Position numbers and translations under genes: made by a program. DNA of 60,774 nucleotides, filler included, from Sphacelaria rigidula (lineage: Eukaryota), in NCBI GenBank assembly GCA_964200075.2. It is 8 parts of 8 records of this genome, joined end to end, with 100 filler letters (N's around TTAATTAATTAA, not from the genome) between each part and the next. Parts side by side here need not be neighbours in the genome. Positions count along the whole stretch, not along the records: positions 7,611 to 15,120 come from CAXNAA020014576.1; 7 more parts are not named here. The stretch is one strand, 5' to 3'. Position 1 is the stretch's first letter; each line of letters starts with the position of its first letter. Shown in pieces: positions 1-60,774 of this stretch. The notes beneath the pieces are model-generated. The model did not search any database, was not told the DNA's origin, and was given only the letters and a program-made list of their open reading frames with translations.

Positions 1-205
1 GTTTTCGCCGGACCAGGGTCGCACTCAAACCACCAAGCGCGAAGTGCCGTGGTGTGTTCGGCGAGTCGCATGAAGGGTGACCTGCATCCTGTTAAGATTG
101 TTCGGCCCAAAGCCTACCGATTATCTTGCATTTGGATGACAGCCCACGATGAGTTGCTTTATTGTCTGGCATCGCCACTTCCTGAGACAGCCACGTCTTA
201 TACAC
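1..205 (-). mobile_element. Fragment of the C-tailed dispersed retroposon family (best copy 42954-43524)
   Basis: Colinear similarity to 43030-43240 and 30460-30590 (atgaagggtga.ctgcatcctg..aagattgttcggccc.aagcctac...). Followed by a G-rich run. Confidence 0.8.
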
Positions 206-3200
206 CGCTGCAGGGGGTGAGGGTGGGGGGGGGGGGTACATAGGATCTCGAAGGGTTTTTTGTCCGGCACTCCTGTGTCATCCAAGACTTTTAGCTCCTC
301 AATGCGAGCGGTAACATCTACAATTTTCCACATTTTTGAAGGGAAAACAAGCCATATACCGCAATTTTTCTCGCCTCCGGCGATTGGCTTCGCCGATTAA
401 CTGGGAAACAATCGATGTACTGGCTGCTGGCGCGGCCAGTTTAGACTTAACTGGCCAGAGCAGCTAGTTCACAGCCCTAAGGATGTCTCCAAAAATATGT
501 TGGATATACCGGCCTTGGTGTACAAGTATGTACATCGATAAATCATCCAGACACTGTATTTCACTGCAGCAGTGTACGCCATCTCTCCGTTGAACCATTT
601 CATGGCATTTGTGCAGTTGTTCGGCGCTGATGCACCCGTGGTAAACGCTGTGGGGCAATGACAGTAATGTGGTTGAGAGTAGTGATGGATTGAGAAATTT
701 AGTGAACTATATATTTCAGAACAGTGATGCTCACCTCCGTCGTGTCCGCTTATCTGCACACCGCGTCGTAAGGCGCTGGGTTGCAAAAGGTGCTGCACTG
801 CACTGTTGTCCTGATACATCGATCTCGATATCGCATGTCAGGTCGATATTGGACCCGGATACACGCCCGGACGTAGACTCGCAGCGACACGCGTTCGCGC
901 TACCCATACTCTAGTCTCCACGTGTCGCTTCGATACATGATAGATTCAGCTCGTGGTGTGGAATCTCGGCACACCTACTGTACACATGGTGGCGTCCCGG
1001 TAAACGTTATTCGCATTTTGGAGCGTCCCCAGGTTATCGGCAAAGTTGGATAGGATGCGTATCCAGACAGTAGTACAGTACAGACAGTGTGAACTGGGTT
1101 CCGAAAGAGATGTCTCAGGATATACAGGTGGCTTCACGATGGTTACACGACGCGATTTCATGCTGCACGCACGTCATTGAACTCGTCCTTAACCTGCCAT
1201 AACCTAGCGAAGGACTGAAGTGCATATAACGTCCACCAGTGGCCACCCATTAACTCTTCGACCCCCAGTGTGGGTCATCTGTTAGAAGAGAAGGACTTTG
1301 GTTTATTCCAAGAGTCCTGAAATATTCCGAGGTCGTCCGAGGGTGTGATGATGGCATTTGTCATTCCGGTCGATTCCTCTCGTCGTCGGGTGAAACCTGA
1401 TACCTTTCCAATGGATCAACCCGTCCCGGCGGGGAAACGACTCGCTTGAAGGCCACGGCGGGCCATCTCGATTTTGGCGCTTTGACCGCCAGGGTATATG
1501 GCGCAGGCAATCTTTTTTTCGAATCGGCATCATTCTCACTCGACAAAAAACCCGAAGACCCAGATACCTCAGATAGGAGCGTAATCATCAGCTCCGAAGT
1601 GGAATATTAAATAACGCAGGTTCAACACATCATCCATCTTGATTATCAACCAGGGTAAATTTGTCCGAGAAGCAGGAACTTAGCTTTGAACCAGTGTGCC
1701 AAAATCTCCTCTCCATGAACCCAAAACATAACTTTGGAACGAGTCGGTCATATCCATCTCCGAGGCCGAAACCCTCCAAAGCACCTCCCTGTTCAACATT
1801 CAGAACCCACCGACAACCGATCGTCCGGAGACTCGCGCCCCAATCTTTCAGTCCAAGCGTTCTATATTTGGATCAGTGACTGCGAGTACAGTTCACAGGT
1901 CAAACATCCATTTCAGCACGACAGGCCAGGGGCGCGTCCCTGGATGATCGATTTGCACTTGAGTTGGAAACAGCGATCTCGGAGATCTCTGACGCGAAGA
2001 TCTCGGACGTGAACATGGTGAACTCGACTCGAAGCATTTGTCGTCATACACCACAGGCTACTTATTCCCTCTCTTTTTGCATCCTTCCTATTTTCCCTGC
2101 TTCAAATTTTTCTTCCTCTTGAGATTCCCTCGGCGAGTTTTGCCCTTCTGTTTACCTTGCTTGGGTAGATCTGTATCTTCTCACCACGGTGGGGACCGTC
2201 AGTTCATGTGCGACAAATAAATCATTCCAGCACTCATAAGGGGGCTTCAACGTTTGGTCGCCGAGTACTGACTGGTTCGAAGGTAACACCGCATTTATGA
2301 ATCAACGTGTTAAACCCTTCGACTGCGAGGGCAGTAGGTCATCTGGTCATGCAGTCATTCTTCAGGTGAAAATTGGCGTTGATTCAACAAATGATCAATG
2401 CTCGCGGTCAAAGGGTTGCAATACAAGTATGAGACTCCGGCCCTGTCTTCATTGTCGAGACGAAAAAGGAAACGACAGACGTGACATTCTTCCAAGAGCA
2501 AGATGCTGATTCGTCGCCGGACCAGTCCATGGTTGGCGACAAAGCATCATACTGCTTTTGGACGCTTGATTCGTTCTACGCTTATTTTCTTGTCTCGACA
2601 AAGACACGGCGTTAGGACTCAACAACAGGTTGGTCTGTTGAAAAAGGCATATAATGTATTTCTATTCTCTGATTCTTGCATGCAGGAGTCTCGGGACTCA
2701 TCGGGGTCATCTGTTGAAATCAGCAGTACGTTCTGTTTTCATCTCGCGTGGACCCTGAGGATAGGACTCAAGATAACCGCCAAGCAGTCGAGCAATCTAT
2801 TTTGAGTCTGTTCGAGTGTAAAGTATGCGACTGCGCCCCTTCTTTCATCGTGGCATTTATTTGATACTTCTATCATAAAGATACATCCTTCGAGCTGTCA
2901 GGCGTCAAATCAAGTGTTGAACACTTCCAAGGCCCAGAGATGGTCATCTGTTGAGTCGGCATCATGTTTGCATGAAAAATGGTCTTCGGACACGGCTGGT
3001 TACCGGGCTAACCATTTGACCGCAACCACCCGCGTGGGTGGGTCACGTGGGTACGTACCTGTACACACCCTGGACAATAGATTCCGTTGTTAAAAGTATA
3101 CTGCGTACAGTATAGCATATATTGGTTATTGGGACACACGTAGTAGTTGATACTGTACGCAGCACACTTTTTGACAGCGCAATGTGGTAGCCAGGTTGTG

Positions 3201-4307
3201 ACACGTTTATTCTTCAAGGGAAAAAGGTGACGATCCAGAGCATGCCCGCCCAGTCAGGCGGTCGAGCCGACATTTTTTCAGTGGATAGACAAGAATTATC
3301 GTCCGGAGTTGCCCATCTGCAGTTTGGGGTCGAAAACAAGTGTAGTTTTCAGGTAAGAAGGTAAGGATTTAGCCCTTAGACCGTGAGGGTACTCGATCTG
3401 GATCATGCATACTTCATTCAAGTGGAATCGATGTCGGTTCAACAGATGACCTACTCTCGCCGTCCAAGCGTTAGCAGACGGCCGACCCGAGCGGTCGAGT
3501 AGGCATTATTTTCGGTTGAGAAAGGAGCCTCAGAAGCCGAAGTTGCTCTTCTGCAGAAAATCAGGGCCGAGAACAAAAGCAATACAAAGGGGGCACCTTT
3601 TCCGCGTGGACTACTTCGCACCTCGTGCGGGACACTGACATTTTCCGACGCGTCTCATCACTTCTTCTCAGTGTACTGATCCAGATCGTGAGGCAGCTCA
3701 TTTCGCCACTTTTTTCGCATCAGCTCCCGACAGCACTGGGCGCCAACCACGCGGAGTAGCGGCGAAAGTGGCGCTTTGGCTTCTCGCTTTGGCTTCTCGG
3801 ACACTGCAGTCACGTATTTTGTGTGTTTTGTGTTTTGTATACAATTGATCTGAGATTTCTGTTCGATTAGTTTTTGAAGTTAGCTCATGAACTGTCCGAC
3901 TCAGGCTTTTCTCCTTATCGCAAACGCCCTCTCTAAAACAACGCAAAATAGAATATATACACTCGTAGATCGAGGTGTAGATGATAGCTTGAACCTGGAA
4001 ACCATCTTCGATGACCGAAGTAGAGTACAAGCGACCTGCCACCTACAACAGGAAGGAATAATACCCCCGCTTTCTGGGCCCGCTGAGGCTAAAACCTAAT
4101 TTTGTGGCGTCAGCTGGAATAATACTGGTAGTGTCGAAGGCCGATATCTCGATATCTCCGCCTTCTTATATCAGATGCGAGGTTCCCAAGATATTCAACC
4201 CCTGGACAGCGAGGATCGGTCATGTGGGCCATGTATAAATTTTTCGAGTGAAATTGATGCCGATCCAGTAGATGACCTATGCTGGCGATCAAAAAGTTAA
4301 AAGTTAA

Positions 4308-4408
4308 CCCTTTGACCGCGAGGTTAGGTCACCTGCGGAATCGGCATCAAATTCACTTGAAAAAATAGTGCATGATCTAGATGGACTACCCGCACCGCGG
4401 TCCAAGGG
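4308..4408. mobile_element. ~100-bp piggyBac-like MITE; decayed copies near 2310-2418, 3370-3473, 4199-4296, 5125-5210, 46163-46264, 50955-51031
   Basis: TTAA at 4304-4307 and 4409-4412; termini CCCTTTGACCGCG / CGCGGTCCAAGGG. TTAA TSD with CCC...GGG ends is the piggyBac signature. Confidence 0.8.
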
Positions 4409-6363
4409 TTAACAGCAATATACTGCTAGTTCCGGAATCCCGAGTTCAGACATACCTACAGTACAGTATTAGAGGTACACAGTATTCTTCATTCATCATT
4501 CGACCGCCAAGGTAGACCAATCGACATAATTTTCACTTGAAAAATGAGAAGATTGAAGATTACCCACATGACCCACCCTGGCGGTCGAACCAGGCCGAAA
4601 AGTTCAGCCCGAGTCTCAAGCCTGAAGCTTCGAGGATCTGCATTGAAATTGCACGATCATATCGAAAGATGTTTTGATAGGGTCCGTGTGCTTCCTACAA
4701 TTTTTGTAGACTTCTCCTATATTTGTGGATGCCAGGCACATATTTTGCAGGGGGAAAAAAAAAAAGACCCAAATGGATGACGATGCCACAGACCCCTCAC
4801 CGCCGACAGGATGAGCAACCATGCCTGACGGTGATCCATGAGGTCAACACAATGCCGGTTCAACAAATGGGTAAATCGGAGAGCCCTATGGATGGATATA
4901 CGTATCAATAATATCAACCATGAAAATCGGAGACGCATCGGGGTATGATGCGTCATTTCTTATTGGCTAATCTGTGCGCCTATAAAACACAAGCATGAAA
5001 ATACGGGAAAACAACTATTCTATCACCTGTATGAAGGCAGAAAGCCGGTAACTCTACCCTTAGATGGTTCTTTGCCGAACTGGCTTCTTTCGCAAGTCCG
5101 TCCTTGTTCCTGTGGGTTTCTTTTCACCCTTGACCGCGTGTGGGTTCTACATTCATCCTTCGAGTTTAGATGATGCCGATTCAACATATGATCCAGCCTG
5201 ACTGCCAGAGGATAAAGACGTGCCAGGTTGGAGCAATCACTCGATATAATGATGCTCAAGGGCGTATCGGTTAACCTCCTGACGCAATCCACTCCATAAC
5301 AGGGACCGATCACGAAATCTGTTGCATATCATACCCCACTGCAGCAAGATTCTAGTCGACTTGCGCAAGGGTGTACTGCAACAGGACAGCACACGAAGTC
5401 AACCGCATAATACAAATGCAATAGAAGACCGTAGTAGACGATTGTACTGTACAGTGAATACGTGACAGTGCGGCAGAGGACGAGATTGGTCATCGACCGT
5501 CCGTCGCCAATATGTACCCTCCTGGTTTAGGCCATACTACCGTGTGCCGTACAGCGGGTGCCGTGATCATCGTACAACAGATGAAACCCAGCTTGTTGTT
5601 GCGCAGCCGCATTTGCAAATGCACGACAAACAGCTGGAGGAGATGGATGCACATGCGGGTGGTGTAGAGAAGGGCTTCAAATGGCATGTAGTATGTCATT
5701 GGATGTGGTGGAACTGAAGCTGGCTGTTCGTTGGACACAAGCAGCCTGCGTGCTGCTGCCCACATTGAACACGTGAGCAGCAGAACGCGCGCGTACCTCA
5801 GTATCTGAAACACCCGCAAATCACAGCTCCAACTTGAAATACATTACACCGCTTTCCTACAGGATTTTGTATGCACAGTATCACATCCATTACACAGCCA
5901 AGTAAACTCCCCTGAAACTCCCTCTATTTCAGAGTTGTACTGTCATGTTTGCCCTTTTTGGGAACAATGAGTGGCAGCCACCGCGCGAACATCTCCAGCA
6001 CGCAATAACAAAATCGGCGACCTTCGGGTACACGTAACGAGGTGCCCGACAATCACGGAAGACAGATGTGTGTGATGGGACGTCACCCACGTACATGCGC
6101 ACAATTTGGGTCGTAAAATCTTGTTGGGCTGTCGGAGGTTGCCGGGTCGCAGGCAGAGACACATCATAGAGGAACAACCGCTCCTGCTGCATGCGTTTCA
6201 TGCGCCAGCAAAGACAATATTATGCTACCATACCCCATTTGTCCGTATCGTTGGTGCGGTATTAATATCCTGTCGTGCTGCATCAACCGTTTGTTTTGTG
6301 TTCGCCTGTTTCTGTACTGTTCGTCCATGAATTGAGTCGACGTAACCATCACTACATACTCAC

Positions 6364-6462
6364 CAAAAGGTACCGATGCCAGAGGTTGACCACGTTGAGG
6401 ACGGTCACCACCCCGAGCGCATAGTGCGCCTTTCCCGGGGAAGCCTTCTGGTGTTTTCCCAT
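6364..6462 (-). CDS. Putative first coding exon of a membrane protein, possibly an MFS (Spinster-like) transporter
   Basis: ATG at 6462 reads MGKHQKASPGKAHYALGVVTVLNVVNLWHRYLL, then a GTGAGT donor. It resembles MFS TM1 (Y-L-L---N--N---R). Downstream exons could not be assigned with confidence. Confidence 0.45.
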
Positions 6463-7510
6463 CTCCGTGTGTTACTCGTTGGCAGCACAGCACCACACAG
6501 CCCGAATGCACAGGCCCACAAACACGGCAATACCTCCTCCCTGTTGTTCACGTAGATTCCATCGGCTCTTGCTGAATATGTAGCGGATCAGCTTCAACCC
6601 CTGTCTGTATTCTAGTGGCCTACAAAACCCAACCTCCTGATGAATCACTGGGGCCGGCGAATAATGGCAGAGGTGGTGGGTGCCTTGAAAAAAATATATT
6701 TGTGGCGGGTGTGAGCAAACTCGAGAGATGGGACCTGCAACAGTCCAGACAGTGTACAGTTTGATTACACTTAATGTACATGTGTAAATACGCCGTTGGC
6801 ATCCTTTGACGCTATGCGAATGGCATGATCGGGGATTTCGTTCTTTTAGAGGTCTGGTGTCAACCAAGCACGTTCATTCAAAGATATTATTTGCCGTGAG
6901 CAGGAGCGACTTTTGAAAAGTTTGAAATCTCCTGGTCGCATGTGAAAATATGTTGTATGAAGGTTTCGACGAGCATATAACAGAACGGTATATGCATAGC
7001 GGGAGTCGCGCGACAAACAGCCGACATTGGATATTCTATACTGTTGGTCGACTGAATGTACCCCAGCTGCCCAAGCATTTAACCGTCAACAAAATGTGCA
7101 AGCACGTAAGTGCATCAGCCCTCGTCATGGGGTCTCCTTCCGCCTCATATTATGCCTGGCGCCTGCGATGATAGATGGTTGTGGATTCGTATTTGTTCTG
7201 TAAATTCTTCGGAATTGATGCAACTGGGGAAAACCGCAACTTGGAAAAAGAGACTTGACAAGATGCCTGCAGTCGTTAGGCACTGACTTGAGTATTTACA
7301 TAAACATTATCCATATCTACTGTTTTCGAGTTGGATGTTGTTGCCGGTGAGGGCGTGTTCTAGGCCGTGTCTTATCAAATTGTTTTTGACTCGAAAACGT
7401 ACGGTGGAGTCAAATCTGCTCGTACCTGATACGTCCACGGCATTCATGTTCTCAGCAATCTCAGAAAATTAGTAGCGTGTGGACGAATCAGAAACGAGCG
7501 AATTCGATTC

Positions 7511-7610
7511 NNNNNNNNNNNNNNNNNNNNNNNNNNNNNNNNNNNNNNNNNNNNTTAATTAATTAANNNNNNNNNNNNNNNNNNNNNNNNNNNNNNNNNN
7601 NNNNNNNNNN
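7511..7610. other. Artificial scaffold-joining linker (N44-TTAATTAATTAA-N44); identical linkers at 15121-15220, 22730-22829, 30339-30438, 37948-38047, 45557-45656, 53166-53265
   Basis: Seven identical 100-bp spacers carrying a six-frame stop 12-mer. They separate segments of 7510, 7510 and 6 x 7509 bp (length-sorted), which sum with the linkers to 60774. Confidence 0.97.
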
Positions 7611-8592
7611 AGGTACACAAGTGTGTTCATACTTCACCTGTAGGAGCTGGATCGCATAGAAACTGATCTGTCCGACGTGTGAAAGAAACGCCAACGAATG
7701 CGCTAAAAAAAATCGAAAATCAAATCAGACGCCGTTAAGGGCTCGTACATAAATAACTTCCCAGACTTATGAGACAGAGGAAGTATACTTCGGAACCCAC
7801 GGCATTTTAACCCGAATCCGAGACAGGTAGTTTCCTGGTACTTTGATTTTTGAAATGTCAGCGAATCACAAGGAAGGATAATAATTCAAGGGTAAAGCTT
7901 TGCCTTACCAGACCGCTAGATGATGCATGCATGGCATCCGCGATCCTTTTTCTCCACATGACCGAAATAGTAGCAGCAAACGAGAAACGTGTGACCTCCT
8001 CGTCTGGTCCGTGTTACGTACTGTATTCCGTGCGAGGTAACCGGGTCGCCCTCTCCCTTTTGTGCACCCCGAATTCTCCAGAAGTATGCGGTCCACTCAA
8101 AAATCAGAATGGAACGCTTTTGGACATTAAAGCGCGAAATAAACATGGAGAGAAGAGACCTAGGGTTAGCGTTTTTGACGCATGAGGACATTTTTTTTCT
8201 GTGATTCGTTCTGTTAACACACTTAATCATGTTGTCCTTGTTCAGGGGGAGTGGGGTAGGGGCGATGAGCTATGTGGGTAGTATACAGCTTTTCTTTTTC
8301 CAGCACAGCATCATATATATTTTCAAATGAAGCGAGCTTTTTGTGATGTGGGAAAGGCTGATTTACCCAAATTCTCGTTACAATTTTTTGTCGAAGAAAA
8401 AAAAGTATACAAGTGAAATATAAATAATTAATGAATGAATTAAATGTTGATTGAGGATGGATGGTTGGATGGTTGGTTGGATTTATTTTTTGGACAAGGG
8501 AAGAACAATATATTCTTCACATGGTAGTACAGAAGCAGTACTGTGCAAGTCTCACACTCCCTGCACTGGTGGTGTGGTGTTTGTACCTACAG

Positions 8593-8790
8593 GAAAGGGA
8601 GACAACAAACTGGGCAAACTCCTTGAGAAAGTGAGAGCGGACGCGCTGTCCGGCAAGGACACGGACGTGTGGTGCACCATGCGATTCGAGCTGGCGCGGC
8701 CACTGGACGTGGCTCTTAGCCTCATCGTGACTAAGGGCGGTAACGTCGTGGCGGAACCTTCGTTCGAAGGGAAGCCAGTCTTGAAAATGG
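8593..8790 (+). CDS. Exon of NADAR-FHA fusion protein: NADAR/YbiA C-terminal motif, linker and start of FHA
   Basis: CAG acceptor, GTGAGT donor, phase 1-1. Reads GKGDNKLGKLLEKVRADA...KPVLKMG; G-x-G-x-N-x-LG-x-LL-x-x-[LV]R is the NADAR C-terminal motif. Confidence 0.8.
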
Positions 8791-10471
8791 GTGAGTTCTG
8801 ACGTCTCCCGAGGAGATCATCAACAGGCGTGTTTCCGCCGTCCATCATGGAGTCACGTCGCGGTAGGGGTTGCATATTTGGGCCCAGATGTTCTCGTTGA
8901 GGATTTCCTAGGAGTGAGGAGTTACACCAGAATATGAGGGTCGGGACATTTCCGGTTTTGAAACTTTGAAATCTCACCAAAAACACAATTTTTTCCATTT
9001 GGAGCATCAAAACCTGCAGAACTGCCAAGTTTGAGGATGATCTTAGCTTTTCTACAACATATATACGGGAAATCGTCACGGGGCTGTCTGAGTCTTTTCT
9101 ACGTATCATGAGTGGAAGTTAGACGACGCCAAAAGTCCACATCACCGAAACATTACGGTTTCGGGTATAATTCGACCCAGTTGGAACCGTTTTAAAATAT
9201 GTTTCTCCCGTTAGATTCCCGAGGTGATGACGGTCACTACGATTCAAAGCATGAGGAGATTCGGTGGAAATTAGGCTTGGCATTCGTGTTTTCAATTTCA
9301 GAACAACTTGAAAGGCGCTGATTGGTCGAGGCACATTTTTGTCCATGGCGCCCCCGCTACAGTCTTAAACAAAAATCCGGCTTTGTCACTGCCTTCGTCT
9401 GTTCATTGCGGTCAGTGTGATACCATGTATGGGATTACTGGGTGCGTATTGCAGAAGGCATTTGCTGATGACAGAATTTTGGGTCTTTCGCGTGAACCAG
9501 CCTGTTGCAATTCAAACTCGAGCGTTTTTTTTTTTCGTGCGCCCCGACCGTGGCACCCACTAGTCCACGTGGTAATTCTTGGTGTCTGTGTTTCGATAAT
9601 GCAGCGAAGGCTGCATGTGGTGGTGTGGAATAGTGGGGAAGGGATTTTCGTCTTGCTCAGCGGTACTGAAGTCCTTTTTTCCTGTACATTTCTAAGGAAT
9701 GCTGCTCTCTCTCTCTCTGTCTCATGTTTCTCTCTCTCTGCGTCTGTCTATCTGTCGCGCGCGCGGCAATAAATATCATGGTCGGTCGCGTGTTGTTGTA
9801 GGGTCTCCGTGAAAATGTGTGCGTGTGTGTGTGTGCCGCAACATTCCAGTCTTTGTTCGAATGATGCAGCGGTATCCCTCCCCCCCCCCCACTCCCCCAA
9901 AACCAGCCCAAAACTGTTACGAAGAAAATGGTCATGCAGCGCCTGGTGTTTGGTTTCAGGTTGCTTGAAGCGCCTCATACGGGCGACACTGCCGAGAACG
10001 ATTCCAAGCGCGTGGGACTTCCTAGCTGCTCGGTGTGCTCGGCGTTTGTCATTTCGATTCGCACGTAGATCTTGCCTCCTCAAACCAACCACTTTTCTGG
10101 AGGAGGGGGCTGTCGCAGCATCACTCGTTCTACGCATTTTTTTTTAATTTTTATCGTTGGAATGATAATCAGCGAGCGGAATAATTGCGAATAGTTCTCT
10201 TGGTATTATGTCGGTGCTGGTGCCTGTCGAGTGTGTTCAGGCTTAGACGCAACAGCGGTCAAGATGATGCTGAAAATAAATAGCACGAATGACGCAGCGC
10301 AGTATGCTCTTCTTGAATCGACAAGTCGGAAGGGAGATATTCCGCGCCCGTTTCCTCTTCCCTTTCCACCTAGGACGGGCATAAGATATGTGAAAGGTTT
10401 TGTGCAATGCATGGAAGAAACGTAATGAGCGCCGGAATGTTGAAGGTGACTTTATGAGGAGTAGGGACGGT

Positions 10472-10549
10472 GCTCCGTCTCGAAAGGGATGCGTGGTCAA
10501 TGGTCAAACGACTAAGGCGAGCAACAAATGAGTACGCCCCCCCCCCCCT
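10472..10549 (+). mobile_element. 5'-truncated copy of the C-tailed retroposon 3' end; similar copies at 11030-11112 and 17533-17614
   Basis: gctcc.tctcgaaagggatgcgtggtcaat.gtcaaacgactaagg...gcaacaaatgagtacg followed by a C-run. Near-identical at 17533 and homologous to the reverse complement of 42940-43022. Confidence 0.7.
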
Positions 10550-11199
10550 TCCCACCCGTCATAGGACAAGGGTTAGGTTCGAGTGTAGTGAAACGAAGCA
10601 GGGTCATGATCTAAATCACAGTGTCGTGGGGGAGGGGTTGATGGAAATCACGGTAGAGTTGATGTGAGATATGTACTAAAAACGTGCGCGCGCACGCGTA
10701 AAAATTCCGGAACGGTGTGCTCTGAACTGCTGTGTTGGTCACTATCCGTGTTTTCCTGTGAAGTAAGACATGGGTCAGAGCTTTCATCTTGGGATCTGCA
10801 GTCAAGTTTTGTTGGAAATCACATGGCAAGACAGTTTTACAGAGGGTCGGAAACGAGGTTACTAAGCAACGCGAGAACTGATGGCAGTTGCCCGACACAC
10901 TACTCTGTAGTACTATTCAGACCCTGTACCTACAGCGTCCCCACCCTGTCCCGTGAGCCTTATATTTATGAGTGTCGGATTGTCTCCCCCGCCCCCCTGT
11001 CCTGGAGCCTGGTTCGTTGAAAGGGCCCCGCTCCGGCTTTGTAGGGATGCGAGGTCAATCGTCGTATGCTACGGCATCAACGCATTCAAAATCATGAGTA
11101 CATCCGCCCCCCATCCCCTGTCTCTTGTATATTTTCTCCGTGTTTGTGTCTTTCTTTCGATTCGCTGTTTGCTGTTGGGTTCATTATCCACCGCGACAG

Positions 11200-11336
11200 G
11201 TAAGCTGACTGAAAACGAGGTGGTTATGGCGCACCCCTCCGTGAGCAGGTCCCACGCCTTGCTTGTCATCGACAGGAAGTTTGGCGCGTTCCTTGTGGAC
11301 CTGGGAGCGTCAAATGGCTCATTTGTCAACGGGCGG
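11200..11336 (+). CDS. Exon of NADAR-FHA fusion protein: FHA domain core
   Basis: CAG acceptor, GTGAGC donor, phase 1-0. Reads (G)KLTENEVVMAHPSVSRSHALLVIDRKFGAFLVDLGASNGSFVNGR with the FHA motifs SxxH and DLxSxNGxFVNG. Confidence 0.88.
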
Positions 11337-12010
11337 GTGAGCAACTTGACCATCCCGAGAGAGGCTGTTTCCGAAATAAAGAACGAAGAAAAGAAGATGG
11401 AAATGATATTAATTGGGGTATCTGACGTGATGCTGGATTTTTTTTTTTTAATGAAGATTCGTTTCGGGGATGACACGTGCTATTAATTCTACTGGAAGGA
11501 TCCTACTCGGTAATGGCGACCTCGTTTTGCGGTGGCGATATACCACAGTAACGACTGTTTTTGTCCGAGTTGCGTCTTCTATGTGACCACGGTTGGATTC
11601 CTGGGCCATCAGTTAGAGTGCGACAATCTGCGGCTCCAAGTTGCCGTGAGGTGTTCTACGTACGTTGCGGAGGTTGCACAGAGCGAGACTTGGGGGAGCA
11701 CGTGCACGCCGTGTCGATTACACTTCCGCGAAATGCGGTTTGTTGCCCCGTTTCGGCCGTCAAGCGGCTGTTGCGACGCGATTGAGCTTAGAGTACCGCC
11801 ACAGCAAGGTCTACGCAGGAAGGAGTACTACATGCGGTACAGGCAGCCAGCTGTGTACCTACGGTACGACTACAGGCTTGTGTGTAGTGGAGGTGTCCCC
11901 TGCATGTCTGCAGTACAGTCCGCAGAGAGTGCACAACAACAGAACAACCCGATTGCAGTCAGCGACATATTAAGCGCCGCCGCTGCCACCCTCGCCCCCC
12001 TCATCCGCAG

Positions 12011-12193
12011 CGTCTGGCGCCATTTGTTCCTGAGCCGATCACGGCCGGCAGCGAGGAGCTCAACTTCGCGAAGTCAAAGCGCACGTATGTGTTATCGAGA
12101 GTGGAGAATGACCTCAGGGAGGCCAAGAAGCGTGAGCTCTATGCCAGCATGTCTAATCCCGTTGCGGTGTCCAAGCCGGAGCCGGACTCGACG
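12011..12193 (+). CDS. Exon of NADAR-FHA fusion protein: FHA C-terminal strands plus helical segment
   Basis: CAG acceptor, GTGAGA donor, phase 0-0. Reads RLAPFVPEPITAGSEELNFAKSKRTYVLSRVENDLREAKKRELYASMSNPVAVSKPEPDST, continuing the FHA pattern in frame. Confidence 0.8.
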
Positions 12194-12267
12194 GTGAGAC
12201 TTGTGTACAGTACCGTAGGTTATAGGTGACATCGCCGGTACGTAGTGTACCACCCCTCCCTCCTCTA

Positions 12268-12298
12268 GGGTTAGGGTTGGGGTTAGGGTTAGGGTTAG
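12268..12298 (+). repeat. Interstitial telomere-type (TTAGGG)n tract
   Basis: gggttagggttggggttagggttagggttagg, followed by a motif (aaagcgatgaggta.cacaaatta..gttggcgg) repeated near 14218. Confidence 0.75.
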
Positions 12299-12775
12299 GT
12301 TTAAAGCGATGAGGTACCACAAATTAACGTTGGCGGGAATAATAAATAAATGAAATAAATCTTTGTTCGGATACGGTTTTTATTTTTTGGTTGGGAGTGG
12401 TTGTGGTTGGATGATTATTTTTTCGAAAAAGGGAAGACAATAATATGGATCGGAGAATAATTTAATAACTCGGCAATTTTCGCAATCAGACCAGCTGCCG
12501 GCGCAAATAATTCGCAAGAAAATGTATGAGTAGACCAGCGACCCTTCGCAGAAGAGGAGCGTACGTATATATTTTTTGTCGACCCCAGTTGTTGTTGATG
12601 TTGTTGTTGTTGTCTTCACATTAAAAGCCGTTCCTATATCTGNNNNNNNNNNGGTACATTGGTACTGGGCATCTTATGCGGACGCCTTCCGTGGTCACAG
12701 GCTAGCAGAAGAAACCCAGTGGTATCCGTTATAGTCCGCGATCGAGCGACCTGTGTAGTTGGGGAGAACGGTTTT

Positions 12776-13103
12776 GCCATCAAAGGGACCTCAAGGCACA
12801 GGGTTATAGATGCCTTCAAGAGGAGGTCGACGGGGTCATACTTTCGCCTTCCTGAGTGCTGCCAGCCTGCGGCGCTGAGGACGCCAAGGAGGTCGCATCC
12901 TGTCTCAATAGCTTCATCCGGACTCGCATCCGATCTCAAGCTTTCAGCTTGGACTGTCCGGATAGAGCTCTTGAGACCGGATGCAACCTCCTTGGCGTCC
13001 TCAGCGTCGCAGGCTGGCATCACCAAGGAAGACGGGAGCATGACCCCGTCGACCCCTTGTTGGAAGTACCTATAACCCTGTGCCTCGAGGTCCCCTCTGA
13101 TGG
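12776..13103. repeat. Long imperfect inverted repeat (~147-bp arms) in an intron of the NADAR-FHA gene
   Basis: 12776-12922 pairs with ~12956-13103, about 85% identity by eye, with a ~30-nt loop. Confidence 0.9.
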
Positions 13104-13417
13104 GAATATCGTTCTCAACCGGTATTCTGTACTCGGGACGTTGGTGGAAATCAGTGGGGCCGACATATTATGTACAGCATAGTTGATGCTGTGTTTTATG
13201 CACCAAAACAATGATGGCAAAGGGGTTGTGTGGTGGCGAGACAGTTTGACATGTCGGTACGTCCACCGATATTGATGGGAGATTGCGGGACACTTGTCGA
13301 AATATTGAGATGTCATGCCGCCGAAATGACGGGGTATGCCGATATATTTTGAAGGAGGTTGCCGACGCATTTTGCCGAACTTAGCGGATGAGATTGTGCG
13401 GTAGTAACATAATGATA

Positions 13418-14130
13418 ATAACGTGCCGGCAGTGGTAGTCGGGTAATTTTACGAATACGCCGTCGAGGACGTCGGGTGTTTGTGAAATTCAACGTATCAA
13501 AAGTCTGCACCAGAAAAGGGGTATACCTCACGTTCTCAACGTATCAAATTAACAATTTCGCCAATTCACCAATAACACCGAACGTATAGCGCCAGAGAGG
13601 TAGTCGGGTAAAATCTGTCCGAAATAGGAGGAAAAATGTACCAATTCGCCGACGAGGACGTCGGGTATCGGTGAAAATCGACGTATCAAAATTTGCACCA
13701 TCAAAGAGATGAACTTACGCTGGTAACGCATCAAGTTATGATTTTTACAATTTCGCCGATCACACCGAACGTACCGGCAGCGGTAGTCGGGTAATATCTG
13801 CCGGAAATAAGAGGAAAAATTCACCAATTCGCCGTGAAAAAATTACCAATACGTCGACGAGGACGTCGGGTATCGGTGAAAGTCGACGTATCAAAATCTG
13901 CACCATCAAAGAGGTAAATCTTACGTTGTCAACGTATCAAATTATGAGTTTTAAAATTTCGTCGATCATACCTAACGTACCGGCAGCGGTAGTCGGGTGA
14001 TATCGGCCGGAAATAAGAGGGGAAAATTCACCAGTTCACTGTCGAGGACGTCGGGTGTTCGTGAAATGCAACGTATCAAAATCTGAAACATGAAATATAT
14101 AAATCTTGGGGTTAAATCTGCCGGGTAAAA
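13418..14130. repeat. Degenerate tandem repeat, ~190-bp unit, about 4 copies
   Basis: Marker gaggacgtcgggt at 13465, 13654, 13859 and 14044 (periods 189, 205, 185), with similarity across the whole unit. Confidence 0.85.
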
Positions 14131-15989
14131 TAATGGTAGATTCGCCGATTTACACGATGAGCACGAACGGGGAGGATGCAGACATCCCAACACCCTTGGA
14201 ATAGTGATGGAGGCGCAAAGCGATGAGGTATCACAAATTAGGGTTGGCGGCGGGAGATGGCCGTAGGGAATTATGGTTAAAGACGACGGACAGGGCGATA
14301 AGCTCTGAAAAAGCTAGGAGGCCGACGGTATGTGCTCATAATGTCTACCATACTACCTTTGGGTCCCACCTTGGAAATATCAGTGCATTAGGTCCGTTAC
14401 CTCTGAAGGTGCAGGGTACAAGGTCGGCGAGAGTGGGCGAGAGTGGGCGAGGTTTTGACGTACGTCTGAGAAACGCCAGTAGGATTTTTTGGAACATCAG
14501 CTTAATTCAAAAATAGATTTTTCAGGACGAGGGGACGACAATAATAAAGTCATAACAAACGTGAGATGATAATAAATCCAAAACCCAGACATGTAAGTAA
14601 CAGCGTGAAGGTTGACCACCTTACATGCAAATCGAAAGTACGGAAGTTATAACCAGTACGGATAGGATAGGGTCATCACCCCTCCATGTCAAATTCATAT
14701 TAAGGTTGGGGTCTCGTGGTGAGATATCCATAAAATCTTACCGGTTTCCAGTAGGCGGTGGAAGTCTGGTCGGCCATTTCCACAAATTTCCGATACTGGG
14801 TGCAAAAGGCGCCCAATGAAGGGAAGGGGTGGATGGTGCTCGACATAAATGTCAAGACCTACTGCACTTATGAAACAAATACCTTACCGATGACCGACCA
14901 CATGACCTGCGAGAAGGAGCACCAAACGGTACGTAGACCTCCTAGAGATCTTCAAGGATAAAAGCTGGTACAAAGTGTGGGGGACTCGTTGGCCAAGCTT
15001 TCGACAGCGAACGTCTACTCGGAAGCATCAGTGGAGTAGCGGCCCGTGGTGAATCGTACACGGAGGGGAAATAATGATGTACGGGACATCCCGATGTGAG
15101 TAAGACCTTGTGTTATGCAANNNNNNNNNNNNNNNNNNNNNNNNNNNNNNNNNNNNNNNNNNNNTTAATTAATTAANNNNNNNNNNNNNNNNNNNNNNNN
15201 NNNNNNNNNNNNNNNNNNNNATACCTGTCTCCCTCTCTCTGTCGTCCCGACGTGCACACCGTATCAACACCTGGGTGTGTGGGGCTTGACCAATTCATCG
15301 CGGAACAAAATCCCATCTCTTCGTGCTCAAATAAGGCTCATTATTAGTCGACGCTTTTTATTCGGGAATCCCTGAAATTTTTGGCGTTTTCAGATCCGGC
15401 GTTCAACGTTCTTCGAAAATGAAGCGGCTTGAGCTTTTCTCCAGAGCTTCACGTCAAGAGAAGTTTGAACACATCGGACAACAGCGCAACAATTCGCAGC
15501 GCTACCCTGTGAGCACGCCGTGGAGCTCACAAGCGTGCGAGAGTAATCAGTAACCTTGCTAGTGATGCCCTGGGCCATGTCGTAGAGTAAACAGCACCGT
15601 GGTTGATGGTATCCATACCTATACGGTGTGTGCGTCGGCAGCGGTGGTGGAGCTATTGGAGTCAAGCACGTAGATCCAATTCCAGTGGGTGTATCTGAAC
15701 ATATAAACATCCCTCCTGATCTGATACCTGAAACCCCTCTTACAAAAACAAAACGAGAGTGCAGGGAGGAAATTCGGCCTTTCGAGCAGAAACCCCCTTC
15801 GCACATACTCCCATGCCTGTGCTAGCGTTTTTTGTAGACGCCCAGGCCAGGGTACATTCACGGTACTCCGGAAAACGCCCTACAAACCCCATGCCCCACA
15901 AAGTAGCGTGAGCGGCATCACTCGACATACGAACAAATGCACTACGGGAACCATGACCTGAAATGTCTACAGCTGAAAAATCGACAGAC

Positions 15990-18900
15990 GGACATCACCA
16001 AAACCTAATGCGCCTATATGCTGTCACCCATGTTCATCGAGGCGCGCCGATGCTCCTTGAGCAACATGACTGGGAGCAGCTTCGTCAGAAGATCAGCGTG
16101 ATGCCACTCTGAATCTACATGCATCATCAGGATTACTATTGTCTTGACCGAGTGCGGAATATAATGTAATCTTGTATCTATGTGCATGCTGCACCTGAAC
16201 TAAGATGGCTTGGCAGCCAGAACACTAGCCCCCTCGTTGCCCTCGTGAAGAACATCATTTCACTCTGCCGCATGTCCCAAAACAACCCTTGATCGTAAGA
16301 AAGACAGGACTATCCCAGCAATCATGCATTCCCCCGTGCCTTCTTCAATTGCCACGTACCCGGCTTAGGTAGTGGATAAGGTAAGACAGTGTTACGTACG
16401 ACTGGTACCAGACACCACCACTGCTCCACACGTTACCGCTATACCTAAAACCGATCACCTGTCCATCTCTTTCTTCGCATAATCAGCATCGCAGTACACC
16501 GGAGCACACTCTCTCCAGACTTGAACGTCAAAACCGCAGATCTTAGCCCTCTTCAGGTATGCCATTACATTTAGGATCGACTTCATCTCAGTGCCTCTCG
16601 CATGAATCGAGTGACTAGCAGGCTAGAACCCGGACTACATTGGCTATATCGGTTCTAGTCATACCTGCCAGTCACACCGAGCCTCCTACGCCACTACAGT
16701 ACGGACGATTTACCACATAGTCTTCCTGCGTCACCGGTTTTTAGTCTACAGAAACTGAAGCGAGGATATCTGAAAAACTAGTAACCTCCAACGCTTCAAC
16801 AGGGTATCCATGAGTAGACAGCGAACCTTCCCCGCTGTTTCTCTATTTTGCGCACCCGATGTACCACTCGACCTCACCAAGGTTGTTGGGAACTCTCTTA
16901 TTGATAATCTCACGCATCCTCTCCACTTTTTCTGTGTGACCTCTGACTAAAATATCGTTTATATCCACGCCTAGAATAACCTGTGCAAGTCCCCCGCTTC
17001 CTCTTTCTTAAACACCCAAGGATCAGCTTGACTTTGTATCATCCCTGCGTCCTTCATCAGTGTTTCGCTCGGGAGTAGGAACCACTGCTTCCCTGCCTGC
17101 TTTGACTCCATACATCGTATCGGGTCTTACCGCGCTTCCGATCAGGGGGTCACACCCTTCTAGGAGCTCTATGTGCACATTTGTGTCCATTTTTGCTCGT
17201 ACAAAAGCCTGGATGGCATCAAGGTGATACAGTTCCTATCCCACCTGCACTACAGCGACCATGGCCAACCTTTTTGATGTCATGGCTGGAGTAGCTCCAA
17301 ACGCCTTGGAATAGCCTACATGAAATATCTGTCCGACATCGCTTGCGACGAATCTTTCCTTCGGTTGGTGATCCGTCCATCAGCGTCGACGCTTCCGGGT
17401 AAACACGCCCTCTTTGCTTCCGCCGAGCCCCAATCATGGATGAGATCTTGAACAGTGCTCTGAAAAATCACTCTGCTTTCCCCGCTCCGGCAAGGAGACA
17501 GTGAAGTCATTCCAGCCCCCCCCCTCTCGCGGGCTCCATCTCGAAAGGGATGCGTGGTCAATAGTCAAACGACTAAGGTCAGCAACAAATGAGTACGCCC
17601 CCCCCCCCCCCCCCTTCGCGGCGCGACTTCCCCTCCCCTTCGGAGTTGTGTAGCGAGAACGACACATGGCGGGAACCGCGTGTTGAAGTGCCCACGGCTG
17701 TGATTCGCTTCGCGGACTCGCTGTTGACCGGCCTACCTTTGACGTGGTCATCCCTCGCTTAGCCGGGCGTCGGGACCGCTTGTGCTCTGGTGTGGGTCGA
17801 CCTTGGGATGGGTCATCAGTCTTTCCCCTCCAAGCATCCACGGCAAGGTCTCATCTGGCCACGTAACTCCATCCCGAGCTGCTTTGCGGGTTTGTGCAGT
17901 AGGTCCTCATGTGCTTGAGCGTGAGGACAGTGAAAATCGTTCATATCAACGATCTAGAGGTTAGGTGATGTCCCCCGGGCAATCATAGCGCATGCCGACC
18001 CATGCTCGTCATCACTCCCTAGATCTAGTTGGTGAGCGTGTATTATCAGGAGGTTATGATTACCGGGTATGTTCATGGTATTGCCTGACTTCAACCCAAC
18101 GCGAAAGCCGTCACGTGATCTAATGTAGGTGTGGCCTGCAGAAGAGATCCTAGTCGGTTAGAAACGATGTTGACGAACGCCTGGTGCATGATCTTCGTGT
18201 TTTACATGGAGCACCACATGACGACCGTCGGATCTGAAAGTGAGAGTCAAATTACCTCGACTAACAATCGGGTAAGTACCACCGCCCGCACACCGCAGTA
18301 CCGTATCCCTGCATTCTCGGTACTCCATCATCGTACTAGAATGTGGTGAAACATGCTGGGTTGCCCCCGCGTCAAACACCCACGGTTCGCCCCCATCTCG
18401 CTGCTTTACACCCTCCGTATCAACAGCAAACGCACACTGACCTGTGGTATCTTCGGTGGTCTTCGTCATGTCAATGCTGGTGAAAGCCGTCTTCTCAGCA
18501 TCTGAAGACATCGTCGCTCACCGACCCCCCCGCCGAAACCACATATTCTCCAAACTGCGGGGAGTGGAATATCTTGTGGCGTTTTTTCCGCACTTGCAAC
18601 AGCACCTGTTCGGACAATCTCTCGACCGATGCATCATCTTCTGACACATGTGACAGTCAGTGCCACGTTGTCGTAACCTTCGATTGACTATGCGACGGTG
18701 GAGTCGACGACTGGCTGCTTCTGTGCTCGCCCCCGCCGCCACCGCGACCTGGGCCCTGGCTGTTTTCCGGTGAAATGCGTGAGAGGATCGCGTGCTTAGA
18801 GGACCGCGCCGTAGTTCAAAATACCTCAGGATCGACGTTTTTCGAAGCTAATCGGGTCAGTCCCTGCAGGTACCATGCCCCTGACCCTAACCCCAACACC

Positions 18901-20098
18901 AACCCTAACCCTAACCCTAACCCTAACCATAGGGGTGTTGAAATTCCGATGCGGTCCTCTAAGCACGCGGTCCTCTCACGCATTACACCGGTCTCTCTGC
19001 CGACGTGAACCGTCGAGTGTGCCAGGTTGGCCCTTGACAGCAAGGGTCTGGTCGCCTGAGGGATACTTATTTCCCTTGGCGAGTTCCTGCTTGAAAACTG
19101 TCGATTCGAAACGTTTTCGAATCGATCCCACCACGATTTAACTCGTGAGTGGGTCCTCATGGTCCTCCGGCATTCGCTTCTGGAAGTGGTTGTACTAGAC
19201 AGGAAGGACATTTACAAATTCCAAGAGGGCTTGCGCTTCCGTTAGGTTGATGTGGTCAGTAAACGATCTTAACTGCCAGGTCACTTTTTACATCTCGATT
19301 AGCATCTGAATCGGGTCATCACGATCGCCACTCTTCACACGCTCATATCTCTCTAACAGTGCTTATCTAGCCCCGAAAGTCTTGGGGCTGGAGAACTATT
19401 CCAGTTCGCACCACACAGCTGCAAGAGATGGGATTCGGAACAGAATATCCTGGCCCCTTTTGTTGTCTAGACTCGACACGAACATCTGGTCTACCTCAAA
19501 TGTTAGTAGCTAATACGTCCCGCCTGTTCCTTGCTTCCAAGAAAGGCACTGACAGGTCCGTGTTTCCCACCTCCACGTCATTAGAACTATCATTAGCCAT
19601 GGTGAAACCGCGTTCAATGCCTTCGCTCTTCGCGAAACGGTTGAGCTCGTGTTTGTAGTAGGGAAATGGTGAAATCCTCCCGGACACCTTGGGTGAAGTC
19701 GCCTTGAAAATTGGTACGTCAACAACGTGTTGAGCAGTTGGTCGACCGTGAACGTACATAGCGACTGACTCAGTTGCGGGGTCTATACTCCTAGCTCCGT
19801 CACTTCCAGCCCTGTAATCGCTCCCAGGTGGAACACCCTGCTCGCTTTCGCGTTAGCGCGGGCGGACTCCTGCCGAGCCGGTTCCGACTGAGCTATCAGC
19901 CAAGTGTGGATCTTGTGCCGCTAGGGATCCCCCTCCAGGGAACCCTTCACTCTCGATGACGCCACTCCGCCCTACGCCCCCGGACTGGTGGGCATCTTCG
20001 ACGCCATCTACTCTACTCTTTGGTACTGTGTGCTTTGCCTGCACGCCCTTATCAAGATCAGTGAGTGCAATAAACTCAGTGCTGAAATTGCTCACCAT
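15990..20098 (-). mobile_element. Decayed Ty1/Copia LTR retrotransposon internal region (gag-protease-RT-RNase H; integrase not recognisable; LTRs not found)
   Basis: Gag from 20098 with in-frame stops and a zinc knuckle CHMCQKMMHRSRDC (~18600). Protease WVFDAGATQHV (~18370). RT remnants DAIQAFVRAK, QSQADPWVF, GVDINDIL (~16950-17220). RNase H YCDADYA, HIDTR, HADLLTK (~16080-16500). Many frameshifts. Confidence 0.9.
18767..18991. mobile_element. 225-bp TIR element carrying an internal (CCCTAA)n tract, inserted in the Copia gag
   Basis: 41-bp TIRs at 18767-18807 and 18951-18991 (39/41 match). Telomere-type repeats at ~18879-18928. Confidence 0.85.
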
Positions 20099-20210
20099 GG
20101 TGTTGAGCGCTCACGTCTACCCTCTATACATGAAAAGTAGCAGCTATATTATTCCCAGCTATTTTAGCCCGGTAAATTGAACACTAGTCTTTTCGTTGGA
20201 CCTGGTACAG

Positions 20211-20351
20211 GGAAGATGGTATATCGGTCATCAGAGAGCACCCAAATATAATGTTATACCTCGGGAGAGTGTGGTGGAGGAGACGAAGCTGATGAGTGAT
20301 TGGGGCGGGGCCATGGGGACGCGCGGCTACTGCACGGTCCCACATTTGCAC
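20211..20351 (+). CDS. Putative exon of an unknown protein (likely same gene as 22082-22301)
   Basis: CAG acceptor, GTATGT donor, 47 open codons GRWYIGHQRAPKYNVIPRESVVEETKLMSDWGGAMGTRGYCTVPHLH, phase 0-0. Confidence 0.4.
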
Positions 20352-21117
20352 GTATGTGACTGTCAGGACTCGGCCGCCACCCCGATCCTCTGTTTGATGT
20401 GGATCGGATCCTACTGGGTATTTCGGAACAAAATGAACATAAAGACCCCGCCAAATCGTCCTTACGTGAGCTGCTGGAAAATATTTTGGCGTCAACCGCT
20501 TTCTCTATCAAAGATATACCGAAGTGAGAGTTCGGGAACCGCGGAATGTACGGCATATGCTCTGAATGAGAGCACTGTGCGCGAGACGAGAGGGGTTAGT
20601 CAAGACTGGCGCCTGGTTTACCGCCCGTCCAAGGCTGCAGTGGCGCGTTCTATTTTCGCTCTGAAACAAGGTCTAATGCCAGAGGGTGGGGTAAAACTAA
20701 GACATCGGCTTTGCTCTGGCTGTCTTTCGTATTGTGGTATTTCGTTCTGTTCTCTTTTGGTCTTGTACGGTCCCCTTACGGTAAATCTTTGCGGGATGGG
20801 CACGCCAGCGGTTTTGTTTTCTGGGGACCGGTACCAGACGTCGCAACACTGAACAAATAATTCCGCCTTACCCTACTGCAGTCGAAGAAGTAAGTCCATG
20901 GCTAGAAGTACGCGCAGAGTTGAAGATTGGAATGCATGACGCGGCACAGCGACGCATCCTTATCTCTTCCTTCGCCCGAACGACAAACAGCCAATCATCG
21001 AAATTGTGGGCGAATCTCTTCATTGAAGATGATGACCCGGGAAACATATACCTTCGTATTCAAACCAATTCTCCGAAATGTTTGATCGATTGATGGATTG
21101 TCTCATATTAAACAAAA

Positions 21118-21405
21118 AATTCGTGAGATTGAGAGTTGGGTGCGGATTGAGAGTGGCTTTGATCATTCGCTTCGAATTGGCCAATTTTTCATTCCGTGCG
21201 TGCTTTTCGCCGTCTTATCACTGTCATGTGCTTACAACTACACGTTGATATCCTAATCAGGGGTATCGAGGGCCTCAGTGGCGAGCTACTACAGAGAGAA
21301 TATTGGGCCTGGTGGAGGTGCATTTCGGAACTGAAATGGCTTATTCACTGATTGACCGCTTTTAACTCTCAATCGTACCTTTAACTCTCAATTTAATGAA
21401 AACGT
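21118..21405. mobile_element. ~290-bp MITE family; other copies at 21558-21848 (opposite orientation) and 59170-59463
   Basis: TIR-like ends ttttcgtgagattgagagt / actctcaatctcacgaaaa and a shared interior (tcagggg.tatc..gggcctcagtggc.agc.actaca). Confidence 0.75.
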
Positions 21406-22081
21406 TCTTACTGGTTGATTGCAACAATCCAGCCCGTGGTCAGGAGCAGCAGAAAAAAGCAGAATGAAAAATAAATAAAGGAAGATAAAAATGCATATTT
21501 TTACTCGTATTCCTTTACTCACTAGTTATTATTATTAGTAGTAGCTACTATACATAATGTTTTGGTGAGATTGAGAGTAGAGGATACGATTGAGAGTGAA
21601 GAGCGATCGATTAGATGATGGATCGTTTCAGTTTCGAAATAACCCTCCACAAGGCCCGATATGCTTCTTGTAGTGGCTTGCCACTGAGGCCCTTGATACC
21701 CCTGAGTAGGATATCGACGTGTAGCTGTAGGCACATGCTAGTAATAAAGGAAATGAGAAGCACACACGGGATGACAGAATGGCCAAGTTGAGATGAATGA
21801 CCCAAGCCACCCTCAATCAGCGCTCTACTCTCAATCTCACGAAAACACCCATCATATTGGCCATTATCACACGCCCAAACTAGACGGAGGGGCACATGCA
21901 GCACCAAGTGATTTTGACTTGCTGTATAGTGGACTGTTGCCGCGAAACATACCTTGGAACAGTCTGAGCTATGCTGGCGCCACCTCGACTAGCTGATCCC
22001 ATCGTTCAACGACGGGTTGAACACGAGCACGCTTCCCTTTGGCTATCTGATTTCATTCCATCCCCTTCATGTAATCTGCAG

Positions 22082-22301
22082 GAAGTTGTCATTCAAGAAC
22101 AGTACTGGTGGCCGGGTGCAGAAGATACTTTCGACAGGGCAGGCCAGCGATGGGCCGGAATATTGGCGTGCATCCTCGCCGCGTGTATGTTGATCTGGTC
22201 CTTCAACACGCGGTGCATGAAATGGACAGCTCCCGTCGCCATCGCATTTCCCTTGGTCGTTTTCTTCGTCAGCCTGTACATGTTTCTTCACGACCGGCAG
22301 G
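22082..22301 (+). CDS. Exon of an unknown membrane protein (two hydrophobic segments)
   Basis: CTGCAG acceptor, GTGAGT donor. Reads EVVIQEQYWWPGAEDTFDRAGQRWAGILACILAACMLIWSF...VAIAFPLVVFFVSLYMFLHDRQ. A phase-compatible next exon is possible at 22589-22647. Confidence 0.6.
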
Positions 22302-24393
22302 GTGAGTACTGACGGTTTGATTTGCCGATGTAGGGCATTGCACGGGAGGGGGTTACGGTATGCTGCAATGCGAGCAGAGGTAGCATCACTTGGGCAGGTT
22401 AGAACCTAGTGAAAACAATGCCTCGGACGTTGACGTTGCTGTTGCTCACGTGACTCACGTGACTCACGTGCAAGGCTCATAGTTTTCTTCCCTTTTTTTC
22501 TACCTTATGCAACGTTTTTTGCGCACCGAGCATCTAGTTTTCATGCAACACAATCATGCGAATGCTGATACCATGGCGGCGGCAATAGAGGTCTCCCGTC
22601 TGCGACGTCAAGCGATGCTACTTCGTGACTGGTCCAATGTGATCAGGGTGACAGTTGCGATGGATGCCCTACTTTGCTTGCTAGGCTACATAGATTGTGA
22701 ACTGGCTGTGACAGTGATTAGGGGGGGCGNNNNNNNNNNNNNNNNNNNNNNNNNNNNNNNNNNNNNNNNNNNNTTAATTAATTAANNNNNNNNNNNNNNN
22801 NNNNNNNNNNNNNNNNNNNNNNNNNNNNNTGTGACAGCGTTACAGTTTGATATATTGTATCTGCATTGACAACGGAAAACGACGGCCGCTAAAAGGCAGC
22901 GTGAGCGCTCAGATAGATTGCTCGCAAGTTTCAGTTTTATACGTGGTTGAGCGGGAGGGATCGTGGAACATTTTCTTGCTTGCATGTACAGAATGCAAAA
23001 GCCGACCGAGGATGCTCCCCCTTTCCCAACTCTGACGACCACGATCTCCCGCCTGGCCAGCAGGGGTTCGTGGAGAGGACAAGCTCACCGTTGCAGCCCC
23101 ATGCGCGTTGCTTGTGTGAGTATCATTTTTTTGTGCGCGTTCTGTACAGTTGGCTGCGGAGGGTAGGGTGAAGATTTCCTCAGACCTTTGACACAAAATT
23201 AAAACACCACCCAACCCTACCTGCACGCATCACATGCCGCACGTGCACCCCCACTAAAAACGCCACGCCGCTCAGTTGTTCCACAACATCCCTGTGTATT
23301 GACCACACGCACGGGCTACTGTTGGTTCGACAATGACTACTCTACTCTACTCTACTCTACTCAACTCTACTGTGCTGTGCTGTTTAAGTTTTGCTGTCCT
23401 GAGACAGCAATTCCCACTGCCCGCGGTCTATACAGATATCCCTCAAGTGCGGCAAATGCGTGGCGATGACCTTTTCTACGTAAGCGTTGTCTGTCCACCG
23501 AAAACTAGTCCGAACCCCCGACGAAAAAGAGTAGGAAGAGGACATCCAACTGATGCATGGGCACCTAAATGGTTGGCGAATATACAGGAAGTTGAACAAC
23601 TCGAGAGTGGGGACGCATTGGATATCCACACTAGCCACCTTCCTATTTTCTCAACGATCCCATGATCTTTTATTTCAAAGTCACAGTCTATGGACTCGAG
23701 TTGCGGAATAATCTGTATGGTGGAAAATAAGCAATATTTCACATAATATCTAAAACCAATTAATATCGGCCTCAAGAGACAGAATCAAAATGATGCTTTG
23801 TGTGTGTGTGTGTTTCAGCTAATAACTCCGAAACTGGTTCCAGAGAGACCTCGGTAAGGTGTTCTTGCTTTGCCCCCTTGGACCAGCTAGTAGTCGGTGG
23901 TATCGACTAGCAGTCTGCAATGGACGAAAACCGTGGACGTTACCCTCCTCGACGGCTATTTCGTTTGCCGAACCATGAAACCCGCCTAATTCCAACTTCA
24001 CCAGTGTGCTCTTTACAGCATGGTTTGAGTTATCGTGTGTTAAAGGTAGGACCTTTTGTGAACCTTGCGACATGCGCACTCAGAAAATCAACGAGAGTTG
24101 CCTGCCTGACCGTGAACGTACCCCTGGGATACGTAAACTGTAGACGTGGAAGTCGTACAAAGTGCTAGCCGGCTGACGCGCCCGCTTCTTTGCTATTGCT
24201 TGTGGGTCACCATTGCATCCATTCGGGATAACCCCGCTGGCTCCAACCTTCAAGTGTACTCATAGTCCGCCACTTACGACAACTAGAGCTCGGGCTACGT
24301 ATCCGTTGAAAAATTCCCCAAAGGTGGTGTGTGATGTGATTCCAACCCCACGAAATTTGACCAACCGTGCTTTCCCTGCCCCGAAATGTACAG

Positions 24394-24546
24394 CTATGGC
24401 CGTTCTACTGCCACGAGCAAACGACGGGACCCTATACTCGGTCGACTGATCATGGTGCGGTACAATGCCGTACAATACGAGGAGCAACGCAGGAAGTGAA
24501 GCTCTTTCCCCACGCGATGGATATTTTGCGCTGCCTACGGGAGCAG
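24394..24546 (+). CDS. MDP1: Magnesium-dependent phosphatase 1 (HAD subfamily IIIC), exon
   Basis: CAG/GT boundaries. LWPFYCHEQTTGPY...EVKLFPHAMDILRCLREQ matches the MDP-1 segment after DLDxT. The DxD exon was not found in this scaffold. Confidence 0.8.
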
Positions 24547-24951
24547 GTGATCGATTTGTGACTGGGAGAGTTGGCACCTACCGAGCACACGACGACCGGG
24601 GTGCAGAGGTGTACTGTATGCAGAAGGAAACTGTAGCCACCCTTTTGGAGTTTCGCCCGATACCCCTAGTTGCGACGTACGGCAGCTTCGGCATGTTCAG
24701 CTGCAATTTTCACGACCGAGCATGATTTTTCTCCGCACTTCGATGCAACCAGAAGGGGGTTGCGTCGTATCAGGTGATGGATGCCAAGGTGCCTAAGATG
24801 CGTGTATCATCACATGCCGTATGCCGAGAGCTGGAAAAAGGGGGTCACTGTGGCCGAAGCTCCACTGTACATGTTGCTGTTGGCCCGCGTCTACTCCACC
24901 GCCGATGTAAGCCTGCTTGTTGCGTTCGCACGTGTACATTTCGTATGCTAG

Positions 24952-25086
24952 GACTCCATTCGCTTGGCTGTGGCTAGCCGGTCGCCCCTAGAGGCGGCAG
25001 GCAAAGGGATTCTGAAAGCCCTGGACTTGCTGCCGCTGTTTTGCCATCTCGAGATACACAGAGGGAGCAAAGCGACACACTTCGAG
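24952..25086 (+). CDS. MDP1: Magnesium-dependent phosphatase 1, exon
   Basis: TAG/GT boundaries. DSIRLAVASRSPLEAAGKGILKALDLLPLFCHLEIHRGSKATHFE carries the ASR and EIxxGSKxTHF motifs. Confidence 0.85.
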
Positions 25087-26778
25087 GTGTGTGAAGAGCT
25101 AGGGTACTCGCGTGTGGTCGGTCAACACTTGACACTGGAAAGCACATAAGCATCTTTGAATGCAGTGTGGATATTCCTAATAGCTTCTACATTCGAAGAG
25201 ATCGCCACAGATTATTTCTCCCATGACCTCGGGCTGATATATGTCAACAGAGTGTCTCCATCTCCGTATCTGAGTATACGCTGCACTTATTACTGTAGTA
25301 GGAACAGCATTGGCACCGATAAACATTGGTTCATGTATGTATACCGGACCAATATATTGCCACCCCTACGAATATCATTTCCCACTGAGCGTACGCATGT
25401 AATGGTAATTTACCGACGAATCTTGTATGTTTTTGTCCGTACTTTATTCCTGTTTTTTTATCGTCGCGCCCCAATGGTGAGACTGATAAATTTGCACGGG
25501 TTTACGCGAATTTGTGGGCTCGAGTCTCGATTGTAGGAGACTTTTTTCTGTTTTCGTCGTGCCGTAACTATAGGATGCGAGTTGGTGGAATGATTGAATG
25601 CACTTCGGCAGGCTACCGGAGTGATGATCCAATTCATAGTAATAGTAAAGTGCAAGCTGGCTGCAAGTGCTGAGGGAGAGGTAGGTTGATTGCCTGAGAG
25701 GACGGCGTCGTCCGGCGGAAGGGGGTAGTGTTGAGTCGAATACGACAAAAAGTAAGTGAAAACGAAAGCTGCTGCTGGCCACAGCGGGAGCAGCGCACCC
25801 CAAGCGGAGCACAAAACATCATGGGTATGGTCAACCCTCCCAGTACTGAGAGAATGTCCATCAGCAGCGGCACTTGTGACAGCAAATCCGATTGCTCTCC
25901 TTTTCCCGCCCTTTTCGCGGAGAAGTTGAGGTTGTGTGTGCAAGACGCTGCCCTTGGCAAATGCTGTCCTTGGATAGTCAGTACTGAGCTCGGGTTTGGC
26001 GAGATATTGAACCAAAATACTAGTTTATGCGGCCTGCTGCGCCCCCCCCCACACTAGCCGAGGGGGGCACCAGCGGGAGGGAGGGTATTTCAGGCATGGA
26101 CTTACGCCCTCGCCTGGCGGGTAAACACGCCACGGCACTATTAATGCGAGATGGCAAGATATTGGTGGCGTCTTGGTACATTGCCTGCGCCGATTTTCCC
26201 ACATAAGTTATGCGTAGGTTGATCCCAACAAAAGAGATGGAAAAAAAAAAAAAATCCACGCTTAGGGTACGCTGCATAACCCGAATGGTAGCAAAGCATA
26301 GCACCATTATATTATCTGCAACCGCACAACCACACCGGAGTGGGCCATGCGCTCTGGTCGTTAATGTGGGCACTTTCATCACTTCGCACTACGCAAGCAC
26401 AGCAATACCGCCTGCTGGTGGCGCTCGAGAGAGAGTTATGCACGAAAGGCAATATACCTGGGTTTTCCTCGATGGTCCTGAAATTGAAATCGGAGCACGC
26501 GTTGCTATCATCAAAGTGAGAACAATGACGACACCTCTTTCGAGAACCAACTCGGCGTCGTTCGGAAGTTATCGCCAAAGAACAAATGTACCGACGGAAG
26601 ATTATACGATAACGACGAGATTTCGAAGCTCTCGGGAATGTAAGTATCTTTGACTGTTACTCGAGGTTTGCAAGTTCGAAACCTGGCCTTTCAAGAAGAG
26701 GCGGGTCGACCATTCATATGGGTCCATTTCCGCCGTTCTAATCACGGCAGGCTGGTCTCAACACTCCGGACAACCAAG

Positions 26779-27051
26779 GAGCAATGCTACGGTAGGGGTT
26801 GCACTTTTTGTTTCTGAGTCTCTTTTTTGTAGGAGCCCATATATATGGGGCTTACTGTGCCACCTAAATCTCCGGGGACCCGACTCACAGAAACATGGTG
26901 TTTGCACGCATGAGCCTTTTCGTGCATCGGCATCATTTTCAGACCTTTTCAAGTAAAAATGATGCCGATTCTCAAAATGGTCCGTCCAACACCCCGAGCA
27001 ACCCCGAGAAAAATTTCTCTAAAAAGTGCAACCCCTATCGTAGCATTGCTC
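26779..27051. mobile_element. Sola-like MITE (GAG termini, 4-bp TSD), subfamily 1; also 40297-40550 and 57617-57895
   Basis: TIR gagcaatgctacggtaggggttgcac. TSD is CAAG here and ATAC at the 40297 copy. Confidence 0.85.
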
Positions 27052-28035
27052 CAAGGTGCCTCCGGCGATACCTCACTCGAGATTCGATAGTTCAGAACTA
27101 AAACTTGATGGCAGGTGCGCATCGACCGGTAGAAGCCATCACTACTGACGGAGTATCCTGGGGGGGAAAATTGCCCTTGACTCCAAAATGTTTGTACTAC
27201 ATATTTCAATATATCAGTAGCGATGACCTTCGAATGGTCCCTGCTCAAATGTTCAGGTCTCAACCCTGAAACAGCGAGCGAGAAACCCACAATATGTACG
27301 TTCCCAAGGGCTTGCAAGTGCTATAAATTGGTGTAGACATTCCCCCAAAGATTTGTTTCAGCATAACTTTCAAACGACCAGTTAGGTGTCGAAAGAGGTA
27401 ATCGCTTTGATATCGTACCCCAACTATCAGGATGATCCACTAAGAACGAAGTCATGTTGATTTTTCTATCAGTTCATCCCTTAACTGCCACCATTGGGCC
27501 GTATCGGATATGACAGGATAGCCCGAAATGATCAAGAGGGCCGAAATAACAATCAGACCGCGCGGCGCACTCCTGGGCACTTGTACGGCATCAAGGACCC
27601 TAATTGTTGTGCTATATGTTGCTGCTGCTCATGCTGTTTGCCCCGGAGACACTTTTTGGTCCCAGGTAGGGGGACCAACTTGCATCGTTCCTAGAGATGA
27701 AGGGGATATTTTTTGTAAGTTTAGTCTATTGGATCTGCCCTCCCCCCCCCGCGCGCGCGCCCCTTTCCCACAAACAGCGGTAGTGACGACCTTCGGCTGG
27801 TAAATTCGCTCCAAACCTTGAATTTCAGGTGCTGACTCTCAAATCTCGAGCGAACAATCACAGGAGACGCTTTTCGTCTCTTTCGGTGGGACTACTGTAG
27901 TCTAGCGTGTACCTCGGAGTGTTCATAATGGCCACCAATACGCAGCCCTCCCTGCCCAATCCGTTCCTCCAAATCTCATGGCTCTCATGGCTCTCATGGC
28001 TTGTCCCGTTGCAACTGCTTGTACTGCTTGTCAAG

Positions 28036-28332
28036 AATATTGCCGCTGCAACTGGAGTACCGTATCGAGACATGATATTCTTCGACGATGACCCCTCCAA
28101 CGTCAACGTGGTGTCAAGGCTCGGCGTATGCTCTGTTCTTGTCAAGAAAGAATCGGGACTCACGTTTGAGATAACCCACTTGGGGTTGAAGAAGTACGGA
28201 GCTGTCTGCAAGTCCCGGTCGAGCTTGAGAGCGTGGTTGCAGCCCCCCAAAAGCAACGGAACACCGACGACGAGGAGTGAACCAAATTCGGAAAATCAGG
28301 TCGACGCGGCTAGGAAAACAAATTCAGGGTGA
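28036..28332 (+). CDS. MDP1: Magnesium-dependent phosphatase 1, last exon
   Basis: NIAAATGVPYRDMIFFDDDPSNVNVVSRLGVCSVLV... to TGA. Contains HAD motif IV (MIFFDD) typical of MDP-1. Confidence 0.88.
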   Translation, partial: NIAAATGVPYRDMIFFDDDPSNVNVVSRLGVCSVLVKKESGLTFEITHLGLKKYGAVCKSRSSLRAWLQPPKSNGTPTTRSEPNSENQVDAARKTNSG

Positions 28333-30459
28333 AGAGTGCTGGAAGTGCTGCAGTAGCGCTACAGTCATTTTCACGTAGTGAGGCAGTCGATTTTACTTTC
28401 TCCTCCGAACGCACCGGGGGACCATCGATGTATTACATTGAAAAACGAGTAGCGCGCAGTTTTCATATCAATTCAAGAATATTCGAAGTATTCCATTCGG
28501 CTTGAAGTCCTTGACCATCGGTTGACTTCACGATAGTCATTTGGGGATGTGTAACGTGCAACCGTATATCACATCACTTTCAAAATTGTATTCTTTCCAC
28601 GAGCAGCACTGAAGAAGGTATCTTCGCACGAGTGCGCCAGAGGTGCACAGCCGATGGGAAAACGTCATCCAGATTCAGACATCACTAGCAAACCTGTTTT
28701 TATTTTTGTCGGCTCACTTTCGTGAACAAAGATGTGATCCCGCACTGACACTCTCGAGGAAGATCGCATGTCTTCGCAGCAGGGACGCACGCAGGACACA
28801 GGACACAAGACACATCCACCAGGTACCACCGAGCCTGGCGCAGTGTTGCCCCACCCGCTGCTATGGCCGCGAGCCCCGCTATAACAACCGTGCAACATTC
28901 TGAGCGAGCGTCATGCACCGAATGATTCGTTTTTTTGTAAATAGAAGATGAGACGTGACCTCTTCGCCAACACTCTGGTCGCGCCCACCGGCTGGCTGCA
29001 CTCAGGTGTAGTACAGTGTGTCCACTACTACACCCTGCCATTGCTAGTCGGCGATAGCTGGGCGAGTAGCCACCTCTGACCCCAGCAACGCAACCTCTGC
29101 TTCGCCTATGTCCGATTTGCCTCAAACCCTAATCGACACTGTCTGTCAGGAGGTCAGCAACAGCCGGGCGAGTGACGTTCAAACCTAGCATTACCCCCCG
29201 CTATCCTCGAGGTAGCGTCAACTCCGATCTGCCATCCCAAACCACACATGCTACGAGGTGGGCGATAACGCGCGAGTGATGTCCAAACCAAACACTACAC
29301 GCAGTGTGCTTGTAGGCGACATCGTCTCTGAAAAATCACGAACCCCCATCGCGAGACCGGCAACAGCCTGACGAGCGAACTTCGCGCTCAACACTGCCCT
29401 TCTGTGTTCAATGCAACACCGACGTTGATTCGCAAACGCAAACATTCGCTCCCGGCGCGACGTCGGGGACAGGCGGGCGAGCGACCTTCAAACCAATAAC
29501 GTTCGCACCCTCTGCTTAATTTCCTTGAAATTCTTTCGCCGAACACGGGATGCTTCTCAACCCTTTTGACGTACAAGTTAAGCTCTCACATAATGACAAT
29601 GTTTGAACCGGGTAAAGCTTTTGAATGACCATCGATGAGCCGGACGGCGGAAGTGAAAAAAACAAAAAAACATGCCCATATATTTGAACCGGGAACACAC
29701 GCCCGTGCGTAGATAGATACATGGGCCATATGTCAACTGCGCGACATGCAAAATATATCTTGAGCTGGAACACAAACTCCCCGAACTCACCCAAACACAC
29801 GATAGTTCGGCAAACTGGCCCTTCTTCCCGAAGCGGTACTTACTGCACCAACAGAAGAAGGATTTCGACTTCGCGACCAGATTCGGCGAACCTTCCCCGG
29901 CCGGTACGAAAATACACACAATCGGCTCTCCCGTCAAACTCACACGCGAGCATATTTAAACCGCACGGCAAGAAGAGTGAAACCTTTCATTCCTATCCTA
30001 TAATACTTGTAGCATGTTTGGTTGTGAAAAGTACACATGAGTGCAAGATACAGGCAGCTTTATTTGCACTGGGCTGGGGCCGTTGCTTATGGCGAACAAA
30101 AAGAGTCTTGTGATAATAAATGCTCTTTTTATTTTTCTTCGTCGATTTACACCCTAGAGGAGAGCTACTATTATAGACGGAGTTTGACACCTTGGAATGA
30201 CTTACTCTACTCGTTGAGACGGTTCCAGGACGTTCGTCTTTTTCGGTGGTTGCAGTTTTTATTTCGGCTAAAAACAGCCAATCATCTATATTGAGGATGG
30301 TGCTTTTGATTGAGGATGAGAACCCGGAGGATTAAAATNNNNNNNNNNNNNNNNNNNNNNNNNNNNNNNNNNNNNNNNNNNNTTAATTAATTAANNNNNN
30401 NNNNNNNNNNNNNNNNNNNNNNNNNNNNNNNNNNNNNNGTGTAAAAGCGGTGGCTGTCT

Positions 30460-30846
30460 CATGAAGGGTGAGCTGCATCCTGCTAAGATTGTTCGGCCCG
30501 AAGCCTACTATCTTGCATTTGGATGACAGTCAACAATGAGTTGCTTTATTCTGTGGTATCGGCACTTCCAGAGACAGCCACGGCTTGCACACTGCCTCGT
30601 GGGCGTCTCACCATTTAAACACTACGTAGTACGATCATCGCGATTGTGCGGAGTTGAGGTTCTCCCACGCCGCACAACATAATTTGGCTCGACTACCATC
30701 ATGTTTACCGCAAAAAAAAAGTCAAGCGCGCTAAAACCCCCGGTAACCTGGTTGCCTAGCTGACGTGGTGAGTGGCGTGTTTTATAGCATCATCGCCAAC
30801 CGACGCCCATCGGGAGTCCGCCCTTTCAAAGCAGGGACGGAGCACG
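30460..30846 (-). mobile_element. Fragment of the C-tailed retroposon family
   Basis: Colinear with 43098-43498. Confidence 0.85.
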
Positions 30847-32079
30847 TTAGAACCCTGCCGATGGCAAACATCTGGAGCTTAGTGTGCAGTCTCAGAAACA
30901 TTTGGGACTAAAACGTGCACCCCTACCGTAGGAACACTCATTGATCAACCCACACACGGCCAATCGGCTCCTCCTTAAAATTCTACTATGCGTTCCCCCC
31001 CCCCTAGGGCGCAAAATTGCCCTCCGGAGAATAAAAACTCTCGTAGGTCATGATGCCTCTGGAATGGACAGTAAACGAATCCACCAGGGGACACATGATC
31101 CCCTTGAGTACGTGATTTTACTGAGGGCGTCTCTTGGTAAATACGAGAAAAAAATCATTTCCAGTGTGTAAATTCACCTCTGGAGGTCGCACTACATCAA
31201 GCCTCCGGAGGGCACTTGTGTCCCAACGGCCTCCAGGACATCTTCGACAGCGAAAACTGGGGTCCAACGCTAAAACGGGTTCAAGAGACAGAACTAAATT
31301 ACAGGTCAAGTGCGAAACAGTTACACCAAGGGAAAAATCTTCCTCCCAAAACAATCTGCAGCGGTTAAGCAGCTGAGGCTAGGTGCATCGAACGAATGCG
31401 GTGTACAAGCGTGTCGACGACGATACCACCGGGGGAGTAACGACAGAGAGAAAGCTCCTGGCCCGTGTCCTTCGTGTGTCCTCGCTCGGCGATTCCTAAT
31501 TGCTCGAGAGGTTGACATCATGCATATTACCAGCATGTACCCAATTTCCCATGTGCCGGTAGGCAGGTTATTGCTGCCCAGCCCCCAAAATAACGTCGAG
31601 GTGCCGAGGGGTGTCGTCTCTTCTTGTATGTGGAGCTGACCAATGCAAATATCGATTCCTCTCTGCCTCTCTTGTCGAACAGGACGCACCTCTGTGCGCT
31701 GCAGAACACGTTGTCGAAAAGCAGGGCGATGTTTCCGTCACCGCTATTATTCTCCCAAACAAAAGGCAGCAAGGACGGTTGCAGTAGGATCCAATCGCAA
31801 CTTGGGGGGTGATGTCATCATCGTTGCTTTTACCCGACAGCTGCACCTGTGCGTGCACGACAAGGGCAAGAGCGTGCCACACCCCAGTTGGGGGTGGTTG
31901 AGAGACCAAACACTTGTAGAGACCTTTTTGTCATGCGGAATAAAAAAAGAGACCTCTGGTGGTAACCTAACCGTTGCTGGCGCGACGCATGGGGGTGCCT
32001 CCACGCATGCTGTAATCTGGAGCACCCGCTGCGTGTGTGTGAGTATCTTTCGAGAATTCCCGTGTGAGGAGGTCATTCA

Positions 32080-32990
32080 TTACAAGCTGGGGCGAGATAT
32101 ATTTCACGATGAACAAGAGTGCTCTATGACCAGCTACTTGCCGTTGCATTTGAGGCCCACGCTATCAACCATCGACCGCAAAGGTCTTGCCTAAGAATGA
32201 GTTCCAAGCAACGTTGGCCGTAGTAGTACGTCAGACAAACCCGGTCGTAGCTAGCTTTTGTTGCTCTACTGTATACTGTACTGACTGTACAATCAATGCA
32301 ACAACGAAATCGATATTGGTTGTAAAATTGAACAGCTCCTTTTTTTTCAACTCATTCCACACAATCAAAACGATTCTCAAGAGCTGCGGGGATGGCGACT
32401 TCCCCGCTCCCCGCCAGGTATTAAGGAACCGACGACATAGTTTTTGCCGGCTCATGCCACATTGACGTGGAGACAGAGAGTTTTCGCCGAATGAAACTCC
32501 GCGTTTACCCACACCTGCAAACCATTTCATCTGCACAGTCTCCTATTTAGAACGTACAGTACAGTACGCCTATCCATTTCAGTGCGTTTCTATACTGATT
32601 GCTTTATGCCAATCCCAGAATAGTTTGATATAACTGTTCGACAGTATCTTTGCACGTCTGACCGAACCCAAAACGGGCACTTTCCGCAGCTCTTGAGAAT
32701 CGTTTTGATTGTGTGGAATGAGTTGAAAAAAAGGAACTGTCTAATTTTACAACCATTGTCGATTTCGGTGTTGCAGTGATTGTACAGTCAGAACAGTACA
32801 GTAGAGCAACAAAAGCTAGCTATGACCGGGTTTGTCTGACGTACTACTGCCGCCAACGTTGCTTGAAACTCATTCTTCGGCAAGACCTTTGCGATCGGCA
32901 GTTGATAGCGTGGACCTCAAACGCAACGGCAAGTAGTTGATCATATAGCACTCTTGTTCATCGTGAAATATATCCCGCCCCAGCTTGTAA
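32080..32990. mobile_element. Foldback / MULE-like non-autonomous element with ~310-bp inverted arms
   Basis: 32080-32389 is the reverse complement of 32684-32990 (high identity by eye). The right arm abuts the Gypsy LTR. Confidence 0.85.
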
Positions 32991-32991
32991 C

Positions 32992-33243
32992 TGTGGCGAA
33001 ATCACGCCGTCACGGTTGAGTATATAGTGGATCCTGGATGATGACCAGGGGACAAGGGCATCCTGTGGATGATGACCCTTGCAGTGTAGCCCATGCCAGA
33101 TGGTGCAGGGCTGCAGGTGTTTCACTCCGAATAATGATAAGGTGTTGTAAAGGCAGACAACTGAGACCTTGAGGCCAGTGGAGCTGGGGAGTCCCCCAAC
33201 AGCATTTAGACGCTGCAGTACTAGCAAACCTGCTAGCGTCACA
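32992..33243 (+). mobile_element. 5' LTR of the Ty3/Gypsy element (~252 bp)
   Basis: Starts TGTGGCG and ends CGTCACA (inverted TG...CA ends), about 300 bp upstream of gag. The 3' LTR is beyond the scaffold end, so the boundaries are unconfirmed. Confidence 0.6.
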
Positions 33244-33545
33244 ATATCGATATTAGTGCTAGTGCTAGGGCGTGCTAGTAGATGCTATCGTTCGAGACTG
33301 CTAAGTGCTTTAGCAGGGAGAGTCTGGAAAATTTTTGATTAGCTTCGGGGCACAGGGCTTCACGGACGCGTGAGGAGGCTTCAAGCTGAGGCAGCTGCAA
33401 AGGCGGCTGGCCCGTGATTGATCCAGACTGGAGACTTGCTGAAGCTGCGTACATCGGGTGTTTATACGACCCCAGTGTTGTATTGGAGCAGGTGTGATCT
33501 GAAGTTCGAGAAGGTTTTGAGAAATCTTCGATTTTCCGCTCAAGA

Positions 33546-36500
33546 ATGTCGATCACGGAGGTCCCGGTTGTAAAGCCAGCGGAAACAACCGTAACCCCAG
33601 TCGTTCTAAGGGAAGAGTTGCGGCCGCCCAGTTACGGGAGTTTGTATTCTGAGGGTGCCTCTAGATCGTTTTACACGAAATACATGGAATACAAAAGGAG
33701 GGTGGAGCATGTGAATGCAGGGGGTGCGGTGAGGCATCAAGTGGTTTCGATGGCGCAATTAGTGCCTACACCCTTACAACGCGTCTTCGCGAGGTGGCTC
33801 CATGAAAAGCATACCATAACGCCGCTACGGTTGGCCGCAGCGATAAAGAAGCATGCAGGGCATGCGGCAGGAGCGGAGGTAGAGCTTACTCAGGCGTCCG
33901 CGGCCGTGGCGAAGGCTGTCGCAATGAACCACAAGGGGAGGACCATGCGTGAGAGGGTGGAGCCCATAATGGGTAAGTTGGAGACGTATTTTTATGAAAA
34001 TCCCAACGTAGAGATGATTCATCGTTCGTCCGATGGGAAATTTCGCCCAGGGCCCGCTGCGGTGGTCACGAAAGCGACGGTGGAGGATCTGGCACCGGCG
34101 GAATTCAAGCATGCCGTGCTCGTACAGTTGCAGCACGAGACAAATTGGAAGTCGGACCTGTATTTAGTCATGAATACCGTGGTGGCTGAAGCTCAGGCAT
34201 GGCGGCGGGTCGAAGTATTCGGAAAATCATCCACTTCGTCGCCGCAGTCTTCGAGCTCGCGTAACCGCGGATCAAAATACGCAGGTAATGCCGCCTCCAA
34301 TATTATACTTGCTATCAGTGTGGCCAGGTAGGTCACATCGCACGGAAGTGCCCAACGCCTTCTGAGGGGGAGTCTGGGAAGACGAGTGCCGCGCGCCCTC
34401 GCAATCACAAAGGAGGGAAGGGTAATCGGGGTGGTGTTGAAGGCGGATCCTCCACCGGTGGAGGTGTACAGTCGAGTTCCCGACAGCAGCAGCAGCAGGG
34501 GCAGCGGCGTCAGCAGGGGTCCGGGGTTGGGTCAGGCTCAGTCGCAGGGGCTGCTGCTCCACAACGGGCAGTGCAGGTGGGACCGACCTTTCTAGTGTCG
34601 GGCTCGGTGCCGGCGCCGCCAGCAGCAGAGCAAGGCGAGACGCCGGCTGCGAAGCCGACCGGTTTTCAGCTGAAATTTGGATCCGCTGCTGCGTCGGCCG
34701 GGGTACCGCTGCAATTTGGTTCTGCGGGCGGGGCTTCGTACCCGCCGGCGGTGCCGGTGACCCCACGGGGGGCGTCTATGCCTGCGCCGCGCGCGCAGCC
34801 GTGGCGCCAAGTGGGGAATACGACCCATCAGTCGGCGGAGCAGGTGCCGGTTGAGGACCGAGACAATTATGTCCCTGTCGAGTTATATCTCCCCGATCAA
34901 CGGGCTCGGAGAGCTATATCAGTGAACACCGGCGCCCACTTCACGAGCGTGTCGGTGCTAGTTGTGGGGATGCTGGAGCGTCTACTCCCCGGTGAGCAAA
35001 TCCGAATTCCGTTCTCGCTTGGGGCGCGGCAGGCCATCACCGGATCGGGGCAACGTATAAATGTGACGGAGCGTACAAGTCCCCTACAGTTGGCGTTCCT
35101 GACCACTTGGGGGGCAGAAAAATTACTCCCAATATCGTTGGCGATCATGCCGGGGACGGATGGTGTCGTTCTGTTGGGTCTACCGACGCTTCGGGGACTC
35201 GGAGTCGATCTGTATGATCGGTTGTTGGAGTCCCTAAAAACGCAAATGCCGTCGCCCGTTTCGAGTGTCCAGAAGCCTTCTTTTTTTACCAGTCACAGAG
35301 TGAGCTTGTGGGTTGATGCTCTCCAGGAGGCGGGGGGGAAGGTGTCCGGGGAGCGTGATGAGGCGGTGGAACGCTTGGCAGAGCGTGGCCCCGATATGTT
35401 TATGGAGCCGGCGGAAGAAGAGTCCGCGCGAAAGGCTGCGCTTGAGGAAAGCGTGACGGATGCTGTGGCAAATGGCCTCACCGTCTCAAACGTGGAGCGC
35501 TTGCGTGGCATACTGTATCGCCACGTTAACGCGTTTCGTCGTGCGCTGAGGGGTGATCCTCCTGCGCGCGTGGAACCCATGAGGGTTACACTAAAGCCAG
35601 GGGCGATGGCGGTGAAGGTAAAACGGAGGAGGTATGATCCGGTAAAGTCCAGTTGGTTAGCTTCTTGCATGGGAGCTCTTGTGGCGTTTGGGTTGGTGTA
35701 AAGGAATTTACAGGCGATGTGGTCCAGTCCAGCGATGGCGGTGCCGAAGAAGGACTCTTTCCGTCTTGTCAGCGATTACGGAGCCGTCAATGATCAGGTG
35801 GAGAAGTCGCAGGGTGTCATGCCCAATCACGAATCCGACATGATAGACCTGTTGAGTGCGCGATGTTTCGGGGAGTTGGACCTCCTACAGGGGTACTGGC
35901 AGATCTCGTTGGCCGAAGAGGCGCAAGAGATATTCACAATCACGGCTCCGTTTGGCATGTTTACCCCGCAAAGAGTACCGCAAGGCGTGTTGAATGCTAC
36001 TTCCTATTTTCAAGGTCATGGAAGACCTTTTAGATGGCTTGAAATACAAGATTTGGGTGGATGATGTCTCTTTCTTCGCGGATACGGAAGACGAACTGTT
36101 GGATACACCTGATGCAATCTTGGCTTGCTTAGAGAGTGTTGGTCTGTTTGCAGCTGCCCACAAGTGTACCTTTTTTGCTAGTGAACCAGTGTGGTATGGG
36201 AAAGTATACTCACGCGGTCGCGTCTCGCATGACCCGGTCGGCTTGCAAGGTTTGTCTGACATGCGGCGTCCAGAAATAGCCGCAGAATGAATGCACTTTC
36301 TGCACGCAATGAACTGGTTGCGTACCTCGTTGCCACGTATGGCCGAAGTAGTGGCGCCCTTACGCGGTTTCCTAGAGGAACTCATGGTGGGGGCTGCAAG
36401 GCGCACGAAGCGGGTGGCAAAAAATCGTGTTATTCCACCCGCCTCGTGGACGGAGGACAGGCTGCAGGCATGGACGGCAGCGAAGGATCTGGTGGCTCAT

Positions 36501-37947
36501 GCCGTGACGCTGTTCCATCCCCGCCCCGGTTGCCAGGTGCTGATGTTTTCGGATGCATCCGAGTGTCATTGGGGTAGTTTTGTAACGCAGGTGCCTGGTG
36601 CAGAAATGCAACAACGGTTGCCGGTTGAAGACATGACGCATGAACCGCTGGCTTTTCTGAGTGGTAATTTCAAAGATTCACAGATGCGTTGAGCAGCCAT
36701 TGCCAAGGAAGGTTTTGCTATCGTGAGCACTTTTCGTCGTCTTGAGCATCTATTGTGGAATGGCGTACACATTTTCACGGATCACCGAAATCTAGCGTAC
36801 ATTTTCAACCCGGAGGCATGCGTGACGTCTGTGTCGAAGGCGTTGGCACAGCGGTTGGAGGAGTGGATAGAAGTATTAGGCCAGTATCGGTACACGATTT
36901 GTCATACTTCGGGTGAGCGTAACGCGCGGGGTGACTTGCTGTCGCGCTGGGTAAATATTCCCACTTTGCCTGCGCGCGCTGTGGCTGTGTATGGTCCGTG
37001 CGAACCTGATGACTCGATGTCGTCCCAATCTGTTGTCCGCCAAGCGCAACGAAAAGACCTTGGGGCCGAAGATGCGGATGTGCAATCTTTCGAGTCGGAC
37101 GTTGGTATTGCTATCTTGGACAATGAAGGTCTGTTTCGTGTGCATGTGCGTGGCCGAAACGTTTTGTGGATTCCGAGTTCTAACAAACAGTTGTAGGTAC
37201 GTCTGATGATTTGCGCGCACATGCACGACGCCGGGCATCGTGGTGTGGCTGCGACGCTCGTGCGCTTGCAAGAGTTTTGTGTCTGGCAGGGGATAGAAAC
37301 TAATGTCCGCGAATTTGTCCGCCAGTGTCCTCACTGTGCTGACTCGAGGGCGGGCGACGTTGTTCCCCGCCCGCTCGGTAAAAGGGTCCATGTGACCACG
37401 CCGAATGAAGTCCTTCATTTTGACTTCTTGCACGTGGGCGAGTGTGGCCCGCTAGCTTCCCAAGGTTTGTCGGAGGATGCTGGGTTCCGATACATTTTGG
37501 TAATCATGGATGATTTGAGCAATTTTGTGGCTCTGGAACCAGTAGCAGTGTGTACTGCTGAATCGACTGCTGCGTCTTCGCTAAATTGGTGCCAAACTTT
37601 GGGGGTGCCCCGTGTGTGAGTGAGTGATACCGCCAAGCATTATTTCAAGAATGCGATCTTGGCTAGGTTGCAAGAGGCTCTGCGAGTTGATCACCAGTTT
37701 GCGGTAGCGTATTCTCCGTGGTTTAATAATGGTACGTGCGAACGCGTGGTGGAGGAAGTAGTTCGTACTCTTCGCTCTATTCTCCTCGAGCAGCGTCGAG
37801 AGGCGACCGAGTGGGTGGACGTGTTGCCCGCTGTGCAATGGGCGCTAAATACAGCATATCGCCGTCGGTACGATAGTACGCCGTATCACGTGATGTTTGG
37901 CCGTGCCCCTCGGACGTCTTTCTCGGTGCTGGCGTCCTCGTCGGAGG
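33546..37947 (+). mobile_element. Decayed Ty3/Gypsy gag-pol (gag-PR-RT-RNase H-IN), truncated at scaffold end
   Basis: Zinc knuckle CYQCGQVGHIARKC (~34310, frameshifted from gag). Protease site degenerate (VNTGA). RT WSSP...LDLLQGYWQ...PQGVLNA...WVDD. RNase H SDAS, TDHRNL. Integrase H-H-C-C plus HFDF, SD, NGTCER. Several stops and frameshifts. Confidence 0.95.
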
Positions 37948-38577
37948 NNNNNNNNNNNNNNNNNNNNNNNNNNNNNNNNNNNNNNNNNNNNTTAATTAAT
38001 TAANNNNNNNNNNNNNNNNNNNNNNNNNNNNNNNNNNNNNNNNNNNNGGGGAAAGCACTGTTTTAGGCTTGAACCTCATCTCAAAGTTAAACCTCAATTC
38101 GCACAATTTGTTGTCCAATCAATCAATCAATCAACTTCAGTAATAAATTGCGAATGGGCCGTTCGAAATCTGGGTGGGTGAAAATTCGGAACAGCATTTT
38201 GTAGATCACTTACCGGCCCACGCGTGGTGTTTGTGTAATGAAATTTAGGGTGGGACTTCGCTAGGGCATTATGAACGAAAAAAATGGGTAATTTTTTTTT
38301 TCACTGCAACGGACCGAAGCGATAGGAGACTTTCGATAGAGCAGTGCGGGAGCATGGTCCAGGTTCTCGGTGAACAGAAATATGTAGTCGATCCGTACAA
38401 AGTGAATTGAGTGCCCCCGGGTGGGTTTTGTTCCCGAAACGCAAGCCACACTCTGAACTTGGGGTGCGCAACTCTCGGTCAAGTGATGGGATATACACAA
38501 AGGACGTATCCTCCACCTTCTTTTTCTTCGTCACAGCGCAGGCTCCAATAAATCCCACCTACTTCGGAGACCCTGTC

Positions 38578-39000
38578 GCCCCGGTGGCTCAGTTCGTTAC
38601 CGCGAAACCTCCTGACGGTTGGGTCGTGGGTTGGGATCTCGGAGTGATCCAGGGTTTTCCCCACACGATGCCCAACAATTGAGAGCGAGTACGTCGTGGG
38701 CACACAAAAGGACGAGGGAGAGGGATTGCTGAACCTTTCTCCCGATAAAAAATAAGGGCAAGCACCGCAGAAGGAAGGTGAACAAAACAAAAACTCCCGT
38801 GTGACCCCAGCTGGTGCGCCCACATGTAGCAAAAGGTGTAGATCGGCGTCCAGAATAGATGGGACAATATGCACAACACAATTCGAAGAATCACTTTCAC
38901 CTCGAATCTGCGAGCAGCGTGAGAGTGTTTTACCACGTGCATGGGGCTGTGGGTGTTGGGCTCCACCTCGTGGTGACGCATGGTGGTGGTAGCTGGTGTT
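38578..39000 (+). mobile_element. Probable tRNA-derived SINE (head 38578-38650; 3' limit approximate)
   Basis: gccccggtggctcagttcgtt (A-box-like) and ggttgggatctc (degenerate B-box) in a tRNA-sized head without an intact cloverleaf. Confidence 0.5.
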
Positions 39001-39828
39001 CACGTGTTGCTTGAGTGGGAAAAGTGCTGGGCCCGTACTCGATGGACAATAGTGTGGAAAATCTCCTCCTTCACCGTCATGGTATCCTATCCGCCCCCCA
39101 CCCCTTTATGAGCCTCAAGCTTTCAGCGTATTTGATGATGAGAGGTTTGCATGAATGGAACGTTTTCCGCCGGTTATTGGTCACATTGTGCACCATTTTT
39201 CGCATGGTTCCTGAGTGTGTTGGGTCGGGTCGCCAAGCCAAAAATCTTCACACACAAGACTGCCTGTGAGCTTTCATTTCAGACTCTGCTTACTGTAGTC
39301 ACCCACCGGATTCCGGACTTTCTTATCCCTCCTCTCTGAGAATTTTTTTCTTCCCGCCACGTTACTGGTGTGTGTGTGTGCGTGTGTGTGGCGGGATTCG
39401 AACTCAGAACTTTCTGCTCGTGAAGCATACGGCCATTTATCTCACCCGTGATGCCCATGTGAAATGGTGACGGGACCTCAACAGGCATTTCGAGATACTT
39501 CATTTTTCCCACTTGCTTTTGTGGTCTCGTCCACAGCCAACTTCGATGTGATTTATGCAAGAACGAGCAACAAATCATTTCCACATGTTTTTATGAAGCC
39601 ACGCGCATGCACACGCACGCACCCACAAATATACATGCACAAGAAACCAAGATTTTTTTTTATATATATATCGCGTGATAAACTCCTCAAATTACTTTCG
39701 GAAGAAACCATACGTCCGTCCCCAAGCATCTCTCGACCTTCAGATCATATTGCCAAGTCTGCGACACAAGCTCGACCGTCGTTAGGACTCGGTGCAGATA
39801 ACTGATATCTGGCTCTCTGAAAGGTAAA

Positions 39829-39928
39829 CTACTTCGCTTCCGTTCCTCGCGCCTTGTTCCAGCCCCATACCACAACGTCCGGGGGATAGGTGGACTTCAC
39901 GAACGCCTCATGAGAGTAGATCATGTCC
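39829..39928 (-). CDS. DHAR: Dehydroascorbate reductase-like GST, last exon
   Basis: CAG acceptor. (M)DMIYSHEAFVKSTYPPDVVVWGWNKARGTEAK-stop resembles the DHAR C-terminus. Confidence 0.85.
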
Positions 39929-40677
39929 CTGGGGGGGTGGGGGGGGAAAGGGGACAAAAATAAAAAGAGAAACGCGCACGAAGAACGCAAGTGTCGGGAA
40001 ATCAAACGAGATGCGCATGGGCCACGGCGGGACGGCGCGGGGAAGAGTGGTCAAGCTTGCACACACACAAAGGGCTGTTGCGGCACTGGCGCTATACCTT
40101 GGTTACACCTTTCCACATGAGTTCTTGTGTACGAAAGTTCCCCCCCAAAACCCTCGCAGTTTGGTGGAAATTGAACTTCACCTTCTTAGTTCGGTGGGCT
40201 ACTGCAAGTGCAACAACCTTCATGTGATACCTTCAGTAAATTGCATTCTGAGATATTCTGCCTCGGATGTGTTGGGTCACCGCTGTAGCCAAATACGAGC
40301 AATGTACGATAGGGGTTGCACTTTTTGTTTCTGGGTCTCTTTCATGCAGGAGCCAAAATATATGGGGCTCATTTTGCAATTCAAATATCGGAGGACCGGA
40401 CATGGAGATGTACACAGGTGCATTTTCGTGAATCGGCATGATTTTCCAGTCTTCTTCAAGTAAAAATGATGCCGATTCTCAAAATTACCTCTCCAACACC
40501 GCGAGAAACACTTTCGCTGAAACCGTGCAACCCCTATCGCAGCATCACTCATACAGCAACCATCCAGCTCCCGCAATAAAAAAAGAGAACTGCAACTAGG
40601 CGAAAACAACAACAAGAGTCGTCCTTGGTGATGAATGAAAAGGCGCGAGGTCAACACGAACGGAGGACAAGACTCAC

Positions 40678-40834
40678 ATGTACTTGTGCAACGACTCCAT
40701 CTCGGGCGGGATAACGGTGTTCTTGAAATGCGCCAAGCAAGTGGAGGCGTGGTACAGCTTAGGGGCGAAGGAGCAGTCGGCCAAGGTCATCTGTTTTCCG
40801 GTCAGGAACGGTCCTCCGGTGGACTTCAAGTGGG
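40678..40834 (-). CDS. DHAR: DHAR-like GST, exon
   Basis: AHLKSTGGPFLTGKQMTLADCSFAPKLYHASTCLAHFKNTVIPPEMESLHKYM carries the GPF...D-S-APKLYH motif of DHAR/CLIC-type GSTs. Phases are compatible with neighbouring exons. Confidence 0.9.
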
Positions 40835-42185
40835 CTGAGGCAACCACGAAGGCGGGGAAGGTGAAAGGGGGAGAGGGAGGGTGGGGTATACGCGAACGTC
40901 TCAGTAGTTGAACTACTCTGAAATATTACTCCTTTCAGGCGATCCCACCGGTACTCCGAATGTACTCGGTGCTGCAAATGTACTGAAAATCCAGTATGCT
41001 CTGCTGGATACGGGACTGTATTTATTTGTTGGTGAGGGTCTCAACTGAGATGCACGTGGGCAAATGGATTCCAAAGCTAGCAAGTTTTCCAGTCGAACGG
41101 CTCAAAATGCGAGTACTGTACGCTGAGCGAAATCCAGATTTACGACTTCCTGGGTGTAAGACGCAAAAGCCGAACACCCAGTCGATACCGTACATGTCCG
41201 TTTTTCCAGATTATGGTTAGGCAGAACAGCTCCCCCCCCCTCCCCCTCCTCTCCCCAATGATACTTGACGCAAAAACACACGGAACGTCAGGGACAGCAA
41301 GCCAACAGTTCGACATCGACAACGTTCCCCCAGAGTATCATGAAAATCTTTGAGGATCCACGACGTAGCCGTCAACGATTCACTCATGCACGGTTTTCGA
41401 GATCTTCAGTAAAGGAGCATCTGTGGCGTCATGTTCCTCGAGAATGTTCTTGGCGTTCAGTTCCCGGTCCCGTAGACAACGTCCACGACGGGTCATTCTC
41501 CACGACCAACAAGCAGCTCGCCAGCTGTCTGGCCTCTCCCATGAGAGGCACCTCTCTTTCGAGAACTACTCCACAAGTCTAAACTTGACAACCAGAGCAC
41601 CAAATCAGCGCCCGCGGTAGCTAGTCTCTTTCAAGGAGCACGTCCTCATCTTGGGGACATCAAAAGCATGTCACACACACCGACCTCGTCGCACACGAAA
41701 CATCAAATAACGACAACTATCCTTCGCGGTCGAGCGCTTCGAATGTTGTCGAGGGCTAGATCTCCGCCCATTACCATTCCTCGTTATCTTGCCGGTATTG
41801 TCAAAGGAATCATCAGCCTACGAGATCATGAGCCAATTTCGTTGGTTGACCTCACGCAACTATCCCTGAACATCCCTGAACCTTCTTGACTGCTAAGCTG
41901 ACTTTTGTGGGGGTATTTACTGCTTCGCTGCCATACCTATTATTTTGCGGGAGGCGTTCTTGTATACTCGCCAGTAAGATGAGACTAACCCAGCTCCCAC
42001 CTCAGGCCTGAACACTTCTTTTCTCCTGACACTATTGACACTCCATCATCATTCCCGTCACATTATCTCCGCAAAAGAAAAAGCACCACAATCAACTAGG
42101 TGGGATCAAAACTATCGGGTTGTTCGTCCTGCGCCATGGGGCATAACAAGTCACGCCGAAGAAACGCAAGTAAAGAAGGAGCACA

Positions 42186-42492
42186 GCATCGCGTGACCTC
42201 AGCATGTGGCGCCACATTCAAGCCGCAGATGGAACCTCATTGCTTTTCATGCAAATATCTTTCGTCTGTCAAGCATTGATACCTTGACTAGCACTGGGTG
42301 CCGCGGGAAAGAAGGCAAGACAAACGCTCCCACCACATCAGCATACCGTGACTTCAGCATGGCCATCCACATCAAGCTGCAGATGGAACCTCATTGCTTT
42401 TCATGCAAATATCTCTCGTCTTTCAAGCATTGAAACCTTGACTAGCACTGGATGCCGCGGGAAAGAAGGCAAGACAAACGCTCCCTCCACAT
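42186..42492. repeat. Tandem duplication, ~155-bp unit x2, in a DHAR intron
   Basis: gcagatggaacctcattgcttttcatgcaaatatct...gccgcgggaaagaaggcaagacaaacgctccc occurs twice in tandem. Confidence 0.85.
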
Positions 42493-42596
42493 GCCCCCAA
42501 ATCAGACCTTTCGCTCGACCTTGACACTTACCTCTGCAACCCCATTCTATGTTCATTTGTCCGCCAGGCAAACACCATATCATATCACACACTCAC

Positions 42597-42714
42597 CGTC
42601 AACTTTCTTGAGCTCCTGCATGACGGTCTCCACCATATCGGGGTCCTGTACGGCGTCGAGGTTCTTCACGCACCTGGCGAGCGCCCCGAAGACTCCCTTA
42701 GTCACGTCCTTAGC
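42597..42714 (-). CDS. DHAR: DHAR-like GST, exon
   Basis: AG/GTGAGT boundaries. AKDVTKGVFGALARCVKNLDAVQDPDMVETVMQELKKVD, phase 0-1. Confidence 0.85.
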
Positions 42715-42953
42715 CTTCATCCGATTAACAAAACAAGTAGGTGCGCAGATGGGCGGGGGGGGAAGGGAGCTAAATGCAAGCTTCTTCTCCGCATGTGCGG
42801 GAAGTCCTAAATGTTATTTCAGCCTGCACTAAAATCGAGATGAAACCATGCGGAGAGGGACAGCGAACTCTTTTGTTGTTTGCCGTAGTTATTTGATCAT
42901 TGGCCATACATCCTTCTCGAGATGGGGCACTCCGGAGAGGGGGGGGGAGGGTG

Positions 42954-43524
42954 TAATCATGATTTTGCATGCCGAAGTGGTATGATCATTGGCCTCGCAG
43001 CCCTACAAAGCCGGGACGGAGCACGCCGGGTTTTCGGCTGACCAGGCTGGCACTCAATCATCAAACGCGAAGCGTCGTGATGTGTTCGGTGAGTCGCATG
43101 AAGGGTGAGCTGCATCCTGCTGAAATTGCTCAGCCCGAAGCCTACTGATTATCTTGCATTTGGATGGCAGCCTCCAATGACATAATTGCTTTATTTTATG
43201 GTATCGCCACTTCCAGAGACAGTCACGGCCTCAACACTACCTCATAGGTGTCTCACCATTCAAACACCAAGTACGTGGTACGATCATCCCCTTTGTACTG
43301 AGTCGAGGTTTTCCCACGCCACACAACATGATCTAGCTCGACTACCATCATGGTTACCGCAAAAAAAACGCGAGCGCGCAAAAAAATTGGTAACCTGGTT
43401 GCCTAGCTTAGACAGTGCGTGGCGTGCTTTATAGCGTCATCACCAACCAACCCCAACGCCATCGGGGGTTCGCCCCTACAAAGGCGGTACGGAGCACGCC
43501 GGGTTCTCGCTGGACAAGGCTGGC
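42954..43524 (-). mobile_element. Longest copy of the C-tailed non-coding retroposon, with an internal 51-bp direct repeat
   Basis: Flanked by ggggagggtg at 42944-42953 and 43525-43534. 43001-43051 matches 43474-43524 (44/51). Five other partial copies occur in the window. Confidence 0.8.
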
Positions 43525-44147
43525 GGGGAGGGTGGTGGTGGTGGTGAAATTACATTGGGGTTTGGAGTTTTTTTGGATGTGACGCTTCGACTGATAGTGT
43601 GAGTGTTAACAGGTTTTCAGGCGTATCCAACCTCTACCGACAGGAGTCACAGGCTGATAAAAACGAATCTTGCAGGTAAGTAGCTGGGGAGGGGGCGGGG
43701 GAGGGAGGCGGTGAGCTGTAGAATTTTAAAAACATCGAGATGCATGCGTGTGTGTGTATCACCCTCCTACTTAACATTTCAAAGCCAGCTTTTTCTACCT
43801 GACCACTCGTGTAGGCCGTCAAGCCACGTACAGTACGCGGGGGTTCGAACAGCACCGCGCGGATACAGGCATAATTCTCCCTCCCGAATGTCGAGCACGG
43901 CATACAGTGCAAAATTGCAGAACACAGCACCATGCATGTGTTGAAAAATCCTGCATTGCTACCGTCCACCAACCGCAAACTCTACTGTTCCTGTATGAAA
44001 GGACCCACCAAACGACAAATATTTCTCCCTCCCTTTCCTTCCACCCCTCGGCCAACCTTGTCATGACTACGCCAACAATCTATCGTGGGCCAGGACCAAT
44101 TTCGAATGAGAACGCAAGCGACATAAGTAGCGCGCGCTCACACACAC

Positions 44148-44303
44148 CTTCTCCATCGCATCCGGGTTGTCCTTGAGGCTGAGGGTGGGCTCAGGGTAGA
44201 AGTACTCGATGTACTCTGCGATTTCGGACGATTCCGTGTACGCTTCGCCGTTGTCGGTGAGACACGGCATCTGCCCATCATAGTCCTCTACGAGCCAATC
44301 CGG
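44148..44303 (-). CDS. DHAR: DHAR-like GST, exon
   Basis: PDWLVEDYDGQMPCLTDNGEAYTESSEIAEYIEYFYPEPTL...; GST N-domain cis-Pro and ES motifs. Confidence 0.9.
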
Positions 44304-44952
44304 CTGATTCATCGGTATCCGCACCAGAGAAGCGTGTAAAGCGTCGATGGCCAGTTCCCGTAGTCCGGTGGGTGGCAAAAAAAAACGAGGAGAAAGCAGA
44401 GAAAGTTGAGGGGTAAATCAGTAAACGATGAAGAATAGCTAGTTCATCACTGTGTGGGTGTACTTCATGCCTGTCCACCAGTGAACCCAGATGTAGTAGA
44501 TCACAGAATACGCGTATTCTTGTAAGTAAAAGCACGCAACATACACTGCCCACACAACTCCAGTCCCATTCGGAGCAGGGATCGATCCTTTAGTTTGTGA
44601 GACACAGAAGCATGGTTGGCGGAACGACCTCTCGACAAATCTGTTGCGAATTTTTCCTTCCATTCGGCAAAACACGACAGCTCCCTCCATCCACGCGATC
44701 GCACCGACCGAGACAGTTCGGCGTTTTAACAAGTACCCCCCTCTGCATCCCCCCCTTTTTCGGTCATATTCAATGAGCAAACCACACATTTTCCCTCAAA
44801 GTTGAGCGACATTGAGACTTTCATGGGTAAGCTATGTTCTTCTCACTGCATCTTTTCCCCCCCCCTCCCGCCGCAGGGGTCAATGGTCTTCTAACTATGA
44901 CATGCATGATGATGAGTAGACCCCCTCCCGCCGCAGACCCATGGATACGTAC

Positions 44953-45012
44953 CTTGGAATCGGGGGCGCACGGGGTGAGCTTAAAGGGCAGGTTCTTGTA
45001 GTTAAGCACCAT
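44953..45012 (-). CDS. DHAR: DHAR-like GST, exon (upstream exon with the catalytic CPF motif is absent from this scaffold)
   Basis: CAG/GTACGT boundaries. MVLNYKNLPFKLTPCAPDSK joins in frame to PDW. Confidence 0.8.
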
Positions 45013-45656
45013 CTGCGCTCGCCAAAGACCGCGGGTACGAACAACAGCACAACACAGGGCGAAAGTGAGGAACAGATATGGTCAGTCACGTGGCGAGCGG
45101 GGAAATGAACCCCAATTTTAGGCTTCTGGTGAAAATAACAACTCCCTCTCCAACGAGACCGTCAGTTAGACCGTCGCTCGTTTCCTACTGACCTGTCTCT
45201 ATGCTACCCCTCATGTTGTACTGGGTGGGGGGAGTTACGACAAAATCCTGAGTGTGCCAGATGGCTGCGCGAGTCCACCTCCCACCGGTCCCACCCTCGT
45301 CACCCACCCGCGCAACACACACAAGGAACCAGCGATGGCGCATCAGTTGCTGAGGAGACGAGCTGCCGTGATTACCTAATTGACGGCATCAACCGTATGA
45401 ACAAGGCGGGTGATTCGTGCTTCGCCGCTACAACGCGTGTTTTCTGTCGGGAGACGCTGGTTGAAACCTTCAAGCATCGAGTGGGGGGGGGGGGGGGGGG
45501 GTCCGTTTTACGGGTTTGTGTTTTTAGAGCCCTTCTGCCTTTCCATGGACGGGCGGNNNNNNNNNNNNNNNNNNNNNNNNNNNNNNNNNNNNNNNNNNNN
45601 TTAATTAATTAANNNNNNNNNNNNNNNNNNNNNNNNNNNNNNNNNNNNNNNNNNNN

Positions 45657-45740
45657 CGGGGGAGTCACGATCTCGGAACGGTTTTCCCCCGATTTTCTGA
45701 AAAAATCGGGGGAAAACCGTGCCGAGATCGTGACCCCCCG
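45657..45740. repeat. Near-perfect 84-bp palindrome at scaffold start
   Basis: 45657-45696 pairs with 45701-45740. Confidence 0.85.
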
Positions 45741-46268
45741 ATTTTTTCGGTCCCGACTTAGTCCAGATCCGTGTCCATACAATGCGTTCCCCGATTTTTT
45801 ATCCCCCCGATTTTGAAAAAATCAAGATTCGTGCTTGCCATAAAAGTGGGTCTAAATTGTGTCGAGACTTCATCGAACACGATCCAAAATTGAGCGAAGT
45901 AGATGCGTTTCAACAATCCTGGTGGCTTCTTGAGCTGACCAGCTTGTACTAATAATTGGTATAAAATAGCCGGTAAATTAAACTCAAACAAAATGGATAA
46001 ACTGCGGCCGGTGTGCTGTCTCTCTTCAGCGTGGTGGGTGAATTCAAAAATGTGTCCGTTCGTAGACCGGCGGGACTGCTCGAAGGTGTGACTGCTCGAA
46101 GGTGTTGTGGAACTAGTTCTATCGCACAGGCAGGTTCTATGAATCTGCCGCTTTGACCTGACCGTTTGACCGCGAGGGTAGGTCACCTACTGAATCCGCA
46201 TCAATATTCACGTGAAATAAGTGCGTGATCCAGGCGGACTACTCGCATTGCGGTCTAGTGGTTAATTC

Positions 46269-46814
46269 CAGGGCTATACACGTTACACGTTCACGTTCAC
46301 GTTACGCTCATCACGTGAAGAGAAAAAAAAAAGTTCACCTTACGTGACGTGTGTCACGTGAAAAAAAGTTGACGTTACGTTCACGTTACGTTCATCACGT
46401 AAAAAAAATGAAGGCTCACGTTAGGTCTCGGCCAAAACGTAACGTGAGCGTAACGTGTAACGCTATGGCACGTGTAACGTGTATAGCCCTGGCTATACAT
46501 GTACATGTTCACGTTCACGTTCACGTTATGTTCATCACGTAAAAATAAATTAACGTTCACCTTACGTGACGTGTGTCACGTAAAAAAAATGACGTTACGT
46601 TTACGCCACATTTGAAAATTTAATGTTACGTTCATCATGTGAAAAAAATAACGTTAAATTAACGTTACATTTAAATATTTCAGGTTATGGTTACGTTACG
46701 TTTATCACGTGAAAAAAATCTTAACGTTCACCTTACGTTTCGGCCAAAACGTAACGTGAACGTAACGTGAACGTAACGTGTAACGCTATGGCACGTGTAA
46801 CGTGTACATCCCTG
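46269..46814. mobile_element. hAT-like MITE, head-to-tail dimer, ACGT-rich
   Basis: Termini CAGGGCTATACACG / CGTGTACATCCCTG; 8-bp TSD gttaattc / gttaattt; an internal terminus copy at 46478-46491. Confidence 0.8.
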
Positions 46815-47041
46815 GTTAATTTCCGTTTCCGTTTAATCGACAGTATGAATTGGTCCAGTTCACAACCCCACCTGTATACATGTACCGCGGTTTGTGCAGG
46901 AGCTACTCGTATGGGTCCTACTATACACGATATACAGGTGGTATCTCCCGTCATAGAGCTTCAGTTGTTCTGGCGGGAAATGCCACCACGTCAACCACAC
47001 CCCCCAAATCTACCACACCTGATACCACTCTCTTGATTCAC

Positions 47042-47379
47042 CTGATAAGCTCGAGATTGGGACCCTGCAGCATTCCCGAACCCCTGCCATTATCGTCTTC
47101 ATTTTTATCAATCATGCTCAGCATCGTCTTCGATTGCCTTGCTCCTCTCGACCGGGAGCGCCCGCCCAGCACTGGCAACGATGGGGCCGTTCCAGCAAAA
47201 GGGCGCGCGACAAGACGACTCCTCGTAGAGAACGAAACCATTCCCCCCCTAGTGATTACATGGCGTCTAGGTGGCTCTAGTACTGACAGGGCGAGTGATG
47301 GCGCCATGAAGAAGGCAGTGGGGGTACTGCTACCCCAGCAAGTGGCAGCCGGGGCGGTCATTGCGGCAACATGCACCAT
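47042..47379 (-). CDS. Putative first exon of an unknown protein with an Ala/Ser/Arg-rich (possibly organelle-targeting) N-terminus
   Basis: Open frame MVHVAAMTAPAATCWGSSTPTAFFMAPSLALS...GPNLELIR ending at an AG|GTGAAT donor. Divergent from the ankyrin gene. Confidence 0.4.
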
Positions 47380-48256
47380 GGACCAAATTGAAGGTTGCTG
47401 TGTAAGTTGAGGTGGAACAACAAGAAAAGACGGAGCTGCTTGAAGAAGCAAAATAGACAGCACGAAGACTGAACCACGACTATCGATGACACTCTGGAGT
47501 ATGGAGAAGGTGCTGTGCGTTGCAGAGATCTTGGTGTATACTCCTTGATCAAGCACCTACAACGTACATACCGTTGTCTGCTTGATTTGAACTTCAATCG
47601 CACTTGACCATGTACCCCATCAGTTGCCCCATCAGTTGCTACACTAATTTGAACCGCCAGCTTGTACCCTTTTGAGTCGCCCTGAAATTTCGAAAATAGT
47701 GTAACCGTTTTTCCGCCAGGTAAGAACAGGGTTCTTGTGACACTCGAGGTTCGAGGCCCTCTGTGAACGGTACTCACCTGCCCGCTTCGATTCGCTTGCA
47801 TGACACATATCTTGCCGCAATTGTATCTGTCAGAGAGTGAAACATTAAACTTTCAGCGACTTGGCTGCCGACAGGTGTGGTCGATACAGCGTCCGCCCAC
47901 CCCCTGTGCATTTTCTCTGTGGGCTAGTAGGGCTGTTGGAACATGTGTGGTGATGGATTCCAGATCCAGACGGCATAAAACATCGACATTATCGAAATCA
48001 TTTCGAGTTAGGTCTCTATCAAACAGGAACGCCGCACGGTGCCACGGCGAAATTCAACGGAGAACACGGGCAGCACACGGGAACCAAGGCCAGGCCTGCA
48101 CGCCCACCCTGAACCAGTCTTGCCTCAACACCTCGCGTGTATCATATTGGAGACGACCAGGTAGACGGACTTCGCGACAACACCAGGGCTTTCGGCTGCG
48201 ACAGGAGGCTTCTTGGTTGAGTTCGTTGTACTGGCGGCGGCTCCTACGGTGAGGCT

Positions 48257-48384
48257 ATGCCGACAGACACGGAGCTACACAAGGCGGCGCACAATGGAGA
48301 TCTGGGCAAGGTCAAGTCGCTGATAGACGAGGGAGAGATATCTGTCAACGAACCTGGAGCTGCTGAGCGACGACCATTACACAG
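48257..48384 (+). CDS. First exon of an ankyrin-repeat protein
   Basis: MPTDTELHKAAHNGDLGKVKSLIDEGEISVNEPGAAERRPLHR then a GTACAT donor. Matches the ankyrin consensus TxLHxAAxxG...L...VN...PLH. Below the ORF-track length cutoff. Confidence 0.8.
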
Positions 48385-49056
48385 GTACATGTATTCGTGC
48401 ATTCGGTACGCATAGATTGGTACTGGACAGTTCTACACTGCAGTCTGGAGTCTGGAGTGTCGGCGTTTGTATGTGCGAGTACAGCATCACTTCATGCATG
48501 TCCATCATACATGACCCTGTAATAGACCGCAGGTACAAACGCGTTTACGGTACCCCGGGAGTGGAGTGCTGTGCTGTAGGCCTGTTACCTGTGACAAAGC
48601 TTGGCTGGTTTCACGTATAAATTGGCAGCAACAAGAGGGGGTAATCAAGCCACAGGTTTCGTCGTTCACAGTTCACAGTCTACACCACAATCAAAGACTG
48701 TACCCTAAACAAAGGGAGGCAAGCGCGATGCCTTCACGCGGCGTACCAAGTGGAATACTGCACTGTCCGCGCCGCGACCAAACTACAACGGTAGTTGTCC
48801 CAGACATGTTGTTGCAGTCTTGAAAACGTCGATGATTGGTCAACCAGCGCGATGATTAGTGCGCTGCCCCCACGATGCCGCAGTTCGCTGCGGGGGCTCG
48901 TTGCCGGTGCCTGCTTGGGCCGTCATCCCGTGTCAGCTGAGCACGCATCTATCTGCTGTTCTGACCCAGTTGTTGTGCTTGAGAGACATTTTGGCGGAGA
49001 TGTATCGTCCCGAACTGCGCTGCTGTCCATACAGTAGGCGCATCTTCAAAATGGTC

Positions 49057-49198
49057 AAGGTTGTTGTACAAGATACTCGAGCATCAATATCGGGGCAATG
49101 GTAACACACCATCGATCAGCAAAACAGAAGGTTGTTGTACAAGATACTCAAGCGGCAATGTCGGGGCAGTGATAACACACCATCGATCAGCCAAACTG
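49057..49198. repeat. Tandem duplication, ~70-bp unit x2
   Basis: aaggttgttgtacaagatactc...cggggca.tg.taacacaccatcgatcagc occurs twice. Confidence 0.8.
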
Positions 49199-50216
49199 AT
49201 CAGTAGCGGGGAGCGGGGAGGTGGAGTTTCAATACCTTCCTGCGCCGCTAGTCAATTTTTGTTGTTCGCTCAAATTCGCGCCAGAAGAGGGTGTACGCGC
49301 AGTTCTAATTTCGCGAGACTCGCATGTTCCAACTATTAATACTACTGTACGTGAGCGAGAAACAGCGGGGTCTAACCCATCACCTTGACAACAATAACCA
49401 CGATGTCAAGGTGTTCGACGTGCATCCAAGCTAATGTCAACGATTGTGAATCAAATGAATCAATTTCATCATTGATTTTATGCACGATTCCTCTGCGGTG
49501 AAGATCTCAGAAGCTCTGAAAGGGTGGGTCTTGGGTGAGGTGATTTTTTATCCAAGTAGTATTCACTATTTTATTGCCCCACAATCAGTGCGACATCTCA
49601 ACACTGTTGTGGGTGTAGTGTTTGGTCAAAAACCCTACCGGTAACCCTAACCCTACGTACCCGGAGGCAAATGGAGAACCCTCAGGCAAGGAGGAGGGTT
49701 GCAGGGTCAAACAGACGAATTACACATCGTTTTGGCTCATATCGAGGCCTGTAGGCGGCATAATCGAGCCAAAGAGCGTGCTGCGCAAACTCCGCTCACG
49801 CTGGGCGAACGCTTGGGATTATTCAGGCCTCTGAAGACCGGGATGTGATGACAGTAGTACGTCTATATTGAAAAAGCATGCATCCAACCATCGGGTTTTG
49901 GCTCCGAACTCAAGTAAAAGCCCTACCGCGAAGGTTCAACCCTTGGTAGATCTCCCGCGTATTACAAGTTTTCTTTTTCAAATGAAAACGATGCCGGTTC
50001 TTCAGATGACCCGCCCTTGAGCCCAATCGGCAGACCGCCGGAATAGTGTTGGGTACTGCGAAGGGTCGATGTAAACCCTTTGACCGCCGGGGTGGGTCAT
50101 CTGGGTCTTGCACGCACTTTTGCAAGTGGAAACCACGGAGATGTCAGTCAAAGTTTTAAACTCCCAGCGGACAAAGGGGGTGAGTTTGGCGCGTTAGTTC
50201 TTTGTCCTCCAAAATC

Positions 50217-50413
50217 GATCATGTAGGTTTCAGGTTTATATTCCTGGTGAAAATATTAGCTATTGCCGATTTTTGTCCGTCAGGATGGATCATGTGGGTC
50301 TCAGGTTTATATTCCGGGTAAAAATGTTGCCTATTGCCGATGTTTGTCCGCCAGGATGGATCATGTAGGTCCCAGGTTTACATTTCAGGTGAAAATGTTG
50401 ACTATTTCCGATT
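50217..50413. repeat. Tandem repeat, ~71-bp unit x~2.7
   Basis: gatcatgt.ggt..caggttta.att...ggt.aaaat.tt..ctatt.ccgat occurs three times. Confidence 0.8.
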
Positions 50414-52781
50414 CAGGAGATGACCCACCCTAGCACCGGGGGCTCTTCGATTTATCGTTCAAGTAAAACGATGCCGATTCAGCTGACGGTCGAAGCAATC
50501 ATCATTACCCCGTCGTATTTATCGAGAGATTCCACCAAGGAGGTGTAGAAATAGGGGTTGAGAATCAAGCCACACCATTTGACCCTTGACGGTGCGCCAC
50601 GACTTTTTTCATTCATCTGTGAATGGGCACAATATTTGATTCCATCGACAACTTCCAACAAGTTTCAACCCCAGATACGTATGACAGGCCACGCCGCGAT
50701 GAAGTCAGGCTTTACCTGTGGACAGCCCAGGTATCTCCATCCCTTCATTCGGCACTATTTTCGCTTCGAAATACCGGTCAGAGTCACCGTACTACTCTCA
50801 CATTTCACGGCCACACCACATCACCCAACCCGACGTAGCGGAGATACAAATTAATAGCGACGGTGATACTCCGGCAGCAGACGGGAAGGCAGTCAGCCCC
50901 CGATTGTTTCATTGTAGATCCACGGCTCTCTTGACTTACTGTCGTACTGCCATACGTTTGAATCGGCATCGATTTCACTTGAAAAACATATTGATGATCG
51001 ACATGGACTAACCTCGCGGTCTAAGGGTTAATGGCTACTCGTACGGCTCCCCGAAGAGTCAACCATGCCTATCGTATGTCGTTGCGAGATCGGTTTCGGC
51101 GGCCGCCGACGAGCCCCCGACAGGGTCCGCCAGAGGCCGTCCCCGGCAGTATAGTTTTACTCCAGTATAGTTCACCACTTGGGAAGGCGCTATGGTTGAT
51201 TTTCAGCTCGACTTGATTTTGGTCTGAACAGCGAAACCCGGGTAACCTCGTTCCCGGAGGGGCCTTGTAGGAAGAATTTTTTTCACGACGAAATAAGCAA
51301 ATTTGCCTCACGTTGCCTTCATGTCTGGTGCGCTGACAGCCTTCGAAGAACGTGGGCGGTGTCATACGAGGGGGTCCTCAGCTCTTGCTTGATGCACGCA
51401 GAAGACATACACTTCTTGTCATTTTTGTGCTGCTTTTCACGACGGCACAAAGAGTCGATACAAAGTCCGAATGTCGTTCGCGGTCAGCCCCCCGGGAGAG
51501 GTGGTTGATACGCCGATAAAACTTTGTTTATTCATCTATGGCGACAGTCTGAAGTATTGAAACATTCGGCGGCACCGGAATCTGGCATCGGTGGCAAGCT
51601 GCCGATCGCCAACACATTTTTCGGCGCTGCTTGCCGAAAGCCGCGAATTCGACCCGGCGCCGCAGCTCTGTATCATTTCCCCGTCCTGGTGCGAACCCAC
51701 AGGGGCCGCCGACACTTGCCGTTGGCGTGCGAATTTGACCACCGGGGCGCGGCGATCTTGAGTTGCCTGTATTCATTACCTATTAATCGGCCGATGTCCC
51801 GCGCGGTTGCTCGGATTCTGCGGTAGCTGCCATTTTGAAATTCATTTCTGCAGCTCCGATAATGGCGATCGCAAGCTCAGCCAAAAGCGAAAAGTTGCTG
51901 TGTGCAGCGCGCAACGGATTGGGGACATGGGTTATGAGTATATACTCGGCCACGAATGCTAGCTTCGGCTCCGTTCAACGACTTTCAAACTTTCGGGGAG
52001 GCAAGTTGACGTGAGCTTCATCAGACAAGACAAACGCCGGGTCAATTCAAGCGTTACTAGAAGTTCGGAAGGCTCCCAGATTTCTCGGCCCATCCCCAAT
52101 AGTAGTATCGTCCCATCCAAGCTGGATAGCAAACGTAGGTATATCCCCAACAATGTCAATGGAAACGAATACCATGCGTCATCGAGTGTTACACTTGACC
52201 TCTTCACCACGGTGAATTTGTTTGGCCTGAACTTCCTAGATGATGGCTACGCCGTGGTCATGGCATCGACACTTGTGTCTTTTGAGCGTTCTTGATGACG
52301 ATTTGTTCACTTTTAGTCACTTTTCGTAGTGGAGAGTTGTTCCTCTTGAGGAACTGATGTTGGATACAGTAGACATCACCGTGTCCTGAAAATTGCGGCA
52401 GCACCGTAGGTAGTAGACATGGGGCCTGAGCTGTCTGGGGGGTTTGAACCTTGAGAAACTGTCACATCAGTCAGCGACAGATGTAACGTCTAGACTGCAC
52501 GAAGTCCCCCCAACTTTCGCCCTGTTGTGCAGGGTTTCCTCACCCTGTGTAGATTGTGGTACTACTCGCATATAGTGCATCTGAGTTAGCTCGTCTCGTG
52601 GTACTGTTTCCGCATCGAAGAGGCTATAAACGGCAGGTGCTGAGGCGTGAGATCTGTCAATGTTGCGCCCACGGCTATACTTGATTATATCCGCCTCAAA
52701 ACGCCTCTGTGCGGGTGGCAGGGAATTAGTCAAGTGTCAGGAATGGACTCTGCGCACTTGGCCCAAATTTTTCGGGCTTAA

Positions 52782-52879
52782 CCCTTAGACCGCGAGGTTA
52801 GTCTTCTGTTGAATCGGCATCAATTTCAAGTGAAAAAACATATGCATGATCCAGAAAGACTAATCTCGCGGTCTAAGGG
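52782..52879. mobile_element. 98-bp piggyBac-like MITE (best-preserved copy)
   Basis: TTAA at 52778-52781 and 52880-52883; 24-bp TIR cccttagaccgcgag.ttagtctt (23/24). Confidence 0.88.
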
Positions 52880-53482
52880 TTAACCCTCAGACAGCGACCC
52901 CCCCGCTGGTAGACTGAGGTAGACACTACACGTTTTGGGTTCAGAATCACTCCTTTGTCACAACTCAAAACGCCTACTCTACGGCGGAAGGGACGGGGAG
53001 TGCGTAAGAGGCACATAGTTGCGTCATAACGCAGACGGTGGTGTGGTTGTCGACCACCTGATTATTACGCCTCATATTTTTGCTGTGCAGTCTGTAGTGT
53101 ATCGTGCCGCGGCTGCACGTGCGGTCTGCAGCGAACTGGATCTTCCAGTGTTGAACGTGCCGAGTNNNNNNNNNNNNNNNNNNNNNNNNNNNNNNNNNNN
53201 NNNNNNNNNTTAATTAATTAANNNNNNNNNNNNNNNNNNNNNNNNNNNNNNNNNNNNNNNNNNNNAGCTTACAATATAGAGCCGCGGAGCCGGTCTGGCT
53301 AGACTAAACACTGGCTACAGTACTGGTTCCCGGATCGTTCCTGTCGGTACTTTGTACTGAACCGCACTGGCTCCTACCAGGCTGGTTGACTACATGCCCG
53401 AGAATCTGCGTATGATATCTATGTCCAATACATAATCTGCACAGGGCGAACATGAAAATGAGCAAATTTGACGTTCTAAGTT

Positions 53483-53939
53483 TGCTGTATCCATGGACGG
53501 GGGATGTTGAAGGCAATGGTTCCGCCGGAGTGTAGGCTGTTAACGAGATGGATATCATGCAACGTCTTAGGGCCTCGTTCGGCGTCTTGGAGTCTTTCAC
53601 TAGACCTCTTCTAGAAATGGTTCCCCCGGGGTGTAGGCGTTCACTGTGCGGATTAATGCAACGCCTCAGGGTCTCGTTCGACGTCTTGGAGTCTTTCACA
53701 AGACCTCTATTTCACGTCTTGCGAAAGACTCCAAGACGTCGAACGAGGCCCTGAGGCGTCACGTTACTCCGCATAGTGAACAGCCTACACCCCGGCGGAA
53801 CCAGTTCTAGAAGAGGTCTTGTGAAAGACTCTGAGACGTCGAACGAGGCCCTGAGACGTTGCATGATTTCCATCTCGCTCACAGCCTACACTCCAGCGGA
53901 ACCGTTTGCCTTCAACATCTCCCGTCCATCGATACAGCA
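53483..53939. repeat. Long foldback (~222-bp arms, 11-nt loop), each arm built from a ~100-bp tandem duplication
   Basis: 53483-53704 pairs with 53716-53939 (~90% by eye). Internal units start at 53518 and 53619. Confidence 0.9.
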
Positions 53940-54610
53940 CAAAGTCCGCATTCGGAGTGAGTATGATTGTTTTTCATGGTGCATGTGCAATTCGTTTCGA
54001 GAGGGGTGAAGGATCGGCGAACATGAAAAATAGGCAAAGTTGACATTTCGAGTTTTTTTTTATTATTGACATGTCAACGGCACGGTAACGGCGAGTAAAA
54101 CGAATGTAATGGTGGGTAGCAACATATATCGTCTGCGAACGGATTAGCAGTGTCGCTACGAGGACCTTGCATACAAGCACAAGAAGCATCGCCGCTGTTA
54201 CTCGGCGCGTTTTTTTTTTCGTCTCGAGTGAATCGCGCACGCTTAAGCCCTCGTTGTGCGTGTCGACTGCAGTGTCTGCTGGTGGCCGCAACGTGAATAG
54301 GGAGCAGTAGTGACGGCAACGGTTTCTTGACCCTAACTAAACACCTCCTTTTGCCGTGCATGACATGTGGGTGTCATGCACAGATTACTCTTTTTCGAGA
54401 GACATTTTGCAATTCTATGGACTTTCGACCTGCGCCGCGGTGGATGCTGAGCCCGATCTCATAGCGAGGACGAGGTGCCCGGCGGTGTACATAACGTGAT
54501 ACACGCCGGCTGTGCCATGGACTTCCTGCCGTTCCCTTGTTGCCTCCATTGTTTCTCCTTATCGACTGCTCTTGCGCAGATGTCTTGATTCAAGATATGT
54601 CATCACTATC

Positions 54611-54876
54611 GAGCAATGCTACGGTACGGTAGGGGTGCACGTTTTGCGCAAAAGCTTGTCTGTGTCAGGGGCTCCTAACGATTCTAGATGCACAAGCGTA
54701 TATTATGGGTCGGGGCATCCCCGTTTGCAAATTCATTCGGGATATCCCTAGCACACTGGAATAATAATCCTAGCGTACTCTCACATATTTCATGAATCGT
54801 GCTGTGGATGAGATAAAGGGCTCCTAACAATATTAACATCAGAAAATAGTTGTGCACCCCTACCGTAGCATCACTC
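54611..54876. mobile_element. Sola-like MITE, subfamily 2; also 55761-56276 (with nested 56009-56264), 59719-59974 and 60618-60774 (partial)
   Basis: GAG...CTC termini, TIR gagcaatgctacg.taggggtgca. TSD is TATC here and ACAC at the 59719 copy. Confidence 0.88.
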
Positions 54877-56341
54877 TATCAAGGGCAGTCTGCTGCTCCT
54901 CATGTACAACTCCCACCCCATAGGCCGACCGAAGCAGGGGACGGCGCAGCATGCGAGTGACAACGTTGAGACGGCGCTCGTCGCACATATAGGGTACCCA
55001 GGGACGCAGTCTGCTATGTCGTTCTGTTCGACCCCTCTTCCTTTTTTTTCTGTTCCTTCCTTCTCTCTCAGAGCGTGTTTCAGTTTCGTTTTTCTTGGGT
55101 ACGTCTATCATGAAACCACAGCTGGACCCCTGGGGGGTCAGTTAAAGTGCGACAATCAATCAATCAATCAATCAAATCAGGGAAAAAGAGTCACCGTGCA
55201 ACAATTTGGACGATGATGGTCTTATCAAGGTCGTAGTGCAACATGAACAACACGAACAAATTCTGGAATTAGCGGCGACTTCCCGTCCGTACTTCGTCAG
55301 TGTTTTTGTAAGGTCACATAACCCCTTATGAAATGGTTCGCGCTTATGGCGGGCGGTCAGCGTATAAATTTCGCGGGTCACGATGGAGTAAGAGGTAGCC
55401 GGAGTGAACGGGTGGTGTTTGTGACGGTGAGTAGCGTATAGTACTGCATATATTCAAAGTACAGTCGCACCCGGGAGAAAGGAAGTAAGAAGAGTTGGGC
55501 TGTACAAGAGTGCACGGAAATAAGCGAGTAGCCCTAGAGAAAGTTGGAGTATAATACAAACAGAGCAAAAGGCACAAGTCCGGCGTAGAGGACCGAGATA
55601 ATACGTGGGAGGCACTCGGAGGAAACCGTGGCGATCGTGAACGTTGGAACTCATGCGTATAGATGGAGGCGATGTTGACCTCTCCTCTTTTGCATCGGCG
55701 CTTGTTCTACTTCTTGCAGAATGGACAGAAATGTAAAGTCCTCTTATCGAATAAAAACTCGAGTAATGCTACGGTAGGGATGCACTTTTTGCGCAAAGCC
55801 TTGTCTGGTTCGCGGGCTTCTCACGACTCTAGATGCACAAGAAAATGGGTCAGGGCATCCCCGTTTGCAAATTTATTCGAGATATCACTTGCACATTGGA
55901 AAAGTAATCCTGCCGTACTCTCACAAACCTCATAAGTCGTGTTCTGGATGAGATCAAGGGCTCCTGAACAATTCTAACCTCGGAAAATATTTATGCACTC
56001 CTACCATAGAGAAATGCTACGGTAGGGGTACACTTTTTGCGCGAAATCTCGTCTGGTTCAGAGGCTCCTAACGATTCTAGATGCACAAGAATATGGGCCA
56101 GGACATCCCCGTTCGCAAATTCAGTCGGGTATCCCCAGCACATTGGAATAGTAATCCTGCCGTACTCTCACATATTACCGTAAGTCGTGTTTTGGATGAG
56201 ATAAAGGGCTCCTAACATTTCAAACCTCAGAAAATATTTGTGCACCCCTACCGTAGCATCACTCCGTAGCACCCCACAGTCGGAGTATTTTACATCCCCT
56301 CATCTATATATCTATATATATATCTACATGTAGCGCCATAC

Positions 56342-56407
56342 GTATGTATGTATGTATGTATGTATGTATGTATGTATGTATGTATGTATGTATGTATGTA
56401 TGTATGT
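56342..56407. repeat. (GTAT)n microsatellite
   Basis: About 16 perfect units followed by degenerate units. Confidence 0.95.
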
Positions 56408-56946
56408 ACGTATGTACGTATGTACATATGTACATATGTATGTGTGTCTCGTCGTGTCTTCTCCGAAAGGTTCTCTACGGCTGGAGACGCAGTCCTGGCG
56501 GTCGGCGTGGAGCAAACGCAGCTCCCTGAGGCTACTCTGGATCGAGGACGTCGCGTCGAGCTGTTTCTCGCGGATGCGAATGCCTACAGCTCCGCCGAAT
56601 GACGCATCAACGCATCCTTTAAGGAGGCTTCCGACTGCGGATGCTTTCATGTGCGAGAGGGTTGAATACGGATTTGTGATGCTTTGTCGCCAGTTGAAGC
56701 GAACAATGTCAAGTGTTCATCAACGGCCTCCGTGTCGAATGGCGTGGGATGTAGGATGCGTTGGCCTCAGCCCACGTATCTCTTTTGCTGTGGTTTCGCT
56801 TCATTGAAAGACGTCGTTTGAGGGTGCCGTGGTCGGGAAAGTAACGAATATACACGATTTCGGCAAGTCGTGGCCTACCAGACAACCACGAACTTGACGC
56901 CCCCCCTGCCGTGATGATCGTCGTTCATATTTTTTCCGTCGGCAGG

Positions 56947-58011
56947 TGGACGCCGACGTGGAGACCTTCGTAGGCCCCGACTTCCTGCCTTCTGGGTTTT
57001 CCGAGGATCTGACGCCGCCCTCCATGAAAGTCACCGGCGATGATCAGAACGCCATTACACAAATCTTGACATCACCAAGTTCTACCTCGGACACTTTCTA
57101 CGATACCCCCCCCTCCAAAAAAAGAAGTGGCTGATTTGGGAAGGCAAGATATTCATGTAAATCGAAATGAAAAAAGCCGAGCGCAACGAACAGCTGGGAA
57201 TTACCCCGCTTGGGTTCGTTTTCGCGAATGTCGCTCATGTGAGGCGCTTCATTCAACCTAAAATCAAACATCAGGCGCTGTATAGCCATTTTCTTCGTGA
57301 GGTTTTTGGGCTGTTTTTTTGGGGGGGGAGGCAATCGTGGGAAGTATCCTCGTATCCACGCTGACGGTGTGAACGTGTTGCTGCATCGACTGCACGTTGT
57401 GGTTTGTATTCGTTCCAATCTCATGGGGTGTGCTCCCCGCGATCCTGTTCACTCGGGTCGTGCTCGTCTCAAAAACCACCATGTACTCTTGGTTGTCGTA
57501 TTTCCACTGCGTTGCGCTATTATTTGATCTAAAAATTGTCCATTGGTTGTGTTCGCCACTGCCCTTCTGTTCGTTATTGCTGCTCAGGGCCTCGATACGA
57601 GCATGTATTACCGGCAGAGCATTGCTACGGTAGGGGCTGCATTTTCGTAGCGAAGACGTTTCCTGGGGCTGCACGGGGTGTTGGAAGGATCATTTTGAGA
57701 ATCGGCATCACTATTTTTACTTGAAGAATACCGAAAATGATAACCGATTCACGGAAAGGCCCCTACGTGCAAAACACCACATTTCTGGGCGTCCGGTCCC
57801 CGGATATTTGGGTTGCACAGTAAGCCCAATATATTTGGGCTCCTACAAAAAAGAGACCCAGAAACGAGAAGTGCAACCCATACCGTAGGCACCGCCGTCG
57901 GGCGCAAGGCCGGTGTACAACGACGTACGATTCTGGGACCAATTGATGGTCAGTAACACACCGGAGGGAGCCGTCGAATCCCTCTCCAAGGAGGAGATGG
58001 ACAGCCATTAC
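56947..58011 (+). pseudogene. Exon-like fragments of an unknown, probably disrupted gene (56947-57089 and ~57910-58011)
   Basis: CAG|VDADVETFVGPDFLPSGFSEDL... is cut by a MITE at 57090. PVYNDVRFWDQLMVSNTPEGAVESLSKEEMDSHY ends at a GTGAGG donor. No domain recognised. Confidence 0.3.
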
Positions 58012-58625
58012 GTGAGGTTGGTGTCGGTAGCTATCGATCGTCAGCCGTCCCAGATGATGGCAAAAGGCAAAGCGCTGCGTCGGCCTCTTGTTCGCGTTTT
58101 TCTTTTGCGTGTTCTTCTCACACGGGAACGTACGGCATGCCTGCCCCGCTCGCTGTTGCCTCTAACGGCATCGAGCATTGCGTCTTTACTATCTACTTGT
58201 GGCGCCGACGACACCATCTGAAGCACGGCGTCTTCGCTCACCTCGTCCCATGTCAGGAAATACAAGGGGCAAGCACGGTCCACACACAATCCACGCGTAC
58301 GCACATGCTCGATGCCGTTAAAGGCAAGCAGGCATGCCGTACGCGCCTGTGTGAAGAGAAGACGCAAAAGGAGCGCAAATAAAAACGACCTCAAAAGCCC
58401 CCTCTACGTCGACCCGGGGCAATACGTCGTGGGGGGGGCGGGGTTCCGAATGCTGGCTTCCGCTATCGCCTCTAGGACGAACCAATAGCGGGTGCAGATG
58501 AATGTTGATGGGGGTGAAGGTGCCGATTCCGGCACTGAAGGCGAGGATTGTGTAGACGGTGTCGGCAGCGAGAAGAACTCCTGCGACGATGACAGTGCTG
58601 TCGAGGAGGAGGGGTGTTGAAGGGG

Positions 58626-58874
58626 GACACTTTCTACGATAGCCCTCCCCTAAAACCAGCCAAAAACTCTTACGAAAAAAAATGGTAATACAGCAGCACT
58701 TGATGTTTGGTTTCAAGCTGCATAAAGCGCCTCATATGGGCGACGAAAACAAACCCAAGCGTGGGAATTCCCAGCTGCTCGTTGTGCTCGGCTTTTTTCA
58801 TTTCGACATACGTGTAGATTTTGCCTCCCCAAACCAGCCGCTTTTTTTTGGGGGGTGCTATCGTAGAAAGTGTC
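58626..58874. mobile_element. Related 4-bp-TSD MITE with GACAC termini; second copy 57090-57348, partial copy near 9880-9975
   Basis: TIR gacactttctacgatagc / gctatcgtagaaagtgtc. TSD is GGGG here and CTCG at the 57090 copy. Confidence 0.8.
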
Positions 58875-60076
58875 GGGGGTGGTGCCAACGGTGAGAGTCC
58901 CGGGATTCTAGCGGGTGCGGGAAGAGGGATACTCCACTAGGTGCTGCTGGTGTTGGTGCTGACGCAGGTGCAATTCGTGATGTTGGATTGGCACGAGTAC
59001 ATCATCAAGCATGGGGTTTTGTTGTTGTGATATTTCTTTCGTAAAACAGATACAGGTGGTTGATTCGTTCTTCAATGCAGCCGGTGAGAAGTGTGCCAGT
59101 TACACGACGAGGGCACGGATGAGGCAGGCGTGGGTGTTGAGGTGTGTCCTCGAGCTTTCTTGTTCAACAACGTTTTCGTGAGATTGAGAGTAGAGCGTTG
59201 GTTGAGAGCGGGCTTCATCATTCGTCTTGACTTGACCAGTTTTCCAGTATCTGTGTGCTTCTCTGTGCGTGTAACACTGGCGTGTACTTACGGCTACACG
59301 TCGATATCGTACTCAGGGATATCAATGGCTTCAGTGGCAAGCTACTACAGAAAGTATATCGGGCCTCGTGGAGGGTAATTTCAGAACCAAAATGATTTAT
59401 TCATTATTTAACTAACCGCTTCTCACTCTCAATCGTATCCTCCATTCCCAATCTCACGAAAACTCTGTCGTTCGTCGTTACCGCAGTCGTTTCAATTTCT
59501 CTTTTCTTGTTCCACTTTAAATGTTGGCCGTGCCCCTCCCTGCCCATGTCGGAAATAACAGATGGACAGAAAATGGCACAGACTTCCCAAAAAGAACGCT
59601 TTGCTCTTGCGCCGCCGAAAAACAGTGGGGAACGATCGCCTAAGTAGTCGCAGTGAATCATGTGCAAAGTAGTAGTCGTATTTGGTCATGTAAAAGACTT
59701 CCTTTCGTTTTACTACACGAGCAATGCTACGATAGGGGTGCAATTTTTGTGCAACACCTTCTTTGGTTCCGGGGCTCCCAACGATTCTAGATGCACAAGA
59801 ATATAGGCCAGAGCATCCCCGTTTGCAGATTTATTCGGGATATCCCTAGCACATTGGAATAGTAATCCTGGCGTACTCTCAAATATTTCACAAGTCGTGT
59901 TCTGGATGAGATAAAGGGCTCCTAACAATTTTAACCTCAGAAAATATGTATATACCCCTACCGTAGCATCACTCACACGCATTATCAGGTGCCAGATATC
60001 GTACACAACGCACACGCATGCACACACACATATTTGCTGCCACATACCATGCCGAACGGTCACAGAAGCAGTATCA

Positions 60077-60456
60077 CACATGCGGCCATTCCGCTACCCC
60101 AAAAAATACTCTGTTCCGGTCAACTTTTCAAGCCTCCAGAGGAATTAAACGCCTCCAGAGAGTGCGCGGTCCTCCAGAGGGGTGGGATCAAACGCCTTCA
60201 GAGGCTTATTTTGCCTCTGGACGGCCGCGCACCCCTCCGGAGGAATGTGGAGGATGCGCGGCCCTCCAGAGCACCGTCAGTTTTGTTAATCTCGAGGAAT
60301 TCAAACCTCAGAAGTCACTAAAGCACCATATGCCCTCCGGAGGATTCGTTTACGACCGCATCTGGGGATGAAATACCCTCTCGAGGGTATTTTATCCTCG
60401 AGAGGACGAAAATCGCGATGGTGGATTTTTATGGGGTAGCCGAATGGCCGAGTGTG
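60077..60456. mobile_element. CACTA/CMC-like non-autonomous element with many CCTCCRGAGG subterminal repeats
   Basis: TIR cacatgcggccattccgctacccc / ggggtagccgaatggccgagtgtg; 2-bp TSD CA. Similar motif cluster at ~31015-31240. Confidence 0.65.
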
Positions 60457-60774
60457 CACCCCGGTTAGGCTACTGTGTTCGGGAAGGTGTCACACAAAGG
60501 ACGCAGTTGAGGAGCTTCCTGTATGTCATGGGTCCTTCGGTGCCATCGTAGTCGACACACGTGCGGGTAACCAAGCCCGCTCAAAGGAAAGTTTACTTGA
60601 ATGCATGGACGTCCAGGCGGTAGGGGTGCACCTTTTTTCGCGAAATTTTGTCTTGTTCAGGGGCTCCTAACGTTTCTAGACGCACAAGAATATGGGTCAG
60701 GACATCCCCGTTTTGCAGATTTATTCGGGATATCCCCAGCACGTTGAAATAGTAATCCTGGCGTACTCTCGCAT

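Follow-up and report, generated by a model that had tools for sequence, protein, structure and literature searches.

Three families erase ADP-ribosylation, of which NADAR is the newest. The domain was reportedly defined by de Souza and Aravind in 2012, and domain fusions may be listed there. YbiA of E. coli and the NADAR of Phytophthora nicotianae are N-glycosidases or guanosine ADP-ribosylhydrolases, and to our knowledge guanosine-ADP-ribose is the one substrate class that has been shown for every NADAR tested on RNA. According to the available text of the sources cited, NADARs reverse guanosine ADP-ribosylation on single-stranded DNA (PMC11543638) and on RNA (PMC11833690), and the physiological roles of the eukaryotic ones are stated to be unclear (PMC11125620). 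Three active-site classes, with Glu, with Asp and, in phage, with His, are distinguished in the accessible sections of PMC11543638.

Enzymes that rely on an FHA domain to tether a nucleic-acid-modifying domain, a general logic that the protein described here shares, include PNKP, aprataxin and APLF, which act in a DNA-repair context and have no RRM and no RS tail. FHA domains also occur in NIPP1 (PPP1R8), kanadaptin (SLC4A1AP), SNIP1 and DDL of Arabidopsis, which are proteins of nuclear RNA processing. In FHA domains, an Arg normally contacts the phosphate of the ligand.

Exons and transcripts of the Sphacelaria rigidula locus

We analysed a window of 60,774 nt, by which we mean the whole stretch of Sphacelaria rigidula DNA under study, filler included. 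The features at the locus are as follows.

8593..8790, + strand: exon A, 198 nt, in frame and with AG/GT borders; tblastn E 8e-31 to the brown-algal protein P0005
8791..11199, + strand: intron 1, 2409 nt, GT..AG, with dispersed repeats inside
11200..11336, + strand: exon B, the FHA core, 137 nt; Pfam FHA match; tblastn 89% identity to P0005
11337..12010, + strand: intron 2, 674 nt, GT..AG
12011..12193, + strand: exon C, 183 nt; tblastn E 8e-21; GT donor after it
12643..12652, no strand: irregular run of 10 N, the only one in the window, 450 nt past exon C

Each of the three exons has AG before it and GT after it, and joined they form a single open frame of 172 whole codons, KGDNKLGKLLEKVR...PEPDST. 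The first two bases of exon A complete a Gly codon opened in the preceding exon, and its final base is the first base of the Gly codon in the GK motif. Between these, exon A codes for the final helix of NADAR, GKGDNKLGKLLEKVRADAL (~8593-8650), which is followed by a linker helix, GKDTDVWCTMRF, and by the FHA domain's first strands, to ...KPVLKM; in the structure model of the ortholog P0006, the region matching exon A holds helices at residues 149-163 and 166-174. Exon B contributes the K of the GK motif, HPSVSRSH with the Ser-x-x-His loop and DLGASNGS with the Asn-Gly loop, and exon C completes the FHA domain with strands reaching ...SKRTYVLSRVE (~12106) and goes on with a helix, NDLREAKKRELYASM, and then a linker that has PEPDST at its end.

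A tblastn comparison of three brown-algal proteins with the window gave exactly three segments, the exons together matching residues 144-318 of these proteins. Because the segments abut in protein coordinates (P0005 144-212, 210-255 and 254-318, with E 8e-31, 6e-21 and 8e-21), neither of the two introns contains an overlooked exon.

Splice joints were sought in 7611-12642, and intron parts without RNA cover were not counted as evidence. We used three cDNA-like runs, X1, X2 and X3, which are three samples of one study and whose RNA kind is only guessed; the shares of the three that were compared were 0.13-0.14. Each run yielded one contig (2433, 2731 and 2323 nt) that carries both joints with 0 mismatches and covers 8592-8789, 11199-11335 and 12010-12195 contiguously. 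The joints are listed as GT..AG and, when cut one place further right, correspond to 8790/11200 and 11336/12011. The DNA run X5 contained neither joint, and its contigs 8493-8890 and 11039-12261 cross the exon-intron borders. The sequence-only reading that drew our attention to this locus had proposed three GT-AG exons in one frame, and the frame check, the tblastn segments and the contigs all bear this out. Its prediction that transcripts would join 8790 to 11200, placing NADAR before FHA, agrees with one contig in each of X1, X2 and X3 (the RNA being guessed), and the NADAR-to-FHA join is real and transcribed.

The same contigs run beyond the three exons into sequence from outside the window, by 28-470 nt on the upstream side and by 1610-1884 nt on the downstream side. 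When residues 1-150 and 311-420 of an ortholog served as tblastn queries (word size 2, E up to 200), only chance-level matches were obtained, the best at E 0.54, and neither the NADAR body nor RRM exons were found in the window. For residues 311-420 there was nothing credible in 12653-60774, and RRM_1 was not found anywhere in the window. That the NADAR body lies outside this sequence, as first suggested, still holds by tblastn. The run of 10 N is probably a scaffold gap, past which the rest of the gene was not found; downstream of it we saw only retroelement pieces and one Acid_PPase exon.

Repeats and retroelements are numerous around the locus, and a repeat in intron 1 (10486-10512) recurs at 17547-17573. 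An Rfam scan of 7611-12642 gave no match.

Very probably, the three exons in the window form the middle of a brown-algal gene that is expressed and whose product, going by its orthologs, consists of NADAR, a rigid linker, FHA, an RRM and a long Arg-rich tail ending in RS repeats. From the orthologs and the lengths of the RNA contigs, we infer that the NADAR body and the RRM are present in Sphacelaria rigidula as well. For annotation, this means that the locus should be treated as a real, expressed gene with its remaining exons missing from the scaffold.

Architecture of the family and the NADAR active site

The brown-algal relatives contain Pfam NADAR, FHA and RRM_1 domains in this order, followed by an Arg-rich tail with an RS end. 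In P0005, P0006 and P0012, all scores are above the cutoffs: 80.8-87.6 bits for NADAR (cutoff 35.1), 43.5-47.9 bits for FHA (cutoff 20.7) and 60.5-62.6 bits for RRM_1. Across orthologs, RRM_1 (PF00076) scores 55-63 bits, and distant members reach 62.5-73.3 bits for NADAR. All three domains were present in 12/17 of one set of matched relatives. Among the 90 cluster representatives that we scanned, 60 had NADAR, FHA and RRM and 17 more had NADAR and FHA, and the three-domain fusion occurs in at least 60 clusters at 50% identity. Two distant members have a CCCH zinc finger after the RRM. The named members of the family are brown algae and one xanthophyte. In the P0006 model, the mean pLDDT of 10-residue blocks is at least 91 over residues 21-300, unbroken from NADAR to FHA, and none of the family's invariant residues is lost in the part encoded by the window.

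The NADAR identity proposed from the window is supported by full-length relatives. Both domains of the proposed NADAR-FHA fusion stand, but the protein, going by its orthologs, has three domains plus a tail, the RRM and the Arg/Gly/Asp-rich, RS-ended tail being the further domains that had been expected after the last exon. As to the architecture being uncharacterised, our search found no paper characterising NADAR-FHA-RRM proteins in the parts of the literature available to it, and nothing on NADAR in brown algae was among the matches listed, but the predicted proteins are already in the public proteomes of Ectocarpus, Undaria, Laminaria and Discosporangium. The family is uncharacterised, and the Sphacelaria gene is one of its real, expressed members.

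Exon A alone has no Pfam match and covers only about the last 16 of the 163 positions of the NADAR model (PF08719); exon C alone has no Pfam match either. The part of NADAR encoded in the window is the C-terminal helix, whose motif G-x-G-x-N-x-L-G-x-x-L-x-x-x-R is present as GKGDNKLGKLLEKVR and aligns, via P0006, to GKGKNRLGYLLMELR of YbiA. The window copy has G146, N148, G151 and R158, as do 68-69 of the 69 members. Among solved NADARs, the closest is E. coli YbiA (PDB 2B3W; E 1.4e-12 by sequence, TM 0.73 by fold), while the Phytophthora nicotianae enzyme (PDB 8BAU) is matched at E 0.0075 and TM 0.56. A comparison of P0011 with PDB sequences gave no NADAR match. The orthologs have the E-H...K motif, the D..WG motif and the C-terminal helix in common with both enzymes, and SEHYFQAQK of YbiA aligns to VEHALQASK of an ortholog. 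In YbiA and 8BAU, NADAR stands alone, whereas here it is fused to FHA, an RRM and a basic tail.

The active-site Glu and Lys are E43 and K50 in the Phytophthora enzyme and E88 and K95 in E. coli C7 (available text of PMC11543638). In the relatives, as these positions fall outside the part encoded in the window, the Glu is kept in 48/69 members and the Lys position holds Lys in 44 and Arg in 16. The Glu that defines the YbiA subfamily (E125, five residues before the D..W motif) is missing: as judged from sequence alignment and not from residue-level structural superposition, the column holds Tyr in 30, Phe in 17, Trp in 9, Asn in 7, His in 2 and Ala in 2 of the 69 members, and is therefore aromatic in 56/69. 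The adjacent column has Glu in only 7/69. Lack of the catalytic acids would, by the sequence-only reading, have told against it, and this is partly the case: the E43 equivalent is kept, but E125 is replaced by Tyr, Phe or Trp, an arrangement outside all three classes given in the accessible sections of PMC11543638. Mutation of the structurally equivalent Asp in the E. coli C7 NADAR (D171A, D171N) abolishes efficient hydrolysis, as described there. Because the YbiA-type Glu is aromatic in most members, hydrolase activity of this NADAR is uncertain, and in view of the C7 mutants the domain may be inactive or may use other chemistry.

The FHA domain, the RRM and the tail

Exon B alone matches Pfam FHA (PF00498) with 40.5 bits (E 3.7e-10, cutoff 20.7), and in the P0006 model strands extend across residues 184-287 with pLDDT above 90. 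Its best fold match in Foldseek is kanadaptin (E 1.1e-10, TM 0.80 on target, rmsd 2.0); others are the spliceosome chains 8i0p_X and 7dvq_X, DDL (3vpy) and NIPP1 (TM 0.74). By sequence against the PDB, we obtained NIPP1 (2jpe) at E 1.4e-7, kanadaptin (4h87) at 3.7e-5 and SNIP1 at 0.098, and the family profile matched NIPP1 at 1.5e-17. On the basis of nearest neighbours by sequence and fold, with no tree, the FHA domain is of the kanadaptin/NIPP1/SNIP1/DDL type, and it has in common with these proteins the HPS(V/I)SR.HA loop and a C-terminal S.R.Y.L strand. SNIP1 occurs in spliceosome structures, going by PDB entry names. FHA domains of PNKP, APTX and APLF were absent among the 32 PDB sequences with E <= 1 and among the best 50 Foldseek matches listed, and the analogy with DNA-repair scaffolds that had been drawn from the window is therefore weak.

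The unusual Gly-Lys in place of Gly-Arg in the phosphothreonine pocket had been read correctly: the window has MGKL, and across the family the Arg position holds Lys in 52, Ser in 5, Asn in 4 and Arg in 3 of 69 members. NIPP1, TbPar42 and ArnA have GR in FHA alignments. Kanadaptin, SNIP1 and Arabidopsis DDL likewise have the canonical Gly-Arg, and these three and NIPP1, unlike our family, have no NADAR. The other two loops are retained, as SRSH and SNGS in the window; among the 69 members, Ser is found in 69, His in 67, Gly in 62 and Asn in 42.

Past the equivalent of exon C, the orthologs continue with V-Y-V-G-N-L, the start of the RRM, for which Foldseek gave RBM7, the RES-complex RRM and SF3b49 as fold matches. 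The tail is Arg/Gly/Asp-rich with terminal RS repeats and ends in RSRSRS... in brown algae and distant members. As in SR and SR-like splicing factors, there is a single RRM and, behind it, a tail that is long, disordered and rich in Arg, with RS repeats at its end. Unlike those of SR proteins, the brown-algal tail is mostly RG/RD/RE-rich with a short RS run, and classical SR proteins do not have an enzymatic N-terminal module. The closeness of its FHA to that of kanadaptin, NIPP1, SNIP1 and DDL, together with the RRM and the tail, indicates a protein of RNA processing more than one of DNA repair.

Possible roles of the protein

We tentatively read the protein as a nuclear RNA-processing factor of SR-like build whose NADAR acts on an ADP-ribose adduct of an RNA base, a plausible reading that we hold at somewhat less than even confidence. 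The RRM and the basic tail would place the protein on RNA or an RNP, the FHA domain would dock it on a phosphorylated partner in the splicing or RNA-maturation machinery, and NADAR would act on an N-glycosidic ADP-ribose adduct of a base in the RNA. Catalysis is the least certain of these steps because the YbiA-type Glu is missing. The Lys that takes the place of the phosphate-contacting Arg in most FHA domains of the family also speaks against this reading.

It is possible, with a modest chance of being right, that NADAR serves instead as a non-catalytic reader, its ligand being ADP-ribose, a base that carries ADP-ribose or some related nucleotide, which might be an NAD-type RNA cap, and that the protein is an RNA-processing adaptor. 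The aromatic replacement of the Glu, with no conserved acid nearby, speaks for this, as does the fact that the positions at which the Phytophthora enzyme contacts its ligand, as described in the available text of PMC11543638, are largely retained (Glu 48/69, Lys/Arg 60/69, Asp 57/69, Trp 63/69). The phosphate-binding Arg of the FHA domain is altered too, so both ligand pockets look specialised. However, phage NADARs with His at the E125 position are still active on guanosine-ADP-ribose, going by the sections available of PMC11543638 and PMC11125620, and therefore the replacement alone does not mean inactivity. The strong conservation of the rest of the active site fits an enzyme equally.

The DNA-repair side of the model put forward in the sequence-only reading, in which FHA recruits a de-ADP-ribosylase to phosphorylated DNA-repair scaffolds, now looks improbable. 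The FHA fold is intact, NADARs do take guanine ADP-ribose off single-stranded DNA (available text of PMC11543638), and E. coli ybiA lies with dinG in a LexA-controlled operon (PMC11125620, section 2.1). The repair FHAs missing from both sets of matches tell against it, as do an FHA whose nearest neighbours come from RNA-processing proteins and the presence of an RRM and an RS-ended tail.

Still less probable, and in our view very unlikely, is a metabolic damage-control N-glycosidase for riboflavin-pathway intermediates, of the kind established for YbiA and the plant COG3236 proteins, that has been incidentally fused to regulatory domains. YbiA is the closest solved NADAR, one relative carries the JGI name 'ribA/ribD-fused uncharacterized protein', and PMC11543638 cites, in its accessible part, a riboflavin role for bacterial and plant NADARs. 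Yet no RibA or RibD domain was found among the 101 proteins scanned, the fusion partners bind RNA and phosphopeptides, and the Glu that defines the subfamily is absent.

That the exons are stray pieces of a dead gene or an assembly artefact is almost certainly wrong. In its favour, nowhere in the 60.8 kb are the NADAR body or RRM exons present, the 10-N gap lies close to exon C and the locus sits among many repeats and retroelements. Against it, the spliced contigs are free of mismatches, their extensions on either side fit the number of ortholog residues, 143 upstream and 390-560 downstream, and all invariant residues are intact.

Returning to the reading as an RNA-processing factor, the combination of NADAR with an RRM, a splicing-type FHA and an SR-like tail offers a concrete place to seek endogenous ADP-ribosylation of RNA bases, and the change from Glu to an aromatic residue is a natural experiment on the NADAR active site. 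More speculatively, and as something of a long shot, the family may form a fourth NADAR active-site class, aromatic where YbiA, the DarT-linked and the phage enzymes have Glu, Asp and His, joined to a Lys-variant FHA and an RRM. Its members might then be dedicated to erasing, or else to reading, an endogenous mark of the ADP-ribose type that sits on the bases of nuclear RNA or on NAD-type caps, and might do so within the machinery of splicing or of mRNPs, both in brown algae and in many further microbial eukaryotes. If this were true, eukaryotes would own an RNA-base ADP-ribosylation pathway that goes beyond defence against toxins.

Exons and their transcripts

The sequence-only reading had proposed three phase-compatible GT-AG exons in one frame, and this is borne out by the borders, by the open frame and by contigs that carry both joints. 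The window is eukaryotic DNA of ~50% G+C, and each exon is preceded by AG and followed by GT:

8593-8790, + strand, exon 1, 198 nt
11200-11336, + strand, exon 2, 137 nt
12011-12193, + strand, exon 3, 183 nt

When joined, they read KGDNKLGKLLEKVRADAL...MGKLTENEVVMAHPSVSRSHALLVIDRKFGAFLVDLGASNGSFVNGRRLAPF...SKRTYVLSRVE...PEPDST. Exon 2 on its own gave an above-threshold match to Pfam FHA, at 40.5 bits (E 3.7e-10), which confirms the FHA identity given earlier; exons 1 and 3, each scanned singly against Pfam, had no match. In tblastn searches of three long relatives against the window, only the three exons matched, and their segments abut in the coordinates of the Undaria protein P0005 (144-212, 210-255 and 254-318), so no exon is missing inside the two introns.

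Contigs from three samples of one study (runs X1, X2 and X3, presumed to be RNA) were placed on 7611-12642. Sampled words of 8400-12400 were found at a share of 0.13-0.14 in each run, and the exons make up 518 of these 4001 bases (0.13). One contig per run (2433, 2731 and 2323 nt, respectively) spans all three exons, with 8592-8789, 11199-11335 and 12010-12195 contiguous and 0 differences, and both joints are GT..AG once the cut is moved one place rightward. The predicted junctions, including 8790 to 11200, are therefore present in the presumed RNA runs, and neither is found in the DNA run X5, whose contigs pass through the exon-intron borders. Upstream of exon 1 the contigs hold a further 28 (X1), 470 (X2) and 192 (X3) nt, and downstream of exon 3 a further 1884, 1740 and 1610 nt. 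These flanks match nothing within the window and fit the orthologs, in which 143 residues precede the window-encoded part and about 390-560 follow it. On a simple reading, the extra matched base 8592 is the G that ends the preceding exon and completes a Gly codon, and 12194-12195 are the GT that opens the next exon with a Val codon (compare STVYVGNL in the orthologs).

The surrounding scaffold

The earlier claim that the N-terminal part of NADAR is outside this scaffold agrees with our searches: neither the NADAR body (residues 1-143) nor the RRM and tail (residues 319 onward) had a credible tblastn match in the 60.8 kb window at E up to 200. A run of 10 N at 12643-12652, 450 nt downstream of exon 3, is the sole irregular N run in the window and looks like a scaffold gap. 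Either the flanking exons are outside the scaffold, or this gap marks a break or a mis-join in it. Paired 44-N blocks with 12 bases between them recur with a period of 7609 (7511-7610, 15121-15220, 22730-22829 and onward), and look more like a mask applied to the window than like gaps in the assembly. A short telomere-like TTAGGG-type repeat lies at about 12262-12309, ~70 nt past exon 3 and ~330 nt before the 10-N gap, and was skipped as a repeat in contig placement. Other features are as follows:

7611-7788, dispersed repeat
10457-10546, dispersed repeat in intron 1
10971-11138, dispersed repeat
17547-17573, dispersed repeat
18161-18517, - strand, retrotransposon remnant with a Pol beta-barrel domain
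27901-28329, + strand, ORF segment matching the C-terminal third of Pfam Acid_PPase (E 2.9e-11)
34289-37616, + strand, retrotransposon remnant with zinc knuckle, RT RNase H and integrase zinc-binding domains

The copy at 17547-17573 repeats a 27-mer of intron 1 with one mismatch. Summed contig depth in the dispersed-repeat bins is very large in cDNA-like and DNA runs alike, and these repeats had no Rfam match in the scanned 7611-12642. The retroelement pieces and the Acid_PPase segment lie downstream of the 10-N gap; the latter probably belongs, as an exon, to an unrelated gene.

A family with NADAR, FHA and RRM domains

Exon 1 used as a query retrieved 11 proteins from 131 candidates. Three are long, from Undaria (P0005, 879 aa), EukProt (P0006, 712 aa) and Laminaria digitata (P0010, 597 aa, partial), with 77-78% identity across exon 1 and precomputed NADAR, FHA and RRM domains; the rest are one protein with NADAR only and seven short read-through ORFs without a Pfam domain. 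The brown-algal proteins score 80.8-87.6 bits for NADAR, 43.5-47.9 for FHA and 60.5-62.6 for RRM_1, all over cutoffs, and the suspicion that more domains follow the last exon thus proved right in the orthologs, where the RRM is followed by a tail. Family tails are Arg-rich with RS repeats at the end, and disordered by model (pLDDT < 50). The three domains also occur together in five relatives at 32-38% identity, one of which has an extra CCCH zinc finger. Such a finger directly follows the RRM in the distant members P0019 (455-474) and P0026 (445-471), and in P0019 a weak match to the Torus domain was seen as well; both are further RNA-binding modules.

Of 1.84 billion cluster representatives searched with a profile, 1228 matched at E <= 1e-30, many of them multi-RRM proteins. 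From 150 listed matches, the Pfam scan covered the 90 rows of P0026-P0125 with at most three matched stretches, leaving aside 10 rows with 4-14 stretches (mostly multi-RRM) and P0126-P0170.

Domain sets among the 90 scanned representatives
NADAR+FHA+RRM: 60
NADAR+FHA: 17
FHA+RRM: 5
NADAR only: 8

Many representatives with incomplete sets are short, and probably truncated. All named members are brown algae (Ectocarpus species, Undaria, Laminaria, Discosporangium, Choristocarpus) and the xanthophyte Heterococcus. All component domains are already known, and the fusion is present, unnamed, in public proteomes. It is not known to have been characterised, and our literature search found no paper describing or testing it, although the NADAR-defining paper was outside its scope and may hold an earlier mention; the available portions of PMC10789625, PMC11125620, PMC11543638, PMC11833690, PMC13224862 and PMC13720257 contained no description.

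Active site, FHA relatives and a proposed role

We aligned 69 family members (9 first matches and 60 three-domain representatives), omitting P0010, P0013, P0015 and P0016 as near-duplicates or partials. The window copy has all family-invariant residues of its encoded part. Equivalents of the Phytophthora NADAR active-site residues E43 and K50 are mostly kept (Glu in 48/69; Lys in 44/69 and Arg in 16/69), as is the D..W motif (Asp 57/69, Trp 63/69). The column that HMMER aligned to the second active-site acid, the YbiA Glu, five residues before the Asp, holds Tyr in 30, Phe in 17, Trp in 9, Asn in 7, His in 2 and Ala in 2 of the 69; the family has one extra residue nearby, and the neighbouring column is Glu in 7/69 only. 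Schuller et al. 2023 (PMC11543638) describe this Glu as the mark of the YbiA subfamily, with Asp in its place in DarT-linked NADARs and His in phage NADARs, and report that mutation of the equivalent Asp abolished efficient hydrolysis. Because this column reads mostly Tyr, Phe or Trp, the family would, on its sequences, belong to none of the three described classes. The relatives thus keep the Pfam NADAR domain and, mostly, the E43/K50 equivalents, while the YbiA-type Glu is replaced, and the N-glycosidase activity proposed earlier is uncertain. That NADAR serves here as a binding module and not as an enzyme is the main alternative, and we consider it unlikely.

The nearest solved FHA domains by sequence are those of NIPP1 (E 1.4e-7; 1.5e-17 with the family profile), TbPar42, archaeal ArnA and kanadaptin (3.7e-5), with SNIP1 at 0.098. 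An AlphaFold model of P0006, built from the 69-sequence alignment, is confident over residues 21-300 and the RRM. Among the 50 Foldseek matches listed for it, the best is the kanadaptin FHA (E 1.1e-10, TM 0.80, rmsd 2.0), and other top matches are YbiA, chain X of two human spliceosome structures, Arabidopsis DDL and NIPP1; chain X of 7dvq is named SNIP1 in the sequence-search entry list. The FHA Gly is invariant in the family and is followed by Lys in 52/69, Ser in 5/69, Asn in 4/69 and Arg in 3/69, whereas NIPP1, TbPar42 and ArnA have Gly-Arg. The next FHA loop is kept (Ser 69/69, the following Arg 66/69, His 67/69). The sequence-only reading had likened this FHA to those of the DNA-repair proteins PNKP, aprataxin and APLF, and the likeness is weak: none of these is among the 32 PDB sequence matches (E <= 1) or the 50 Foldseek matches listed, where NIPP1, kanadaptin, SNIP1 and DDL are nearest. 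Its DNA-repair model also fits the fusion partners poorly, and seems to us improbable. A riboflavin role has the same poor fit and is more doubtful still, and a dead gene fragment, against which the transcripts speak, is scarcely credible.

The locus itself is securely identified. From the domain types, the FHA relatives and the reported action of NADARs on guanosine-ADP-ribosylated RNA (PMC11833690), we tentatively favor an RNA-processing factor. The RRM and tail would place the protein on RNA, the FHA would dock on a phosphorylated partner from the splicing or RNA-maturation machinery, and NADAR may act on an ADP-ribose adduct of an RNA base.
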